Source of the DNA: Elusimicrobiota bacterium
GTDB taxonomy: Bacteria; Elusimicrobiota; Elusimicrobia; F11
Direction: 5' to 3'
Assembly: GCA_046153645.1 (NCBI GenBank)
Contig: JBJXGI010000056.1
Span: 1-64,000 of the forward strand
Length of the DNA stretch: 64,000 bases
This document shows positions 1-64,000 of this stretch, piece by piece (positions within the stretch are counted from its first letter, which is position 1; the number at the start of each line of letters is the position of its first letter). Both the position numbers and the translations under genes were made by a program. A model generated the notes under the pieces. It worked only from the letters and a program-made list of their open reading frames with translations, did not search any database and was not told where the DNA came from.

Positions 1-728
1 TTGGTGGAGTATCAACGAAGTTAATTGATAGAAATACCACGATCCCTGTCAAGAAATCACAAATATTCTCAACAGCAGCTGACAATCAGCCGGCAGTAAC
101 AGTTCATGTTCTTCAGGGTGAAAGAGAATTAGCGAAAGATAATATTTCTCTCGGTAATTTCGATTTATCGGGAATTCCGCCTGCCTCGAGAGGTGTTCCT
201 CAAATTGAAGTTACATTTGATATCGATGCCAATGGCATCTTAAACGTCACGGCTAAAGATCTCGCTACGAATAAATCTCAAAATATCACTGTGACGGCGT
301 CGACAAAAATGAATAAAGAAGATGTCGAAAAAGCGGTGAAAGAAGCTGAAAAATATGCTGATGACGACAAAAAAATTAAAGCCAAAATTGAGACTCGTAA
401 TGAGGCTGATAGCATTGTTTACAATGTTGAAAATATGTTGAAAGAGCAAGGCGATAAAATATCGGCCGAAGAAAAAACAAACGTTGAAACAGCTTTGGCT
501 ACGGCTAAAGAAGCGCTAAAAGGTGAAGACTTAGAAAAAATTAAATCAACCAAAGATGAACTTTTGAAAGCCTCACATAAACTGGCTGAGCAAATGTACA
601 AAGCGGCAGCGGCCAATCAGCCTGGCGCACAACAAGCAGGAAATACTCCTGAGTCTAATGGAAATGGCAACGGTAAAACCGCTGACCATGTGGTAGATGC
701 GGAGATTGTTGAAGAAGGGAAAAAATAA
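1..728 (+). CDS. dnaK: Chaperone DnaK, C-terminal part (5' end outside window)
   Basis: Frame from nt 3 reads [29 protein letters not shown]...[17 protein letters not shown] and ends VVDAEIVEE; dnaJ follows. Confidence 0.98.
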
Positions 729-737
729 AGTTCTCTT

Positions 738-1853
738 ATGGCCCAAAAACGAGATTATTACGAAATATTAGGCGTTTCCAAATCCGCTAATCCTGATGAA
801 CTGAAAGCAGCCTATCGAAAGCTTGCTTTACAGCATCATCCGGACCGAAATCCTGGGAATAAACAAGCTGAAGAAAAGTTTAAGGAATTAAATGAAGCTT
901 ATAGTGTCGTTAGCGACCCTGAAAAACGAAAGGTCTATGATCAATTTGGTCATGCCGGTGTTCAAGGGGGAGCTGGCGGTGCTGGACAAGGTTTCGAGGG
1001 TGGATTTAGCGGGTTTGGAGATATTTTTGGTGATATTTTCGAGCAGGCTTTTGGTGGGGGACAATCTCGTCAACGAAGTGGCGGTCAACCTGGGCGAGAT
1101 CTTCGTGTAGATAAAATTGTTTCACTCAATGAAGTTCTCACAGGGGTTGATAGTACCATCGACATTAATCGCGCCCAAAGTTGCGAAACTTGTTCAGGGT
1201 CTGGCGCAAAACCAGGAACCAATCTTAAAAAATGTTCGCAATGCGGAGGACGAGGTCAGGTTCGTGTCTCTCAGGGATTTTTTACAATGGCGCAAACTTG
1301 TTCCCGCTGCCGAGGAACGGGTGAGATTATTGAAAACCCTTGTCATACTTGCTCAGGTTCAGGGCGTGTTCATAAAAAAGCAAGTGTTAAAGTGAGAATT
1401 CCGCCAGGGGTAGAAAATGGAACAACGCTTCGGGTGAACGGATCTGGTGAAGCCGGAGAGCGAGGCGCTCCCGCGGGTGATTTATACGTTGTTGTTGGGG
1501 TTAAAGAAGATAAAAAATTTGAACGTGATGGTTCCAATTTATTTACTGATGCTTCTATCTCATTTCCAATGGCCGCTTTGGGAGGGGAAATAGAAGTTTC
1601 TTCTCTTGAAGGAAAAATAACACTTAAAATTCCAGCTGGCACTCAGCCAGGAACACATTTTAGAATGTCCGAGCATGGCCTTCCGAGTTTGAGATCCCGG
1701 TCCCGAGGCGATTTATATGTTCGTGTTCAAGTTGTGGTACCTAAAAAATTATCAAAAGAAGAAAAGAAAATTGTGCAAGATCTCGGCGCCAAATGGGATG
1801 AGGGAAAAATTAATAAGGACGAAAGCGTTTTAAAGAGAGTTTTTGGCAGTTAA
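738..1853 (+). CDS. dnaJ: Chaperone DnaJ
   Basis: J domain with HPD, G/F-rich region, four CxxCxGxG zinc-finger repeats. Confidence 0.98.
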   Translation: MAQKRDYYEILGVSKSANPDELKAAYRKLALQHHPDRNPGNKQAEEKFKELNEAYSVVSDPEKRKVYDQFGHAGVQGGAGGAGQGFEGGFSGFGDIFGDIFEQAFGGGQSRQRSGGQPGRDLRVDKIVSLNEVLTGVDSTIDINRAQSCETCSGSGAKPGTNLKKCSQCGGRGQVRVSQGFFTMAQTCSRCRGTGEIIENPCHTCSGSGRVHKKASVKVRIPPGVENGTTLRVNGSGEAGERGAPAGDLYVVVGVKEDKKFERDGSNLFTDASISFPMAALGGEIEVSSLEGKITLKIPAGTQPGTHFRMSEHGLPSLRSRSRGDLYVRVQVVVPKKLSKEEKKIVQDLGAKWDEGKINKDESVLKRVFGS

Positions 1854-1855
1854 TT

Positions 1856-2611
1856 GTGCCTCATTTTTTTGTTCAACCTGGTGAAATATCCGATCAGTTG
1901 TTTCAGTTAAAGGGTGATAGTGCCCATCATTTAATTCGCGTTCTTCGCGTTAAGAGTCATGACCCTATTTTCTTGTTTGACGGCAATGGGAAAAGGTTTG
2001 AGGCTATTGTCAAATCTGTTGATGTCAAAAATAATTTTGTGAACGGTCAAATTCTCAAATCTTCGCAAGATCTTCCTTCTCGTTTTTCTGTTCGTTTACT
2101 GCAAGGGATTCCTCGTGGACCCAAATTTGATTTTGTTATAGAAAAGTCAGTTGAATTGGGAGTCACAGAAATTATTCCTTTTTTTAGTGAAAAAAACCCC
2201 GTTGTTTGGGAGGGGAAAAAAGACAATAAAGTAGAGAGATGGGAGCGTATTGTTTTGTCGGCTTGTGAACAATCGGAACATTCTTATCTTCCCAAAATTT
2301 ATTCTCCTTGTGAATTCAAAGAGTTAGAAAAAATTATTAAACAATCTTCGGGATCAATTATTTTAGACCCTTTGGCAGATAAGGGGAGTTTAAAGAAAAC
2401 TTTTTCTGGTTGGTTTAAAGATCAAAACTCCGAAAGAACAGAAATCTTTAATATCATTACAGGGCCTGAAAGTGGTTTTTCTCCGATTGAAGTTAAAACG
2501 CTGCAAAATTGGGGAGCGGTTTCCACCTCATTGGGTCGAGAAATTTTACGAACAGAAACAGCGGGGTTAGCAGCTCTGGCCATGTTTAAATATGCGGGGG
2601 AAACAATTTGA
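1856..2611 (+). CDS. rsmE: 16S rRNA m3U1498 methyltransferase
   Basis: HLIRVLR, EKSVELGV, GPESGFS, LGREILRTETA motifs. Confidence 0.95.
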   Translation: MPHFFVQPGEISDQLFQLKGDSAHHLIRVLRVKSHDPIFLFDGNGKRFEAIVKSVDVKNNFVNGQILKSSQDLPSRFSVRLLQGIPRGPKFDFVIEKSVELGVTEIIPFFSEKNPVVWEGKKDNKVERWERIVLSACEQSEHSYLPKIYSPCEFKELEKIIKQSSGSIILDPLADKGSLKKTFSGWFKDQNSERTEIFNIITGPESGFSPIEVKTLQNWGAVSTSLGREILRTETAGLAALAMFKYAGETI

Positions 2612-3837
2612 AAATTTGGAGTTATACCTTTGGCTGCAAAGTCAATCAATATGAAACGGAGTTATTGCGTCACCGCATTTCATCGCCCGGTGATACACTT
2701 GTTAAAAATCCCGAAGAGGCCGACCTTTGTTTGGTGAACACGTGTACGGTCACTCAATTTGCTGATAAAGAATGTCGCCAACTCATTCGAAAAGTGTTGC
2801 GTGCCAATACGACAGCGCGCGTTATTGTGACAGGGTGTTACGCCACGCGCGACTCACAAGAAATCAAAGATATTTCACCTCGTTTAGAAGTTTATACCAA
2901 CCAAGAAAAAAATGAACTCCCTTCATGTATTGGTTTTGAAGTGGCCGATAAACCCTTAGGTATCCACCAATTCGCTGGTCGCACGCGCGCTTTTTTAAAA
3001 ATTCAAGATGGCTGTAAAGCGCCTTGTAACTATTGCATTATCCCCACAGTAAGACCTGATATGACCAGTAAAACGGTTACACAAGTTTTAGAGGAAGTAA
3101 ACGCTCTCCTTGATCACGGTTACCAAGAAATTGTTCTCACGGGGATTCGTTTGGGTCTTTATCGAGGTGTGGGAGAAGGTGGAAATAAAATTGATTTGTT
3201 GTCATTGTTAAAAATAATAACAGCCATTCCGCGCAAATTTAGAATTCGTCTTTCCTCGCTAGAAGTCACCGAAGTAACAGATGAGCTTATTGATTTTGTT
3301 TCAAAAAACTCAAAAATTTGCCGTCACTTTCACATTCCTATGCAATCGGGAAATTCAGAAGTCCTTAAAAATATGCGGCGCTGGTACAATGCCGATTTTT
3401 ATATGGAGCGCGTAGAAAAAGTTCGGTCCGTTATGCCGGATTGCGGAGTGACGGCTGATGTGATGGTGGGTTATCCCACTGAAACTGAAGAGCAGTTTAT
3501 GATCACCTATGAAAACATTAAAAAAATGAATCTTTCAGGCCTTCATGTATTTCGATTTTCTGCCCGAGAAGGAACGCCGGCGGCAACTCTAAAACCTTTA
3601 CAGTCGAGCCATATCTCCGAACGCGCCGAACGCTTAGGAAAATTAGACAAAGAACTGCGTGAGGCTTTTTACCGACGTTTTGAAGGTGCGACGCGAGAAG
3701 TGTTGCCAGAACCCTCCGGTGAAGGTTGGAGCGATAATTATATTCGAGTTGATGTCCCCTTAAACTTAGTTCCTCACGGTATGGGAACCCATAAAATTTC
3801 CAGCCATGAGTATCCCCCTATTGCGTTATCTATTTAA
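2608..3837 (+). CDS. mtaB: tRNA methylthiotransferase MtaB (radical SAM)
   Basis: TFGCKVNQYE, NTCTVT, TGCYA, KIQDGC..C.YC; follows rsmE. Confidence 0.92.
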   Translation: MKIWSYTFGCKVNQYETELLRHRISSPGDTLVKNPEEADLCLVNTCTVTQFADKECRQLIRKVLRANTTARVIVTGCYATRDSQEIKDISPRLEVYTNQEKNELPSCIGFEVADKPLGIHQFAGRTRAFLKIQDGCKAPCNYCIIPTVRPDMTSKTVTQVLEEVNALLDHGYQEIVLTGIRLGLYRGVGEGGNKIDLLSLLKIITAIPRKFRIRLSSLEVTEVTDELIDFVSKNSKICRHFHIPMQSGNSEVLKNMRRWYNADFYMERVEKVRSVMPDCGVTADVMVGYPTETEEQFMITYENIKKMNLSGLHVFRFSAREGTPAATLKPLQSSHISERAERLGKLDKELREAFYRRFEGATREVLPEPSGEGWSDNYIRVDVPLNLVPHGMGTHKISSHEYPPIALSI

Positions 3838-3845
3838 CCGTGTGA

Positions 3846-3877
3846 TGACTTTTTTAAATAATCATTTAAAAAAGTCA
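3846..3877. repeat. Perfect inverted repeat with 14-bp arms (hairpin/terminator or operator) at the left edge of islet 1
   Basis: TGACTTTTTTAAAT-AATC-ATTTAAAAAAGTCA. Confidence 0.55.
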
Positions 3878-4036
3878 AATGAGTAATTGTCATCTCTCTT
3901 CACAATACGGCGAGGGATTTTGGTTAAAAAATTAATTCCTATTGTCTTTTCTATCTGTTTTTGATGTTTTTTCGTTGTTAAATTCTCTGAAATTTAACCA
4001 CTTTGTCTTTGAAATTTCACGGGATCCTTTTAAACT

Positions 4037-7000
4037 GTGAAGGTGAAAAGATTCTACCGAAAGTCCATTTCTCTAGCCTTAACACTTGTTTATTTGTCTA
4101 CACAGGTGGTTTGGGCTGCCAAGGTGGAGACTGACTTTTGGGCCCAACGTCGCTCAAAAATTGAAACTCAAAATGAAGAGAAGAAGCCAGTTCAATTGGC
4201 GGCTCTCCCAAATTCATTCAACTCTCAATTTAATTCCAAAAATATTCTTAAAGAGCTTCCTGCGATTGGCCATAACTTAACTGTCACCCCGAAGTGGAGT
4301 AATTCCAAGCGCAATCAAAATAAAAATATTTCCCCAAAACTCCGCGATTTGGTTGATGCGGTTCCTCTCAATGTGGCCACCATACAAGAAGTATATTCTA
4401 CCTTTGAAACTCAACACAAAGAAGGAGTGGCTCTCATTCAAGATGTTCACATGAATATGGAAGCGCAGAAAAATATTGTTTCTGTGATCCAAGCGTTTGT
4501 TGATCAACAAAAAATATCCACCATTGGTGTGGAAGGCGCTTTTGAAAAGTTTGATTTCAAACCCTTTCGTGTTTATCCCAATTTGGATATCAGAAAGTCT
4601 ATTGCGGGAGATTTTCTTGTCAAAAATTTATTGGCTGCACCGTCTTATGTAGGAATAACCAGTGAAATAGAATTGCCCCAAATGATAGGAATAGACGACC
4701 CCGATCATTATTCAAAAAACGTAGAAGCCTTGCTCAATGCGCGTCAAACCAAGGAAAAAGCCACCAAAGAATTAGACCGAATTAAAAAAACATTAACTGA
4801 CGAAAAGAAAAAAGGGCTCTCAAAAGAACTGAATAATTTTGATCAGTTGCGAATTTCTTATCACAAGGGAAATGTGGGGTTGGGGGCTTATCTCAAGAGG
4901 TTAAAAGATTTTCCAACCTCAGCTAATCCGTCATCCCCGAATGTCTCTATCGGGGATCTCGATTTGACCACCGAACAATTTCTCGAAGCCTACCAAATGG
5001 AATCCAATCTTGATTTTAAGCGTGTAGAGAGTGAACGCACGATTGTCATCGAAAAACTCACGAAAACCTTAAGCGAAAAAGAAATAGCTGAGCTCATGCA
5101 GAAGAGTTTGGCCTATCGATTGGGAAAAATTGATTTCGGTATTTATTATCAAGACTTGAAAGATCTCTGTGAGAAAAAAGGCGTCCCTCTAAGACAGGCG
5201 CCTCATTTTGAGGACTACATTCGTTACGTTCTTTTGTCTGATGGCATTAAAGCTGACCGCTTATTTGAGAGCGTTAACCAGTTAGAAAAACAAATTGTCC
5301 GAAACTTAGCAAAATCCTCAAAAGAATTAGAGTTAATGAATATGAGTAACCATATTTCTTTAACTGAAAAGTTAATTGATTTTTCACTAACGCCGAATGA
5401 GTGGCTGGAATATAAAGGATTCCCCACCACGTTGTTCAGTGGGGGGGCGAGGGGGGGTATCCTCACACCTTTTGAAAAATTCTATGAAGAAGCCGATATT
5501 CGCAGTGCCAAAATGCTTGAGAATTTAAATTCCAAATCACAAAGTCCAAATAACAAACAATTTCCAAAATTTAAAAATAAAAATGAAATAAAAAATTTGA
5601 ATTTTGATGCTTGGGATTTGAAATTTCCAAAGCCAACGGTTTTGGTTGTTGGTGGCTTCCACACGCAAGAAATAAAAGAACTTCTTAAAAAACAAAAAAC
5701 CCCTTACGTGGTTATTTCTCCCAAACTTACGAAAATTGATGAGGGCTCAGGCAGCGCCTATCTTTCTGTTTTTTCGAGAGAAAAAACCCCTCTTGACCGT
5801 TTGTTTGCCGGGGAAAAGTTATTTTTAAATTCTGATCACTTGGCGTTAGGTACGGGGGCTCCCAAAACGTTACTTTCAGAAAAGTTAGCAGCGGCCGCGA
5901 TCAAAGTAATAAATACACAAGAACAAGAAACCGTTGAGGGGCCTAGCGGGTCTGAGTACCGCGTTGTGTTGGACCCTAATAAAAAAATTCGCGGTCTTCG
6001 TTTGGGAGAACAAGAGGAATTGGTTGTTCAGGAAACAAGGTTCTCCGCGCTCAAACGCGCTTCTATTTTTCGATATCCTGTGTTATTTCTAAAAAGTCTA
6101 ATCCAAATTCCTGCACGGATTATTAATGTGCTAAGTCATCCTCTCACTGCCCCCATCACAGAAACCCTTATGTTGTGGGCCGCGGTGTCTTATCTATCTG
6201 ACCCCACCGGTCTTTCCTCTATAGCAGCCTTTTTTATCATCCTCGTATTTTCCTTAATTCACGGGGACCTTTGGGATTTTGCTAATTATCAAAATCAAAA
6301 ATTTGAAGTTCCGGAGTTTTTGAGCCGGTTTTTTCAGCGATTCGTTGGCGGATTTTTACTCATACTTCCTTTTTTTCTCACATCAGGTTGGAATGCTGTC
6401 ATTTGGAGCGCCGGGGTTCACTTGTTTTGGAATGGGATTTATTATTTTAGAGAAGGAATCCTCCAAACAAAATTCGGTCAAATTGGGATTGTGGCGTGGG
6501 TATTGGAGAGGATGTTGCCATTGGCAATAGTAGACCGAAAAAAAGTGACTGAAGCACTGGCTATTTTTTTTAAAAATTATGCTCCTCACTCTCAAGAGTT
6601 TAGAATAAATCTTAATCCCTATTTCCAAATTCCTTGGGGAAGAAAGTTAACTCGAACAGAAATACAGCAAGGAATTGAATCCGGTGTCATTGTCTCTTCT
6701 ATTAAATTTCCTGGTGAATTAAGTTATAGGACCGATTCGTCAGACAAGGATATTCCTTTGCGAGGTTCTCAGTTACAAAAGGCTATCCCATTTAACGCCA
6801 AATCTGTTGATCAAGCATTTTTACTCGTCGATCAACTTCCTTTAAATTGGTTTGAACGGGTAACTGTGAATGTTAATTCGAATATTGGCGCAGGGCGAAA
6901 ACTTAAACGAGAAGAAATAATATGGGCAGTAAATCATGGGATCTTAGAGATGAATCCTAATAGAAACGGATTTTGCTACGTTAACTTTTTATCCGAAGCG

Positions 7001-9775
7001 AATATACCTACTGATAAAGCCGAGCGTGATCGACTGAGTTTTGAACTCTTATCAGGGTATCCTGAAGAAGGATTAACTGTCTTTACAAATTCGTGGGACT
7101 TACCTGAGGGAATGCAGCTGCTTTCAAAACAACAGATTGTATTAGGTTTGTCGCAAGGAATAATGAGAGTTTCGAAAGAAAATGGAATTGAGAACCCGAT
7201 GATTAGGTGGGCGCCTGGTAAAACCATAAAAGATCTTCAACGATTCATTGAATTGTTACCAACTCCAGAAGAGAATGAGATGACAGCAAAACTGTTAAGA
7301 ATCACGAGTTGGTTTGTTTCAACTAATAACGATTCCGATAATAATGAACCAGGAACTCTAGCAAGAAGAATTGAGCAATCTGATTGGAATTCGGTTGAAA
7401 TTCTATTTGAGAAAATTAAACTCGTATTAGAAGATCCTGAAAAATCAAAACAAAGTATGAGAGATGTAGCCCAAGTCATTCTCACGTGGACCTCTTTATC
7501 GGCGGATACAAAAGGGCTTCTTATCGGAAGCTTGTGGAAGGAAATGGAGTGGTTGCTAGAAGAGGAAGGGAGAGATATTTTGTTAAAAATATCTCAAGAA
7601 AATGAAGAAATCTACAATAAGGCACGAGAAGCGATTCGAGCGGATTCCTTGCATCGGCAACAATGGTTACGAAAGTTTTTTCAGGTTTTTCATCACTCTT
7701 TTTATTTATATCTTCGGAATAATGGGAAAAAAACAATTCTCTTGGGACAAATTCGCCGCTATGTCAGTTTTTTTTGGAAAAACGTATACAATCGAATAAA
7801 TCATGTGGCTCCGATGTATACGAACAGGAAGGGTGGGTTTATATCATCTTGTGATTGGGAAGAAGTTGTAGTGATCGAAGATGAAGTAGATATGGATTTA
7901 AGACTTATTGGTGTTCATGAAGCTCAGCATCATTTTGATTTTAAGTTGCTTCGAGGAGAAATTGATTCTCAAGACCGCGAATATTTAGCTTATCTAAGGA
8001 CGGCAATTGAAGTTGGTAAGCTTTTAGAGAATCGACCTCCAGATCCCCTTTCTCTGCTCGGGCAAATTTTTGCCGGTACGGAAATTTTAAATTATTACTT
8101 GGCACATGAATCAGAAGACGAAGCTCATATACAAGGTACGAAGCGCGTATTAGTTGATTTTTCAAGAGAATTAAATTTTGCTACAGGAAGTGATGTTCTT
8201 GCGGCGTTGACCACTATACCTCCTCAAGAGATTTCCAAAACAGCGCGTAAATTAATGGATGATTTTTATCGGTCACATGGGAAGGTTCCAAATTATTTAG
8301 ACATCGATTTATTTAATCTCCCCCCAGTTTTTGTTGCTGCGCCAGATGGTTCTTGGACCGATGGACGCACCGATAAATTTGTTAAATCAGAACAATATCG
8401 ACCCCAACTGATGGATGCTCTCAAAAACAGACAGACGAATCCATTTACTAGTTCTATCAATAATACAGGCGGCATCAGCTTCATTGTCAAAGCCTTATTT
8501 TTTGAACTGCCTTATTTGATTTTAAAAATGTTTATTCCCTCTTTGAAATCAGCCAGTATTTATGCGAAGTGGAGTAGTCGTTACAATCGTTTCGCTGCCC
8601 CTTTGATAGAAAATGGCATTGTTTTGAGCGTGCAAAGTTATTTGATGTCTGATGGAATGAACGCGCTTAGTGCGGGCCTTTGGGTTTGGGGCGTGTTTGC
8701 GGCGCTTCACTTTTTTGAATGGATAATTGCTCTTGCTGTTTGGGCTCTTTCTGGTAAAGAGTCACGTTTAGATAGGGGCCCTCCGTTACCTCTCAATTTT
8801 GGATTTTCTTTGGTTATTGCCGGTTTTAGTATTTTCTTACTCTCCGTTATTCCAGTTACATCAGTGCTTTCCGCTCCGTTTATTATTTATGCCTTTTTAT
8901 CCACGTTAGGTCATATGGGAGTTAATAATGCCACTTCAAATAGTGGACCTTCATTGAAAACGAGAAGTAAGGCAACTGATACCGTTGTTAAAAAAGAATC
9001 AGAAAAAAACATTTCCTTGTCTCAGGGTGTTGACTGGCTCGCTGATATAGGCGCAGCACTTCTGACGAAAAATGTAAGTAAGCTGGTTGATATTAAACCG
9101 CTTGGGCTCGGTGGAATAGGGCAAACTGAAAATAATTCAGAAGCGGCTACCATTGCTCAGCTAAATGAATGGGTGAATAAGCCTGAATTTTATGAATTGA
9201 TGGTTCAAGGGTTGAAAAACAGGCTTTCTCAATCCTCTATTCCTGAATTATCAACTGACGAACTTGAATATTTTGTCGATTTACTCATTGTAATGGTATT
9301 GGAGAAACAGGGGAAAGGTGGAAAAATACAAAAAGAATTCAGCGCTCTCAATGTGGGAAATAACAACCTCTTTTTGTTTAAAGGGGCAACGACTGGTCAA
9401 GAGCGTCGGCTTCGAAGCATGGGTATTATGATGATTCTCCGCCAGATGCAAGAAAAAAGTCAAAACCAATTTGTTGTTGATACGGCCGCCCGAGAAGAAA
9501 TTGAAATGATTAAAAATATGATGGAAAGATTTGGGGCGTTAACAGGGAAAATGAATATTTTAGTTAATGATGACGAATTTCGTTCGGATAAAGCCAATAT
9601 CCAAGCACTCAATAACATTTATGACAATCCTTCTTTAATTGTTCTACCACAAGATATGAAGCCTGACACGAAAGACAATAAAGTAAAAGCGTTCGAAGAG
9701 CTTGTGGCCCCACTTGCCAGTCTGAATGTCTCCAGCCTAGCTCAATTCCTGCGAGTTGTTTTGGTAGCGGCTTAA
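4037..9775 (+). CDS. Large secreted/multi-pass membrane protein (1912 aa): conserved N-terminal domain, two CPBP-like TM bundles, HExxH motif
   Basis: Long ORF; signal peptide ending VWA-A; N-terminus paralogous to 33194..37654; VHEAQH motif. Confidence 0.85.
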   Translation: MKVKRFYRKSISLALTLVYLSTQVVWAAKVETDFWAQRRSKIETQNEEKKPVQLAALPNSFNSQFNSKNILKELPAIGHNLTVTPKWSNSKRNQNKNISPKLRDLVDAVPLNVATIQEVYSTFETQHKEGVALIQDVHMNMEAQKNIVSVIQAFVDQQKISTIGVEGAFEKFDFKPFRVYPNLDIRKSIAGDFLVKNLLAAPSYVGITSEIELPQMIGIDDPDHYSKNVEALLNARQTKEKATKELDRIKKTLTDEKKKGLSKELNNFDQLRISYHKGNVGLGAYLKRLKDFPTSANPSSPNVSIGDLDLTTEQFLEAYQMESNLDFKRVESERTIVIEKLTKTLSEKEIAELMQKSLAYRLGKIDFGIYYQDLKDLCEKKGVPLRQAPHFEDYIRYVLLSDGIKADRLFESVNQLEKQIVRNLAKSSKELELMNMSNHISLTEKLIDFSLTPNEWLEYKGFPTTLFSGGARGGILTPFEKFYEEADIRSAKMLENLNSKSQSPNNKQFPKFKNKNEIKNLNFDAWDLKFPKPTVLVVGGFHTQEIKELLKKQKTPYVVISPKLTKIDEGSGSAYLSVFSREKTPLDRLFAGEKLFLNSDHLALGTGAPKTLLSEKLAAAAIKVINTQEQETVEGPSGSEYRVVLDPNKKIRGLRLGEQEELVVQETRFSALKRASIFRYPVLFLKSLIQIPARIINVLSHPLTAPITETLMLWAAVSYLSDPTGLSSIAAFFIILVFSLIHGDLWDFANYQNQKFEVPEFLSRFFQRFVGGFLLILPFFLTSGWNAVIWSAGVHLFWNGIYYFREGILQTKFGQIGIVAWVLERMLPLAIVDRKKVTEALAIFFKNYAPHSQEFRINLNPYFQIPWGRKLTRTEIQQGIESGVIVSSIKFPGELSYRTDSSDKDIPLRGSQLQKAIPFNAKSVDQAFLLVDQLPLNWFERVTVNVNSNIGAGRKLKREEIIWAVNHGILEMNPNRNGFCYVNFLSEANIPTDKAERDRLSFELLSGYPEEGLTVFTNSWDLPEGMQLLSKQQIVLGLSQGIMRVSKENGIENPMIRWAPGKTIKDLQRFIELLPTPEENEMTAKLLRITSWFVSTNNDSDNNEPGTLARRIEQSDWNSVEILFEKIKLVLEDPEKSKQSMRDVAQVILTWTSLSADTKGLLIGSLWKEMEWLLEEEGRDILLKISQENEEIYNKAREAIRADSLHRQQWLRKFFQVFHHSFYLYLRNNGKKTILLGQIRRYVSFFWKNVYNRINHVAPMYTNRKGGFISSCDWEEVVVIEDEVDMDLRLIGVHEAQHHFDFKLLRGEIDSQDREYLAYLRTAIEVGKLLENRPPDPLSLLGQIFAGTEILNYYLAHESEDEAHIQGTKRVLVDFSRELNFATGSDVLAALTTIPPQEISKTARKLMDDFYRSHGKVPNYLDIDLFNLPPVFVAAPDGSWTDGRTDKFVKSEQYRPQLMDALKNRQTNPFTSSINNTGGISFIVKALFFELPYLILKMFIPSLKSASIYAKWSSRYNRFAAPLIENGIVLSVQSYLMSDGMNALSAGLWVWGVFAALHFFEWIIALAVWALSGKESRLDRGPPLPLNFGFSLVIAGFSIFLLSVIPVTSVLSAPFIIYAFLSTLGHMGVNNATSNSGPSLKTRSKATDTVVKKESEKNISLSQGVDWLADIGAALLTKNVSKLVDIKPLGLGGIGQTENNSEAATIAQLNEWVNKPEFYELMVQGLKNRLSQSSIPELSTDELEYFVDLLIVMVLEKQGKGGKIQKEFSALNVGNNNLFLFKGATTGQERRLRSMGIMMILRQMQEKSQNQFVVDTAAREEIEMIKNMMERFGALTGKMNILVNDDEFRSDKANIQALNNIYDNPSLIVLPQDMKPDTKDNKVKAFEELVAPLASLNVSSLAQFLRVVLVAA

Positions 9776-9808
9776 CATCTTTTCTGTTGAGGAATTTGTT
9801 GTTTCGTA

Positions 9809-9830
9809 TTACAATTATATATAATTGTAA
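9809..9830. promoter_or_regulatory. Perfect 22-bp palindromic operator overlapping a TATAAT -10 box
   Basis: TTACAATTATATATAATTGTAA; TATAAT at 9820-9825, ATG at 9833. Confidence 0.75.
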
Positions 9831-9832
9831 AC

Positions 9833-10330
9833 ATGAAGGTTATTATTTCAGATACATCTCCATTAATTCTTTTGACCAAGGTTGGTTTATTGAATTTGAT
9901 TGCTGAACGATTTTCTCTGGTTATTTCCAAGGATGTCGCCTTAGAGGCCACTTGTCGACAGGATTTGCCAGATGCGCAGTCAATTCAGGTTCTCATTGAT
10001 AAAAAGAAGATTTCTGTGAAAGTTATCAGTGAAAGTAAAACCTTGGGATTGAAAAATCAATGGGGTATTGGTCGTGGGGAAGCATCTGTTTTGGCGCTGG
10101 CGTTAAAAGAAAATCGAGTTTTGGTTACAGATGATTTTTCTGCCATGAGAGTCGCGCGAGCTCTCAATATTTCATTCGTGACAAGTGTATTGTTAATCGT
10201 TCAATTGCAACATAAGGGGATTTTAAGTTTTCAAGTAGCTGATGAAAAATTAATGGCTTTACAAGAGTACGCGTGGTTAAGTTCCGAAGTCGTGGCCGAT
10301 GCGAGGCAACGTTTAAAAGGAGGAAAATAA
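9833..10330 (+). CDS. PIN-domain nuclease (DUF3368/VapC-like toxin)
   Basis: IISDTSPLI, GRGEASVLALA, LVTDD PIN motifs. Confidence 0.85.
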   Translation: MKVIISDTSPLILLTKVGLLNLIAERFSLVISKDVALEATCRQDLPDAQSIQVLIDKKKISVKVISESKTLGLKNQWGIGRGEASVLALALKENRVLVTDDFSAMRVARALNISFVTSVLLIVQLQHKGILSFQVADEKLMALQEYAWLSSEVVADARQRLKGGK

Positions 10331-10332
10331 AT

Positions 10333-10626
10333 ATGGTTCTTGCTGTTCGCTTGGATAAATTGCAAAGAGATCAACTTCGGTTTATTTCAAAAAAGCGTCA
10401 TTTGAATAAAACCCAAGCGGTCAAAGAGTTGTTAAATAAAGGGTTTCTGATGTGTCAATTAGATGAATATCGTTCAGGTCATATTTCTTTAGGAAAATTA
10501 GCTGAGATTCTTGGTATTTCTATCTTTGAGACCATGAATCATGTCGCTGCTTATAATGCCCACCCTAAAATACCAGGGGATTATCTGATGGATATCGCAG
10601 AAACATCTAAAAAGTTGGTTTCGTAA
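10333..10626 (+). CDS. Putative antitoxin (RHH plus UPF0175-like HTH)
   Basis: VLAVRLD RHH-like strand; YRSGHISLGKLAEILGIS; AGGAGG upstream of ATG 10333. Confidence 0.75.
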   Translation: MVLAVRLDKLQRDQLRFISKKRHLNKTQAVKELLNKGFLMCQLDEYRSGHISLGKLAEILGISIFETMNHVAAYNAHPKIPGDYLMDIAETSKKLVS

Positions 10627-10644
10627 AAATTATTGTTTGTGTTA

Positions 10645-10711
10645 GTTTTTTGGACATATGTCTAAAAAACTCGCGATTATTTTTGACGCCCATCCAAAAT
10701 ACTCGTAATAT
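10645..10711. promoter_or_regulatory. Palindromic operator(s) and sigma70 promoter of the AAA+ ATPase
   Basis: GTTTTTTGGACATATGTCTAAAAAAC (one mismatch); TTGACG(10683)-N17-TAATAT(10706). Confidence 0.6.
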
Positions 10712-10717
10712 GCCTTT

Positions 10718-11827
10718 ATGGAACGTTACCTTGAAAATCAAATAAGAAAAGATTTAAACAAAAAAATGGTCTTTTTAGGTGGACCCAGACAAGTTGGAAA
10801 AACAACTTTGGCCAAAAAGATTTTGAATTTGGGGAAAGGTTATTTTAATTGGGATTTTTCCGAGCATCGCGAAAAAATTTTAAAAATGAATTTCCCAAAA
10901 GAACCACTGCTTGTATTTGATGAACTTCATAAATATCGGAAATGGCGTAATTATCTAAAAGGCCTCTATGATGTTAAAAAAGAGCAATACAAAATATTGG
11001 TTACTGGTAGCGCACGTTTAGATTATTACCGATTTGGTGGAGATTCCCTTCAAGGGCGTTATCATTATTTGCGTTTGCATCCCCTTTCCGTTGCAGAACT
11101 GAAAATAAACAGCCTTTCTGATTTAAAAACATTGATAACTCTCAGTGGGTTCCCTGAGCCCTTTTTTTCGGGTTCAGCTGTCGAGGCTAAACGTTGGTCG
11201 CGTGAGCATCGAAATTTTTTACTAAATGAAGAGTTGCGAGATCTTGAAAGGGTTCATGATATAGGACAATTAGAGTTGTTGATGTTACGACTTCCAGAAT
11301 TGGTGGGTTCTCCCTTATCAATTAATAATTTGGTTGAGGATTTACAAATAAGTCATAAAACATTAACTAAGTGGCTCGAAATGTTAGAGAGAATTCATGC
11401 TATTTTTCGTGTCCCGCCTTTTGGTGCCCCTCGCATTCGAGCAGTAAAAAAATCAATGAAACATTATCAAGTTGATTGGAGTCTAGTTCGAGAAGAGGGG
11501 TTCCGATTTGAAAATGTTGTGGCGTCACACTTATTAAAATGGGTTCAATATGAAAGTGATACCAAAGGGCGTGAATTGGAGTTGAGGTATTTTCGAGATG
11601 TTGATGGCCGAGAAGTTGATTTTGTTATTACAGAAAATCGTCAACCAATTCAGTTGATTGAAGTCAAATGGGCAGATGACGAGATTGTAACAGGGCTAAA
11701 ATATTTAAAAGCCCGTTTCCCTCGTTCCGAGGCACTGCAAATCTCCGCTATGGGGAAAAAGAACTATGTGTCACGAGAGGGAATTCGTGTCTGTCCTGCC
11801 CTTCCTTTTCTTCGTGGGCTGGTGTAA
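10718..11827 (+). CDS. AAA+ ATPase (AAA_14/DUF4143) with C-terminal PD-(D/E)xK-like region
   Basis: GPRQVGKTT, LVFDELH, VTGSA, SLQGR, YFRD..GREVDF..IEVK. Confidence 0.9.
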   Translation: MERYLENQIRKDLNKKMVFLGGPRQVGKTTLAKKILNLGKGYFNWDFSEHREKILKMNFPKEPLLVFDELHKYRKWRNYLKGLYDVKKEQYKILVTGSARLDYYRFGGDSLQGRYHYLRLHPLSVAELKINSLSDLKTLITLSGFPEPFFSGSAVEAKRWSREHRNFLLNEELRDLERVHDIGQLELLMLRLPELVGSPLSINNLVEDLQISHKTLTKWLEMLERIHAIFRVPPFGAPRIRAVKKSMKHYQVDWSLVREEGFRFENVVASHLLKWVQYESDTKGRELELRYFRDVDGREVDFVITENRQPIQLIEVKWADDEIVTGLKYLKARFPRSEALQISAMGKKNYVSREGIRVCPALPFLRGLV

Positions 11828-11831
11828 ATAA

Positions 11832-12185
11832 ATGTCTACCCCAAATGACTGTATTTTTTGTAAGATTGCCGCCGGTCAAATTCCGGCAAATATTGTTTAT
11901 CAGGATGAACAAGTCATTGCTTTTCGGGATCTCACACCGGTTGCACCTGTACACATTTTAACGATACCAAAGAAACATATTGATCGGTTGTCAGCTGTTG
12001 AAGAGCACGATTTTTCTTTAATTGCGCATTTACATAAAGTTATTCAGAAAATAGCTGAAAAAGAAGGGATTTCAAAGACGGGTTTCCGTCTGACAACCAA
12101 TAACGGCGGGGATGCGGGGCAAAGCGTTCAACATTTACATTTTCATTTACTCGGCGGTCGTAAACTGAGTTGGCCTCCGGGCTAA
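11832..12185 (+). CDS. hinT: HIT family nucleotide-binding protein
   Basis: DCIFCKI, GQSVQHLHFHLLGGR..WPPG. Confidence 0.92.
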   Translation: MSTPNDCIFCKIAAGQIPANIVYQDEQVIAFRDLTPVAPVHILTIPKKHIDRLSAVEEHDFSLIAHLHKVIQKIAEKEGISKTGFRLTTNNGGDAGQSVQHLHFHLLGGRKLSWPPG

Positions 12186-12213
12186 TTTAACTCCAAAAGG
12201 TGGTGTTTGTTCA

Positions 12214-12414
12214 GTGGTTTTAGTGAAACTTCGAGAGGGAGAATCCATAGAAGAAGCTCTTCGGCGATTTAAGCGCGAATGCGAAAGAAACGGCATTATG
12301 CAAGAAATCAAAAGAAGAGAATATTTTGAATCTCCCGCTCTTCGCAAAAAAAGAAAAGCGGCAGAAGCCAGACGGAAATTAAAACGTCGGTTGATGCGCC
12401 AAAAACGTAGATAA
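12214..12414 (+). CDS. rpsU: 30S ribosomal protein S21
   Basis: ESIEEALRRFKR...RREYFESP. Confidence 0.95.
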   Translation: MVLVKLREGESIEEALRRFKRECERNGIMQEIKRREYFESPALRKKRKAAEARRKLKRRLMRQKRR

Positions 12415-12455
12415 CCTGTCTTTAGTCCACCTTATTTAAAAAGATAGAAACATAT

Positions 12456-12496
12456 CAAAACCCTGCACTCTTTCATTTTAAAGGGTGCGGGTTTTG
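12456..12496 (+). terminator. Intrinsic terminator/attenuator between rpsU and dnaG
   Basis: CAAAACCCTGCACTCTTT...AAAGGGTGCGGGTTTTG hairpin followed by T-rich sequence. Confidence 0.65.
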
Positions 12497-12535
12497 GTTT
12501 GTATAGGCAGCATATTTTGGGGAGACGTTAGATTC

Positions 12536-14332
12536 ATGTACAGTCGTGATCAAATAGACAAAGTTCGTTCGACTGTTGATATTGTAGAGGTCATTCGGCC
12601 TTATGTGCCTTCACTAAAGGCATCGGGTCGTTCTGTAAAAGGGCTCTGTCCTTTTCATGGAGAAAAAACACCTTCTTTTCACGTTCATCCTGAGAAAGGA
12701 CTTTTTAAGTGTTTTGGTTGTGGTGAGTCAGGTGATGCCATTGGTTTTCTGGTTAAGTTAGAACAAGTCAGCTTTACCGACGCTCTGGAAAAACTGGCTA
12801 CAGATGTGGGAATTGTTTTACAAAAAGAAAATTCCCAACAAGTCAAAAGCGAAGAAGGAATTCGCGAAAAAATTTTTAGGGTTTTAGAAGCAGCTCGAAT
12901 TTTTTATGAAGACCAACTGTGGGACCCTCAAGTTGGTGGCGAGGCCAAAAAATATTTGGAATCTCGTGGAATCACTGAAAATACAATTCGAGAGTTTAAT
13001 TTGGGATATGCGCCTTCAGGATCTTCAAGTGCGTTTGAATCTCTGATTAAAAAAGGTTTTTCTATAGAGCTTTGTCAGAAAGCAGGCTTGCTTGTTCGTT
13101 CTCAAGCGGGACGGTTTTATGACCCGATGTTTGGACGTGTAATTTTTCCGATCTTTGATAGTTTTGGGCATACCATTGGTTTTGGGGGGAGAATTCTTCC
13201 TGAATCTAAAAAGAAATTGCCGGGTTTTGATGCGCCATCAGAAGAAGGTGAATCGGGGCCAAAATATTTGAACTCACCCGAGACACCGGTGTTTTCTAAA
13301 GGGAAGTCGCTTTACGGACTTAAACAGTCGAAAGGTGCCATTTTAACGGCTCGAAAAGCAATTCTTTTAGAAGGTTACATGGACGTTGTTGGTGTTTATC
13401 AGGGGGGCGTTCAAAATGTCGTTGCCACTTTGGGAACAGCTTTAACAAAAGATCACGCCAAATTGTTAAAGCGATATGTTAATGAAACAATTTCTTTTTT
13501 CGATCCAGATCAAGCGGGGAAGACCGCTGCTATTCGTGGAATTCCACCCCTTTTGGAAGAAGAAATATTTCCAAAAATCGTACGGACCTTTGAAGTTAAT
13601 GACCCCGATGAAATTATTTTGGAAAAGGGTGTGGAATATTTTCAAAACTTAGTTGATCAAAGCCCCGATTTTGTTGATTACTTAATTCAAAATTTAGATG
13701 GTTCTTCAGCGTTATCTTTGCAGCAAAAGGCGGAATTCGGTAAGCAGGTTATTGAACTCGTTTCACATTCAAAAAACGAAATTTTAAAAAATGAATGGAT
13801 CTCTCGTGTTTCTCGGTTTATGGGGGTTAATGAGAGTTCTTTAAAAAGTGAAATGGGCCGACAAAAAGGGTTTTCATCAACGAGTCCAAAAGTTATTGAG
13901 AAAAAATACGTAAACAAGAAATTTTTACCAACGGCTGAAGAAGAATTGTTGCAACTCCTCATGAGTGGTGTTGAAATGTGGATAAATTTAGAAGTGGCAG
14001 CAGAGGATTTTCAAGGAGCAAGAACCAAAGCGTTATTTGAGCTTCTCTTAAAACAAATGAATGAAAACGGAAGGATTAATGTCCCCGGTTTATACGATGG
14101 CATTTCAGAAGAAGAGAAAAATTGGTTATTAGAGCTGACTTTGGAAGAAAAATATTTTGATGAGCCTTTAGAGCGTAGGAATCAACTTGTAAAAAGTATT
14201 CTAATGGCCAGAGATCGCAAAAGGTTAGGTGAGTTGAGTCAGCTTTTAGCGCATGGAAAAATGTTAGACGCTGATAGGCAACTTTATTCGGACCTGTTAA
14301 AAAGAACTAAAGGGTCAACACCAAGGGAGTAA
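12536..14332 (+). CDS. dnaG: DNA primase
   Basis: [15 protein letters not shown] zinc finger, [24 protein letters not shown] 12536 preferred as start. Confidence 0.97.
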
Positions 14333-14337
14333 TATTC

Positions 14338-16074
14338 ATGATTCAGGATAAAAGCAAATCATTAATTGATAACGACGTGTTAATGAAAGGCCTTGTTAAT
14401 CAAGGGAAGGAGGCCGGTTACATTACCTATGAAGAAATTATGCGTAGGCTTCCCGAAAATACCACTCCGGAAGATTTAGATGTGTTCTTTGGTCAGTTGG
14501 AAGAAATGGGAATTCAGGTTTTAGAACAAGAAGAATCTGTTCGTGGGAAAGAAACCGCTGAAGGAGCGCCCGCTCCCGAAGTTGAACTTGATACACAAAA
14601 CTCTATTCGAATGTACCTCTCTGAAATGGGACGAGTGCCCCTTCTCAATAGAGAAGAAGAGGTCACTCTTTCTAGAAATATCAAAGAAAATGAAAAAGAT
14701 TTAAGATTATTGGTTCTGCAATCTCCCATTACTCTTCGAGAAATTAGCAATTGGCAAATTCTTTTAGAACAAGACGAAATGACTCCCAAAGAGCTCATGC
14801 CCAGAGGAAGAAAAACATCAGCTGAGCTTTCTAAAATGAAAACAAAGGTCAAACAAGTTTCTCAAGCTATTTTAAAAAGCGAAAAAGTTCTTGCTTCTTT
14901 AGAATCGAAGTTGAGTACAGCGGGAACTTCTATTAAAGCCAAGGCGAAAATTCAATTGCAGATTGATAACGAAAAGAAAAATATCGTTAACAGTATTATT
15001 AGTTTAAATCTCAACCAAGATAAAATTAAACGACTAACAAATAAAATTAAGACGATTGCATTGAAAATTCGTGAATGTGAAGATGAATTGTCTCGATATG
15101 AAAAAATGCTCAACATGCCGCACCAAGAGTTGCTTCAAATTTACGATAAGGTTCTGCTCAAGAAAATATCTCCAGCGGCATTCAAAAAGTTAACGGGTTA
15201 TACGAATACAGCCATTGAATCAACAATGCAAAATCTTAAGAATGTCGATAGTCGCAGGCAACGAATTCTTCAGATTCTCCCTGTTACCCGTGAAAATATT
15301 ATGAATTTGGATAGGGGTATTCGCGAATTAGAAGAAGCCATTTTAAAAGATAAGTTGAAACTGATTCGGGCCAACTTGCGACTGGTTGTTTCAATTGCAA
15401 AAAAACATGTGGGTGCTTCGAATTTAGAGTTGCCAGATCTTATTCAGGAAGGTGGTTTGGGGCTTATTAAAGCTGTGGAAAAATTTGAATGGCGACGTGG
15501 TTTTAAATTTTCAACTTACGCGACTTGGTGGATTCGTCAATCGATCAACCGCGCTATCGCAGACCAGGCCAGAACAATTCGTATTCCTGTTCACATGAAA
15601 GAAATTATTTCTAAACTGACCAAAGTGGCTCGTAGAAATCGCCAAGAAATGGGTCGAGACCCGACAGTTGAAGAATATTCTAAAGCACTTCGACTTTCTG
15701 TTGAAAAGGTTCGTGGGATCTTAAGAATTATGCAAGACCCTGTTTCGCTTTCAACTCCCGTTGGTGAAGACGAAGACTCTTATTTAGAAGAGTTTATTGA
15801 AGATTCTGCCAGTCAAGAACCTTTTGAGGGCGCTCAAGATTTTTTGAGACATCAAGAAGTTGAAAAAGCTCTTGGTTCATTGAGTGAAAGAGAAGCCCAG
15901 ATTATTCGTTTACGTTTTGGCATTGGAACGGGATACCCAAGAACATTAGAGGAATTAGGCCGCATATTTAATGTGACCCGCGAGCGCGTTCGTCAAATTG
16001 AAGCTAAAGCCATTCGAAAGTTGAGACATCCTTCTCGAAGCAGAGTTCTAAAAGAATATCTCGATAGTAATTAA
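14338..16074 (+). CDS. rpoD: Primary sigma factor sigma70
   Basis: Region 1.1, [32 protein letters not shown]. Confidence 0.97.
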
Positions 16075-16134
16075 TAAGGCTTCAAGGGAACAATCTTTTT
16101 GGTTTAAGTGATTTGCTAAACTTAAATTGTATTT

Positions 16135-16208
16135 GGGCCCTTAGCTCAGGTGGTTAGAGCGGTCCGCTCATAACGGATTGGTCGTAGGTTCAAGTCCTAC
16201 AGGGCCCA
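16135..16208 (+). tRNA. tRNA with CAT anticodon, probably tRNA-Ile2 (lysidine); CCA not encoded
   Basis: GGGCCCT acceptor; GTCCG-CTCATAA-CGGAT anticodon arm; GGTTCAAGTCC T-arm; ileX-like sequence and position after rpoD. Confidence 0.9.
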
Positions 16209-16220
16209 TGACAATTTTTA

Positions 16221-16292
16221 GGGCAGTTAGCTCAGCGGAAGAGCGTCCGCCTCACACGCGGAAGGCCATAGGTTCAATCCCTATACTGCCCA
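16221..16292 (+). tRNA. tRNA-Val(CAC); CCA not encoded
   Basis: GGGCAGT/ACTGCCC acceptor; TCCGC-CTCACAC-GCGGA anticodon arm; GGTTCAATCC T-loop. Confidence 0.92.
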
Positions 16293-16313
16293 TTTTGGTT
16301 TAAGGGAGTTTAA

Positions 16314-17048
16314 ATGTTAGGTGAACTAAATCTTTTGATTAAACTTCAAGAGCATGACCGCGAATGTGATCAGCTGATTCAAACAGCGAAAAATTTTGAT
16401 CCAGAAATTCAATCTAAAAAAGATCTGATTAACTCTTTAAAAGATCGGCTAAAAAGTTCTAAAGAAAAAGCCACAACCCTCCAAGTAAAAAAGAAACAAC
16501 TAGAAATAGATGTTGATTCCAAAGAAAATCAAATCCAAAAACATCAATCTGAATTAAATTCCCTCAAAAGCAACGATGCCTATAAAGCCATGCTTTTGGA
16601 AATTAAAAACTTAAAAGATGAAATTGTTACCATTGAAGATGAAGTCTTGGTTGTCATGGAATCTATTGATCAAGCCGATAAGGAATTCAAAGAGACTGAA
16701 AAACAATTAAAAAATGATGAATCTCAAATTCGAACGCAAATACAAGATTTGGAAAACAAAAAGAACCAAGTGTTAAAAGAAGTTGAAGTCAAAAGAACCG
16801 AACGACAAGGTTATTCTTCAACCATTCCCGCAAATGCTTTAAATCAATATGAAGCCATTCGAGAACAAAGAGAAGGTATTGCTTTGGCTCCTCTCATGAA
16901 TGGTTCTTGTGGAGAATGCCATATGACTGTTCCACAAAATGCCATGAACGACGTAAAAAAAGCTAAAAATGTCGTTTTTTGTGAGTCTTGTACAAGAGTG
17001 TTGTATATTCCTCAAGTTGTTGTTCCTGCCGAAACTCCTGCCCCGTAA
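16314..17048 (+). CDS. Coiled-coil protein with C4 zinc ribbon (DUF164/CT398-like)
   Basis: LIKLQEHD N-terminus, long coiled coil, CGEC...CESCTRVLY. Confidence 0.88.
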   Translation: MLGELNLLIKLQEHDRECDQLIQTAKNFDPEIQSKKDLINSLKDRLKSSKEKATTLQVKKKQLEIDVDSKENQIQKHQSELNSLKSNDAYKAMLLEIKNLKDEIVTIEDEVLVVMESIDQADKEFKETEKQLKNDESQIRTQIQDLENKKNQVLKEVEVKRTERQGYSSTIPANALNQYEAIREQREGIALAPLMNGSCGECHMTVPQNAMNDVKKAKNVVFCESCTRVLYIPQVVVPAETPAP

Positions 17049-17157
17049 ATTAAAGTTCCAGTTTAAAAATAATCTATCCGCTGAATATTCTTAGCGCTAT
17101 CACTTAATCCGTTGATAGCTCTGAGGACTAAAGTAATGCTCCGTTCAATATTTTTTA

Positions 17158-17249
17158 TTGACAGGCATTCTTATCACTATTAAACTCTGTGGGTCTAAGT
17201 GGTTAAAAGTGGTGAAAAGTGTGGATAAGTCTGTGGATAGTGTGGATAA
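17158..17249 (+). promoter_or_regulatory. mraZ promoter with MraZ boxes and three DnaA boxes
   Basis: TTGACA(17158)-N17-TAAACT(17181); GTGG at 17189/17199/17209 (10-bp period); TGTGGATAA 17220 and 17241, TGTGGATAG 17232. Confidence 0.8.
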
Positions 17250-17263
17250 CTAGGACCTAACTA

Positions 17264-17701
17264 ATGTTTCTTGGAACATTTCAATATACGATCGACCCAA
17301 AGGGGAGACTGTTTATTCCTGCCAAATTGCGGGAAGGGGCTTCTTCTGCCTCTGCTACTTACGTTGTTACGCGTGGAATGGAAAATTGTCTTTATGTTTA
17401 TGATTCAAAAACATTTCACGAAGTTCTCTTAAAACGTTTGGAAAATTTACCTGTAAAAAATCAACAAGACGCGAGAGCTTTTAAAAGAATGTTATTGGCG
17501 GGCGCTCAAGAAGTTTCTCTCGATGAAATGGGCAGAATCTTAATTCCCAAAGCTTTAATTGATCATGCTTCTCTTAAAAAAGATGTCTCAATTTTAGGGG
17601 TTGGTGAACGAATTGAGTTGTGGTCTGAAAATCTTTGGAATAAATACAGTCTTAAAGCGTCATCCACTTTTGGAAAACTTAGCAAACACTTAGAGATTTA
17701 G
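17264..17701 (+). CDS. mraZ: Transcriptional regulator MraZ
   Basis: IDPKGRLFIP and LDEMGRILIP repeats, RIELW. Confidence 0.96.
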   Translation: MFLGTFQYTIDPKGRLFIPAKLREGASSASATYVVTRGMENCLYVYDSKTFHEVLLKRLENLPVKNQQDARAFKRMLLAGAQEVSLDEMGRILIPKALIDHASLKKDVSILGVGERIELWSENLWNKYSLKASSTFGKLSKHLEI

Positions 17702-17705
17702 TGGG

Positions 17706-18599
17706 ATGTTTCCACACGTCCCCGTATTGCTGAATGAAGTGATGGAAGCTCTCTCAATGAAGCCGGGCGGGCGATATGTGGATGGAACGTTAGGATTGGG
17801 GGGATACGCTGAACAAATCGTATCTCGGCTTGATGAAACCGGCGAATTTTTAGGAATCGATACGGATTCGACGTATTTGGAATTTGTGAAGGATCGCTTG
17901 CAACCTCTTGGGAAGAAGACGAGAATTCGGCACGTCAATTTTCGGAGGTTGCAGGAGATTCTTCAGGAACTGGGTTGGGATTCTGTAGATGGAATGGTGT
18001 TTGATTTGGGGTTGTCGAGTACTCAATTAGCTGAGGCATCAAGAGGATTATCCTTTATGAATGATGGGCCACTTGATATGCGTTTAAATCCAAGCCAATC
18101 AACAACAGCGCTGTCTTATTTACAGAGTATCGATCGTCATCAATTGGTCACATTGTTAATTGAGTTTGGAGAGGGGCGATTTGCAAAACGTTTATCTGAG
18201 ATGATTTTAAGAGGAGTTTCAGATAACACCATTCATACAACATTTGATTTAGCGCGAATTTGTGAACGAGTCAAAGGCCGCCATGGCAAAAAACATCCCG
18301 CCACCGAGGTTTTTTTGGCACTGAGATCTGAAATTAACGCTGAGCAAAGAGTATTAAAAGAGTTGTTAGATAAAGCCCCTTTATGGTTAAAAGAATCGGG
18401 GAGATTGGTCGTGGTAAGTTTCCATTCATTAGAAGACCGTATTGTCAAAAATAGTTTTCGATATTGGACTAAAGAATATGTTGGCCCTGAAAAATATTCT
18501 CTCGTTTATAAAAAACCGTTGGTTCCGAGCTTAGACGAGGTGAAACAAAATCCCCGCTCGAGAAGCGCAAAACTGAGAACATTAATGAGGGTTTCATGA
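17706..18599 (+). CDS. rsmH: 16S rRNA m4C1402 methyltransferase
   Basis: HVPVLL, DLGLSS, PLDMR, SFHSLEDR, NPRSRSAKLR. Confidence 0.96.
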   Translation: MFPHVPVLLNEVMEALSMKPGGRYVDGTLGLGGYAEQIVSRLDETGEFLGIDTDSTYLEFVKDRLQPLGKKTRIRHVNFRRLQEILQELGWDSVDGMVFDLGLSSTQLAEASRGLSFMNDGPLDMRLNPSQSTTALSYLQSIDRHQLVTLLIEFGEGRFAKRLSEMILRGVSDNTIHTTFDLARICERVKGRHGKKHPATEVFLALRSEINAEQRVLKELLDKAPLWLKESGRLVVVSFHSLEDRIVKNSFRYWTKEYVGPEKYSLVYKKPLVPSLDEVKQNPRSRSAKLRTLMRVS

Positions 18600-18892
18600 A
18601 ATCGAGACATTTGTCTGTTTGGCAAACAACGCAAGGTTTGTCGAGACTTGTTGTGATCTGTTTGGTGACTGCCATTTTATTATTCTTTCATGTTTTATGG
18701 CCGATTCAAGTAGAAAGAAGTCACCGAGAATTGAAGGCAATTGAAAAGAAAATTTCGGAAAAGAAGTCTGAATTAAATGAATTGAAGGTTCGATACGGTC
18801 AAGTGACTTCTCTTGGCGTTTTAGATGCGTGGGCCAAACAGCATGGCCCTTGGAAATCTCCTCAGGCAGGCGACGTTGTTACGATTCGATAG
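18596..18892 (+). CDS. ftsL: FtsL-like cell division protein
   Basis: Single TM plus coiled coil, between rsmH and ftsI. Confidence 0.7.
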   Translation: MKSRHLSVWQTTQGLSRLVVICLVTAILLFFHVLWPIQVERSHRELKAIEKKISEKKSELNELKVRYGQVTSLGVLDAWAKQHGPWKSPQAGDVVTIR

Positions 18893-20570
18893 TAAAAAAT
18901 CCTCTCCTATTTTATTCAAGAATTCCCGTTTATTTGGGGTAAAAATATTTGTTGTTTTTATTTTTCTTGTTTTGGCTTCAAGATTGGTTTATGTCCAGGC
19001 CGTTATTGGTTCGCAATTGCAAAAAAGAGCAGATAAACAAATCAAGAGTAAGATAGAAAATAAAATCACTCGTCATAAAATAGTTGATCGAAATGGGAAA
19101 ACTCTCGCTGAAACGGTGCCAGTTTCTTCATGTTTTGTCGATCCCACTCTGTTAGATAATAAAAAACAAACTGCCAAAATTTTAAGCAGAATTTTAAATT
19201 TAAATGAAACAATGCTCGCGAAGAAAATTATTTCCGCAAAAGGTTCTTTTTTGTGGGTTAAGAGAAATTTGTCTGTTGATGAGCTCAAACAGTTAAGAAA
19301 TTTGGATATTTCTGGAATTGCTTTAAAGTCTGAGTTAAGAAGAAATTATCCTTTAGGCCCGTTGGCACCGCATTTATTGGGGTTGGTTGGTACTGAAAAT
19401 CATGGTCTTTCTGGGGTTGAAAAAGATTTTGAAAGTACGCTTTCTAGAAATGAAGAGCATAAAAAACTTTTCTCAGGGGAGTTAATTCCTTCTGGTAATG
19501 TTCAGTTAACAATTGACGCCGATATTCAAGGAATTGTTGAGAGAGAATTGGATTGGGGCGCAAAAAAAACCGGGTCAAAGCGCGGAATGGTCGTGGTTCA
19601 ATCACCCTCAACAGGGGAAATTCTCGCTATGGCGGCTTGGCCTCCATTGGAGTTAACACCGGATAATCCTCCCCATTCTAAAGAATTACGCATTCCACCC
19701 TTGGTTGATGTTTTTGAGCCAGGCTCAACATTTAAAATTGTCACCATTGCTGGCGCGATTGAAGAAAATATTTTCACCTCTAAATCTCATTTTAATGGAG
19801 AAAATGGTAAGTGGAAAATTTCGGCTATAACTATTCATGATCATGAACCTATCACTCGGATGAGTTTTGAGGAAATTTTGATCCATTCTTCAAATATTGG
19901 AACTGGAAAAGTGGCTGATGTTTTGGGACGAGATCGGCTTTATCAATATGCTCGTTTATTTGGTTTTGGCGTGTTTCCTGGTTCTGGATTATCCGGTGAG
20001 GCTAAGGGGGTTCTACGAACGCCTTCTCAGTGGTCTGGGGTTTCAAAATTTGTGGTTTCTTTTGGTCAGGAAATGGGTGTCACTATGTTTCAGATGACAG
20101 GTGCTTTTTCTAGCATCGCCAATAAGGGCGTTTTGATGGAGCCCAAAATAATAAAAGCGATTTTGTCTGATACCGGTGAAAAACTAAAAGTTTTTCCTCC
20201 CAATCAAGTGAGAAGAGTTGTTTCAGAAGAGACCGCTTTAAAAGTAACAAAGAACTTGGTTCGAGTTGTCAAAGAGGGAACGGGCGTTAATGCTCAAATT
20301 CAATGGGCTTCTGACTGTGATGTCGCAGGTAAAACCGGAACAGCACAAAAATTTGATCAAAAAAATAAACGCTACCATAAAGATCATACGGTTATTTCAT
20401 TTTGTGGGTTTTTCCCAGCTCATAACCCACGTTACACTATTTTTGTTGTTTTAGATGAACCTGAAGGGCGTCGATTTGGTGGGCTTGATGCGGCACCTGT
20501 ATTTCGTCGAATCGCGGAACAAATTCATGGTGATCAGAAAATTTTAGTTCCTGAAAGTTTAAAATCATGA
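18825..20570 (+). CDS. ftsI: Penicillin-binding protein FtsI (start codon uncertain)
   Basis: IVDRNG, EPGSTFK (SxxK), SSN, KTGTAQ. Confidence 0.93.
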   Translation: MRGPNSMALGNLLRQATLLRFDSKKSSPILFKNSRLFGVKIFVVFIFLVLASRLVYVQAVIGSQLQKRADKQIKSKIENKITRHKIVDRNGKTLAETVPVSSCFVDPTLLDNKKQTAKILSRILNLNETMLAKKIISAKGSFLWVKRNLSVDELKQLRNLDISGIALKSELRRNYPLGPLAPHLLGLVGTENHGLSGVEKDFESTLSRNEEHKKLFSGELIPSGNVQLTIDADIQGIVERELDWGAKKTGSKRGMVVVQSPSTGEILAMAAWPPLELTPDNPPHSKELRIPPLVDVFEPGSTFKIVTIAGAIEENIFTSKSHFNGENGKWKISAITIHDHEPITRMSFEEILIHSSNIGTGKVADVLGRDRLYQYARLFGFGVFPGSGLSGEAKGVLRTPSQWSGVSKFVVSFGQEMGVTMFQMTGAFSSIANKGVLMEPKIIKAILSDTGEKLKVFPPNQVRRVVSEETALKVTKNLVRVVKEGTGVNAQIQWASDCDVAGKTGTAQKFDQKNKRYHKDHTVISFCGFFPAHNPRYTIFVVLDEPEGRRFGGLDAAPVFRRIAEQIHGDQKILVPESLKS

Positions 20571-22012
20571 AAAATCTTGTTTCTCTTTTAGATCAAGAGG
20601 GTATCAAACACTCAATATCAGAAAAAATAGTTGTTGAAGGGCTTTGTTATGACTCTAGAAAAATAAAAAAAGGCGATTTATTTTTTGCGATTCCAGGTTC
20701 TCAAGTTGATGGTCATCAATACTTGTCACAAGTTTCAACGGCAGGGGCTGTCGCTGCCATTGTCGAGAAAATAAGTGATGATGCCATTCCTCAGATTGTT
20801 GTCCCCAATGTTTTGGAAACAATGGCACTCCTGTCGAATTTATTTTTTGATAAACCTTCCGAGAAAATTCGAGTTGTCGGAATGACAGGTACAAATGGAA
20901 AAACAACGACAACCTATCTCATTGAAGATATATTAAAGAAAAATAATAAAAAGTGCGGCGTCATGGGCACTGTTAATTATCGTATGGGAGATGAATTGTT
21001 TCCAGCCCCCAATACCACGCCACAATCGCTAGATGTAAATATGTTCTTTTCTGAATTGGTTCGACGAGAGATTTTTTTTGGGGTTATGGAAGTGTCATCG
21101 CATGCGCTAGTCCAGCATCGAGTGGATCATATTCAGTATGAGGTGGCTGTATTTTCTAATTTGACTCAAGATCATTTGGATTATCACAAAACAATGGAGA
21201 ATTATTATCAAGCCAAAGCTTTGTTGTTTCTTCGCCCTGAATCTCCTTGTGCCGTTATTAATATTGATGACGAATATGGAGCAAGGCTTTTTAAAGAATT
21301 AGGTGAAGGATTGTCATATGGTTTTTCATCATCGGCAATGCTCAGAGCAAAAAATGAAAAATATACTCTTTCTGGTATTGAATTTGATGTTGTTTTTCCC
21401 AGTGGGAAAACCTTAAAAATTTCAAATAATTTACTTGGTAAATATAATATTTATAACTGTTTAGCAGCAGCAGGTGCTTTGTTGTCATTGGGCTTTTCCG
21501 ATGAAGAAGTCAGTGAGGGGTTAAATCAAAATCATCGAATTCCTGGGCGATTGGAACGAGTTGAAGCGGGTCAAAATTATGTGGTGGTTGTGGATTATGC
21601 GCACACTCCTGATGCTTTGGAGCAAGTGTTGATTACATTGAAAAATACAGGTCCCCGGAAACTTTTTTGTATTTTTGGCGCAGGTGGAGACCGCGATAGA
21701 GGAAAAAGGCCAAAAATGGGAGCGGTGGCTGTCAAAATGGCTGATCGGGTTTTTGTTACTTCAGATAACCCAAGAACAGAAAATCCTCAAAAAATTATTT
21801 CGGACATATTGGAGGGAATTGTTCCTCTAAATAAAAATAATCATGTTGTTGTTGAAGATCGCTCTCTCGCCATTCGTCAGGCTGTCAAAGAAGCGGGAAC
21901 AGGAGACATTGTTTTAATTGCAGGAAAAGGGCACGAAAATTATCAGATTATTGGGAATACAAAACATCATTTTTCTGATTTTGAAGAAGCGGAAAAGGCC
22001 ATTCGAGGGTGA
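20567..22012 (+). CDS. murE: UDP-MurNAc-tripeptide synthetase (meso-DAP type)
   Basis: GTNGKTTT, DYAHTPD, DNPR, AGKGHE. Confidence 0.96.
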   Translation: MKNLVSLLDQEGIKHSISEKIVVEGLCYDSRKIKKGDLFFAIPGSQVDGHQYLSQVSTAGAVAAIVEKISDDAIPQIVVPNVLETMALLSNLFFDKPSEKIRVVGMTGTNGKTTTTYLIEDILKKNNKKCGVMGTVNYRMGDELFPAPNTTPQSLDVNMFFSELVRREIFFGVMEVSSHALVQHRVDHIQYEVAVFSNLTQDHLDYHKTMENYYQAKALLFLRPESPCAVINIDDEYGARLFKELGEGLSYGFSSSAMLRAKNEKYTLSGIEFDVVFPSGKTLKISNNLLGKYNIYNCLAAAGALLSLGFSDEEVSEGLNQNHRIPGRLERVEAGQNYVVVVDYAHTPDALEQVLITLKNTGPRKLFCIFGAGGDRDRGKRPKMGAVAVKMADRVFVTSDNPRTENPQKIISDILEGIVPLNKNNHVVVEDRSLAIRQAVKEAGTGDIVLIAGKGHENYQIIGNTKHHFSDFEEAEKAIRG

Positions 22013-23412
22013 AAATTTTATTACGAGATATTATTAAGGCGACTAAGGGGCAATTGATTTTGGGTGATCCGATGGTCTCTGCGGAAGGATTTTGTGTCGA
22101 CTCTCGATTGGTGAAGCCAGGAGAAATATTTTTCGCTTTAAGTGGACAAAATAAGGACGGTCATGGATTTGTACAGGAGGTCTTTCGAAAGGGCGCTTCT
22201 GCTGTTATTGTTTCACAGCTTGATTGGTTGGCAAAAGATTCAAAAGGAATCACCAATGTTATTCAAGTTAAATCACCATTAGAGGCATTACAAAAAACCG
22301 CAAATTTTATTCGTTCTCAATTTTTAGGTCCTGTTGTTGGAATCACCGGCTCTAATGGAAAAACAACCACCAAACAAATGCTGGGTTCAATTTTGGCTAA
22401 AAATAATCCGGGGTTATTAACTCAAGGAAATTATAATTCTCAGATTGGTCTTCCTATCGTGCTGTCTCATTTGTTGCCCGAGCATCAGTGGATTGTTTTG
22501 GAAATGGGAGCTTCGTCAAAAGGCAACATTGCCGCTCTTTGTGAAATGGGTCAGCCAAAAGTAGGGATTATCACCAGTATTGGGCCGGCTCATTTAGAAA
22601 CTTTTGGGTCAATACAAGGAATCGCGGCTGCCAAATGGGAATTGATAGACAGTTTGCCTGTGGATGGTTGCGCCGTTTTACCTTGGGGAGAAGCTCATTT
22701 AGATCCGTTTATTCGGTCTTATAAAAATAAAATTATTTTTTTTGGAGAAGATTCATCTTGCGCTGTTAAGGCCAGTTCCATTGAAACAGGGGAACAGATT
22801 TCTTTTATGCTTCATTTGGGATCGAGAAGTTATCCTATTACATTGCCCTTGTCTGGTCGTTTCAATGTCAAAAATGCGATGGCTGCAGCAGCAGCGGCGT
22901 GGGCGCTCAATACGCCTGTTGAAAAAATAGTTGAAGGGCTCACTTCGTTTCAAGCGCCTCCTATGAGGATGCAAGTTTTATCCCATTCCTCAGGTGCGGT
23001 GATTATTAATGACGCCTATAACGCGAACCCGGCTTCGATGGCGGAATCGATAAAATCATTAATGGAATCTTATCCCAATAAAAAGAAATATTTAATTGTT
23101 GGTTCAATGCTCGAATTGGGCGTTGACTCAGAAAGATTTCATTTCCATTTGGGAAATGAATTGGGACGGATGAATTTGGAAAAGATTTTTTTGGTGGGTG
23201 AACTAACAAATAAAGTTTTTGAAGGGGCAGAATCAGTGGGGAGCTTAAATGGTAAGTTTTATCAGGGGAAAACTTTTTCTGATATTGCGGAGTTATTAAC
23301 TCGTGATTTGGATTCTAATTCTGTTGTTCTTTTAAAAGGGTCGCGTAGTAATAAGCTTGAAAAAATAATTGATTACCTTATGTCACCGACTGAAATAAAA
23401 GGGAATAAATAA
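22009..23412 (+). CDS. murF: D-Ala-D-Ala adding enzyme
   Basis: ITGSNGKTTTK, DAYNANP, LKGSR. Confidence 0.96.
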   Translation: MKILLRDIIKATKGQLILGDPMVSAEGFCVDSRLVKPGEIFFALSGQNKDGHGFVQEVFRKGASAVIVSQLDWLAKDSKGITNVIQVKSPLEALQKTANFIRSQFLGPVVGITGSNGKTTTKQMLGSILAKNNPGLLTQGNYNSQIGLPIVLSHLLPEHQWIVLEMGASSKGNIAALCEMGQPKVGIITSIGPAHLETFGSIQGIAAAKWELIDSLPVDGCAVLPWGEAHLDPFIRSYKNKIIFFGEDSSCAVKASSIETGEQISFMLHLGSRSYPITLPLSGRFNVKNAMAAAAAAWALNTPVEKIVEGLTSFQAPPMRMQVLSHSSGAVIINDAYNANPASMAESIKSLMESYPNKKKYLIVGSMLELGVDSERFHFHLGNELGRMNLEKIFLVGELTNKVFEGAESVGSLNGKFYQGKTFSDIAELLTRDLDSNSVVLLKGSRSNKLEKIIDYLMSPTEIKGNK

Positions 23413-24497
23413 TGTTTTATTGGTTGTCACAGCTTAAAGAAATTTGGTCTCCTTTCAATGTATTTCAATATATTACGTTTCGAGCAGGTGGGGCCTTTTT
23501 AACGGCGCTCCTCATTATGTTGATATTTGGGCAAAGCTTTATACGGCTCATAAAAAAATGGGAAGTCACCCAGCATATTAGAGAATATGGGCCTAAATCA
23601 CATTTAACCAAGACGGGGACTCCAACAATGGGAGGCCTTTTGATTTTGACTGCGCTTATTATTTCAACCTTATTATGGGCCAAAATCAGCAATCGATTTA
23701 TTGTTTTAAGTGTTATTTCTTCTGTTTACTTAGGATTGTTAGGTTTTTTTGATGATTACCGTAAGTGGATTTTAAAACACCCCGCGCGAGGTTTATCTCA
23801 AAACGTCAAAATGGCTTTCCAATTACTTTGGGCGATAGGAATCACCGCTTATCTATACATCTCCCCGCCCAATGAAGTTTTCACGACGCAGGTTCAGGTT
23901 CCCTATTTGAAAAATGTTTTTTTAAATTTTGGTTCGTTTATTATTTTATTCCAAATGGTGGTTATTATCGGAGCCTCGAACGCGGTTAATTTAACTGATG
24001 GGTTAGATGGATTGGCTTGCGGTACTTTATTCGTTAGTGCTGTTGGTTTTATTGTTTTTGCTTATCTAGCGGGGAACGCAAAGTTGTCAACTTATTTAAG
24101 ACTCATTCCCGTTTCAGGTTCAGGTGAAATCACAATTTATTTAGCTGCGATGGCAGGCGCTTGCCTGGGATTTTTATGGTTTAACGGATATCCTGCTTCT
24201 ATTTTTATGGGTGACACAGGTTCCTTATTTTTAGGAGGGAATATTGGTTTGGTGGCCTTATGTATTAAACAAGAGCTCATTTTGATTTTGGTTGGCGGCA
24301 TATTTGTCGCTGAGGCTGTTTCCGTTATCTTGCAAATTGGAGCGGTTCGACTTTTTAAAAAGAGAGTTTTAAAAATGGCACCTTTGCATCATCATTTTGA
24401 AGAACTGGGCTGGCCTGAAACAAAAGTAACTTTGCGGTTTTGGATTATCGCAATTGTAATGGCATTAATTGCTATGACGTCTCTTAAGTTAAGATGA
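23412..24497 (+). CDS. mraY: Phospho-MurNAc-pentapeptide transferase
   Basis: TPTMGG, NLTDGLDGL, FMGDTGS, APLHHHFE. Confidence 0.97.
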   Translation: MFYWLSQLKEIWSPFNVFQYITFRAGGAFLTALLIMLIFGQSFIRLIKKWEVTQHIREYGPKSHLTKTGTPTMGGLLILTALIISTLLWAKISNRFIVLSVISSVYLGLLGFFDDYRKWILKHPARGLSQNVKMAFQLLWAIGITAYLYISPPNEVFTTQVQVPYLKNVFLNFGSFIILFQMVVIIGASNAVNLTDGLDGLACGTLFVSAVGFIVFAYLAGNAKLSTYLRLIPVSGSGEITIYLAAMAGACLGFLWFNGYPASIFMGDTGSLFLGGNIGLVALCIKQELILILVGGIFVAEAVSVILQIGAVRLFKKRVLKMAPLHHHFEELGWPETKVTLRFWIIAIVMALIAMTSLKLR

Positions 24498-25816
24498 TCA
24501 AAGAAGTGAATACTCTCCAACAAGACGATCTAACAGCCTGGTTAAAAGGAAAACATGTTTTGGTTGTTGGATTGGCGAAATCAGGTTTGGCTGCGGTTCA
24601 GCTATTAACGCAGAAAAAAGCCATTGTCTTTGTTTCGGATTCTCAAAATAAAGAAAAACTTTCTTCATTTATATCAAAATTACCAAAATCCGTGAGCACA
24701 GAATTTGGATCAAATCATTTTCTAAAGAAAGATTTTGATTTGATTATTTTAAGTCCAGGGATTCCCTGGGATTTGCCTCCATTGGTGGCTGCGAGAGAGA
24801 AAAAAATTCCTGTTTGGCCAGAACTTGAATTAGCCGCAAGACTTATAAAACCAAAAAAAATAATCGCTATTACTGGAACAAATGGGAAAACAACGACAAC
24901 GACAATGATCGGAGAAATTTTAAAAAGATCAGGCCGAAAAGTGTTGGTTGGTGGAAATATTGGAACACCCCTTAGTGATTTGCAAAGAAAGATTGATGGT
25001 GACACTTATGTGGTTTTAGAGGTTTCTAGTTATCAGTTAGAAGGGCATCAATCTTTTCATCCTCATGTCGGAGTTCTTTTAAATGTCACGCCTGATCATC
25101 TTAAAAGACATAAAACGATGGCTCGATATGCCGCTGCAAAAGCACGACTGTTTGATTTTTTTACGAAAAAAGATGTGGCTATTTTAAACACTCATGATAA
25201 ATGGTGTAAAAAGTTAAGTTCGAAAATAAAAGGGAGAAAAGTTTGGTTCCCTTCTGAAAATTTAAAGAAGATTGCCAATGTTATTCAAATTCCTGGCCAA
25301 CACAATAAAGAAAATGCGATGGCCGCTGCCGCCGTCTGTTTAAATCTTGGGGTTTCAATTCCCGTTATAAAAAAAGCCTTATTCCAGTTGAAAGGAGTTC
25401 CTCACCGAATTCAATTTGTCAAAGATTTAAATGGAGTCAAATATTTTAATGACTCAAAAGGAACCAACGTAGATTCGACAGAGGTTGCGTTAAAAGCATT
25501 TGAAAATTCGATTATTCTTATTTTAGGAGGAGAGCATAAGGGCGCTTCATATAAACAACTCGTTCCTGAAATTAAAAAGAAGGTCCGTTTTGTTTTAACG
25601 ATTGGGAAGGCCCATAGAGAAATAGTAAAAGATCTTTCTTCTTCAACTAAAATAATTTCTTGTAAAAAAATGAAAACTGCCGTTATTACAGCACAAAAAA
25701 TGGCCTTAAAAGGAGATGTTGTTTTGTTGTCTCCTGCTTGCGCTTCTTTTGATCAATATAAAAATTATGAAGAACGCGGCGATGACTTTATGCAATTGGT
25801 TAGAGGGTTAAAATAA
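24494..25816 (+). CDS. murD: UDP-MurNAc-Ala-D-Glu ligase
   Basis: ITGTNGKTTTT, EVSSYQL, NDSKGTN, LSPACASFD. Confidence 0.96.
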   Translation: MIKEVNTLQQDDLTAWLKGKHVLVVGLAKSGLAAVQLLTQKKAIVFVSDSQNKEKLSSFISKLPKSVSTEFGSNHFLKKDFDLIILSPGIPWDLPPLVAAREKKIPVWPELELAARLIKPKKIIAITGTNGKTTTTTMIGEILKRSGRKVLVGGNIGTPLSDLQRKIDGDTYVVLEVSSYQLEGHQSFHPHVGVLLNVTPDHLKRHKTMARYAAAKARLFDFFTKKDVAILNTHDKWCKKLSSKIKGRKVWFPSENLKKIANVIQIPGQHNKENAMAAAAVCLNLGVSIPVIKKALFQLKGVPHRIQFVKDLNGVKYFNDSKGTNVDSTEVALKAFENSIILILGGEHKGASYKQLVPEIKKKVRFVLTIGKAHREIVKDLSSSTKIISCKKMKTAVITAQKMALKGDVVLLSPACASFDQYKNYEERGDDFMQLVRGLK

Positions 25817-26997
25817 TGCGGTACCGGTTTGTTAAAAAACCTGGTCAACAAAAACAAGGACTCATCAGACGGCTTTTGTCTATGAAGAATTTTACTCAAG
25901 GTATTCCACCGGATCCGTGGCTTATTGGATGTGTATTGGGGTTATTGGTGTTTGGTTGGGTGATGGTTTATTCTTCGTCAGCTTTATTTGCTGAATCACG
26001 ATATCATGATCAGTTTTTCTTTTTAAAGAAACAAATCTTATGGTCGGTTTTAGGAGGTATGGGATTTATTGCGGCCTCTAATATTCCGCTCGATTCTTGG
26101 CAAAAGACGTCTAAATTATTTTATGCACTTACATGTATCACTCTTATTATCGTTTTTTTAACAGGTCCAGAAATTGCTGGAGCTAAACGTTGGTTCCGTT
26201 TAGGTGGATTTAGTTTTCAGCCTTCAGAATTGGCAAAATTAACAGCTGTTATTTTGACAGCGGACTATCTTGATCGACGACAAAGTCGAATTAAGGATTT
26301 CAAGAAGGGGTTACTTCCGTTATTGTTGATTCAAGGTTTTATGTTGGGACTGATTCTAATTGAGCCTGATCTTGGCACGCCTGTTTTAATTGGTTCTGTC
26401 CTTTTCGTATTGCTGGTCTTAGGGGGGGCGCGTTGGAAGCATTTTTTTCTGTTGAGTTTAATGGTTCTCCCTGTTTTTCTAATAGCAATTTGGAAAGTGA
26501 AGTATCGGTTATTAAGGTTAATAGCTTATATGGATCCTTGGGCCGATGCTAAAGGGGCCGGTTATCAATTGGTCCAGTCATTACTGGCGCTGGGGTCTGG
26601 AGGTATTTTTGGAAAAGGATTAGGAAGTTCCCAAATGAAAATAAGCAATTTGCCCGATTGTCATACAGATTTTGTGTTTTCGATTTTAGGAGAAGAACTT
26701 GGACTTATTGGTACTCTTGTTTGTGCTGCTTTATTTTTATTCCTCTGTTTACGGGGGCTTGATATTGCACGCAAAGCACCAAATTATTTTTCAAGGATGG
26801 TGGCTGCGGGAATTAGTTTAAATATTGGTTTTCAAGCGGTGATTAATATGGGCGTGGCCTGTGGGTTATTCCCAACGAAAGGAATGCCATTGCCTTTTAT
26901 TTCTTTTGGCGGATCTTCGTTATTGTTTACTCTTATCTCAGTAGGAATTTTGGCGAGACTGTCTCGGCAGGAATACAACCTTGCTAAAACCAAATAA
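25816..26997 (+). CDS. ftsW: SEDS glycosyltransferase FtsW
   Basis: FQPSELAK, EPDLGT, HTDFVF, LPFISFGGSS. Confidence 0.96.
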   Translation: MRYRFVKKPGQQKQGLIRRLLSMKNFTQGIPPDPWLIGCVLGLLVFGWVMVYSSSALFAESRYHDQFFFLKKQILWSVLGGMGFIAASNIPLDSWQKTSKLFYALTCITLIIVFLTGPEIAGAKRWFRLGGFSFQPSELAKLTAVILTADYLDRRQSRIKDFKKGLLPLLLIQGFMLGLILIEPDLGTPVLIGSVLFVLLVLGGARWKHFFLLSLMVLPVFLIAIWKVKYRLLRLIAYMDPWADAKGAGYQLVQSLLALGSGGIFGKGLGSSQMKISNLPDCHTDFVFSILGEELGLIGTLVCAALFLFLCLRGLDIARKAPNYFSRMVAAGISLNIGFQAVINMGVACGLFPTKGMPLPFISFGGSSLLFTLISVGILARLSRQEYNLAKTK

Positions 26998-28093
26998 AAA
27001 ACTGTCATTTATTATTATCGCAGGTGGAACGGGGGGGCATTTTTATCCGGGTTTAAGTATCGCCAAAGAATTAAAAAAGAGAGGGCACGACGTTCGATTT
27101 ATTGTCAGAAAAAATGATTTTGTTTTACCGATATTAAAACGCGAACAATTTTTATTTGATGAAATTGAAGCATCCGGTTTTGTTAGAAAATTAACCATTA
27201 AAAATTTTCTTGTTTTTTCAAAGATCATTTCTGGGTTTCGGTCTGCAAAAACCATTCTAAAAGAACATAAGCCTTCCTGCGTTATTGCGATGGGGGGGTA
27301 TCTTTCTTTTTCTCCTGTCTTGTGTGCCAAATGGTTGAAGATTCCAGTTCTATTGCATGAACAAAATGTTTTTCCTGGTCTTGCCAATCGTTGGTTAGCC
27401 AAACTTTCTGATAAAGTTGCATTGGGGTTTATAGAGAGCCAATCTTTTTTCCCTTCCAAAAGTGTTTTTACTGGAAATCCAGTAAGAGAAGAATTTTTTC
27501 AATTATTGCCACCAGAAGTGGCCAGGAAAAAGTGGAATTTGGATCCGCTAAAAAAAACATTACTTGTTTTTGGTGGTAGCTTGGGCGCCCATAAACTAAA
27601 TGAGCTTATTTTAAAAGCATTGAGTGAAATGGATCTCACAAATAATCCTCTGCAAGTAGTGCACTTTTCGGGTGTTCAAGATGAAGATTGGGTTAAAAAA
27701 GAATATTCTAAGCTTCCTATTAAATCCTTTGTTCAGTCTTTTTGTCATGAGATGGCGGTGGCTTTTTCGGCGAGTGATTTTATTGTCTGTCGAGCTGGGG
27801 CCAGTACTGTTACCGAATTAATAGCGCTTAAGAAACCGTCTTTATTGGTACCGTATCCATTTGCAACGAATGATCATCAGAGTTTTAATGCCAAAGTTAT
27901 TTTTGATAAAGGCGCGGGCGTTGTCATTCGTGAGAGTTCTTTGAGTAAAGATAAATTAAAAGAAATCTTGAATGATTTTCTTTTTAAGGAAAATTTTCTT
28001 TTGGATTTGAAAAGTGGTTTCGATCGGTTTTCTACAGATCCACTAAAAGCGCACTTATTAGTGGCTGATTTAGTTGAAGAGATGGTGAAATAG
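26981..28093 (+). CDS. murG: Lipid II GlcNAc transferase
   Basis: GGTGGH, HEQN, GGSLGA, RAGAST. Confidence 0.96.
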   Translation: MLKPNKKLSFIIIAGGTGGHFYPGLSIAKELKKRGHDVRFIVRKNDFVLPILKREQFLFDEIEASGFVRKLTIKNFLVFSKIISGFRSAKTILKEHKPSCVIAMGGYLSFSPVLCAKWLKIPVLLHEQNVFPGLANRWLAKLSDKVALGFIESQSFFPSKSVFTGNPVREEFFQLLPPEVARKKWNLDPLKKTLLVFGGSLGAHKLNELILKALSEMDLTNNPLQVVHFSGVQDEDWVKKEYSKLPIKSFVQSFCHEMAVAFSASDFIVCRAGASTVTELIALKKPSLLVPYPFATNDHQSFNAKVIFDKGAGVVIRESSLSKDKLKEILNDFLFKENFLLDLKSGFDRFSTDPLKAHLLVADLVEEMVK

Positions 28094-28762
28094 CTATTTA
28101 GAAAAATAAGATTTTAAGGCCAGTGATATGGCTTTAACAATCTTGGTTTGATGTTCAGGGTTTTTTATTTTTTTGCTTTCAATTTTGTTGCTTAAAAATC
28201 CTGTTTCAATAATAATGGCTGGCATCTTTGCGTATTCGAGAATGGTGAAATCTTCATTTACGACTTTTCTGTTTTTTGATTTTGTTTTTTTTACAAGGTT
28301 TCCTTGGACAAGATGAGCAAGACTTTCTGATTGAGGGGTGTAATAAAGAGTTGTAACACCACTGACTTTTGGTCTTGGGTCCCAGTCGCAATGAATAGAA
28401 AGAAGGGCGTCCGCATTAAGTTGATTGGCTAAAAAAGCCCTACTTTGATTGTCTTCTACAATACTGTGATTGATTCTCCAGTAGTCATACTCGGTTCTAG
28501 TGAAGAAAACTTGCGCGCCTTCTTTTTTTAAAAACTCACCTAATTTTTGAGAAATTTCTAAATTAATTTTTCTTTCGATTCCCCTATGGTTAACTTTTCC
28601 GCTGTTAATAATATTTCCATGTGAGTTGATGGTTCCATGGCCAGCATCTATGACAATAATTTTCCCGCGAAGCGGGGAGGCAAAGAGGAGGGAAGGAAAT
28701 AGAAATAAGAAAAAATAGACTGTCCCCTTAATAATCGGGATCATGAGTTGCGTTAGTCGCAT
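28094..28762 (-). CDS. N-acetylmuramoyl-L-alanine amidase (Amidase_3), secreted
   Basis: VIDAGHG, E, SIHCD, IETGF zinc-site motifs; hydrophobic N-terminus. Confidence 0.9.
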   Translation of the reverse strand: MRLTQLMIPIIKGTVYFFLFLFPSLLFASPLRGKIIVIDAGHGTINSHGNIINSGKVNHRGIERKINLEISQKLGEFLKKEGAQVFFTRTEYDYWRINHSIVEDNQSRAFLANQLNADALLSIHCDWDPRPKVSGVTTLYYTPQSESLAHLVQGNLVKKTKSKNRKVVNEDFTILEYAKMPAIIIETGFLSNKIESKKIKNPEHQTKIVKAISLALKSYFSK

Positions 28763-29814
28763 TTGTTCAGTGTATCGATAAGCTGTCTTAATCTCCCATT
28801 ATTCATCCGGTTAAATTTAAAAATCAAACGATGAAAATGTTGCAGCTCGGGTTGATTTTCTTCTTCTTTTAACGGTCCGCCTTTGGTGAATTGACCGTCG
28901 GTCAGAATACTCGAAAAGTTTTTATTTATATATTTAAGATCGGAAGCAAGAATTGGTTTTCTAAGTCTAAAAACCAAATTATCGCCAATATATCTCATGG
29001 AGTGGTAGTTTGAATAAAAGTGAACGATTTCGTTGACAGCTTCTTCAGAGGTATCAAATATTTTATAGAGGTTTAAGTCCTCTGGTGAGATTTTTTTTCC
29101 TTTTAGAAGTGATTTTTCAATGAAGGCTTGCATTTCTCTCCAAAAGTGTGTTTTAGGATCATCTACAAATACCAATGGAATGGGGTCACTTTTACCCGTT
29201 TGAACCAGTGTTAGAAGTTCAAAAGCTTCATCTAAGGTTCCAAAACCTCCTGGAAAAAAGGCAGCGGCGCTGGCTTCTTTGATGAAGACAAGTTTTCTCG
29301 TGAAAAAATAGTGGCAATCAATATACGTGGGTTGATCTGCAATAAACTCATTGGGATGTTGCTCAAAAGGGAGTTTAATATTAACGCCAAAGCTGGCTTT
29401 AGGGCCCGCGCCTTCATTGCCTGCTTGCATGATACCAGGGCCTGCTCCTGTGATGATCATATACCCTAGATCAACTAACCTTTTCGCAAAATCCTTGGTC
29501 ATTTTGTAACTGGTTTCGTTCTCTTTGGTGCGAGCCGATCCAAAAATGGTCACTTTTCTGGTGTTTCGATATGATTTGAATATTTTGAAGGCGTAACGAA
29601 GCTCACGGAAAGATCGACTGAGTAATTTGAGGTCACCCCTTCCCAGATCAGATTCCACTCCCTTGAGAGCGGTAATGATCATTTCTTTTACAACGTCCGC
29701 ATTCTTATAATTGGTTTTATCGGGGTGAATATCACTTATTAACTTTAAAATATCGGTTTGGATGATGGGATCCCATTTGTTGAGAGAAGGGTTAATCTTT
29801 TTGTTTTGGGGCAT
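28753..29814 (-). CDS. LOG family nucleotide phosphoribohydrolase (long form)
   Basis: IFGSART, TGAGPGIM, FFTRK, PGGFGTLDE. Confidence 0.88.
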   Translation of the reverse strand: MPQNKKINPSLNKWDPIIQTDILKLISDIHPDKTNYKNADVVKEMIITALKGVESDLGRGDLKLLSRSFRELRYAFKIFKSYRNTRKVTIFGSARTKENETSYKMTKDFAKRLVDLGYMIITGAGPGIMQAGNEGAGPKASFGVNIKLPFEQHPNEFIADQPTYIDCHYFFTRKLVFIKEASAAAFFPGGFGTLDEAFELLTLVQTGKSDPIPLVFVDDPKTHFWREMQAFIEKSLLKGKKISPEDLNLYKIFDTSEEAVNEIVHFYSNYHSMRYIGDNLVFRLRKPILASDLKYINKNFSSILTDGQFTKGGPLKEEENQPELQHFHRLIFKFNRMNNGRLRQLIDTLNKCD

Positions 29815-29849
29815 ATATGATTCCTTTTTATATTTATTATTATCCCTGA

Positions 29850-39399: not shown

Positions 39400-39537
39400 T
39401 TTGAAAATAACATAGGTGTTATCTTCAAAAAACAATGGCGTTCGAACCTTTCGGGTCGAATGCTTTTTTTTTGTCTTTTAATTGTGCCAATGAAGGCGCT
39501 CATCCACCAGGAGTGTGGGGTTGAGCGCTTTTTTTTT
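39400..39537 (+). ncRNA. ANTAR-type antitermination leader: three hexaloop hairpins and two intrinsic terminators
   Basis: ATAAC-ATAGGT-GTTAT; AAC-AATGGC-GTT overlapping terminator GCGTTCGA..TCGAATGC-T9; GCC-AATGAA-GGC overlapping terminator GGCGCTCA..TGAGCGCT-Tn; all loops have A1 and G4. Confidence 0.8.
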
Positions 39538-39558
39538 GTAATTACAGGGGAATAAAGG

Positions 39559-41994
39559 ATGGAACGGAAACATTTAGTTGTTATTGGAAATGGAATGGCT
39601 GGGATGGCCTGTCTTGACCAAATCCTCCAAAAAAAACCTTTTTTAACGATTACCGTTATAGGGGAAGAACCCCATTATAACTATAACCGTATTCTTCTCT
39701 CCTCGGTTTTAGCAGGAGAAAAAGCCTTCGATGATATTTTCATTAATACCAAAGAGTGGTATGAACAAAATCAAATTGAGCTTCTTCTTAATACCAAAGT
39801 ACTTGATGTTAATTCCAAACAAAAAACCATCACAACTTCAAACAATCAAATAATTCCTTATGACATGCTTTTGTTGGCAACGGGAAGTAACCCGTTCATT
39901 CCTCCGATTGAGGATGTTAAAAAAGAAGGTGTTTTCGTTTTTAGAAATATTTCGGATACACAAAGAATGATCGAAATGGCCAAACAATCCAAAAAAGCGG
40001 TCGTGATTGGAGGGGGATTGTTGGGGTTGGAAGCAGCTCGCGGATTGCAATCACATGGACCTGAAGTGACGGTGGTTCATAACAGTGATGTCCTTATGAA
40101 TGCCCAGTTAGATAAAGTGGGAAGTCAATTCTTAAAAAGAGAAATTGAAAAGATCGGGATTCAAATTTTTCTTGGAAAGGTGAGTGAGAAATTTTTAGGA
40201 AATGGAAAAGTAGAAGGGGTTCAATTTAAAGATGGCAGTCGATTAGAAGCCGATATGGTCGTCATTTCCTGTGGTATTCGCCCGAATATTGAGTTAGGGG
40301 TTAAAGCGGGACTTGAGGTCAACAGAGGAATTTTGGTTAATGATTTTATGGAAACCAGCGATCCCTCTATTTTTGCCGTTGGTGAATGTGTTGAGCATAG
40401 AGGGGTTACTTATGGTCTTGTTGCTCCTCTTTACGATCAAGGTCGAGTTTTAGCCAATACTCTCACCGGTGACAAAGGCCCCGTTTATGAAGGCTCAACG
40501 CCAGCGGCAAAACTCAAAGTGATGGGTATTGAGCTTTTTTCAGCCGGCACCATGAATCCTTCCGGTGAAAATATTGATGCGATTACTTATGAAGACCACA
40601 TTGAAGGGCTCTACAAAAAAGTACTGCTAAAAAACAATGAAATTATTGGAACAATTCTTATTGGTGATTCAAAAGATGCCAATCGATTTTTAGAGCGAAT
40701 GAGAAAAAAAGAAAAGATTGGTCGAAAACATAACCTATTGTTTGAACTCCCTGCTGAAATCGGATCTAAAGACGATGTCATGGCCCGCCCTGATACCGAT
40801 ATTATTTGTGGTTGTATTGGTGTTTCCAAAGGGCAAATGATGGAAGCGGTTCGAGAAAAAGGGTGTAAAAGTGTATCTGATATGAAGGCTTGCACAAAAG
40901 CGACTTCTGGTTGTGGCACTTGTACGGGACTTGTTAAAGATATTTTAAAGGCCATGGTGGGCACAGAATTAAAAGAAGAAAAAAAAGAAACAGTCTGTGC
41001 TTGCATTCCCTTTTCTAAGGTACAACTAAGAACGATTATTCAAACTCAGAAACTAAAGTCAGTTCAAGATTTATTGGATATTTATGGCAATGGCACCGGT
41101 TGTTCATCTTGTAAACCGGCCTTAGCCTTTATTGTGGATGAAGCCCTTATGGGAGAACATGAAGAAGATCGATCAACAAGATATATCAATGATCGAGTTC
41201 ATGCGAATATTCAGAAAGACGGAACATTTTCCGTTATCCCCAGAATGAGAGGTGGCGTGACCTCTTCTGATGAATTACGAAAAATTGCTGATGCCGCAGA
41301 TAAATATAAGGTCAAGATGGTGAAAGTCACTGGGAGTCAACGAATTGATTTATTGGGAGTGAAAAAAGAAGATCTTCCTAAGATGTGGGCTGATTTAGGA
41401 ATGCCATCAGGGCACGCCTATGCGAAAGCGGTTCGAATGGTTAAGTCTTGTGTGGGCACCGATTTTTGTCGTTTTGGGACCCAAAATTCTATTGAGACGG
41501 GAATCCATCTTGAGAAAATGTTGGAAGGTTTATACACCCCGGCCAAAGTGAAATTGGGAGTCGTTGGATGTCCGCGCAATTGCGCTGAGGCCACTGTTAA
41601 AGATATTGGGCTCGTTGGAATTGAGGGAGGGTGGCAAGTGGTCATTGGAGGGGCCGCGGGGAAAATAGTGCGAGAGGCGGATATCTTGTCAACTGTGCAA
41701 ACCACGGATGACGCCTACGAAGCCGTTTGTTTGTTTTTTCAGTTTTATAGAGAAAATGGTGAATATTTAGAAAGAACTTACGATTTTGTTGAAAGAGTGG
41801 GTTTAAAAAAAATCAGGGAGGAAACCGTATTGGCCTCTTCGGAAAATAAAAAAGCATTGTTAGATCGGTTAGCGAAATCAAAAGAAAAAGTTGTGGATCC
41901 TTGGGCAGTAGAAGCGTCTCGTCCTATTCATCCAACTCAATTTAGTGATTTTGTTTTACCGAAAGACAAAGAGGCCTTGGTGAATGTGAAATGA
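39559..41994 (+). CDS. nirB: NAD(P)H nitrite reductase large subunit
   Basis: GNGMAG FAD site, GGGLLGLEAA, two BFD-like Cys clusters, HANIQKDGT, CVGTDFC...GCPRNC siroheme/4Fe-4S ligands. Confidence 0.96.
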   Translation: MERKHLVVIGNGMAGMACLDQILQKKPFLTITVIGEEPHYNYNRILLSSVLAGEKAFDDIFINTKEWYEQNQIELLLNTKVLDVNSKQKTITTSNNQIIPYDMLLLATGSNPFIPPIEDVKKEGVFVFRNISDTQRMIEMAKQSKKAVVIGGGLLGLEAARGLQSHGPEVTVVHNSDVLMNAQLDKVGSQFLKREIEKIGIQIFLGKVSEKFLGNGKVEGVQFKDGSRLEADMVVISCGIRPNIELGVKAGLEVNRGILVNDFMETSDPSIFAVGECVEHRGVTYGLVAPLYDQGRVLANTLTGDKGPVYEGSTPAAKLKVMGIELFSAGTMNPSGENIDAITYEDHIEGLYKKVLLKNNEIIGTILIGDSKDANRFLERMRKKEKIGRKHNLLFELPAEIGSKDDVMARPDTDIICGCIGVSKGQMMEAVREKGCKSVSDMKACTKATSGCGTCTGLVKDILKAMVGTELKEEKKETVCACIPFSKVQLRTIIQTQKLKSVQDLLDIYGNGTGCSSCKPALAFIVDEALMGEHEEDRSTRYINDRVHANIQKDGTFSVIPRMRGGVTSSDELRKIADAADKYKVKMVKVTGSQRIDLLGVKKEDLPKMWADLGMPSGHAYAKAVRMVKSCVGTDFCRFGTQNSIETGIHLEKMLEGLYTPAKVKLGVVGCPRNCAEATVKDIGLVGIEGGWQVVIGGAAGKIVREADILSTVQTTDDAYEAVCLFFQFYRENGEYLERTYDFVERVGLKKIREETVLASSENKKALLDRLAKSKEKVVDPWAVEASRPIHPTQFSDFVLPKDKEALVNVK

Positions 41995-42716
41995 GTGAAA
42001 TAATAAATAAGAATATTCATTGGGTTCCTGTCGCTAATAAAAACTTAATTCCGAAAAACGAAGGGAGAAAAGTTATTTGGGGGAAAAAAAAGATCGCAAT
42101 TTTTAATTTGGGGGATGAGTTTTTGGCTGTTGATAACCAATGCCCTCATAAACAAGGGCCATTGGCTGACGGAATTACAGCCGGAAAAGCGGTGTATTGC
42201 CCCCTTCATAATTGGAAAATAGATTTAAAAACGGGATGTACCTTGGCAGGGGGAGAAGGGAAAGTGAAATCCTATCCCGTCATGATCAAGGGGTCTGATA
42301 TTTACATCGGTTTTGAAACCGTGGAGAAGGATATTCAAATGAAAGAAATCTTGGCGATTATTCGACCTAATAAGTGGGGAGAAACCAAAAAAAAGTTGAC
42401 CGAAATAGGTGTTAATGCCTTTACTCAAAGAAGAGTTTATGGAAGAGGAAAACAAAAGGGCCTGACCTATCGAGCCAATAAAAATGAAGGGCCCTCTTCT
42501 CAAACCGGGATTCAATTTATTCCTAAAAGAATGATTTTAATTGTTGTCCCTGAATCACAAGTTAAATTGGTTGTGAATGGTCTTATTGAAGTAAATCAAA
42601 CAGGGGCTATTGGAGACGGAAAGATTTTTATTTCTCAAATGAATGAGGTTATTTTAATTCGCACTGGTGAAAAAGAAAATCAAATAAAAGAGATTGAAGA
42701 AGAGGTGATGATATGA
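41991..42716 (+). CDS. nirD: NirD Rieske subunit fused in frame to a NifI2-like PII domain
   Basis: aa 1-116 carry Rieske ligands CPH...CPLH; aa 117-241 read MKEILAIIRPNK...GRGKQKG...PKRMI...NQTGAIGDGKIF...IRTGE. Confidence 0.88.
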   Translation: MSEIINKNIHWVPVANKNLIPKNEGRKVIWGKKKIAIFNLGDEFLAVDNQCPHKQGPLADGITAGKAVYCPLHNWKIDLKTGCTLAGGEGKVKSYPVMIKGSDIYIGFETVEKDIQMKEILAIIRPNKWGETKKKLTEIGVNAFTQRRVYGRGKQKGLTYRANKNEGPSSQTGIQFIPKRMILIVVPESQVKLVVNGLIEVNQTGAIGDGKIFISQMNEVILIRTGEKENQIKEIEEEVMI

Positions 42717-43030
42717 AAATGATTCGAGCCATTGTAAGACCGGAAAAAGAAGAAGCCGTGGTCAAGTCACTAGATGAAGCAGGTTTTCCTTCCATTACCA
42801 AGTTTGATGTATTAGGGCGTGGAAAACAAAAAGGGATTCAAATTGCTAATTCCGTTTATGATGAACTGGCTAAAAGTTTTTTGATGTTAGTTGTCGATGA
42901 TAGCGCACTTCCGAGAGCTGTAGAAGCCATTCAATCAGGAGCTCGCACGGGTAATTTCGGTGATGGGAAAATTTTTGTCACTGATGTTGCAGCCGCTTAT
43001 ACCATTCGTACTGGAAAAGAAGGACTTTAA
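42713..43030 (+). CDS. PII-family protein, NifI1-like
   Basis: MKMIRAIVRPEK, GRGKQKGI...YDEL.K, TGNFGDGKIFV, AYTIRTG; 105 aa with short T-loop. Confidence 0.88.
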   Translation: MKMIRAIVRPEKEEAVVKSLDEAGFPSITKFDVLGRGKQKGIQIANSVYDELAKSFLMLVVDDSALPRAVEAIQSGARTGNFGDGKIFVTDVAAAYTIRTGKEGL

Positions 43031-43047
43031 CTAAAAAAGGAGAAAAT

Positions 43048-44364
43048 ATGCTGAAAGGTAAAAATCTGATCAGGGGGATTTGGTTTGCTTTCATTGTAGT
43101 GTCGTTGGGCGTTGTCCAAACGTGGGCTGATATCACCTTTAGCGGTGAATTCCGGCTTCGCCCCGAATATAAAAAAAATGCCGATTTTAATAAGGCAACC
43201 AAAGACACGCAATCATTTGTAGGTTCCAGATTACGTATTTCTGGGGCTGGTTTAGCGGCAGAAGATATTGCAGTTAAAGTTACTTTTCAAGATACACGTA
43301 ATTGGGGTGAGGAACCAGGTTCTGGTGCGGTTAATGGCCTTACAGATAGTGGTGAGGCTATTGATATCCATGAAGGATTCGTTGATTTTCAGAATTTTTT
43401 AAAAACGCCCTTTTCATTTCGAGCGGGAAGACAAGAATTGTCTTTTGGTGATCAAAGACTGATTGGGTCTTTTGGGTGGAATAATCAAGGCAGAGCCTTC
43501 GATGCTTTTCGATTGATGTATGTTGGAAACCAGTTTATGGTTGATGCGTGGACAGCCAAGAGAAAAGAAAATAATGCAACCACAGCGGGTGTTCCTTCTA
43601 ACGATCGAGATTTTTCGGGTATATATGGGACAATGAAACCTGTTTTTCCTGGAGCTTTATTAGACGTCTATTTTCTTCATGACAGAGAAGGGGATACCAC
43701 CGGTAATGCAGAGCCAAAAAATGTTTACACGTATGGACTGCGACTTTCTGGTAAAAATGGTTTCATCGATTACACGGTGGAAGCGCCATTTCAATTCGGA
43801 CAGAATGGTACAGTTGTTGGCGTTTCATCTGATTCAGTTAAAATTTCGGCAAACGCATTGGCTGCTAAAGTCGGTTTTACAATCCCTGGAGATAAAGAAA
43901 TAAGATTCGGGACTGAATATGATTATGCTTCTGGCGATGATAATTTGTCAGATACCAAAGCCAAAACATTCAATAATTTGTACCCCACCAATCATCTTTT
44001 TTATGGATATATGGACTATCAAGGATGGAGAAATCTAAGTGCTTGGAATGCAAATTTAAGTTTCAAACCTCAAAGGCCTTGGTTCCTTTCAATTCATTAC
44101 TGGGTTTTCAATTTAGCTGAGGAGAAAGATGGCTGGTATAACGCCGCTGGCACGGCTTCAGGTTCTTTACGTGCTGCCTCTAGTGCCAATACGGAAAAAA
44201 ATATTGGGCAAGAAATAGATTTATTGGCTCGATTTACTCAAAGCTCTCGTGTTATTTGGGAGTTTGGTTATAGCCGTTTTTTTGCTGGAGACTTAATAGA
44301 TCAAAGAGTTGCCAATGACTCTGCTTCTGACTGGGCATATGTTATGAGCACCATTAAATTTTAA
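43048..44364 (+). CDS. Outer-membrane beta-barrel porin (alginate-export/AlgE-like)
   Basis: Signal peptide, GEFRLRPE, GRQELSFGDQRLIG, YASGD, LYPTNH, terminal F. Confidence 0.8.
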   Translation: MLKGKNLIRGIWFAFIVVSLGVVQTWADITFSGEFRLRPEYKKNADFNKATKDTQSFVGSRLRISGAGLAAEDIAVKVTFQDTRNWGEEPGSGAVNGLTDSGEAIDIHEGFVDFQNFLKTPFSFRAGRQELSFGDQRLIGSFGWNNQGRAFDAFRLMYVGNQFMVDAWTAKRKENNATTAGVPSNDRDFSGIYGTMKPVFPGALLDVYFLHDREGDTTGNAEPKNVYTYGLRLSGKNGFIDYTVEAPFQFGQNGTVVGVSSDSVKISANALAAKVGFTIPGDKEIRFGTEYDYASGDDNLSDTKAKTFNNLYPTNHLFYGYMDYQGWRNLSAWNANLSFKPQRPWFLSIHYWVFNLAEEKDGWYNAAGTASGSLRAASSANTEKNIGQEIDLLARFTQSSRVIWEFGYSRFFAGDLIDQRVANDSASDWAYVMSTIKF

Positions 44365-44380
44365 TTCAAAGGAGAAAAAC

Positions 44381-45688
44381 ATGAAAGATTTAAATAAAAA
44401 TAATGAAAATAAAAAAGAAGATTTGTTGACGAATTTAGATCAAGAAATTTCAAGAAGAAATTTTTTGAAAGGGGCTGGGGTATTAGCGGCTAGTTTAATG
44501 ATCCCAAGCGTTTTTAAATCGATGATTCCAGGTGCTTATGCTTCTGATGCTCCGGAAACAACAACCATGCGTTTTGGAATTATTGCCTTAACAGATTGCG
44601 CTTCAATTGTTATGGCGCATGAATTGGGTTTATTTAAAAAATACGGAATTAATTCTGTTATTTCTAAAGAAGCGTCCTGGGCGGTTATACGCGATAAATT
44701 GAATTTGGGAGAAAATCATGCCACACACATGTTATTAGGAATGCCCTATGCTTCTACGATGGGCCTCTTGGGTTCTCCCAAGCGACCGATGGTCATTCCG
44801 TTGGTACTGAACCGAAATGGACAAGGCATCACACTTCAAAAAAAATATGCTGGAAAAGTAAAAAATCCAGCTGATTTAAAAACATTTGTTTACCAAGCTA
44901 AAATGGGGGGCAGCCCTCTCAACTTTGCTATGACGTTTCCTCCTGGAACTCATGCGATGTGGTTAAGATATTGGTTGGCTTCAGGAGGTATTCATCCCGA
45001 TCGAGACGTGTCCTTAATTACAGTTCCTCCTCCACAAATGGTTCAGAATATGCGAATCGATAAAATGGATGGATACTGCGTGGGCGAACCATGGAATGGG
45101 CGAGCCATTTCTGATGGGATTGGGTTTACTGTGACGAGTTCTCAGAAAATCTGGAAAGATCATCCTGAAAAAGTTTTGGCTTTCACTGAAGATTTTGCTC
45201 ATAAAAACCCGAATTCTGTAAAAGCAGCCATGAAAGCGATTATAGAAGCAAGTCAATTTATAGACAAAATGGAAAACAGAGAAAAAGTAGCTGAAATAGT
45301 TTGTAAACCGCAATACATCAATTGCCCCAAAGAAGTGATTTTAGACCGACTTCAAGGAAAGTATAACTATGGAGATGGCAGTCCGATCGAGCAAGACCCA
45401 AACTACATGACGTTTTTTGATCGAAATACCAATTTTCCATATAAATCACATGGGCTTTGGTTTATGAGTCAGTTTCGTCGATGGGGAATGGTCAAGGGGA
45501 CGCCGGATTATAATTCGGTTATCAATAAGGTTCATCGACCTGATATTTTTAGGGAAGTAGCCAAAGAAATGAAGTTGTCTGTTCCAACAGAAGATATGAA
45601 AAAAGAAACTTTATTTGATGGAAAAATTTTCGATCCTTCAAATCCTGAAGCTTACGCGAAAAGTTTTTCTATTCATAATTTGGCTTAA
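44381..45688 (+). CDS. nrtA: Nitrate/nitrite ABC transporter substrate-binding protein (NrtA/CmpA family), Tat signal
   Basis: SRRNFLK; GIIALTDCA, TFPPGTH, VPPPQMV, CVGEPW, HPEK. Confidence 0.9.
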   Translation: MKDLNKNNENKKEDLLTNLDQEISRRNFLKGAGVLAASLMIPSVFKSMIPGAYASDAPETTTMRFGIIALTDCASIVMAHELGLFKKYGINSVISKEASWAVIRDKLNLGENHATHMLLGMPYASTMGLLGSPKRPMVIPLVLNRNGQGITLQKKYAGKVKNPADLKTFVYQAKMGGSPLNFAMTFPPGTHAMWLRYWLASGGIHPDRDVSLITVPPPQMVQNMRIDKMDGYCVGEPWNGRAISDGIGFTVTSSQKIWKDHPEKVLAFTEDFAHKNPNSVKAAMKAIIEASQFIDKMENREKVAEIVCKPQYINCPKEVILDRLQGKYNYGDGSPIEQDPNYMTFFDRNTNFPYKSHGLWFMSQFRRWGMVKGTPDYNSVINKVHRPDIFREVAKEMKLSVPTEDMKKETLFDGKIFDPSNPEAYAKSFSIHNLA

Positions 45689-45698
45689 AGGAGGCAAT

Positions 45699-46472
45699 GT
45701 GACTAAAAAATTTGATTGGCCATCAGTCATTTTACCTTTCTGTGGAATAATTTTTATTCTTATTCTTTGGACAATGGTGAGTAAAACGATAGCAAAAGAC
45801 TTGCCCACACCTTGGGTGACATGGCAAGAAAGCAAAATATATATTCTCAATCCTTTTTTCAAGGAAGGAGAAATGAATCAAGGAATGGGACGGTTGGCTT
45901 TTTACAGTCTTGTCAGGGTTGCAAAAGGGTTTACACTGGCTCTTATTTTGGCAACGCCTTTAGGTTTTTTAATTGGGCTTTCAAAAAAAATGTCTCAGGC
46001 TTTTGATCCGATTATCCAAGTTCTTAGACCTATTTCACCGCTGGCATGGTTGCCACTGGGTATGATTATTTTTCAAAAATCAGAACCCGCCGGTATTTTT
46101 ACTATTGCTGTTTGTGCGATGTGGCCAACGGTTTTAAATACGGCTGTTGGTGTCCGTCGAATTAATACAGATTATCTTAATGTTGGTCGTGTCTTAAAGT
46201 TATCCCCAACAAAAATGTTTTTTAAGATTATTATGCCGGCGACCATGCCTTATGTTTTTACCGGATATCGGTTAAGTTTGGGAATCGCTTGGCTTGTGAT
46301 TGTGGCCAGTGAAATGTTAACGGGGTCTCCTGGTATTGGCGGATTTTTGTGGCAGGAATACAATGCTTTGATTTATTCCCATATTATTTTGGCCATTATC
46401 ACCATCGGTGTTATTGGTTTTATTTTAGATCGCATGATGGGTATGGTCGAAAAGAAATTTCAGGTAGGTTAA
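45699..46472 (+). CDS. nrtB: Nitrate ABC transporter permease
   Basis: LRPISPLAWLP, LGIAWLVIVASEML; GTG start after AAGGAGG. Confidence 0.9.
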   Translation: MTKKFDWPSVILPFCGIIFILILWTMVSKTIAKDLPTPWVTWQESKIYILNPFFKEGEMNQGMGRLAFYSLVRVAKGFTLALILATPLGFLIGLSKKMSQAFDPIIQVLRPISPLAWLPLGMIIFQKSEPAGIFTIAVCAMWPTVLNTAVGVRRINTDYLNVGRVLKLSPTKMFFKIIMPATMPYVFTGYRLSLGIAWLVIVASEMLTGSPGIGGFLWQEYNALIYSHIILAIITIGVIGFILDRMMGMVEKKFQVG

Positions 46473-46480
46473 GAGAATTT

Positions 46481-47251
46481 ATGAGTTTTCTTGAAATTAA
46501 AAACGGTGCCAAAAGTTTCTCTTCTGAAAAAGGTGAGATTAATGTTTTAAAAGACATTAACCTTTCTATGGAGGAAGGTGAGTTTGTTTCGATTGTGGGT
46601 TATTCTGGTTCAGGAAAAACAACTTTGGTTTCTATGATTGCAGGGCTTATCCGGCCTGATCAAGGAAAAATAACTTTGGCTGGAAAAGAAATTGTTGCTC
46701 CTGGGCCAGATCGAGGCGTTATTTTTCAAAACTATTCTCTTTTGCCATGGATGAATGTTTATGAAAATGTTTTTTTGGCGGTTGATGCGGTTTCTCAAAA
46801 TCTCTCCCCAAAAGAAAAAAAAGAAAAAACAGAATCGTATATCAACTTAGTTAAGTTGGGTGCGGCGATGAGCAAAAAACCCAGTGAACTGAGTGGTGGC
46901 ATGCGGCAACGGGTTTCTGTGGCGCGTGGATTAGCGATGGAGCCCAAAGTGTTACTTCTTGATGAGCCTTTTAGTGCGTTAGATGCTTTAACACGCTCTT
47001 CTTTGCAAGATGAACTTCAAAGAATTTGGACTGAAACCAAAAAAACCATCATCATGATCACAAACGATGTTGATGAGGCTATTTTATTAGCGAATCGTAT
47101 TTTCCCACTCACTAAAGGGCCCGGGGCCACTTTAGGTGATGAAATACCTGTTCATATTTCAAGACCACGGAGTACTCGAAAGCTGAGCTTAGAACCAGGT
47201 TATAAAGAAGTTAAAAAAAAGATTGTTGATTTTTTAATAAAAAATTTATGA
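46481..47251 (+). CDS. nrtC: Nitrate ABC transporter ATP-binding subunit
   Basis: GYSGSGKT, LSGGMRQR, LLLDEPF. Confidence 0.85.
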   Translation: MSFLEIKNGAKSFSSEKGEINVLKDINLSMEEGEFVSIVGYSGSGKTTLVSMIAGLIRPDQGKITLAGKEIVAPGPDRGVIFQNYSLLPWMNVYENVFLAVDAVSQNLSPKEKKEKTESYINLVKLGAAMSKKPSELSGGMRQRVSVARGLAMEPKVLLLDEPFSALDALTRSSLQDELQRIWTETKKTIIMITNDVDEAILLANRIFPLTKGPGATLGDEIPVHISRPRSTRKLSLEPGYKEVKKKIVDFLIKNL

Positions 47252-48090
47252 AAAAGATCTTAGAAATTTCTCAACTTGGTAAATCCTACCCCACTCCCAG
47301 TGGAGGAGAGGCTGTTATTGTTAAAAATTTTAATTTGGACATTCAAGAGGGTGAATTCGTTTCTATTTTGGGACATTCAGGCTGCGGAAAATCAACCGTT
47401 CTGTCTATTGTTATGGGGTTAAGCGAATTATCATATGGAGGTGTTATCCTCGGAGGACGAGAAATTGATGGCCCTGGAATAGACCGAGGCGTGGTTTTTC
47501 AAGCGGCCTGTCTTTTTCCGTGGTTTTCAGTCATTGAAAATATTCTTATTTCGATTGACCAGGTTCATAATTTAAAAACAAAAAAAGAAAAACGAGAGTT
47601 GGCCCAGTATTATTTAAAGTTGGTTGGATTGGAAGGCAGTGAGAACCGTTATCCCAATGAAATGTCGGCGGGGATGAGGCAACGAGTGGGAATTGCGCGC
47701 GCCTTTGCTATGGAGCCCAAAATTTTACTTTTAGATGAACCTTTTAGTTTGCTTGACGCTTTAACGCGGCTTGAACTTCAAAGCCAATTAACTCGAATTT
47801 GGGAACAGGATAAAAAAACAGTGCTTATGGTGACTCATGACGTTGATGAAGCTTTGTTTTTGTCTGATCGAATTGTCATGATGACATCAGGTCCGGCGGC
47901 GGGTATTGGAAAAATTATTTCTGTTCCGTTTGATCGCCCTCGCGATCAAGCTCAATTGTTTAATCACCCAGATTATTTTTGGATGAGAGATAGACTCACC
48001 AATTTTTTAGAAGATCAATCGCATCAAAAAAAAGATAGAGAAGCTTCCGGTGAAGAGCGAGTTAAGATGGAAGCTGTCGTTGATCAATAG
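47248..48090 (+). CDS. nrtD: Nitrate ABC transporter ATP-binding subunit
   Basis: [24 protein letters not shown]. Confidence 0.85.
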
Positions 48091-48112
48091 GTATGTTAAT
48101 AGGAGGGGAATT

Positions 48113-48262
48113 ATGTTTGGAAATTTAGGAATGGGTGAATTGCTCATTATTTTTTTGATTGTTCTTCTGTTGTTCGGTTCGAAAAGACTCCCTGATCTTG
48201 CCAAGGGAATAGGCCATGCCATAAAAGTATTTAAAGACGAAATAAATGGGATTCGAAAGTAA
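48113..48262 (+). CDS. tatA: Twin-arginine translocase TatA (short)
   Basis: [43 protein letters not shown]. Confidence 0.9.
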
Positions 48263-49271
48263 TTCTTTCCAACCTCCTGTCGTAACAACTGAAGATGGTT
48301 TTCGTCGAAGAGTTTCTTACTTAAGAATCTCACTAACGGATCGTTGTAATTTACGATGTCGTTATTGCATGCCAAAAGAGAAAATATCTTTTTTTCCTGA
48401 AGATGAAATACTCACCAATGATGAATTGAAACGATTGATTCAAGTGTTTGCTTCTTTGGGAGTTACGAAAATACGTCTCACGGGGGGAGAGCCACTTTTA
48501 AGAAAAGGTTTAGAAGAGGTTCTCAGTTATATTTATCTCCAAGGAGTTAAAGATGTTTCCATGACAACCAATGGAATATTTTTGGCGCGTCGTTTGGAAT
48601 CCCTTCAAGAGGCAGGATTAAAGAGAATTAATATTAGTTTAGATACTTTTCGTTTGGACCGATTTGAATTAATAACAACTTCTAGAAATATAAATAAAGT
48701 TATTGAGGGAATTCATAAATCCATTGAGATGGGTTTAAGCCCTGTCAAAATTAATATGGTTGTTATGAAGGGCTGGAATGATGACGAAATTCCAGATTTT
48801 GTTCGATTCGCTTATAATCATTTTGTTGAAGTTCGATTTTTAGAACTCATGCCCACCAAAAATACGTTCGAAGGAACGTCCCTGGTAACCAAAGACGCTT
48901 TTTTCCCTGTAGCATCTATCCGAACAGAAGTTGAAAAATATGTTCAGTTGGGTTTTGAAGATCCAATCGCAGGGGTCGCGCGGACCTATCCAATAAAAGG
49001 GGGGAAAGGAAAAATCGGGTTTGTGAGTCCTGTTTCAAATCATTTTTGTGGATCCTGTAATCGCATTCGTTTAACTTCGACGGGGGGGCTTAAAACCTGT
49101 CTTCATGGAAATGATGTTGTTGATTTGAAATCGTTATTACGAAAAGGATCCTCGAATGAAGATATTTCAAAAGCCATTAGGGCCGCTCTTTTTATTAAAC
49201 CTCCTGAACATTTTATTCGTCCTGACCATTTTGTGAGCTCTTCTTTGCAAATGTCTCAAGTGGGCGGCTAA
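48246..49271 (+). CDS. moaA: GTP 3',8-cyclase
   Basis: [27 protein letters not shown], terminal GG. Confidence 0.96.
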
Positions 49272-49274
49272 ACC

Positions 49275-51383
49275 GTGCCTGTCCGAGTTATTCCAGGAAA
49301 TTTTAAAAAAGTAAGAACCCATTGTAATTTGTGCGCGATGCAATGTGGTTTTCAACTGTTGGTTGAACCTGAGAATAATCAAGTCATTGGGGTGGAAGGG
49401 GATCCTGATTTTCCAACAACGCACGGACTCATGTGTGTAAAAGGGACCAATTCAACAAAACAAATTCATCACCAAGATAGAATATTAGCCCCTCTTATGC
49501 GGCCCCATCCTGAGGCCTCTTTTGCGCCCGTTTCTTGGAGTCGTGCCCTCGCTGAGTGCGCTGAAAAAATAAAGGCTATTCAGGAAAAATATGGGCTTGA
49601 TAGTTTTGCTGTTTATGGAGGAGGCGCCTTAACCAATGAAACAATTTACCTTCTTTCTAAGTTTACCCGAGTTGTTTTAAAAACACGGAACATCGATTAC
49701 AATGGCCGGTTTTGTATGTCTTCGGCAGCGGCAGCTCAAAATAAAGTTTTTGGGGTTGACCGAGGAATGCCTTTCCCCGTGAGTGATATTGCGAAGGCAA
49801 AATTTATTTTATTGGTGGGTGCCAATATTGCTGAATGTCTTCCTCCTATGATGGATGTTTTTAAAGAAGCACGTTCAAAAGGGGCGGTGGTTTTTTTAGT
49901 TGACCCTCGAAAAACAGATACCATGCGAGTTGCCGATAAACATCTTTGTATTGAACCGGGAACCGATATTGAATTTGCTAAAGCTGTATTACATGTGATG
50001 TTTAAAGAAAAGTGGGTGGATTATTCTTTTATAGAAACTCAAACGGAAAATTTTTCCCAATTAAAAAAATCAATGGAGTTATTTTCTTTAGAATCAGCTT
50101 CTCAGTTAACGGGCATTCCGGTGCAAGAGATAGAACTAACAGCCCGGCTCTTATTTCTCAGTGAGACTGCCATGATTTTATCTGCTCGTGGAGCTGAGCA
50201 ACAATCAAAAGGGGTGGATACTGTTATTTCTTTGATCAATCTTATTTTGGTCGCAGGGAAAATAGGTGTTCCCGGAAGTGGTTTTGGAACTTTGACAGGA
50301 CAAGGAAATGGTCAGGGGGGTAGAGAACATGGTCAAAAAGCAGACCAACTTCCCGGTTACCGCAAGATTGAAAATCCAAAACATCGAGAAGAGATAGCGA
50401 AAATTTGGCAAGTCAATCCTGCTGATTTGCCGGGAGCCGGTTTATCCGCTTATGAGCTATTAGATGCTATTGTTCGCAAAGAAATTAAAGGTTTATTTGT
50501 CATGGGGTCAAATCCCGTCATGTCCGCTCCTCAAGCCAAAGAGATAAAAAAAGCTTTTAAAGAATTAGAATTTTTGGCGGTCGTCGATTTTTTTCCTTCA
50601 GAAACAGTTGATTTGGCGCAGGTCGTTTTACCCACCACCATGTGGGCAGAAGAAATGGGAACCACGACCAATTTAGAGGGAAGGGTTCTTTTGCGAGAGA
50701 AAGCCATTCAGGCGCCTCCTGAGGTGAAGCCTGATTGGAGAATTCTTTGTGAGTTAGCAAAACATCTGAACCATCCTCAGGGTTTTTTATTTGATTTGAT
50801 TGAAAATGTTTTTGAGGAATTTACTCTCGCCACGAAGAATGGAATTGCTGATTATTCTGGAATTACCTACGACAAAATTAGAAAAGAAAAAGGGGTTCAT
50901 TGGCCTTGTGTTTCAGAAGAAGATAGGGGTACTCCAAGGTTATTTTTAGATAAAAAGTCGTGGCATCCGAATAAAAAATTTGTTTTTCATGATGTTTCTT
51001 ATCGCCCTATTGCGGAAAAGCCTGATTGTGAATTTCCTTATATTCTTACAACAGGACGTTTATTGCACCAATATCTGACGGGAAACCAAACGCATAGAAT
51101 TCCGGAATTGGAAGTTTTTAATAAAGAACCAAAAGCAGAAATACCAACTGAAGTAGCAGCCAAGCTTTCTCTTCAATCGGGAGACCTTGTTCGCCTCATT
51201 ACCCGACGAGGATCTGTTGAGATAAAAGTTAAAGTGATGGAGGGAATGAATTCTCTGACTGTTTTCGTTCCGTTTCATTGGGGAGGGGAACAATGTATTA
51301 ACCAATTGACGAATCCGGCATTAGACCCGGTTTCACGAATGCCTGAATTCAAAGCCTGCGCGGTAAAAATTGAAAAAATATGA
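49275..51383 (+). CDS. nasA: Assimilatory nitrate reductase catalytic subunit (Mo-bisMGD, 4Fe-4S)
   Basis: CNLCAMQC..CVKG, NGRFCMSSA, LTGQGNGQGGRE, DPVSRMPEFK; no signal peptide. Confidence 0.9.
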   Translation: MPVRVIPGNFKKVRTHCNLCAMQCGFQLLVEPENNQVIGVEGDPDFPTTHGLMCVKGTNSTKQIHHQDRILAPLMRPHPEASFAPVSWSRALAECAEKIKAIQEKYGLDSFAVYGGGALTNETIYLLSKFTRVVLKTRNIDYNGRFCMSSAAAAQNKVFGVDRGMPFPVSDIAKAKFILLVGANIAECLPPMMDVFKEARSKGAVVFLVDPRKTDTMRVADKHLCIEPGTDIEFAKAVLHVMFKEKWVDYSFIETQTENFSQLKKSMELFSLESASQLTGIPVQEIELTARLLFLSETAMILSARGAEQQSKGVDTVISLINLILVAGKIGVPGSGFGTLTGQGNGQGGREHGQKADQLPGYRKIENPKHREEIAKIWQVNPADLPGAGLSAYELLDAIVRKEIKGLFVMGSNPVMSAPQAKEIKKAFKELEFLAVVDFFPSETVDLAQVVLPTTMWAEEMGTTTNLEGRVLLREKAIQAPPEVKPDWRILCELAKHLNHPQGFLFDLIENVFEEFTLATKNGIADYSGITYDKIRKEKGVHWPCVSEEDRGTPRLFLDKKSWHPNKKFVFHDVSYRPIAEKPDCEFPYILTTGRLLHQYLTGNQTHRIPELEVFNKEPKAEIPTEVAAKLSLQSGDLVRLITRRGSVEIKVKVMEGMNSLTVFVPFHWGGEQCINQLTNPALDPVSRMPEFKACAVKIEKI

Positions 51384-51862
51384 AACGGCCATCATTATCG
51401 CATGTGGATGTTCAAGGTAAAATAAAAATGGTTGATGTGAGTGGGAAGTCAACAACCATGCGTGAAGCTTCTGCCTATGGGGAAGTTCACTTGAAAGCTC
51501 AAACCATTAAATTGATCAAAAACGGGCTTATGCGTAAAGGTGATGTTTTATCGACGGCTCGTTTGGCCGGAATTATGGCGGGAAAAAGGACGGATGAACT
51601 TATTCCCTTATGTCACTCTTTACAAATTGAGTCTTTAGATGTTTCTATAAAAGTTTTAACTCGTTCCATTCAAATTCAATCGAGAGTTGTCTGTGAGGGA
51701 AAAACAGGCGTTGAAATGGAAGCTCTCACGGCTGTGAGTGTTGCCGCCTTAACCATTTATGATATGGCCAAGGCCGTTGATAAAAATATTGTCATTGGGC
51801 CCATTTATCTTTCCGAAAAAAAAGGCGGGAAATCAGGGCATTTTAAAAGAGGAAAAATATAA
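51380..51862 (+). CDS. moaC: cPMP synthase
   Basis: MVDVS, LIPLCH, TGVEMEAL, GGKSG. Confidence 0.96.
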   Translation: MKRPSLSHVDVQGKIKMVDVSGKSTTMREASAYGEVHLKAQTIKLIKNGLMRKGDVLSTARLAGIMAGKRTDELIPLCHSLQIESLDVSIKVLTRSIQIQSRVVCEGKTGVEMEALTAVSVAALTIYDMAKAVDKNIVIGPIYLSEKKGGKSGHFKRGKI

Positions 51863-52101
51863 TGGTTCGTTGTCTTTTTTTTGCGCAGTGCTCGGACTGG
51901 ATGAAGGTGAAAGAATTAGAAATTCCACTTTTTTCTTCAATTTCGATTCAGCAACTATTAGAAAAAGATTTACGATTCATTCAATTAAACAATCGGAAAA
52001 GTTTTCTGAAGGTAGCCATTAATCAAGTGATGGTTGATTTTCAAACGGAGGTTAAAAATGGAGATGAAATTGCCTTTATGCCCCCTTTCAGTGGCGGATA
52101 A
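51862..52101 (+). CDS. moaD: Molybdopterin synthase sulfur carrier
   Basis: LFFA...GDEIAFMPPFSGG. Confidence 0.93.
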   Translation: MVRCLFFAQCSDWMKVKELEIPLFSSISIQQLLEKDLRFIQLNNRKSFLKVAINQVMVDFQTEVKNGDEIAFMPPFSGG

Positions 52102-52483
52102 AATAAAGCGGATAGTAAATGATCCTTTGAATCTTGACGATCTGATGCCACAGGTTTTTCATCGTGAGAAAGGCGCTGTTGTTACTTTTTCAGGAACGAT
52201 TCGAGATACAGAGGAAGGGAAAGCCATTCGAGGTATTTTTTATGAAGCTTATGCAGAAATGGCTGAAAAAGAATTGGAAAAAATAATTTTCAAAACCCAA
52301 GACAATTTAAATGTTTTAGTTGAAATAAAACATAAGGTCGGTTGGGTCAAAGTGGGAGAAGCCAGTTTGTTGGTTGCTTGTGCGGGTGTTCACCGCAAAG
52401 AAGCTTTTCTCGCGTGTGCAGAGGTTGTTGATCAAATTAAACAAAATGTTCCTATTTGGAAGGCGAGGTTTGATTTTTTATGA
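52091..52483 (+). CDS. moaE: Molybdopterin synthase catalytic subunit (start uncertain; ORF open from 52034)
   Basis: GAVVTFSGTIR, YEAYAEMA, HRKEAF, K..VPIWK. Confidence 0.92.
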   Translation: MADKIKRIVNDPLNLDDLMPQVFHREKGAVVTFSGTIRDTEEGKAIRGIFYEAYAEMAEKELEKIIFKTQDNLNVLVEIKHKVGWVKVGEASLLVACAGVHRKEAFLACAEVVDQIKQNVPIWKARFDFL

Positions 52484-52959
52484 AGGTAGGTATCTTAACG
52501 ATTAGTGATCGATCTTTTAATCATATTCGCCCAGATGAGGGCGGGCCGGCTTTAGCCAGTATTATTCATGAAAAAAAATGGGTCATTATCGCTCAGGAAA
52601 TTATTCCTGATGAACAATCAGAAATTAAAAAGTGTTTGATTCATTGGGCTGATCAAAAACATATCGATTTAATTCTCACAACAGGAGGGACGGGCCTTGG
52701 TCCGAGAGATGTTACCCCTGAGGCCACAATTGAGGTTTTAGAGAAACAATTGCCAGGATTGGTTGAGTTGATGAGAAGAGAGGGGTTAAAAGAAACCCCT
52801 TTTTCCGTATTGTCTCGCGCGCTGGCCGGAATAAGAGGGGAAAGCATAATCATCAACTTTCCAGGGAACCCTGAGGGAGCAAAAAAATCGTTAAGGTTAA
52901 TTTTGCCCTTGCTTGAACATGCGCACCAAATGATTTTAGGTCATGATCACACCAAATGA
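52480..52959 (+). CDS. mog: Molybdopterin adenylyltransferase (Mog/MoaB)
   Basis: LTISDR, TTGGTGLGPRDVTPEA, NFPGNP. Confidence 0.88.
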   Translation: MKVGILTISDRSFNHIRPDEGGPALASIIHEKKWVIIAQEIIPDEQSEIKKCLIHWADQKHIDLILTTGGTGLGPRDVTPEATIEVLEKQLPGLVELMRREGLKETPFSVLSRALAGIRGESIIINFPGNPEGAKKSLRLILPLLEHAHQMILGHDHTK

Positions 52960-54169
52960 AGCTTTAAAAATAATTTTAGAGAACACGGAGCCTTTATCTG
53001 AAGAGAAAATTTCTTTGGAAAAAAGTTATGGTCGTGTTTTATCGCGAGATATTTGGGCTGTTGAGAATTTGCCCTCTTTTGATAATTCTGCCATGGATGG
53101 TTTTGCCGTTCAGTCGAACAGTTTGTCAGGGGCCTCAGAAACCTCTCCGATTGTTTTACCTGTTCAATCTGTTTCAAAAGCGGGGACATCTTCTCCCCTT
53201 TCCTTAAAAGAAAAACATGCCATTCGAATTATGACCGGGGCTCCCATTCCACTGGGAGCTGATGCCATTGCCATTAAAGAAACCACTGATTCTCAGTCCT
53301 CAGACGAAGTTCGATTCTTTTATCCTGCCACTGGTGGGGATCATATTCGCAAAATGGGAGAAGACGTCAAGAAGGATGATTTATTACTTAAAAAAGGAAC
53401 TTCTTTAAGGTCGTATGAAATTTCTTTGTTGGCGGCTCAAGGAATAACACAGTTTTATGTGATTGGTTTGCCTCAAGTCTGTGTTATTTCTACGGGAGAT
53501 GAGTTGGTTTCCCCTTCGTCTGCGATCTCTTATGGGCAGATACGCAATTCGAATGGTCCAGCGATATCCTCTTCGTTAGCGCATTGGGGGGTTGAGGCTA
53601 TTGAATGTGAAATCGTCCCTGATAATTCAAAAAAGTTAGAAGAGGTTTTGCGGAAAAAACTTTCTAAAAATGATCTGTTCATTATTTCTGGTGGAGTTTC
53701 TGTGGGAGATTTTGATTTCACGAAAGAAACATTAGAGAAAATGGGTTTCCAAATTCTTTTTTGGAAAGCGGCCATAAAACCAGGAAAACCACTTCTGTTT
53801 GCTAAAAAAATGGATTCCGAAAGTCCAAAATATGTTTTTGGTTTACCTGGGAACCCGGTGTCGGCCTTGGTTTGTTTAGAAGAATTTGTTCGTGTAGCTC
53901 TTGAAAATTTAAAAGGTAAAAAGCCCACTTATCCCAGCTATCATTTGAAAGGAAATGTGACAAATTCTTATGTTAAACCCATGAACCGTCAGCAGTATAT
54001 TTTTTGTCAGGTGACTGAGTTAGAGAATCAATTTCAGATTGATATTATTCGCCCTCAAGGTGCGGCCATGATGGGAATGGCCACTCGAGCCAATGCACTT
54101 GCACTCGCTCCCATTGGAATTTCTCAGATAAAACCAGGTGATTTTTTGAATTTTCGCTGGCTTAAATAA
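52943..54169 (+). CDS. moeA: Molybdopterin molybdenumtransferase
   Basis: NSAMDGFA, IMTGAP, STGDEL, SGGVSVGDFD, GLPGNP. Confidence 0.95.
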   Translation: MITPNEALKIILENTEPLSEEKISLEKSYGRVLSRDIWAVENLPSFDNSAMDGFAVQSNSLSGASETSPIVLPVQSVSKAGTSSPLSLKEKHAIRIMTGAPIPLGADAIAIKETTDSQSSDEVRFFYPATGGDHIRKMGEDVKKDDLLLKKGTSLRSYEISLLAAQGITQFYVIGLPQVCVISTGDELVSPSSAISYGQIRNSNGPAISSSLAHWGVEAIECEIVPDNSKKLEEVLRKKLSKNDLFIISGGVSVGDFDFTKETLEKMGFQILFWKAAIKPGKPLLFAKKMDSESPKYVFGLPGNPVSALVCLEEFVRVALENLKGKKPTYPSYHLKGNVTNSYVKPMNRQQYIFCQVTELENQFQIDIIRPQGAAMMGMATRANALALAPIGISQIKPGDFLNFRWLK

Positions 54170-54780
54170 TGAAAGAGTTTACCGGTGTTATTTTAGCGGG
54201 GGGAAGAAGTCGACGGTTTGGCTCTCAAAAAGCTTTGGCTCCTTGGGGAGAGGAGACAGTGATAGAAACTCTGGCGCACACGTTATGTTCATTGACCCCT
54301 CATGTCATGGTGGTTGGAAAAGAAAAATGGAAGCTTGCTGGTTTAAAAAAAATCCGAATAATTGAAGATCATTTTCAGGATTTTCATGCCTTAGGTGGGA
54401 TTGTTACGGCACTCAGAGAAGCGCCAACGAATAAAGTATTTATTGTTAGTTGTGATATTCCTCTTCTTGAAATCAATCTCATTGAATTACTTCTTAAAAA
54501 TTGTTCTGAGTCATTGGCCACGATTCCCATCTGGGATCAAAACATTCAGCCGCTTTGCGGACTGTATTCTAAAAAGATTCTTCCCTTTCTTGAGCAAGCT
54601 TTAACGAACAATCATCATAAACTACAGGAAATTTTAACGGCTCTCCACGTCCAGTTTGTGCCAGAAATAGAATTGAAACATAATGGGGTCACACGTTGGA
54701 GTTTTTTTGATCTCGATACTCAAGAAGAATACGAATATGCAAAAAACAATTTTAAAAAAGAAATTATTTCCTCTCGGTGA
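54169..54780 (+). CDS. mobA: Molybdenum cofactor guanylyltransferase
   Basis: ILAGGRSRRFG..KA, SCDIP, QPLCGLY. Confidence 0.92.
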   Translation: MKEFTGVILAGGRSRRFGSQKALAPWGEETVIETLAHTLCSLTPHVMVVGKEKWKLAGLKKIRIIEDHFQDFHALGGIVTALREAPTNKVFIVSCDIPLLEINLIELLLKNCSESLATIPIWDQNIQPLCGLYSKKILPFLEQALTNNHHKLQEILTALHVQFVPEIELKHNGVTRWSFFDLDTQEEYEYAKNNFKKEIISSR

Positions 54781-55738
54781 TTTGATCGGGGCTTTTGGAG
54801 ATGTGGGAACGTTTGTTCCTCTATTTTCAAGTCTTGTTTTGGTTGTTGGTTTAAACCCTTTTCCTACGTTGTTTTGCGCTGGCTTTCTTTATGTGGCGGC
54901 AGCGATTTTTTTTAAGGTTCCCATTCCCGTTCAACCCTTAAAAACCATGGCGGCTTTGGTGATTGCCTCTCAATTTCCACTCCCAGTCGTCAAAGCGGCT
55001 GGTTTATTGATGGGTTTTGTATTAATTCTTGTCTCTTTGACCCGTGGTATTGAATGGGCTCAATTTTTGTTCCCGCCAGTGATCATTAAAGGGGTTCAGT
55101 TTGGAGCGGGTCTCATCTTGATTAAAACCGGCATCACTATGTTTTTCTCTTTTACTATGGAGGTCCCTTCCGTTTTAAGGGCGGATTATTTCCCTCAAGG
55201 TGAAGACTTTCTGAAAGCTTTTTTTGCCTTGGTTTTGCCGCAACTTCCCTTAACACTTGGAAATTCTCTCTTCGCCACCACGGATCTTTCTAAAGAATAT
55301 TATGGAGAAAAAGCTCATCGGGTTTCGGTTCGTAATTTGGGCTTATCTTTGGGATGGGCCAATATTATAACGGGTTTCTTGGGTGGTTTTCCTCTGTGTC
55401 ATGGATCTGGAGGGTTAACCGCACATCACCGATTTGGGGCTCGATCTTATAAATCAACATTTTTTTCAGGGATCCTATTTCTGTTTTTAGCCTTTTTTTC
55501 TTTGAAATATGGAATTGAATACCTAAAACATATCCCGACCTGGTTCTTGGGTGGTATGGTGATATACATCGGAATTTATCATGCGTTATTGCTAAAAAGT
55601 TTGAAGGCAAAAAAAGAACTGGCCGTTTTGATGGGGGTTTTAGGATTGTGGTCAGGCAATCTGGCACTTTCTCTCCTTATTGGAATTTTCGTGTTATTGA
55701 TGAGCCAAATTTATTCTAAATATTTTTCAGTGGCCTAG
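54737..55738 (+). CDS. MOT1-family molybdate transporter
   Basis: GAFGDVGTF, PVQPLK, PQLPLTLGNS, CHGSGG..AHHRFGAR; last gene of the Moco block. Confidence 0.82.
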   Translation: MQKTILKKKLFPLGDLIGAFGDVGTFVPLFSSLVLVVGLNPFPTLFCAGFLYVAAAIFFKVPIPVQPLKTMAALVIASQFPLPVVKAAGLLMGFVLILVSLTRGIEWAQFLFPPVIIKGVQFGAGLILIKTGITMFFSFTMEVPSVLRADYFPQGEDFLKAFFALVLPQLPLTLGNSLFATTDLSKEYYGEKAHRVSVRNLGLSLGWANIITGFLGGFPLCHGSGGLTAHHRFGARSYKSTFFSGILFLFLAFFSLKYGIEYLKHIPTWFLGGMVIYIGIYHALLLKSLKAKKELAVLMGVLGLWSGNLALSLLIGIFVLLMSQIYSKYFSVA

Positions 55739-55783
55739 TTTATTCCTCGCTTTTTATCACGAATCTCAATAGAATCCATTTTA

Positions 55784-56581
55784 ATGGAAAAAATAATCCT
55801 CAAAGACAAAGTGATTGTTATCACCGGCGCTTCCACTGGTATTGGAAAAGAGTTGGCTTTTGAATATGCACGTCGAGGGGCTAAGGTTGTGTTAGCTGCC
55901 AGATCAATTCCTTTAATAGAAGAAAACGCTTCTCTCATTGTGAAATCAGGTGGGGAAGCTTTACCTATCGCAACGGACATTTCCCAAAGGGATCAGATGG
56001 AAAGTTTAATAAAAAAATCCTGGGATAAATTTGGGCGAGTGGACATGCTCATTTGTAATGCCGGTATTTCTCCAGCCAAAGGTTCTCTTCTTGAAAATGA
56101 CGAAAAAGATATTCGAAACACAATGGAAGTTAATTTTATGGGAAGTGTTTATGGAATTCGAGCGGTGGTTCCTTATTTTGAAAAGCGTGGGGAAGGCCAG
56201 ATTATTTTAGTTACTTCTATTATTGGAAAAAGAGGGATTCCGTTTAATTCAGCTTACTGCGCTTCTAAGTTTGCTCTCCAGGGTTTAGCCGAATCCATTC
56301 GCCCGGAACTTATGGTTAAAAATATTCATTTGATGACAGTTTGTCCGGCAGGGGTTGATACACCCTTCTACTCTAATAATGGAAAATCGGAAAATAGAGA
56401 ATACAAGCTCCATTCTCCGGAAAAGATCGCTAGAATGATTGTAAATGCTTGTGAGAAAAAAGAACGTGAGTTATTGCCAACCTTTGATGCGAAGTTGTTG
56501 TATTGGGGAAATGTCTATTTCCCTAAATTTATGGATAAAATGATATTCAAAGTCAAAAAAGTGGGGGGAAAAATTAAATGA
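55784..56581 (+). CDS. Short-chain dehydrogenase/reductase
   Basis: TGASTGIG, NAG, YCASK. Confidence 0.92.
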   Translation: MEKIILKDKVIVITGASTGIGKELAFEYARRGAKVVLAARSIPLIEENASLIVKSGGEALPIATDISQRDQMESLIKKSWDKFGRVDMLICNAGISPAKGSLLENDEKDIRNTMEVNFMGSVYGIRAVVPYFEKRGEGQIILVTSIIGKRGIPFNSAYCASKFALQGLAESIRPELMVKNIHLMTVCPAGVDTPFYSNNGKSENREYKLHSPEKIARMIVNACEKKERELLPTFDAKLLYWGNVYFPKFMDKMIFKVKKVGGKIK

Positions 56582-57138
56582 AATTTATAATAGGGTCTAT
56601 TTTAGGAGCAGTGGTGTTGTTTTTCTGGGGTACACTTTCTTGGATGGTCCTTCCGCTTCATAACAAAGCGCTTAAACCTCTTCCTCAGGAAAGACTGATT
56701 CGGGATACCATTAAAACAGTGGTTAAAGAGCCAGGTGTTTATTTTTTCCCTTCAGGAATAGATTCTGATGGCAATAAGCTTGATCAGAGTGTGCTTCAAG
56801 AGTCCATGCGACAAGGCCCCAATGGTTTTATGGCCTTAAATATAAATGATGGGGGAATGAATGGGAAAACATTTCTTATTAGTTTTTTGACAGGGCTTAT
56901 AACCGCTGCTTTATGTTTATGGGTTTTATTTCGCATGAAAGATTCCGTGAAGACATATTTCACTCGTGTGGCGGCGGTTGTCACGATTGGGTTTATTGGC
57001 TGGGTTTCTTTTGAAATTCCTTATTGGAATTGGTTCTTTTTCTCGACCGCCCACACATTTGCTGCGTTTATAGATGCGATTGTCGGTTTTGGACTTTTGG
57101 GTTTGGTCATAGCTAAATTTGTACCTGAGGAAAACTAA
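56578..57138 (+). CDS. Conserved membrane protein (about 4 TM)
   Basis: Hydrophobic segments; WGTLSWMVLP.H and PGVYFFP. Confidence 0.7.
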   Translation: MKFIIGSILGAVVLFFWGTLSWMVLPLHNKALKPLPQERLIRDTIKTVVKEPGVYFFPSGIDSDGNKLDQSVLQESMRQGPNGFMALNINDGGMNGKTFLISFLTGLITAALCLWVLFRMKDSVKTYFTRVAAVVTIGFIGWVSFEIPYWNWFFFSTAHTFAAFIDAIVGFGLLGLVIAKFVPEEN

Positions 57139-57139
57139 A

Positions 57140-57694
57140 TTGAATAAAAAATCTGGGAAATCAATAAAAAAATCTAGGTTTAAACAGGCGCCGGTGGCCG
57201 ATCCTTTTCGGGATTCGGTAACAGGTTTATATAGTCTTGAATTATTACGCCAGCGAATAAAAGAGGTTATGGCTAAGTCAAACCGGAGCCACGAAAAATG
57301 GGCGCTTATTCTATGGGATATAGATGGGTTTATTTCTTTTAATAATAAGTTTGGGCGATCGAGTGGCGATCTATTATTGAAAAAAGTGGGGGAAAGCATT
57401 CGCGCTTCTTTGCGAGAATATGACGAAGCCTTTCGTGGTGAAACAGACGAATTTTATGCGATTGTTCAACCATCCAGCCCTGAATCGGCTCAGCAAATTA
57501 TCTCACGTGTTTCAGATACGGTATCGCGCAATCTCTTTGATAAAAACACAGAATATGCTGACCATTCTTTTTCGCTGTCCGCCGGAGTGGTTTTTTATCC
57601 AGGAGAAAATTCTATTCCTGAGGCTCTTATTCACGCCGCCCATCAAGATATGTATGCAAAGCAGCGAGATTTGAAGAGCAAAAATATTAAATAA
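57140..57694 (+). CDS. Stand-alone GGDEF domain protein with degenerate active site
   Basis: DSVTGLY, DIDGF..FN..FG...GD; motif reads RGETDEF; TTG start after GAGG assumed. Confidence 0.8.
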   Translation: MNKKSGKSIKKSRFKQAPVADPFRDSVTGLYSLELLRQRIKEVMAKSNRSHEKWALILWDIDGFISFNNKFGRSSGDLLLKKVGESIRASLREYDEAFRGETDEFYAIVQPSSPESAQQIISRVSDTVSRNLFDKNTEYADHSFSLSAGVVFYPGENSIPEALIHAAHQDMYAKQRDLKSKNIK

Positions 57695-57703
57695 AGAAAT
57701 AAG

Positions 57704-57732
57704 TTGACATACCTACATAAGTAGTGTATTTT
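57704..57732 (+). promoter_or_regulatory. lexA promoter with a candidate operator in the spacer
   Basis: TTGACA(57704)-N17-TATTTT(57727); CTAC-ATAA-GTAG palindrome between them. Confidence 0.6.
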
Positions 57733-57739
57733 GCTGCTT

Positions 57740-58333
57740 ATGGAGAAAATACCCCTCACACCTAAACAACAGGCGATATTTGAGTTCATTCAATCTTATA
57801 TCGATGAAAATCAAATTCCCCCTTCGCTCCGAGACATCGGAAAACATTTTGATGTTTCGGTTGGCACCGTACAAGATCAGGTAGAAGCCATTCAACGCAA
57901 AGGTTACCTTGATAAAACCCAAACCAAAGCTCGGTCGCTTAAACTCCCTACGCTTTCCGGTTTTCTTCCTATTTTGGGGCGGGTTCATGCGGGGCCCTTA
58001 CATGCCGCTATTGAAAATGTAGAGGGTCATGTTCCAGTAGGGAAAAATCTAAACATATCGCACCATTTTGCATTAAAGATCAAAGGCGATTCCATGGTTG
58101 ACGCCGGAATTCAAGAGGGTGATATTGTTTTAGTTAGGTCTCAGCGTTATGCCAATGCGGGTGATATTGTGGTGGCAATGATTGAAGATGAAGCGACGGT
58201 AAAACGATACAAAGTTTCTAAAGAGGGGCCTTATCTCCAACCAGAAAATCCTAAATATGAACCCATTAAAGACACACCTTTTGATGTTGTAGGAATTGTC
58301 ATTGAACTTCGTAGGTCATTTAACAGGAGCTAA
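57740..58333 (+). CDS. lexA: SOS repressor LexA
   Basis: LTPKQ..I..FI wHTH, PPSLRDI, Ala-Gly cleavage site (VHAG), GDSM serine, TVKR lysine. Confidence 0.95.
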   Translation: MEKIPLTPKQQAIFEFIQSYIDENQIPPSLRDIGKHFDVSVGTVQDQVEAIQRKGYLDKTQTKARSLKLPTLSGFLPILGRVHAGPLHAAIENVEGHVPVGKNLNISHHFALKIKGDSMVDAGIQEGDIVLVRSQRYANAGDIVVAMIEDEATVKRYKVSKEGPYLQPENPKYEPIKDTPFDVVGIVIELRRSFNRS

Positions 58334-58336
58334 TAT

Positions 58337-64000: not shown

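Follow-up and report, generated by a model that had tools for sequence, protein, structure and literature searches.

The window, the whole 64,000-nucleotide stretch of DNA that was analyzed, carries an operon with the gene order nirB-(nirD::PII)-PII-porin-nrtABCD-moaA-nasC-moaC (Table 1). Its first product, NirB, combines FAD/NAD, BFD-like 2Fe-2S, and sirohaem/4Fe-4S domains (Pyr_redox_2, Fer2_BFD, NIR_SIR_ferr, and NIR_SIR), and the product of the nasC-like gene has NasC (NF047855) as its top family, at 852.9 bits under a cut-off of 1100. In G483, a second genome of the same class, the operon is syntenic apart from the porin-like gene, which is missing there.

Table 1. Features of the nitrite and nitrate reductase operon, with positions in the window.
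Feature	Position	Strand	Description and evidence
nirB 5' leader	39437..39541	+	two strong hairpins; sequence and RNA fold
nirB	39559..41994	+	NAD(P)H nitrite reductase large subunit, 811 aa; TIGR02374, 887.7 bits (cut-off 578)
nirD::nifI2-like fusion	41991..42716	+	241 aa, no internal stop; ORF, Pfam/NCBIfam, tree
Rieske/NirD domain of fusion	~42018-42308	+	aa 10-106; Pfam Rieske/Rieske_2
P-II domain of fusion	42339-42713	+	aa 117-227, C-terminal tail to aa 241; Pfam
nifI1-like P-II	42713..43030	+	105 aa; ORF, Pfam, PDB match, tree
porin-like gene	43048..44364	+	outer-membrane porin-like protein, Alginate_exp family, 438 aa; PF13372, 200.8 bits
nrtABCD	44381..48090	+	ABC nitrate/nitrite transporter; NMT1_2 with TAT signal, BPD_transp_1, two ABC_tran
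nrtA	44381-45688	+	
nrtB	about 45615-46472, start uncertain	+	
nrtC	about 46349-47251, start uncertain	+	
nrtD	47248-48090	+	
moaA	48246..49271	+	molybdenum cofactor biosynthesis; Radical_SAM, Mob_synth_C
nasC-like gene	49275..51383	+	assimilatory nitrate reductase catalytic subunit, 702 aa; Molybdopterin, Molydop_binding, Molybdop_Fe4S4
moaC	51380..51862	+	PF01967, 181 bits

The fused gene, its operon and its genome

As an earlier, sequence-only reading of this DNA had proposed, the gene that follows nirB is one uninterrupted frame in which a Rieske domain of the NirD type is joined, by a linker of ~10 residues, to a P-II domain. The N-terminal half passes the NirD model marginally (TIGR02378, 76.2 bits against a cut-off of 74.65), with a pLDDT of 83-93 over residues 11-110 in the AF2 model, and the four Rieske ligands C51, H53, C70, and H73 (CxH...CxxH) are all present and invariant in 10 of 10 aligned fusions. 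The P-II domain scores 80 bits against the Pfam cut-off of 25, and the adjacent 105-aa protein matches the same family over residues 1-102 (88.6 bits). Among the motifs seen in the two proteins are CPH...CPLH, MKEILAIIRPNK, IGDGKIF, GRGKQKGI, and AYTIRTG. The ATG of the fusion overlaps the nirB stop codon (ATGA, 41991-41994), and the start of the 105-aa gene overlaps the stop of the fusion by 4 bp in the same manner (ATGA, 42713-42716), by which it is predicted to be translationally coupled to the fusion. In its Rieske half, the protein belongs to the same family as NirD of Escherichia coli NirBD and NasG of Paracoccus NasBGC, lying directly 3' of nirB with the full CxH...CxxH of the NasG type, from which it differs by the C-terminal P-II domain.

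The earlier reading had named a stop codon before position 42339, in reads or in relatives, as the finding that would undo the fusion. Logan contigs from 4 DNA runs of one study span the junction (42300-42340; X1 record 2, X3 record 11, and X4 record 13) with zero differences, although these runs are possibly the source sample and are thus not independent evidence, and the fusion recurs in relatives. No RNA run was among those listed for the stretch.

The nirB leader contains two strong hairpins, at 39437-39464 and 39492-39532, that resemble terminators or attenuators, each with 9 U directly after it, and may have a regulatory role. The leader folds with a minimum free energy of -57 kcal/mol (z -2.89); of 200 shuffled sequences, 1 folds equally well. 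Every Rfam family stayed below its gathering score in the leader; the one match, to a plastid 3'UTR family, scored 29.2 bits where 55.8 are required and was treated as chance. A pattern scan of the operon for sigma-70 promoters and terminators returned hits at the chance level (31 against 30.5 expected and 11 against 14.3 expected, respectively).

Neither the window, for which the absence of nif genes had already been noted, nor the 99.7%-complete genome yielded nifH, the best match reaching 24.7 bits against a cut-off of 394, and nifH was below the cut-off in all five other Elusimicrobia genomes that carry such pairs. The remaining P-II genes of the genome adjoin known targets, in two amtB-glnK and two sbtA-sbtB pairs. 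Placement of a P-II gene beside that of its binding partner, presumed for the pair described here, is a shared feature, but those P-II proteins form homotrimers and bind transporters.

Assignment of the P-II units to the NifI subfamilies

The top PDB match of the fused P-II domain is 9p1x_G (125 aa; E 7.6e-29, compared with 5.4e-21 for the best GlnB), and that of the 105-aa protein is 9p1x_H (105 aa; E 1.7e-31), aligned from 1-105 on 1-105 without a gap. The 9P1X entry, from Methanosarcina acetivorans, has 12 chains of 105 aa and 6 of 125 aa, which fits the six I1(2):I2 complexes described in passages of PMC12439982 that cite it. The same passages give NifI2 a T-loop that is longer and a C-terminus that is extended relative to NifI1 and GlnB. 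The fused domain has a T-loop 5 residues longer than that of GlnB (1ul3), with the GlnB stretch ..GSEY.. aligned opposite its ..SQTG.. and the Tyr51 (or Ser49) modification site of GlnB/GlnK lacking, and a C-terminal tail that extends past RTGE to residue 241. The T-loop of the 105-aa protein is shorter than in GlnB, and its alignment with A. fulgidus GlnB-1 takes 4 gap positions there. The alignments show conserved ligand motifs, namely GRGKQKG at the T-loop base, the Lys of ..PK.., TGxxGDGKIF in the B-loop, and RTG in the C-loop.

In the phylogenetic tree, a NifI1 clade (support 100/99, 49 rows) includes the 105-aa protein together with 24 context-verified nif-linked NifI1, and a NifI2 clade (98/88, 59 rows) includes the fused domain together with 27 nif-linked NifI2. 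Forcing the fused domain to group with the 19 GlnB/GlnK rows costs 47.4 lnL and is rejected by the AU test (p 0.005). Absent from the tree are the G483 fusion's P-II domain, removed by the query-range filter, and L005 and L006, SbtB-like P-II proteins of this genome that fell below the threshold of the NifI1-based HMM. By these sequence comparisons, the two units are NifI2-like and NifI1-like, and not GlnB or GlnK, as the sequence-only reading had judged by eye. Thus, they belong to the same two subfamilies as the NifI1 and NifI2 of diazotrophic methanogens (Methanococcus maripaludis and M. acetivorans) and some anaerobic bacteria, with which they share two paralogous genes encoded together, the ATP/2-oxoglutarate motifs, and, by expectation, the 2:1 stoichiometry.

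The earlier reading further held that a nif module had been repurposed, and the two subfamilies bear on this differently. All 24 non-nif NifI1 rows fall into one clade (97/80) that contains zero nif-linked rows and is nested among them with supports of 84-96, and this part of the tree suggests a non-nif lineage repurposed from nif; the corresponding NifI2 grouping is weakly supported (88/22), so that the suggestion comes from the NifI1 side of the tree. Non-nif and nif rows are separated by T-loop residues (A47 and A53 in I1, the latter being P in nif rows, and Y44 in I2) and by P10/W13 of I2, a distribution that fits a changed target.

Fusions and gene neighborhoods among relatives

The NirD::PII architecture recurs in 7 other proteins with 53-73% identity (P0002-P0007 and P0009, among 96 other matches in a 5.8-billion-protein collection), as well as in G483, where the identical fused architecture (64% identity) lies in the same operon, and the length of the junction is kept in 9 of 10 aligned fusions. 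The fusion is therefore genuine and not an assembly accident, given that it recurs in other proteins and in a second genome. The earlier reading had called for a search for further Rieske-PII fusions beside nirB, of which G483 has one. For four of the proteins P0002-P0007, P0009, and P0219, the longest contig equals that of a NifI1-like match in size, which is only a hint of adjacency. A metagenome scan with the fusion returned 5 loci, each encoding a NirD without P-II, and two close relatives of NirB (L050 and L051, 70-77% identical) are accompanied by a plain NirD, with P-II absent.

A second kind of fusion, of a NirB-N-like flavoprotein to a NifI2-like P-II domain, was found in 12 protein clusters, which account for 12 of 13 long matches, and also in P0225. 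Judged by their domains, the partners that recur in these fusions, NirD and the NirB-N-like flavoprotein, both represent electron-transfer modules of the presumed target, nitrite reductase. The 13th long match joins P-II to an Oxidored_nitro domain of the nitrogenase type. Here a NifI2-like domain is attached to a target of the kind already established, and this favors the same interpretation of the other fusions. A tandem I2-I1 fusion (P0267) supports the formation of heteromers.

Gene neighborhoods were examined for the best 80 of at least 534 NifI1-like relatives in species genomes. Among these 80 loci, 59 have the arrangement nifH-I1-I2-nifDK and 17 have a sirohaem nitrite reductase adjoining the NifI1-like gene, a ratio that is not a census because the loci were picked by their likeness to the non-nif alignment. 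The 17 loci, from this best 80 of at least 534, are from Elusimicrobia, FCPU426, WOR-1, Omnitrophota, a Terriglobia MAG, and a Proteobacteria MAG, and their usual layout is I2-[narK]-nirA-I1; further nitrite-reductase-linked pairs were found in Elusimicrobia. The NirA-like neighbors have ferredoxin-nitrite reductase as their best model, at ~455-500 bits, below the curated cut-off of 594. That the order of the pair is the reverse of that in nif clusters, another point of the sequence-only reading, holds within this best 80 of at least 534: of the 59 nif loci, 56 have I2 downstream of I1 and the other 3 are cut by a contig end, and 16 of 18 nitrite-reductase-linked I1 copies have I2 upstream. 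Of the non-nif loci in the same set, 3 of 21 have no nitrite reductase near the pair, two with unrelated neighbors (L104 and L112) and one near a contig end (L076).

Accordingly, unlike the known NifI1/NifI2 in their nifH-I1-I2-nifD setting, the pair in the window lies outside a nif cluster in a genome without nifH, follows the order nirB-(nirD::I2)-I1, adjoins a sirohaem nitrite reductase, has its I2 fused to NirD, and has an I1 from a clade with its own T-loop substitutions.

Proposed control of nitrite reductase and its alternatives

In reviews, NifI1/NifI2 are described as nif-operon proteins that switch nitrogenase off. A NifI pair in a nitrate/nitrite operon suggests an undescribed off-switch for nitrite reduction, in line with the post-translational shut-off that the sequence-only reading had put forward. 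Specifically, we consider it probable, from sequence and by analogy with NifI1,2, that an I1(2):I2 heterotrimer sensing 2-oxoglutarate, ATP, and ADP gates assimilatory nitrite, and perhaps nitrate, reductase. By homology, two I1-like and one I2-like units would assemble into a heterotrimer that could bind either MgATP and 2-oxoglutarate or ADP. The covalent tether of I2 to NirD would seat the sensor on the NirBD nitrite reductase and, given that a Rieske subunit of the NirD/NasG type also serves NasC in Paracoccus (PMC5424462), perhaps on the electron path to NasC as well. When fixed nitrogen is plentiful, that is, at low 2-oxoglutarate with ADP bound, extended T-loops would dock on the reductase and interrupt the delivery of electrons, in parallel to NifI1,2 on NifDK, where the NifH docking site is occupied; high 2-oxoglutarate with ATP would release the block. 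The analysis establishes the architecture, the subfamily of both units, the lack of nitrogenase, and a recurring tie to sirohaem nitrite reductase in several phyla with two kinds of fusion; that a heterotrimer forms, how it responds to ligands, where exactly it touches the reductase, and in which direction it acts are what we infer here.

A block of nitrite reductase alone would risk the accumulation of nitrite, which counts against gating, as do the 3 of 21 non-nif loci with no nitrite reductase near the pair, the weak support for the non-nif NifI2 grouping, and the below-cut-off scores of the NirA-like neighbors.

The broader proposition, to which we give an even chance, is that NifI heterotrimers are not specific to nitrogenase and that a sister lineage, dedicated to this role and sensing 2-oxoglutarate and energy, gates assimilatory sirohaem nitrite reductases (NirA and NirBD) in at least six phyla or candidate divisions, either as I2-nirA-I1 or fused to a Rieske or flavoprotein module.

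The foremost alternative, though an unlikely one, is that the pair regulates uptake (NrtABCD or NarK) or NasC and not nitrite reductase, with the NirD tether merely keeping it nearby. According to passages of PMC6603209, a GlnB-type P-II of cyanobacteria acts on NrtC and NrtD in nitrate uptake; PDB 8wm7 is among the P-II matches of the fused domain, one representative protein (P0338) joins P-II to an ABC ATPase domain, and the role of the Rieske subunit with NasC in Paracoccus would also suit this explanation. However, the transporter (NarK or NrtABCD) and the type of nitrate reductase change across loci, whereas the sirohaem nitrite reductase is the constant neighbor, usually between I2 and I1; the recurrent fusion partners are both modules of nitrite reductase; and the NrtC of the window is short (300 aa), with ABC_tran as the only domain found. 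The cyanobacterial control is likewise exerted by P-II and, by analogy, would share post-translational action and dependence on 2-oxoglutarate, but it involves a GlnB homotrimer whose gene lies elsewhere in the genome, with a transporter as the target, whereas the pair in the window is a NifI-type hetero-pair within the operon, fused and adjacent to nitrite reductase. In cyanobacteria, NirP1 is, as described in passages of PMC10907346, a dedicated small protein regulator of ferredoxin-nitrite reductase tied to C/N balance, which going by those passages is not a P-II protein and is non-homologous to the pair.

Slightly less probable still is that the partners are the same and the effect is another, such that at high 2-oxoglutarate the pair activates, stabilizes, or assembles the reductase, or else tunes the partition of electrons between NasC and NirB. 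A covalent tether makes the P-II domain a permanent subunit, an arrangement as apt for allosteric control as for inhibition, and the sequence does not fix the direction in which it acts; against this, the sole characterized NifI pairs, as presented in passages of PMC12439982, 10.64898/2025.12.07.692841, and PMC13474568, inhibit their target, which is freed by 2-oxoglutarate.

A further alternative is that the pair acts on gene expression and not on an enzyme, for instance by sequestering a transcription or antitermination factor of the operon; in its favor are the terminator-like hairpins of the nirB leader and the binding of regulators by P-II proteins in other systems. We regard this as improbable, given that no regulator gene is conserved beside the pair in the loci examined (a LysR gene is confined to L039/L040, a sigma-54 activator to L038) and that the fusions join P-II to redox modules. 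That the units are ordinary GlnB/GlnK paralogues, or the fusion a sequencing or assembly error, can be dismissed: GlnB/GlnK models are the only named NCBIfam P-II models matched, none for NifI among them, but they score 49-75 bits against cut-offs of 181-202, the tree and the AU test reject that placement, and the fusion recurs in 7 other proteins and in a second genome and is crossed without a difference by contigs of 4 runs.

We found no paper that links NifI-type P-II to nitrite reductase and none that describes a NirD-PII fusion among open-licence papers and bioRxiv, a description elsewhere being possible. The link to nitrite reductase across several phyla and the second kind of fusion go beyond what the sequence-only reading contained. 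In addition, the assignment corrects database names, several of these proteins being labelled “nitrogen fixation protein NifD” or, in JGI annotation, “PII 1” and “PII 2” in nitrogenase-free genomes. The NirD::PII and flavoprotein::PII proteins are natural fusions that would ease the purification and imaging of a sensor-enzyme complex. If the proposed gating is true, the target range of the NifI P-II subfamily would be widened beyond nitrogenase, a second class of enzymes would be controlled through a blocked electron donor, and non-cyanobacterial bacteria would possess a widespread, undescribed post-translational control of nitrate and nitrite assimilation, all of which bears on the evolutionary tie between the regulation of nitrogenase and nitrate assimilation.

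Organization of the nirB operon and integrity of its fused gene

The genes from nirB to moaC form a compact row on one strand, the first three joined by ATGA overlaps, which are typical of translational coupling. The single ORF that the sequence-only reading had described as NirD, with CPH and CPLH Rieske ligands, continuous with a P-II domain was recovered as such by ORF calling, Pfam and NCBIfam: residues 10–106 of the 241-aa product match NirD/Rieske (TIGR02378, 76.2 bits against a cut-off of 74.65; Rieske_2, 52 bits) and residues 117–227 match P-II (Pfam, 80 bits). The top family of NasC scored 852.9 bits, under its curated cut-off of 1100. A gene for an outer-membrane porin of the Alginate_exp family lies between the P-II gene and nrtA within this nitrate-assimilation operon; it is missing from the otherwise syntenic operon of G483, another genome of the same class with the same fused gene, and could encode a nitrate/nitrite porin.

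The nirB leader (fold z -2.89) contains two strong hairpins, both with a run of nine U after them, and matched no Rfam family at its gathering score; the hairpins look like attenuators or antitermination targets, and a leader of this type has been described for Paracoccus nasABGHC. Just upstream of the operon are a gene for a 104-aa SWIB/MDM2-domain protein and, after it, a terminator-like hairpin. Also on this side are a 1486-aa ORF that encodes several hydrophobic stretches, for which no Pfam family was found at E <= 1e-4, and the gene for a 164-aa HTH_3 (Xre-type) protein that overlaps the start of a gene for a 207-aa protein without a Pfam match; the latter two may form a two-gene module, for example, an antitoxin-toxin pair.

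Coordinates of the operon, its surroundings and the other loci discussed (C, contigs of the window's genome; L, compared loci)
Feature	Position	Strand	Evidence or remark
1486-aa ORF	33194-37654	+	
HTH_3 gene and 207-aa gene	37746-38853	+	
SWIB/MDM2-domain gene	38971-39285	+	PF02201, 98.7 bits
Terminator-like hairpin	~39309-39340		
nirB leader	39437-39541	+	hairpins 39437-39464 and 39492-39532
nirB	39559..41994	+	TIGR02374, 887.7 bits, cut-off 578
NirD/Rieske + P-II ORF, 241 aa	41991..42716	+	Pfam, NCBIfam
P-II ORF, 105 aa	42713..43030	+	P-II, 88.6 bits
Porin-like gene	43048..44364	+	Alginate_exp family
nrtA, nrtB, nrtC, nrtD	44381..48090	+	Pfam
moaA, nasC, moaC	up to 51862	+	Pfam/NCBIfam
nirB to moaC, whole row	39559 to 51862	+	
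Other P-II genes, amtB-glnK pairs	C20:47217-47534 (L001); C85:17390-17710 (L003)		
Other P-II genes, sbtA-sbtB pairs	C18:79641-79904 (L005); C76:31371-31640 (L006)		
Omnitrophota MAG, first set	L138:24-3256		
Omnitrophota MAG, second set	L138:7570-12368		
Split nirA, Elusimicrobia MAG	L107:8391-9996		same region as L062:6156-7761
I2-I1 pairs, two FCPU426 MAGs	L112:9569-10315; L104:3379-4107		

The NirD::PII fusion is genuine. Both domains are present in 7 of the 96 non-query matches from a collection of 5.8 billion proteins (P0002-P0007 and P0009; 53–73% identity), and the full-length fusion occurs in 2 of 393 genomes of the same class, namely, the window's genome and G483, which belongs to a different family. 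The G483 fusion is 64% identical to that of the window and lies in an operon of the form nirB-(nirD::PII)-PII(89%)-nrtABCD-moaA-nasC-moaC. In a phylum-wide sample of 401 genomes, the fusion was found only in the window's genome. When 1.84 billion representatives were searched exhaustively with HMMER and 16 picked matches were annotated with Pfam, these 16 yielded two 50%-identity clusters of Rieske_2 + P-II proteins, P0006 and, further removed (44% identical), P0219. Across an alignment of 10 fusions, none of the four Rieske ligands varies and nine share one junction length; contigs from four DNA runs of one study, which may derive from the source sample, span the junction without a difference. 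The AlphaFold2 model built from this 10-row alignment (mean pLDDT 76) consists of two confident domains with a short helix between them, the T-loop (about aa 151-177) and the tail (225-241) being of low confidence. Because close NirB relatives from metagenomes (70–77% identical; L050, L051) are accompanied by plain NirD and no P-II gene, the fusion is a lineage-specific addition.

Subfamily and ancestry of the P-II pair

Among all PDB sequences, the one nearest to the fused domain is 9P1X chain G (125 aa, E 7.6e-29; best GlnB, 5.4e-21) and the one nearest to the 105-aa protein is chain H (105 aa, ungapped, E 1.7e-31; second, 1.9e-23). In a preprint on the M. acetivorans NifDK-NifI1-NifI2 supercomplex, which cites 9P1X, the assembly contains six heterotrimers, each of two NifI1 and one NifI2 (PMC12439982). 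The entry comprises 12 chains of 105 aa and 6 of 125 aa, and because these numbers fit six 2:1 heterotrimers, we infer that chain H is NifI1 and chain G is NifI2.

For phylogenetic analysis, a reference set was assembled by genomic context from loci of the same phylum and the best 80 of 534 relatives in a one-genome-per-species scan (at least 603 matched stretches), and P-II genes were labelled by their neighbours using blastp with the window and locus proteins. P-II domains were excised with an HMM (245 pieces), and thinning at 85% identity was confined to nif-linked and GlnB/K-like rows, every other row being retained. The final alignment had 127 rows, two of them second HMM pieces of proteins already included, and only 112 columns; P0219, domain 1 of P0267, the NifI2-like (I2) row of L116 and one I2 row of L138 are on long branches. 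In the IQ-TREE tree, rooted on 19 GlnB/K rows, the 105-aa protein falls within a NifI1 clade of 49 rows (100/99) and the fused domain within a NifI2 clade of 59 rows (98/88). Forcing the fused domain into the GlnB/K rows cost 47.4 log-likelihood units (p-AU 0.005), and curated GlnB/GlnK models gave just 49–75 bits against cut-offs of 181–202. The domains do not cluster with GlnB/GlnK, the outcome by which the sequence-only reading would have been refuted, and the assignment first made by eye stands: by sequence, the pair belongs to the NifI1 and NifI2 subfamilies. JGI names for relatives are 'PII 1' and 'PII 2', and among named NifI1-like proteins the nearest (89% identity) belongs to a MAG labelled 'Elusimicrobia bacterium'. 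In NCBI records of three Elusimicrobia MAGs (P0123, P0182, P0203), their 105-aa NifI1-like protein is misnamed 'nitrogen fixation protein NifD', which could mislead nif surveys.

All 24 non-nif NifI1 rows (18 linked to nitrite reductase, 5 of unknown context and the window's) form one clade (97/80) that includes no nif-linked row, and because this clade is nested among nif-linked rows (enclosing branches 84–96), the tree suggests derivation from a nif-type ancestor. On the NifI2 side, all 27 nif-linked rows fall to the same side of a branch (95/66) and the 30 others group weakly (88/22); the NirD-fused domains form a clade with one unfused protein, P0220 (96/99). Non-nif rows are set apart from nif rows in NifI1 by two T-loop residues, A47 and A53 (the latter being P in nif rows), and in NifI2 by P10, W13 and Y44.

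The genome check for nitrogenase suggested by the sequence-only reading did not find nifH in the 2.63-Mb, 99.7%-complete genome (top match 24.7 bits; cut-off, 394), and nifH was also below the cut-off in all five other Elusimicrobia genomes with such pairs (79–98% complete). The genome has six P-II family genes, the NifI-like pair included; the others adjoin known targets, in two amtB-glnK and two sbtA-sbtB pairs (SbtA is a bicarbonate transporter and SbtB its P-II-like partner).

Linkage to sirohaem nitrite reductase

The link between the P-II pair and sirohaem nitrite reductase is conserved through several phyla. Among the best 80 of 534 relatives, a similarity-ranked sample and no census, 59 loci are nif clusters, 17 have a sirohaem nitrite reductase adjoining the pair, and 4 have neither (L104, L112, L076 and L136, the last two at contig ends). 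In the nif loci, nifH is directly upstream of the NifI1-like gene (I1) in 56 of 59 and I2 directly downstream of it in 56 of 59, the remaining 3 being cut by a contig end; in the 17 nitrite reductase loci, I2 is upstream of 16 of the 18 I1 copies and downstream of none, so the order in the window is indeed the reverse of that in nif. The commonest layout is I2-[narK]-nirA-I1, often with nasC/nasA-like genes, moaA and moaC next. The record names are those of Elusimicrobia, candidate divisions FCPU426 and WOR-1, Omnitrophota, a Terriglobia MAG and a Proteobacteria MAG, and the genome search added further Elusimicrobia examples (L038-L042, L062-L066). The best model for the NirA-like proteins is ferredoxin-nitrite reductase, yet under its cut-off (about 455–500 bits versus 594); they are assigned to nitrite because of their NarK, Nas and Moa neighbours. 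In one Elusimicrobia MAG, nirA between the P-II genes is broken into ORFs of 226 and 356 aa that overlap, a frameshift or sequencing error. Two FCPU426 MAGs carry an I2-I1 pair of the non-nif clade amid unrelated genes (pyrimidine synthesis, NFACT, BacA, ECF sigma), and any target that the pair has there is encoded elsewhere.

Other P-II fusions point the same way. Among 120 candidates, 13 long proteins have a NifI2-like domain at E <= 1e-10, and 12 of these combine Pyr_redox_2, Rubredoxin_C and P-II, by domain content a NirB flavoprotein module with a C-terminal P-II; several are named 'nitrite reductase (NADH) large subunit' by JGI. In the remaining one (P0379, 466 aa), the partner of P-II is an Oxidored_nitro domain of nitrogenase type, the established kind of target for a NifI2-like domain. 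A tandem I2-like/I1-like fusion (P0267, 207 aa) supports co-assembly of the two kinds. In an Omnitrophota MAG (L138), a protein that carries P-II and is truncated at the contig start is followed by a 654-aa NirA with a C-terminal Rieske_2 domain and an I1-like gene; a second set, I2-I1-narK-nasC-moaA, lies 4.6 kb beyond, all within 13 kb. A separate protein, P0338 (255 aa, possibly incomplete), pairs P-II with an ABC ATPase domain.

Proposed control of electron delivery

In the cited reports, NifI1,2 form 2:1 heterotrimers that bind ADP or MgATP/2-oxoglutarate and sit on the NifH docking site of NifDK, from which 2-oxoglutarate frees them (PMC12439982, 10.64898/2025.12.07.692841, PMC13474568), and nifI genes are placed within nif operons. 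Unlike that system, the window pair is not placed between nifH and nifD, and its organism lacks the nitrogenase present there. Among open-licence papers and bioRxiv preprints, the search retrieved no work that connects NifI-type proteins to nitrite reductase and none that describes a NirD-PII fusion; the nearest functional precedents are cyanobacterial GlnB acting on NrtC/NrtD (PMC6603209) and NirP1, a non-P-II protein, acting on NirA (PMC10907346).

In the window, NirD bears the NifI2-like unit as a tethered domain to which a NifI1-like gene is coupled, and the alignments of the P-II units conserve the nucleotide and 2-oxoglutarate motifs. The reading that we favour, with moderate confidence, is that a tethered heterotrimer blocks electron delivery. 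Most of the remaining probability is shared by three alternatives: the same partners with an effect of a different sign, a transporter or NasC as the target, and a role in expression. Under the favoured electron-blocking arrangement, the heterotrimer would be held on NirBD via the tether, and at low 2-oxoglutarate its T-loops would keep electrons from reaching the sirohaem domain, and perhaps NasC too; in NirA-type systems, the pair would work in trans, possibly where ferredoxin binds.
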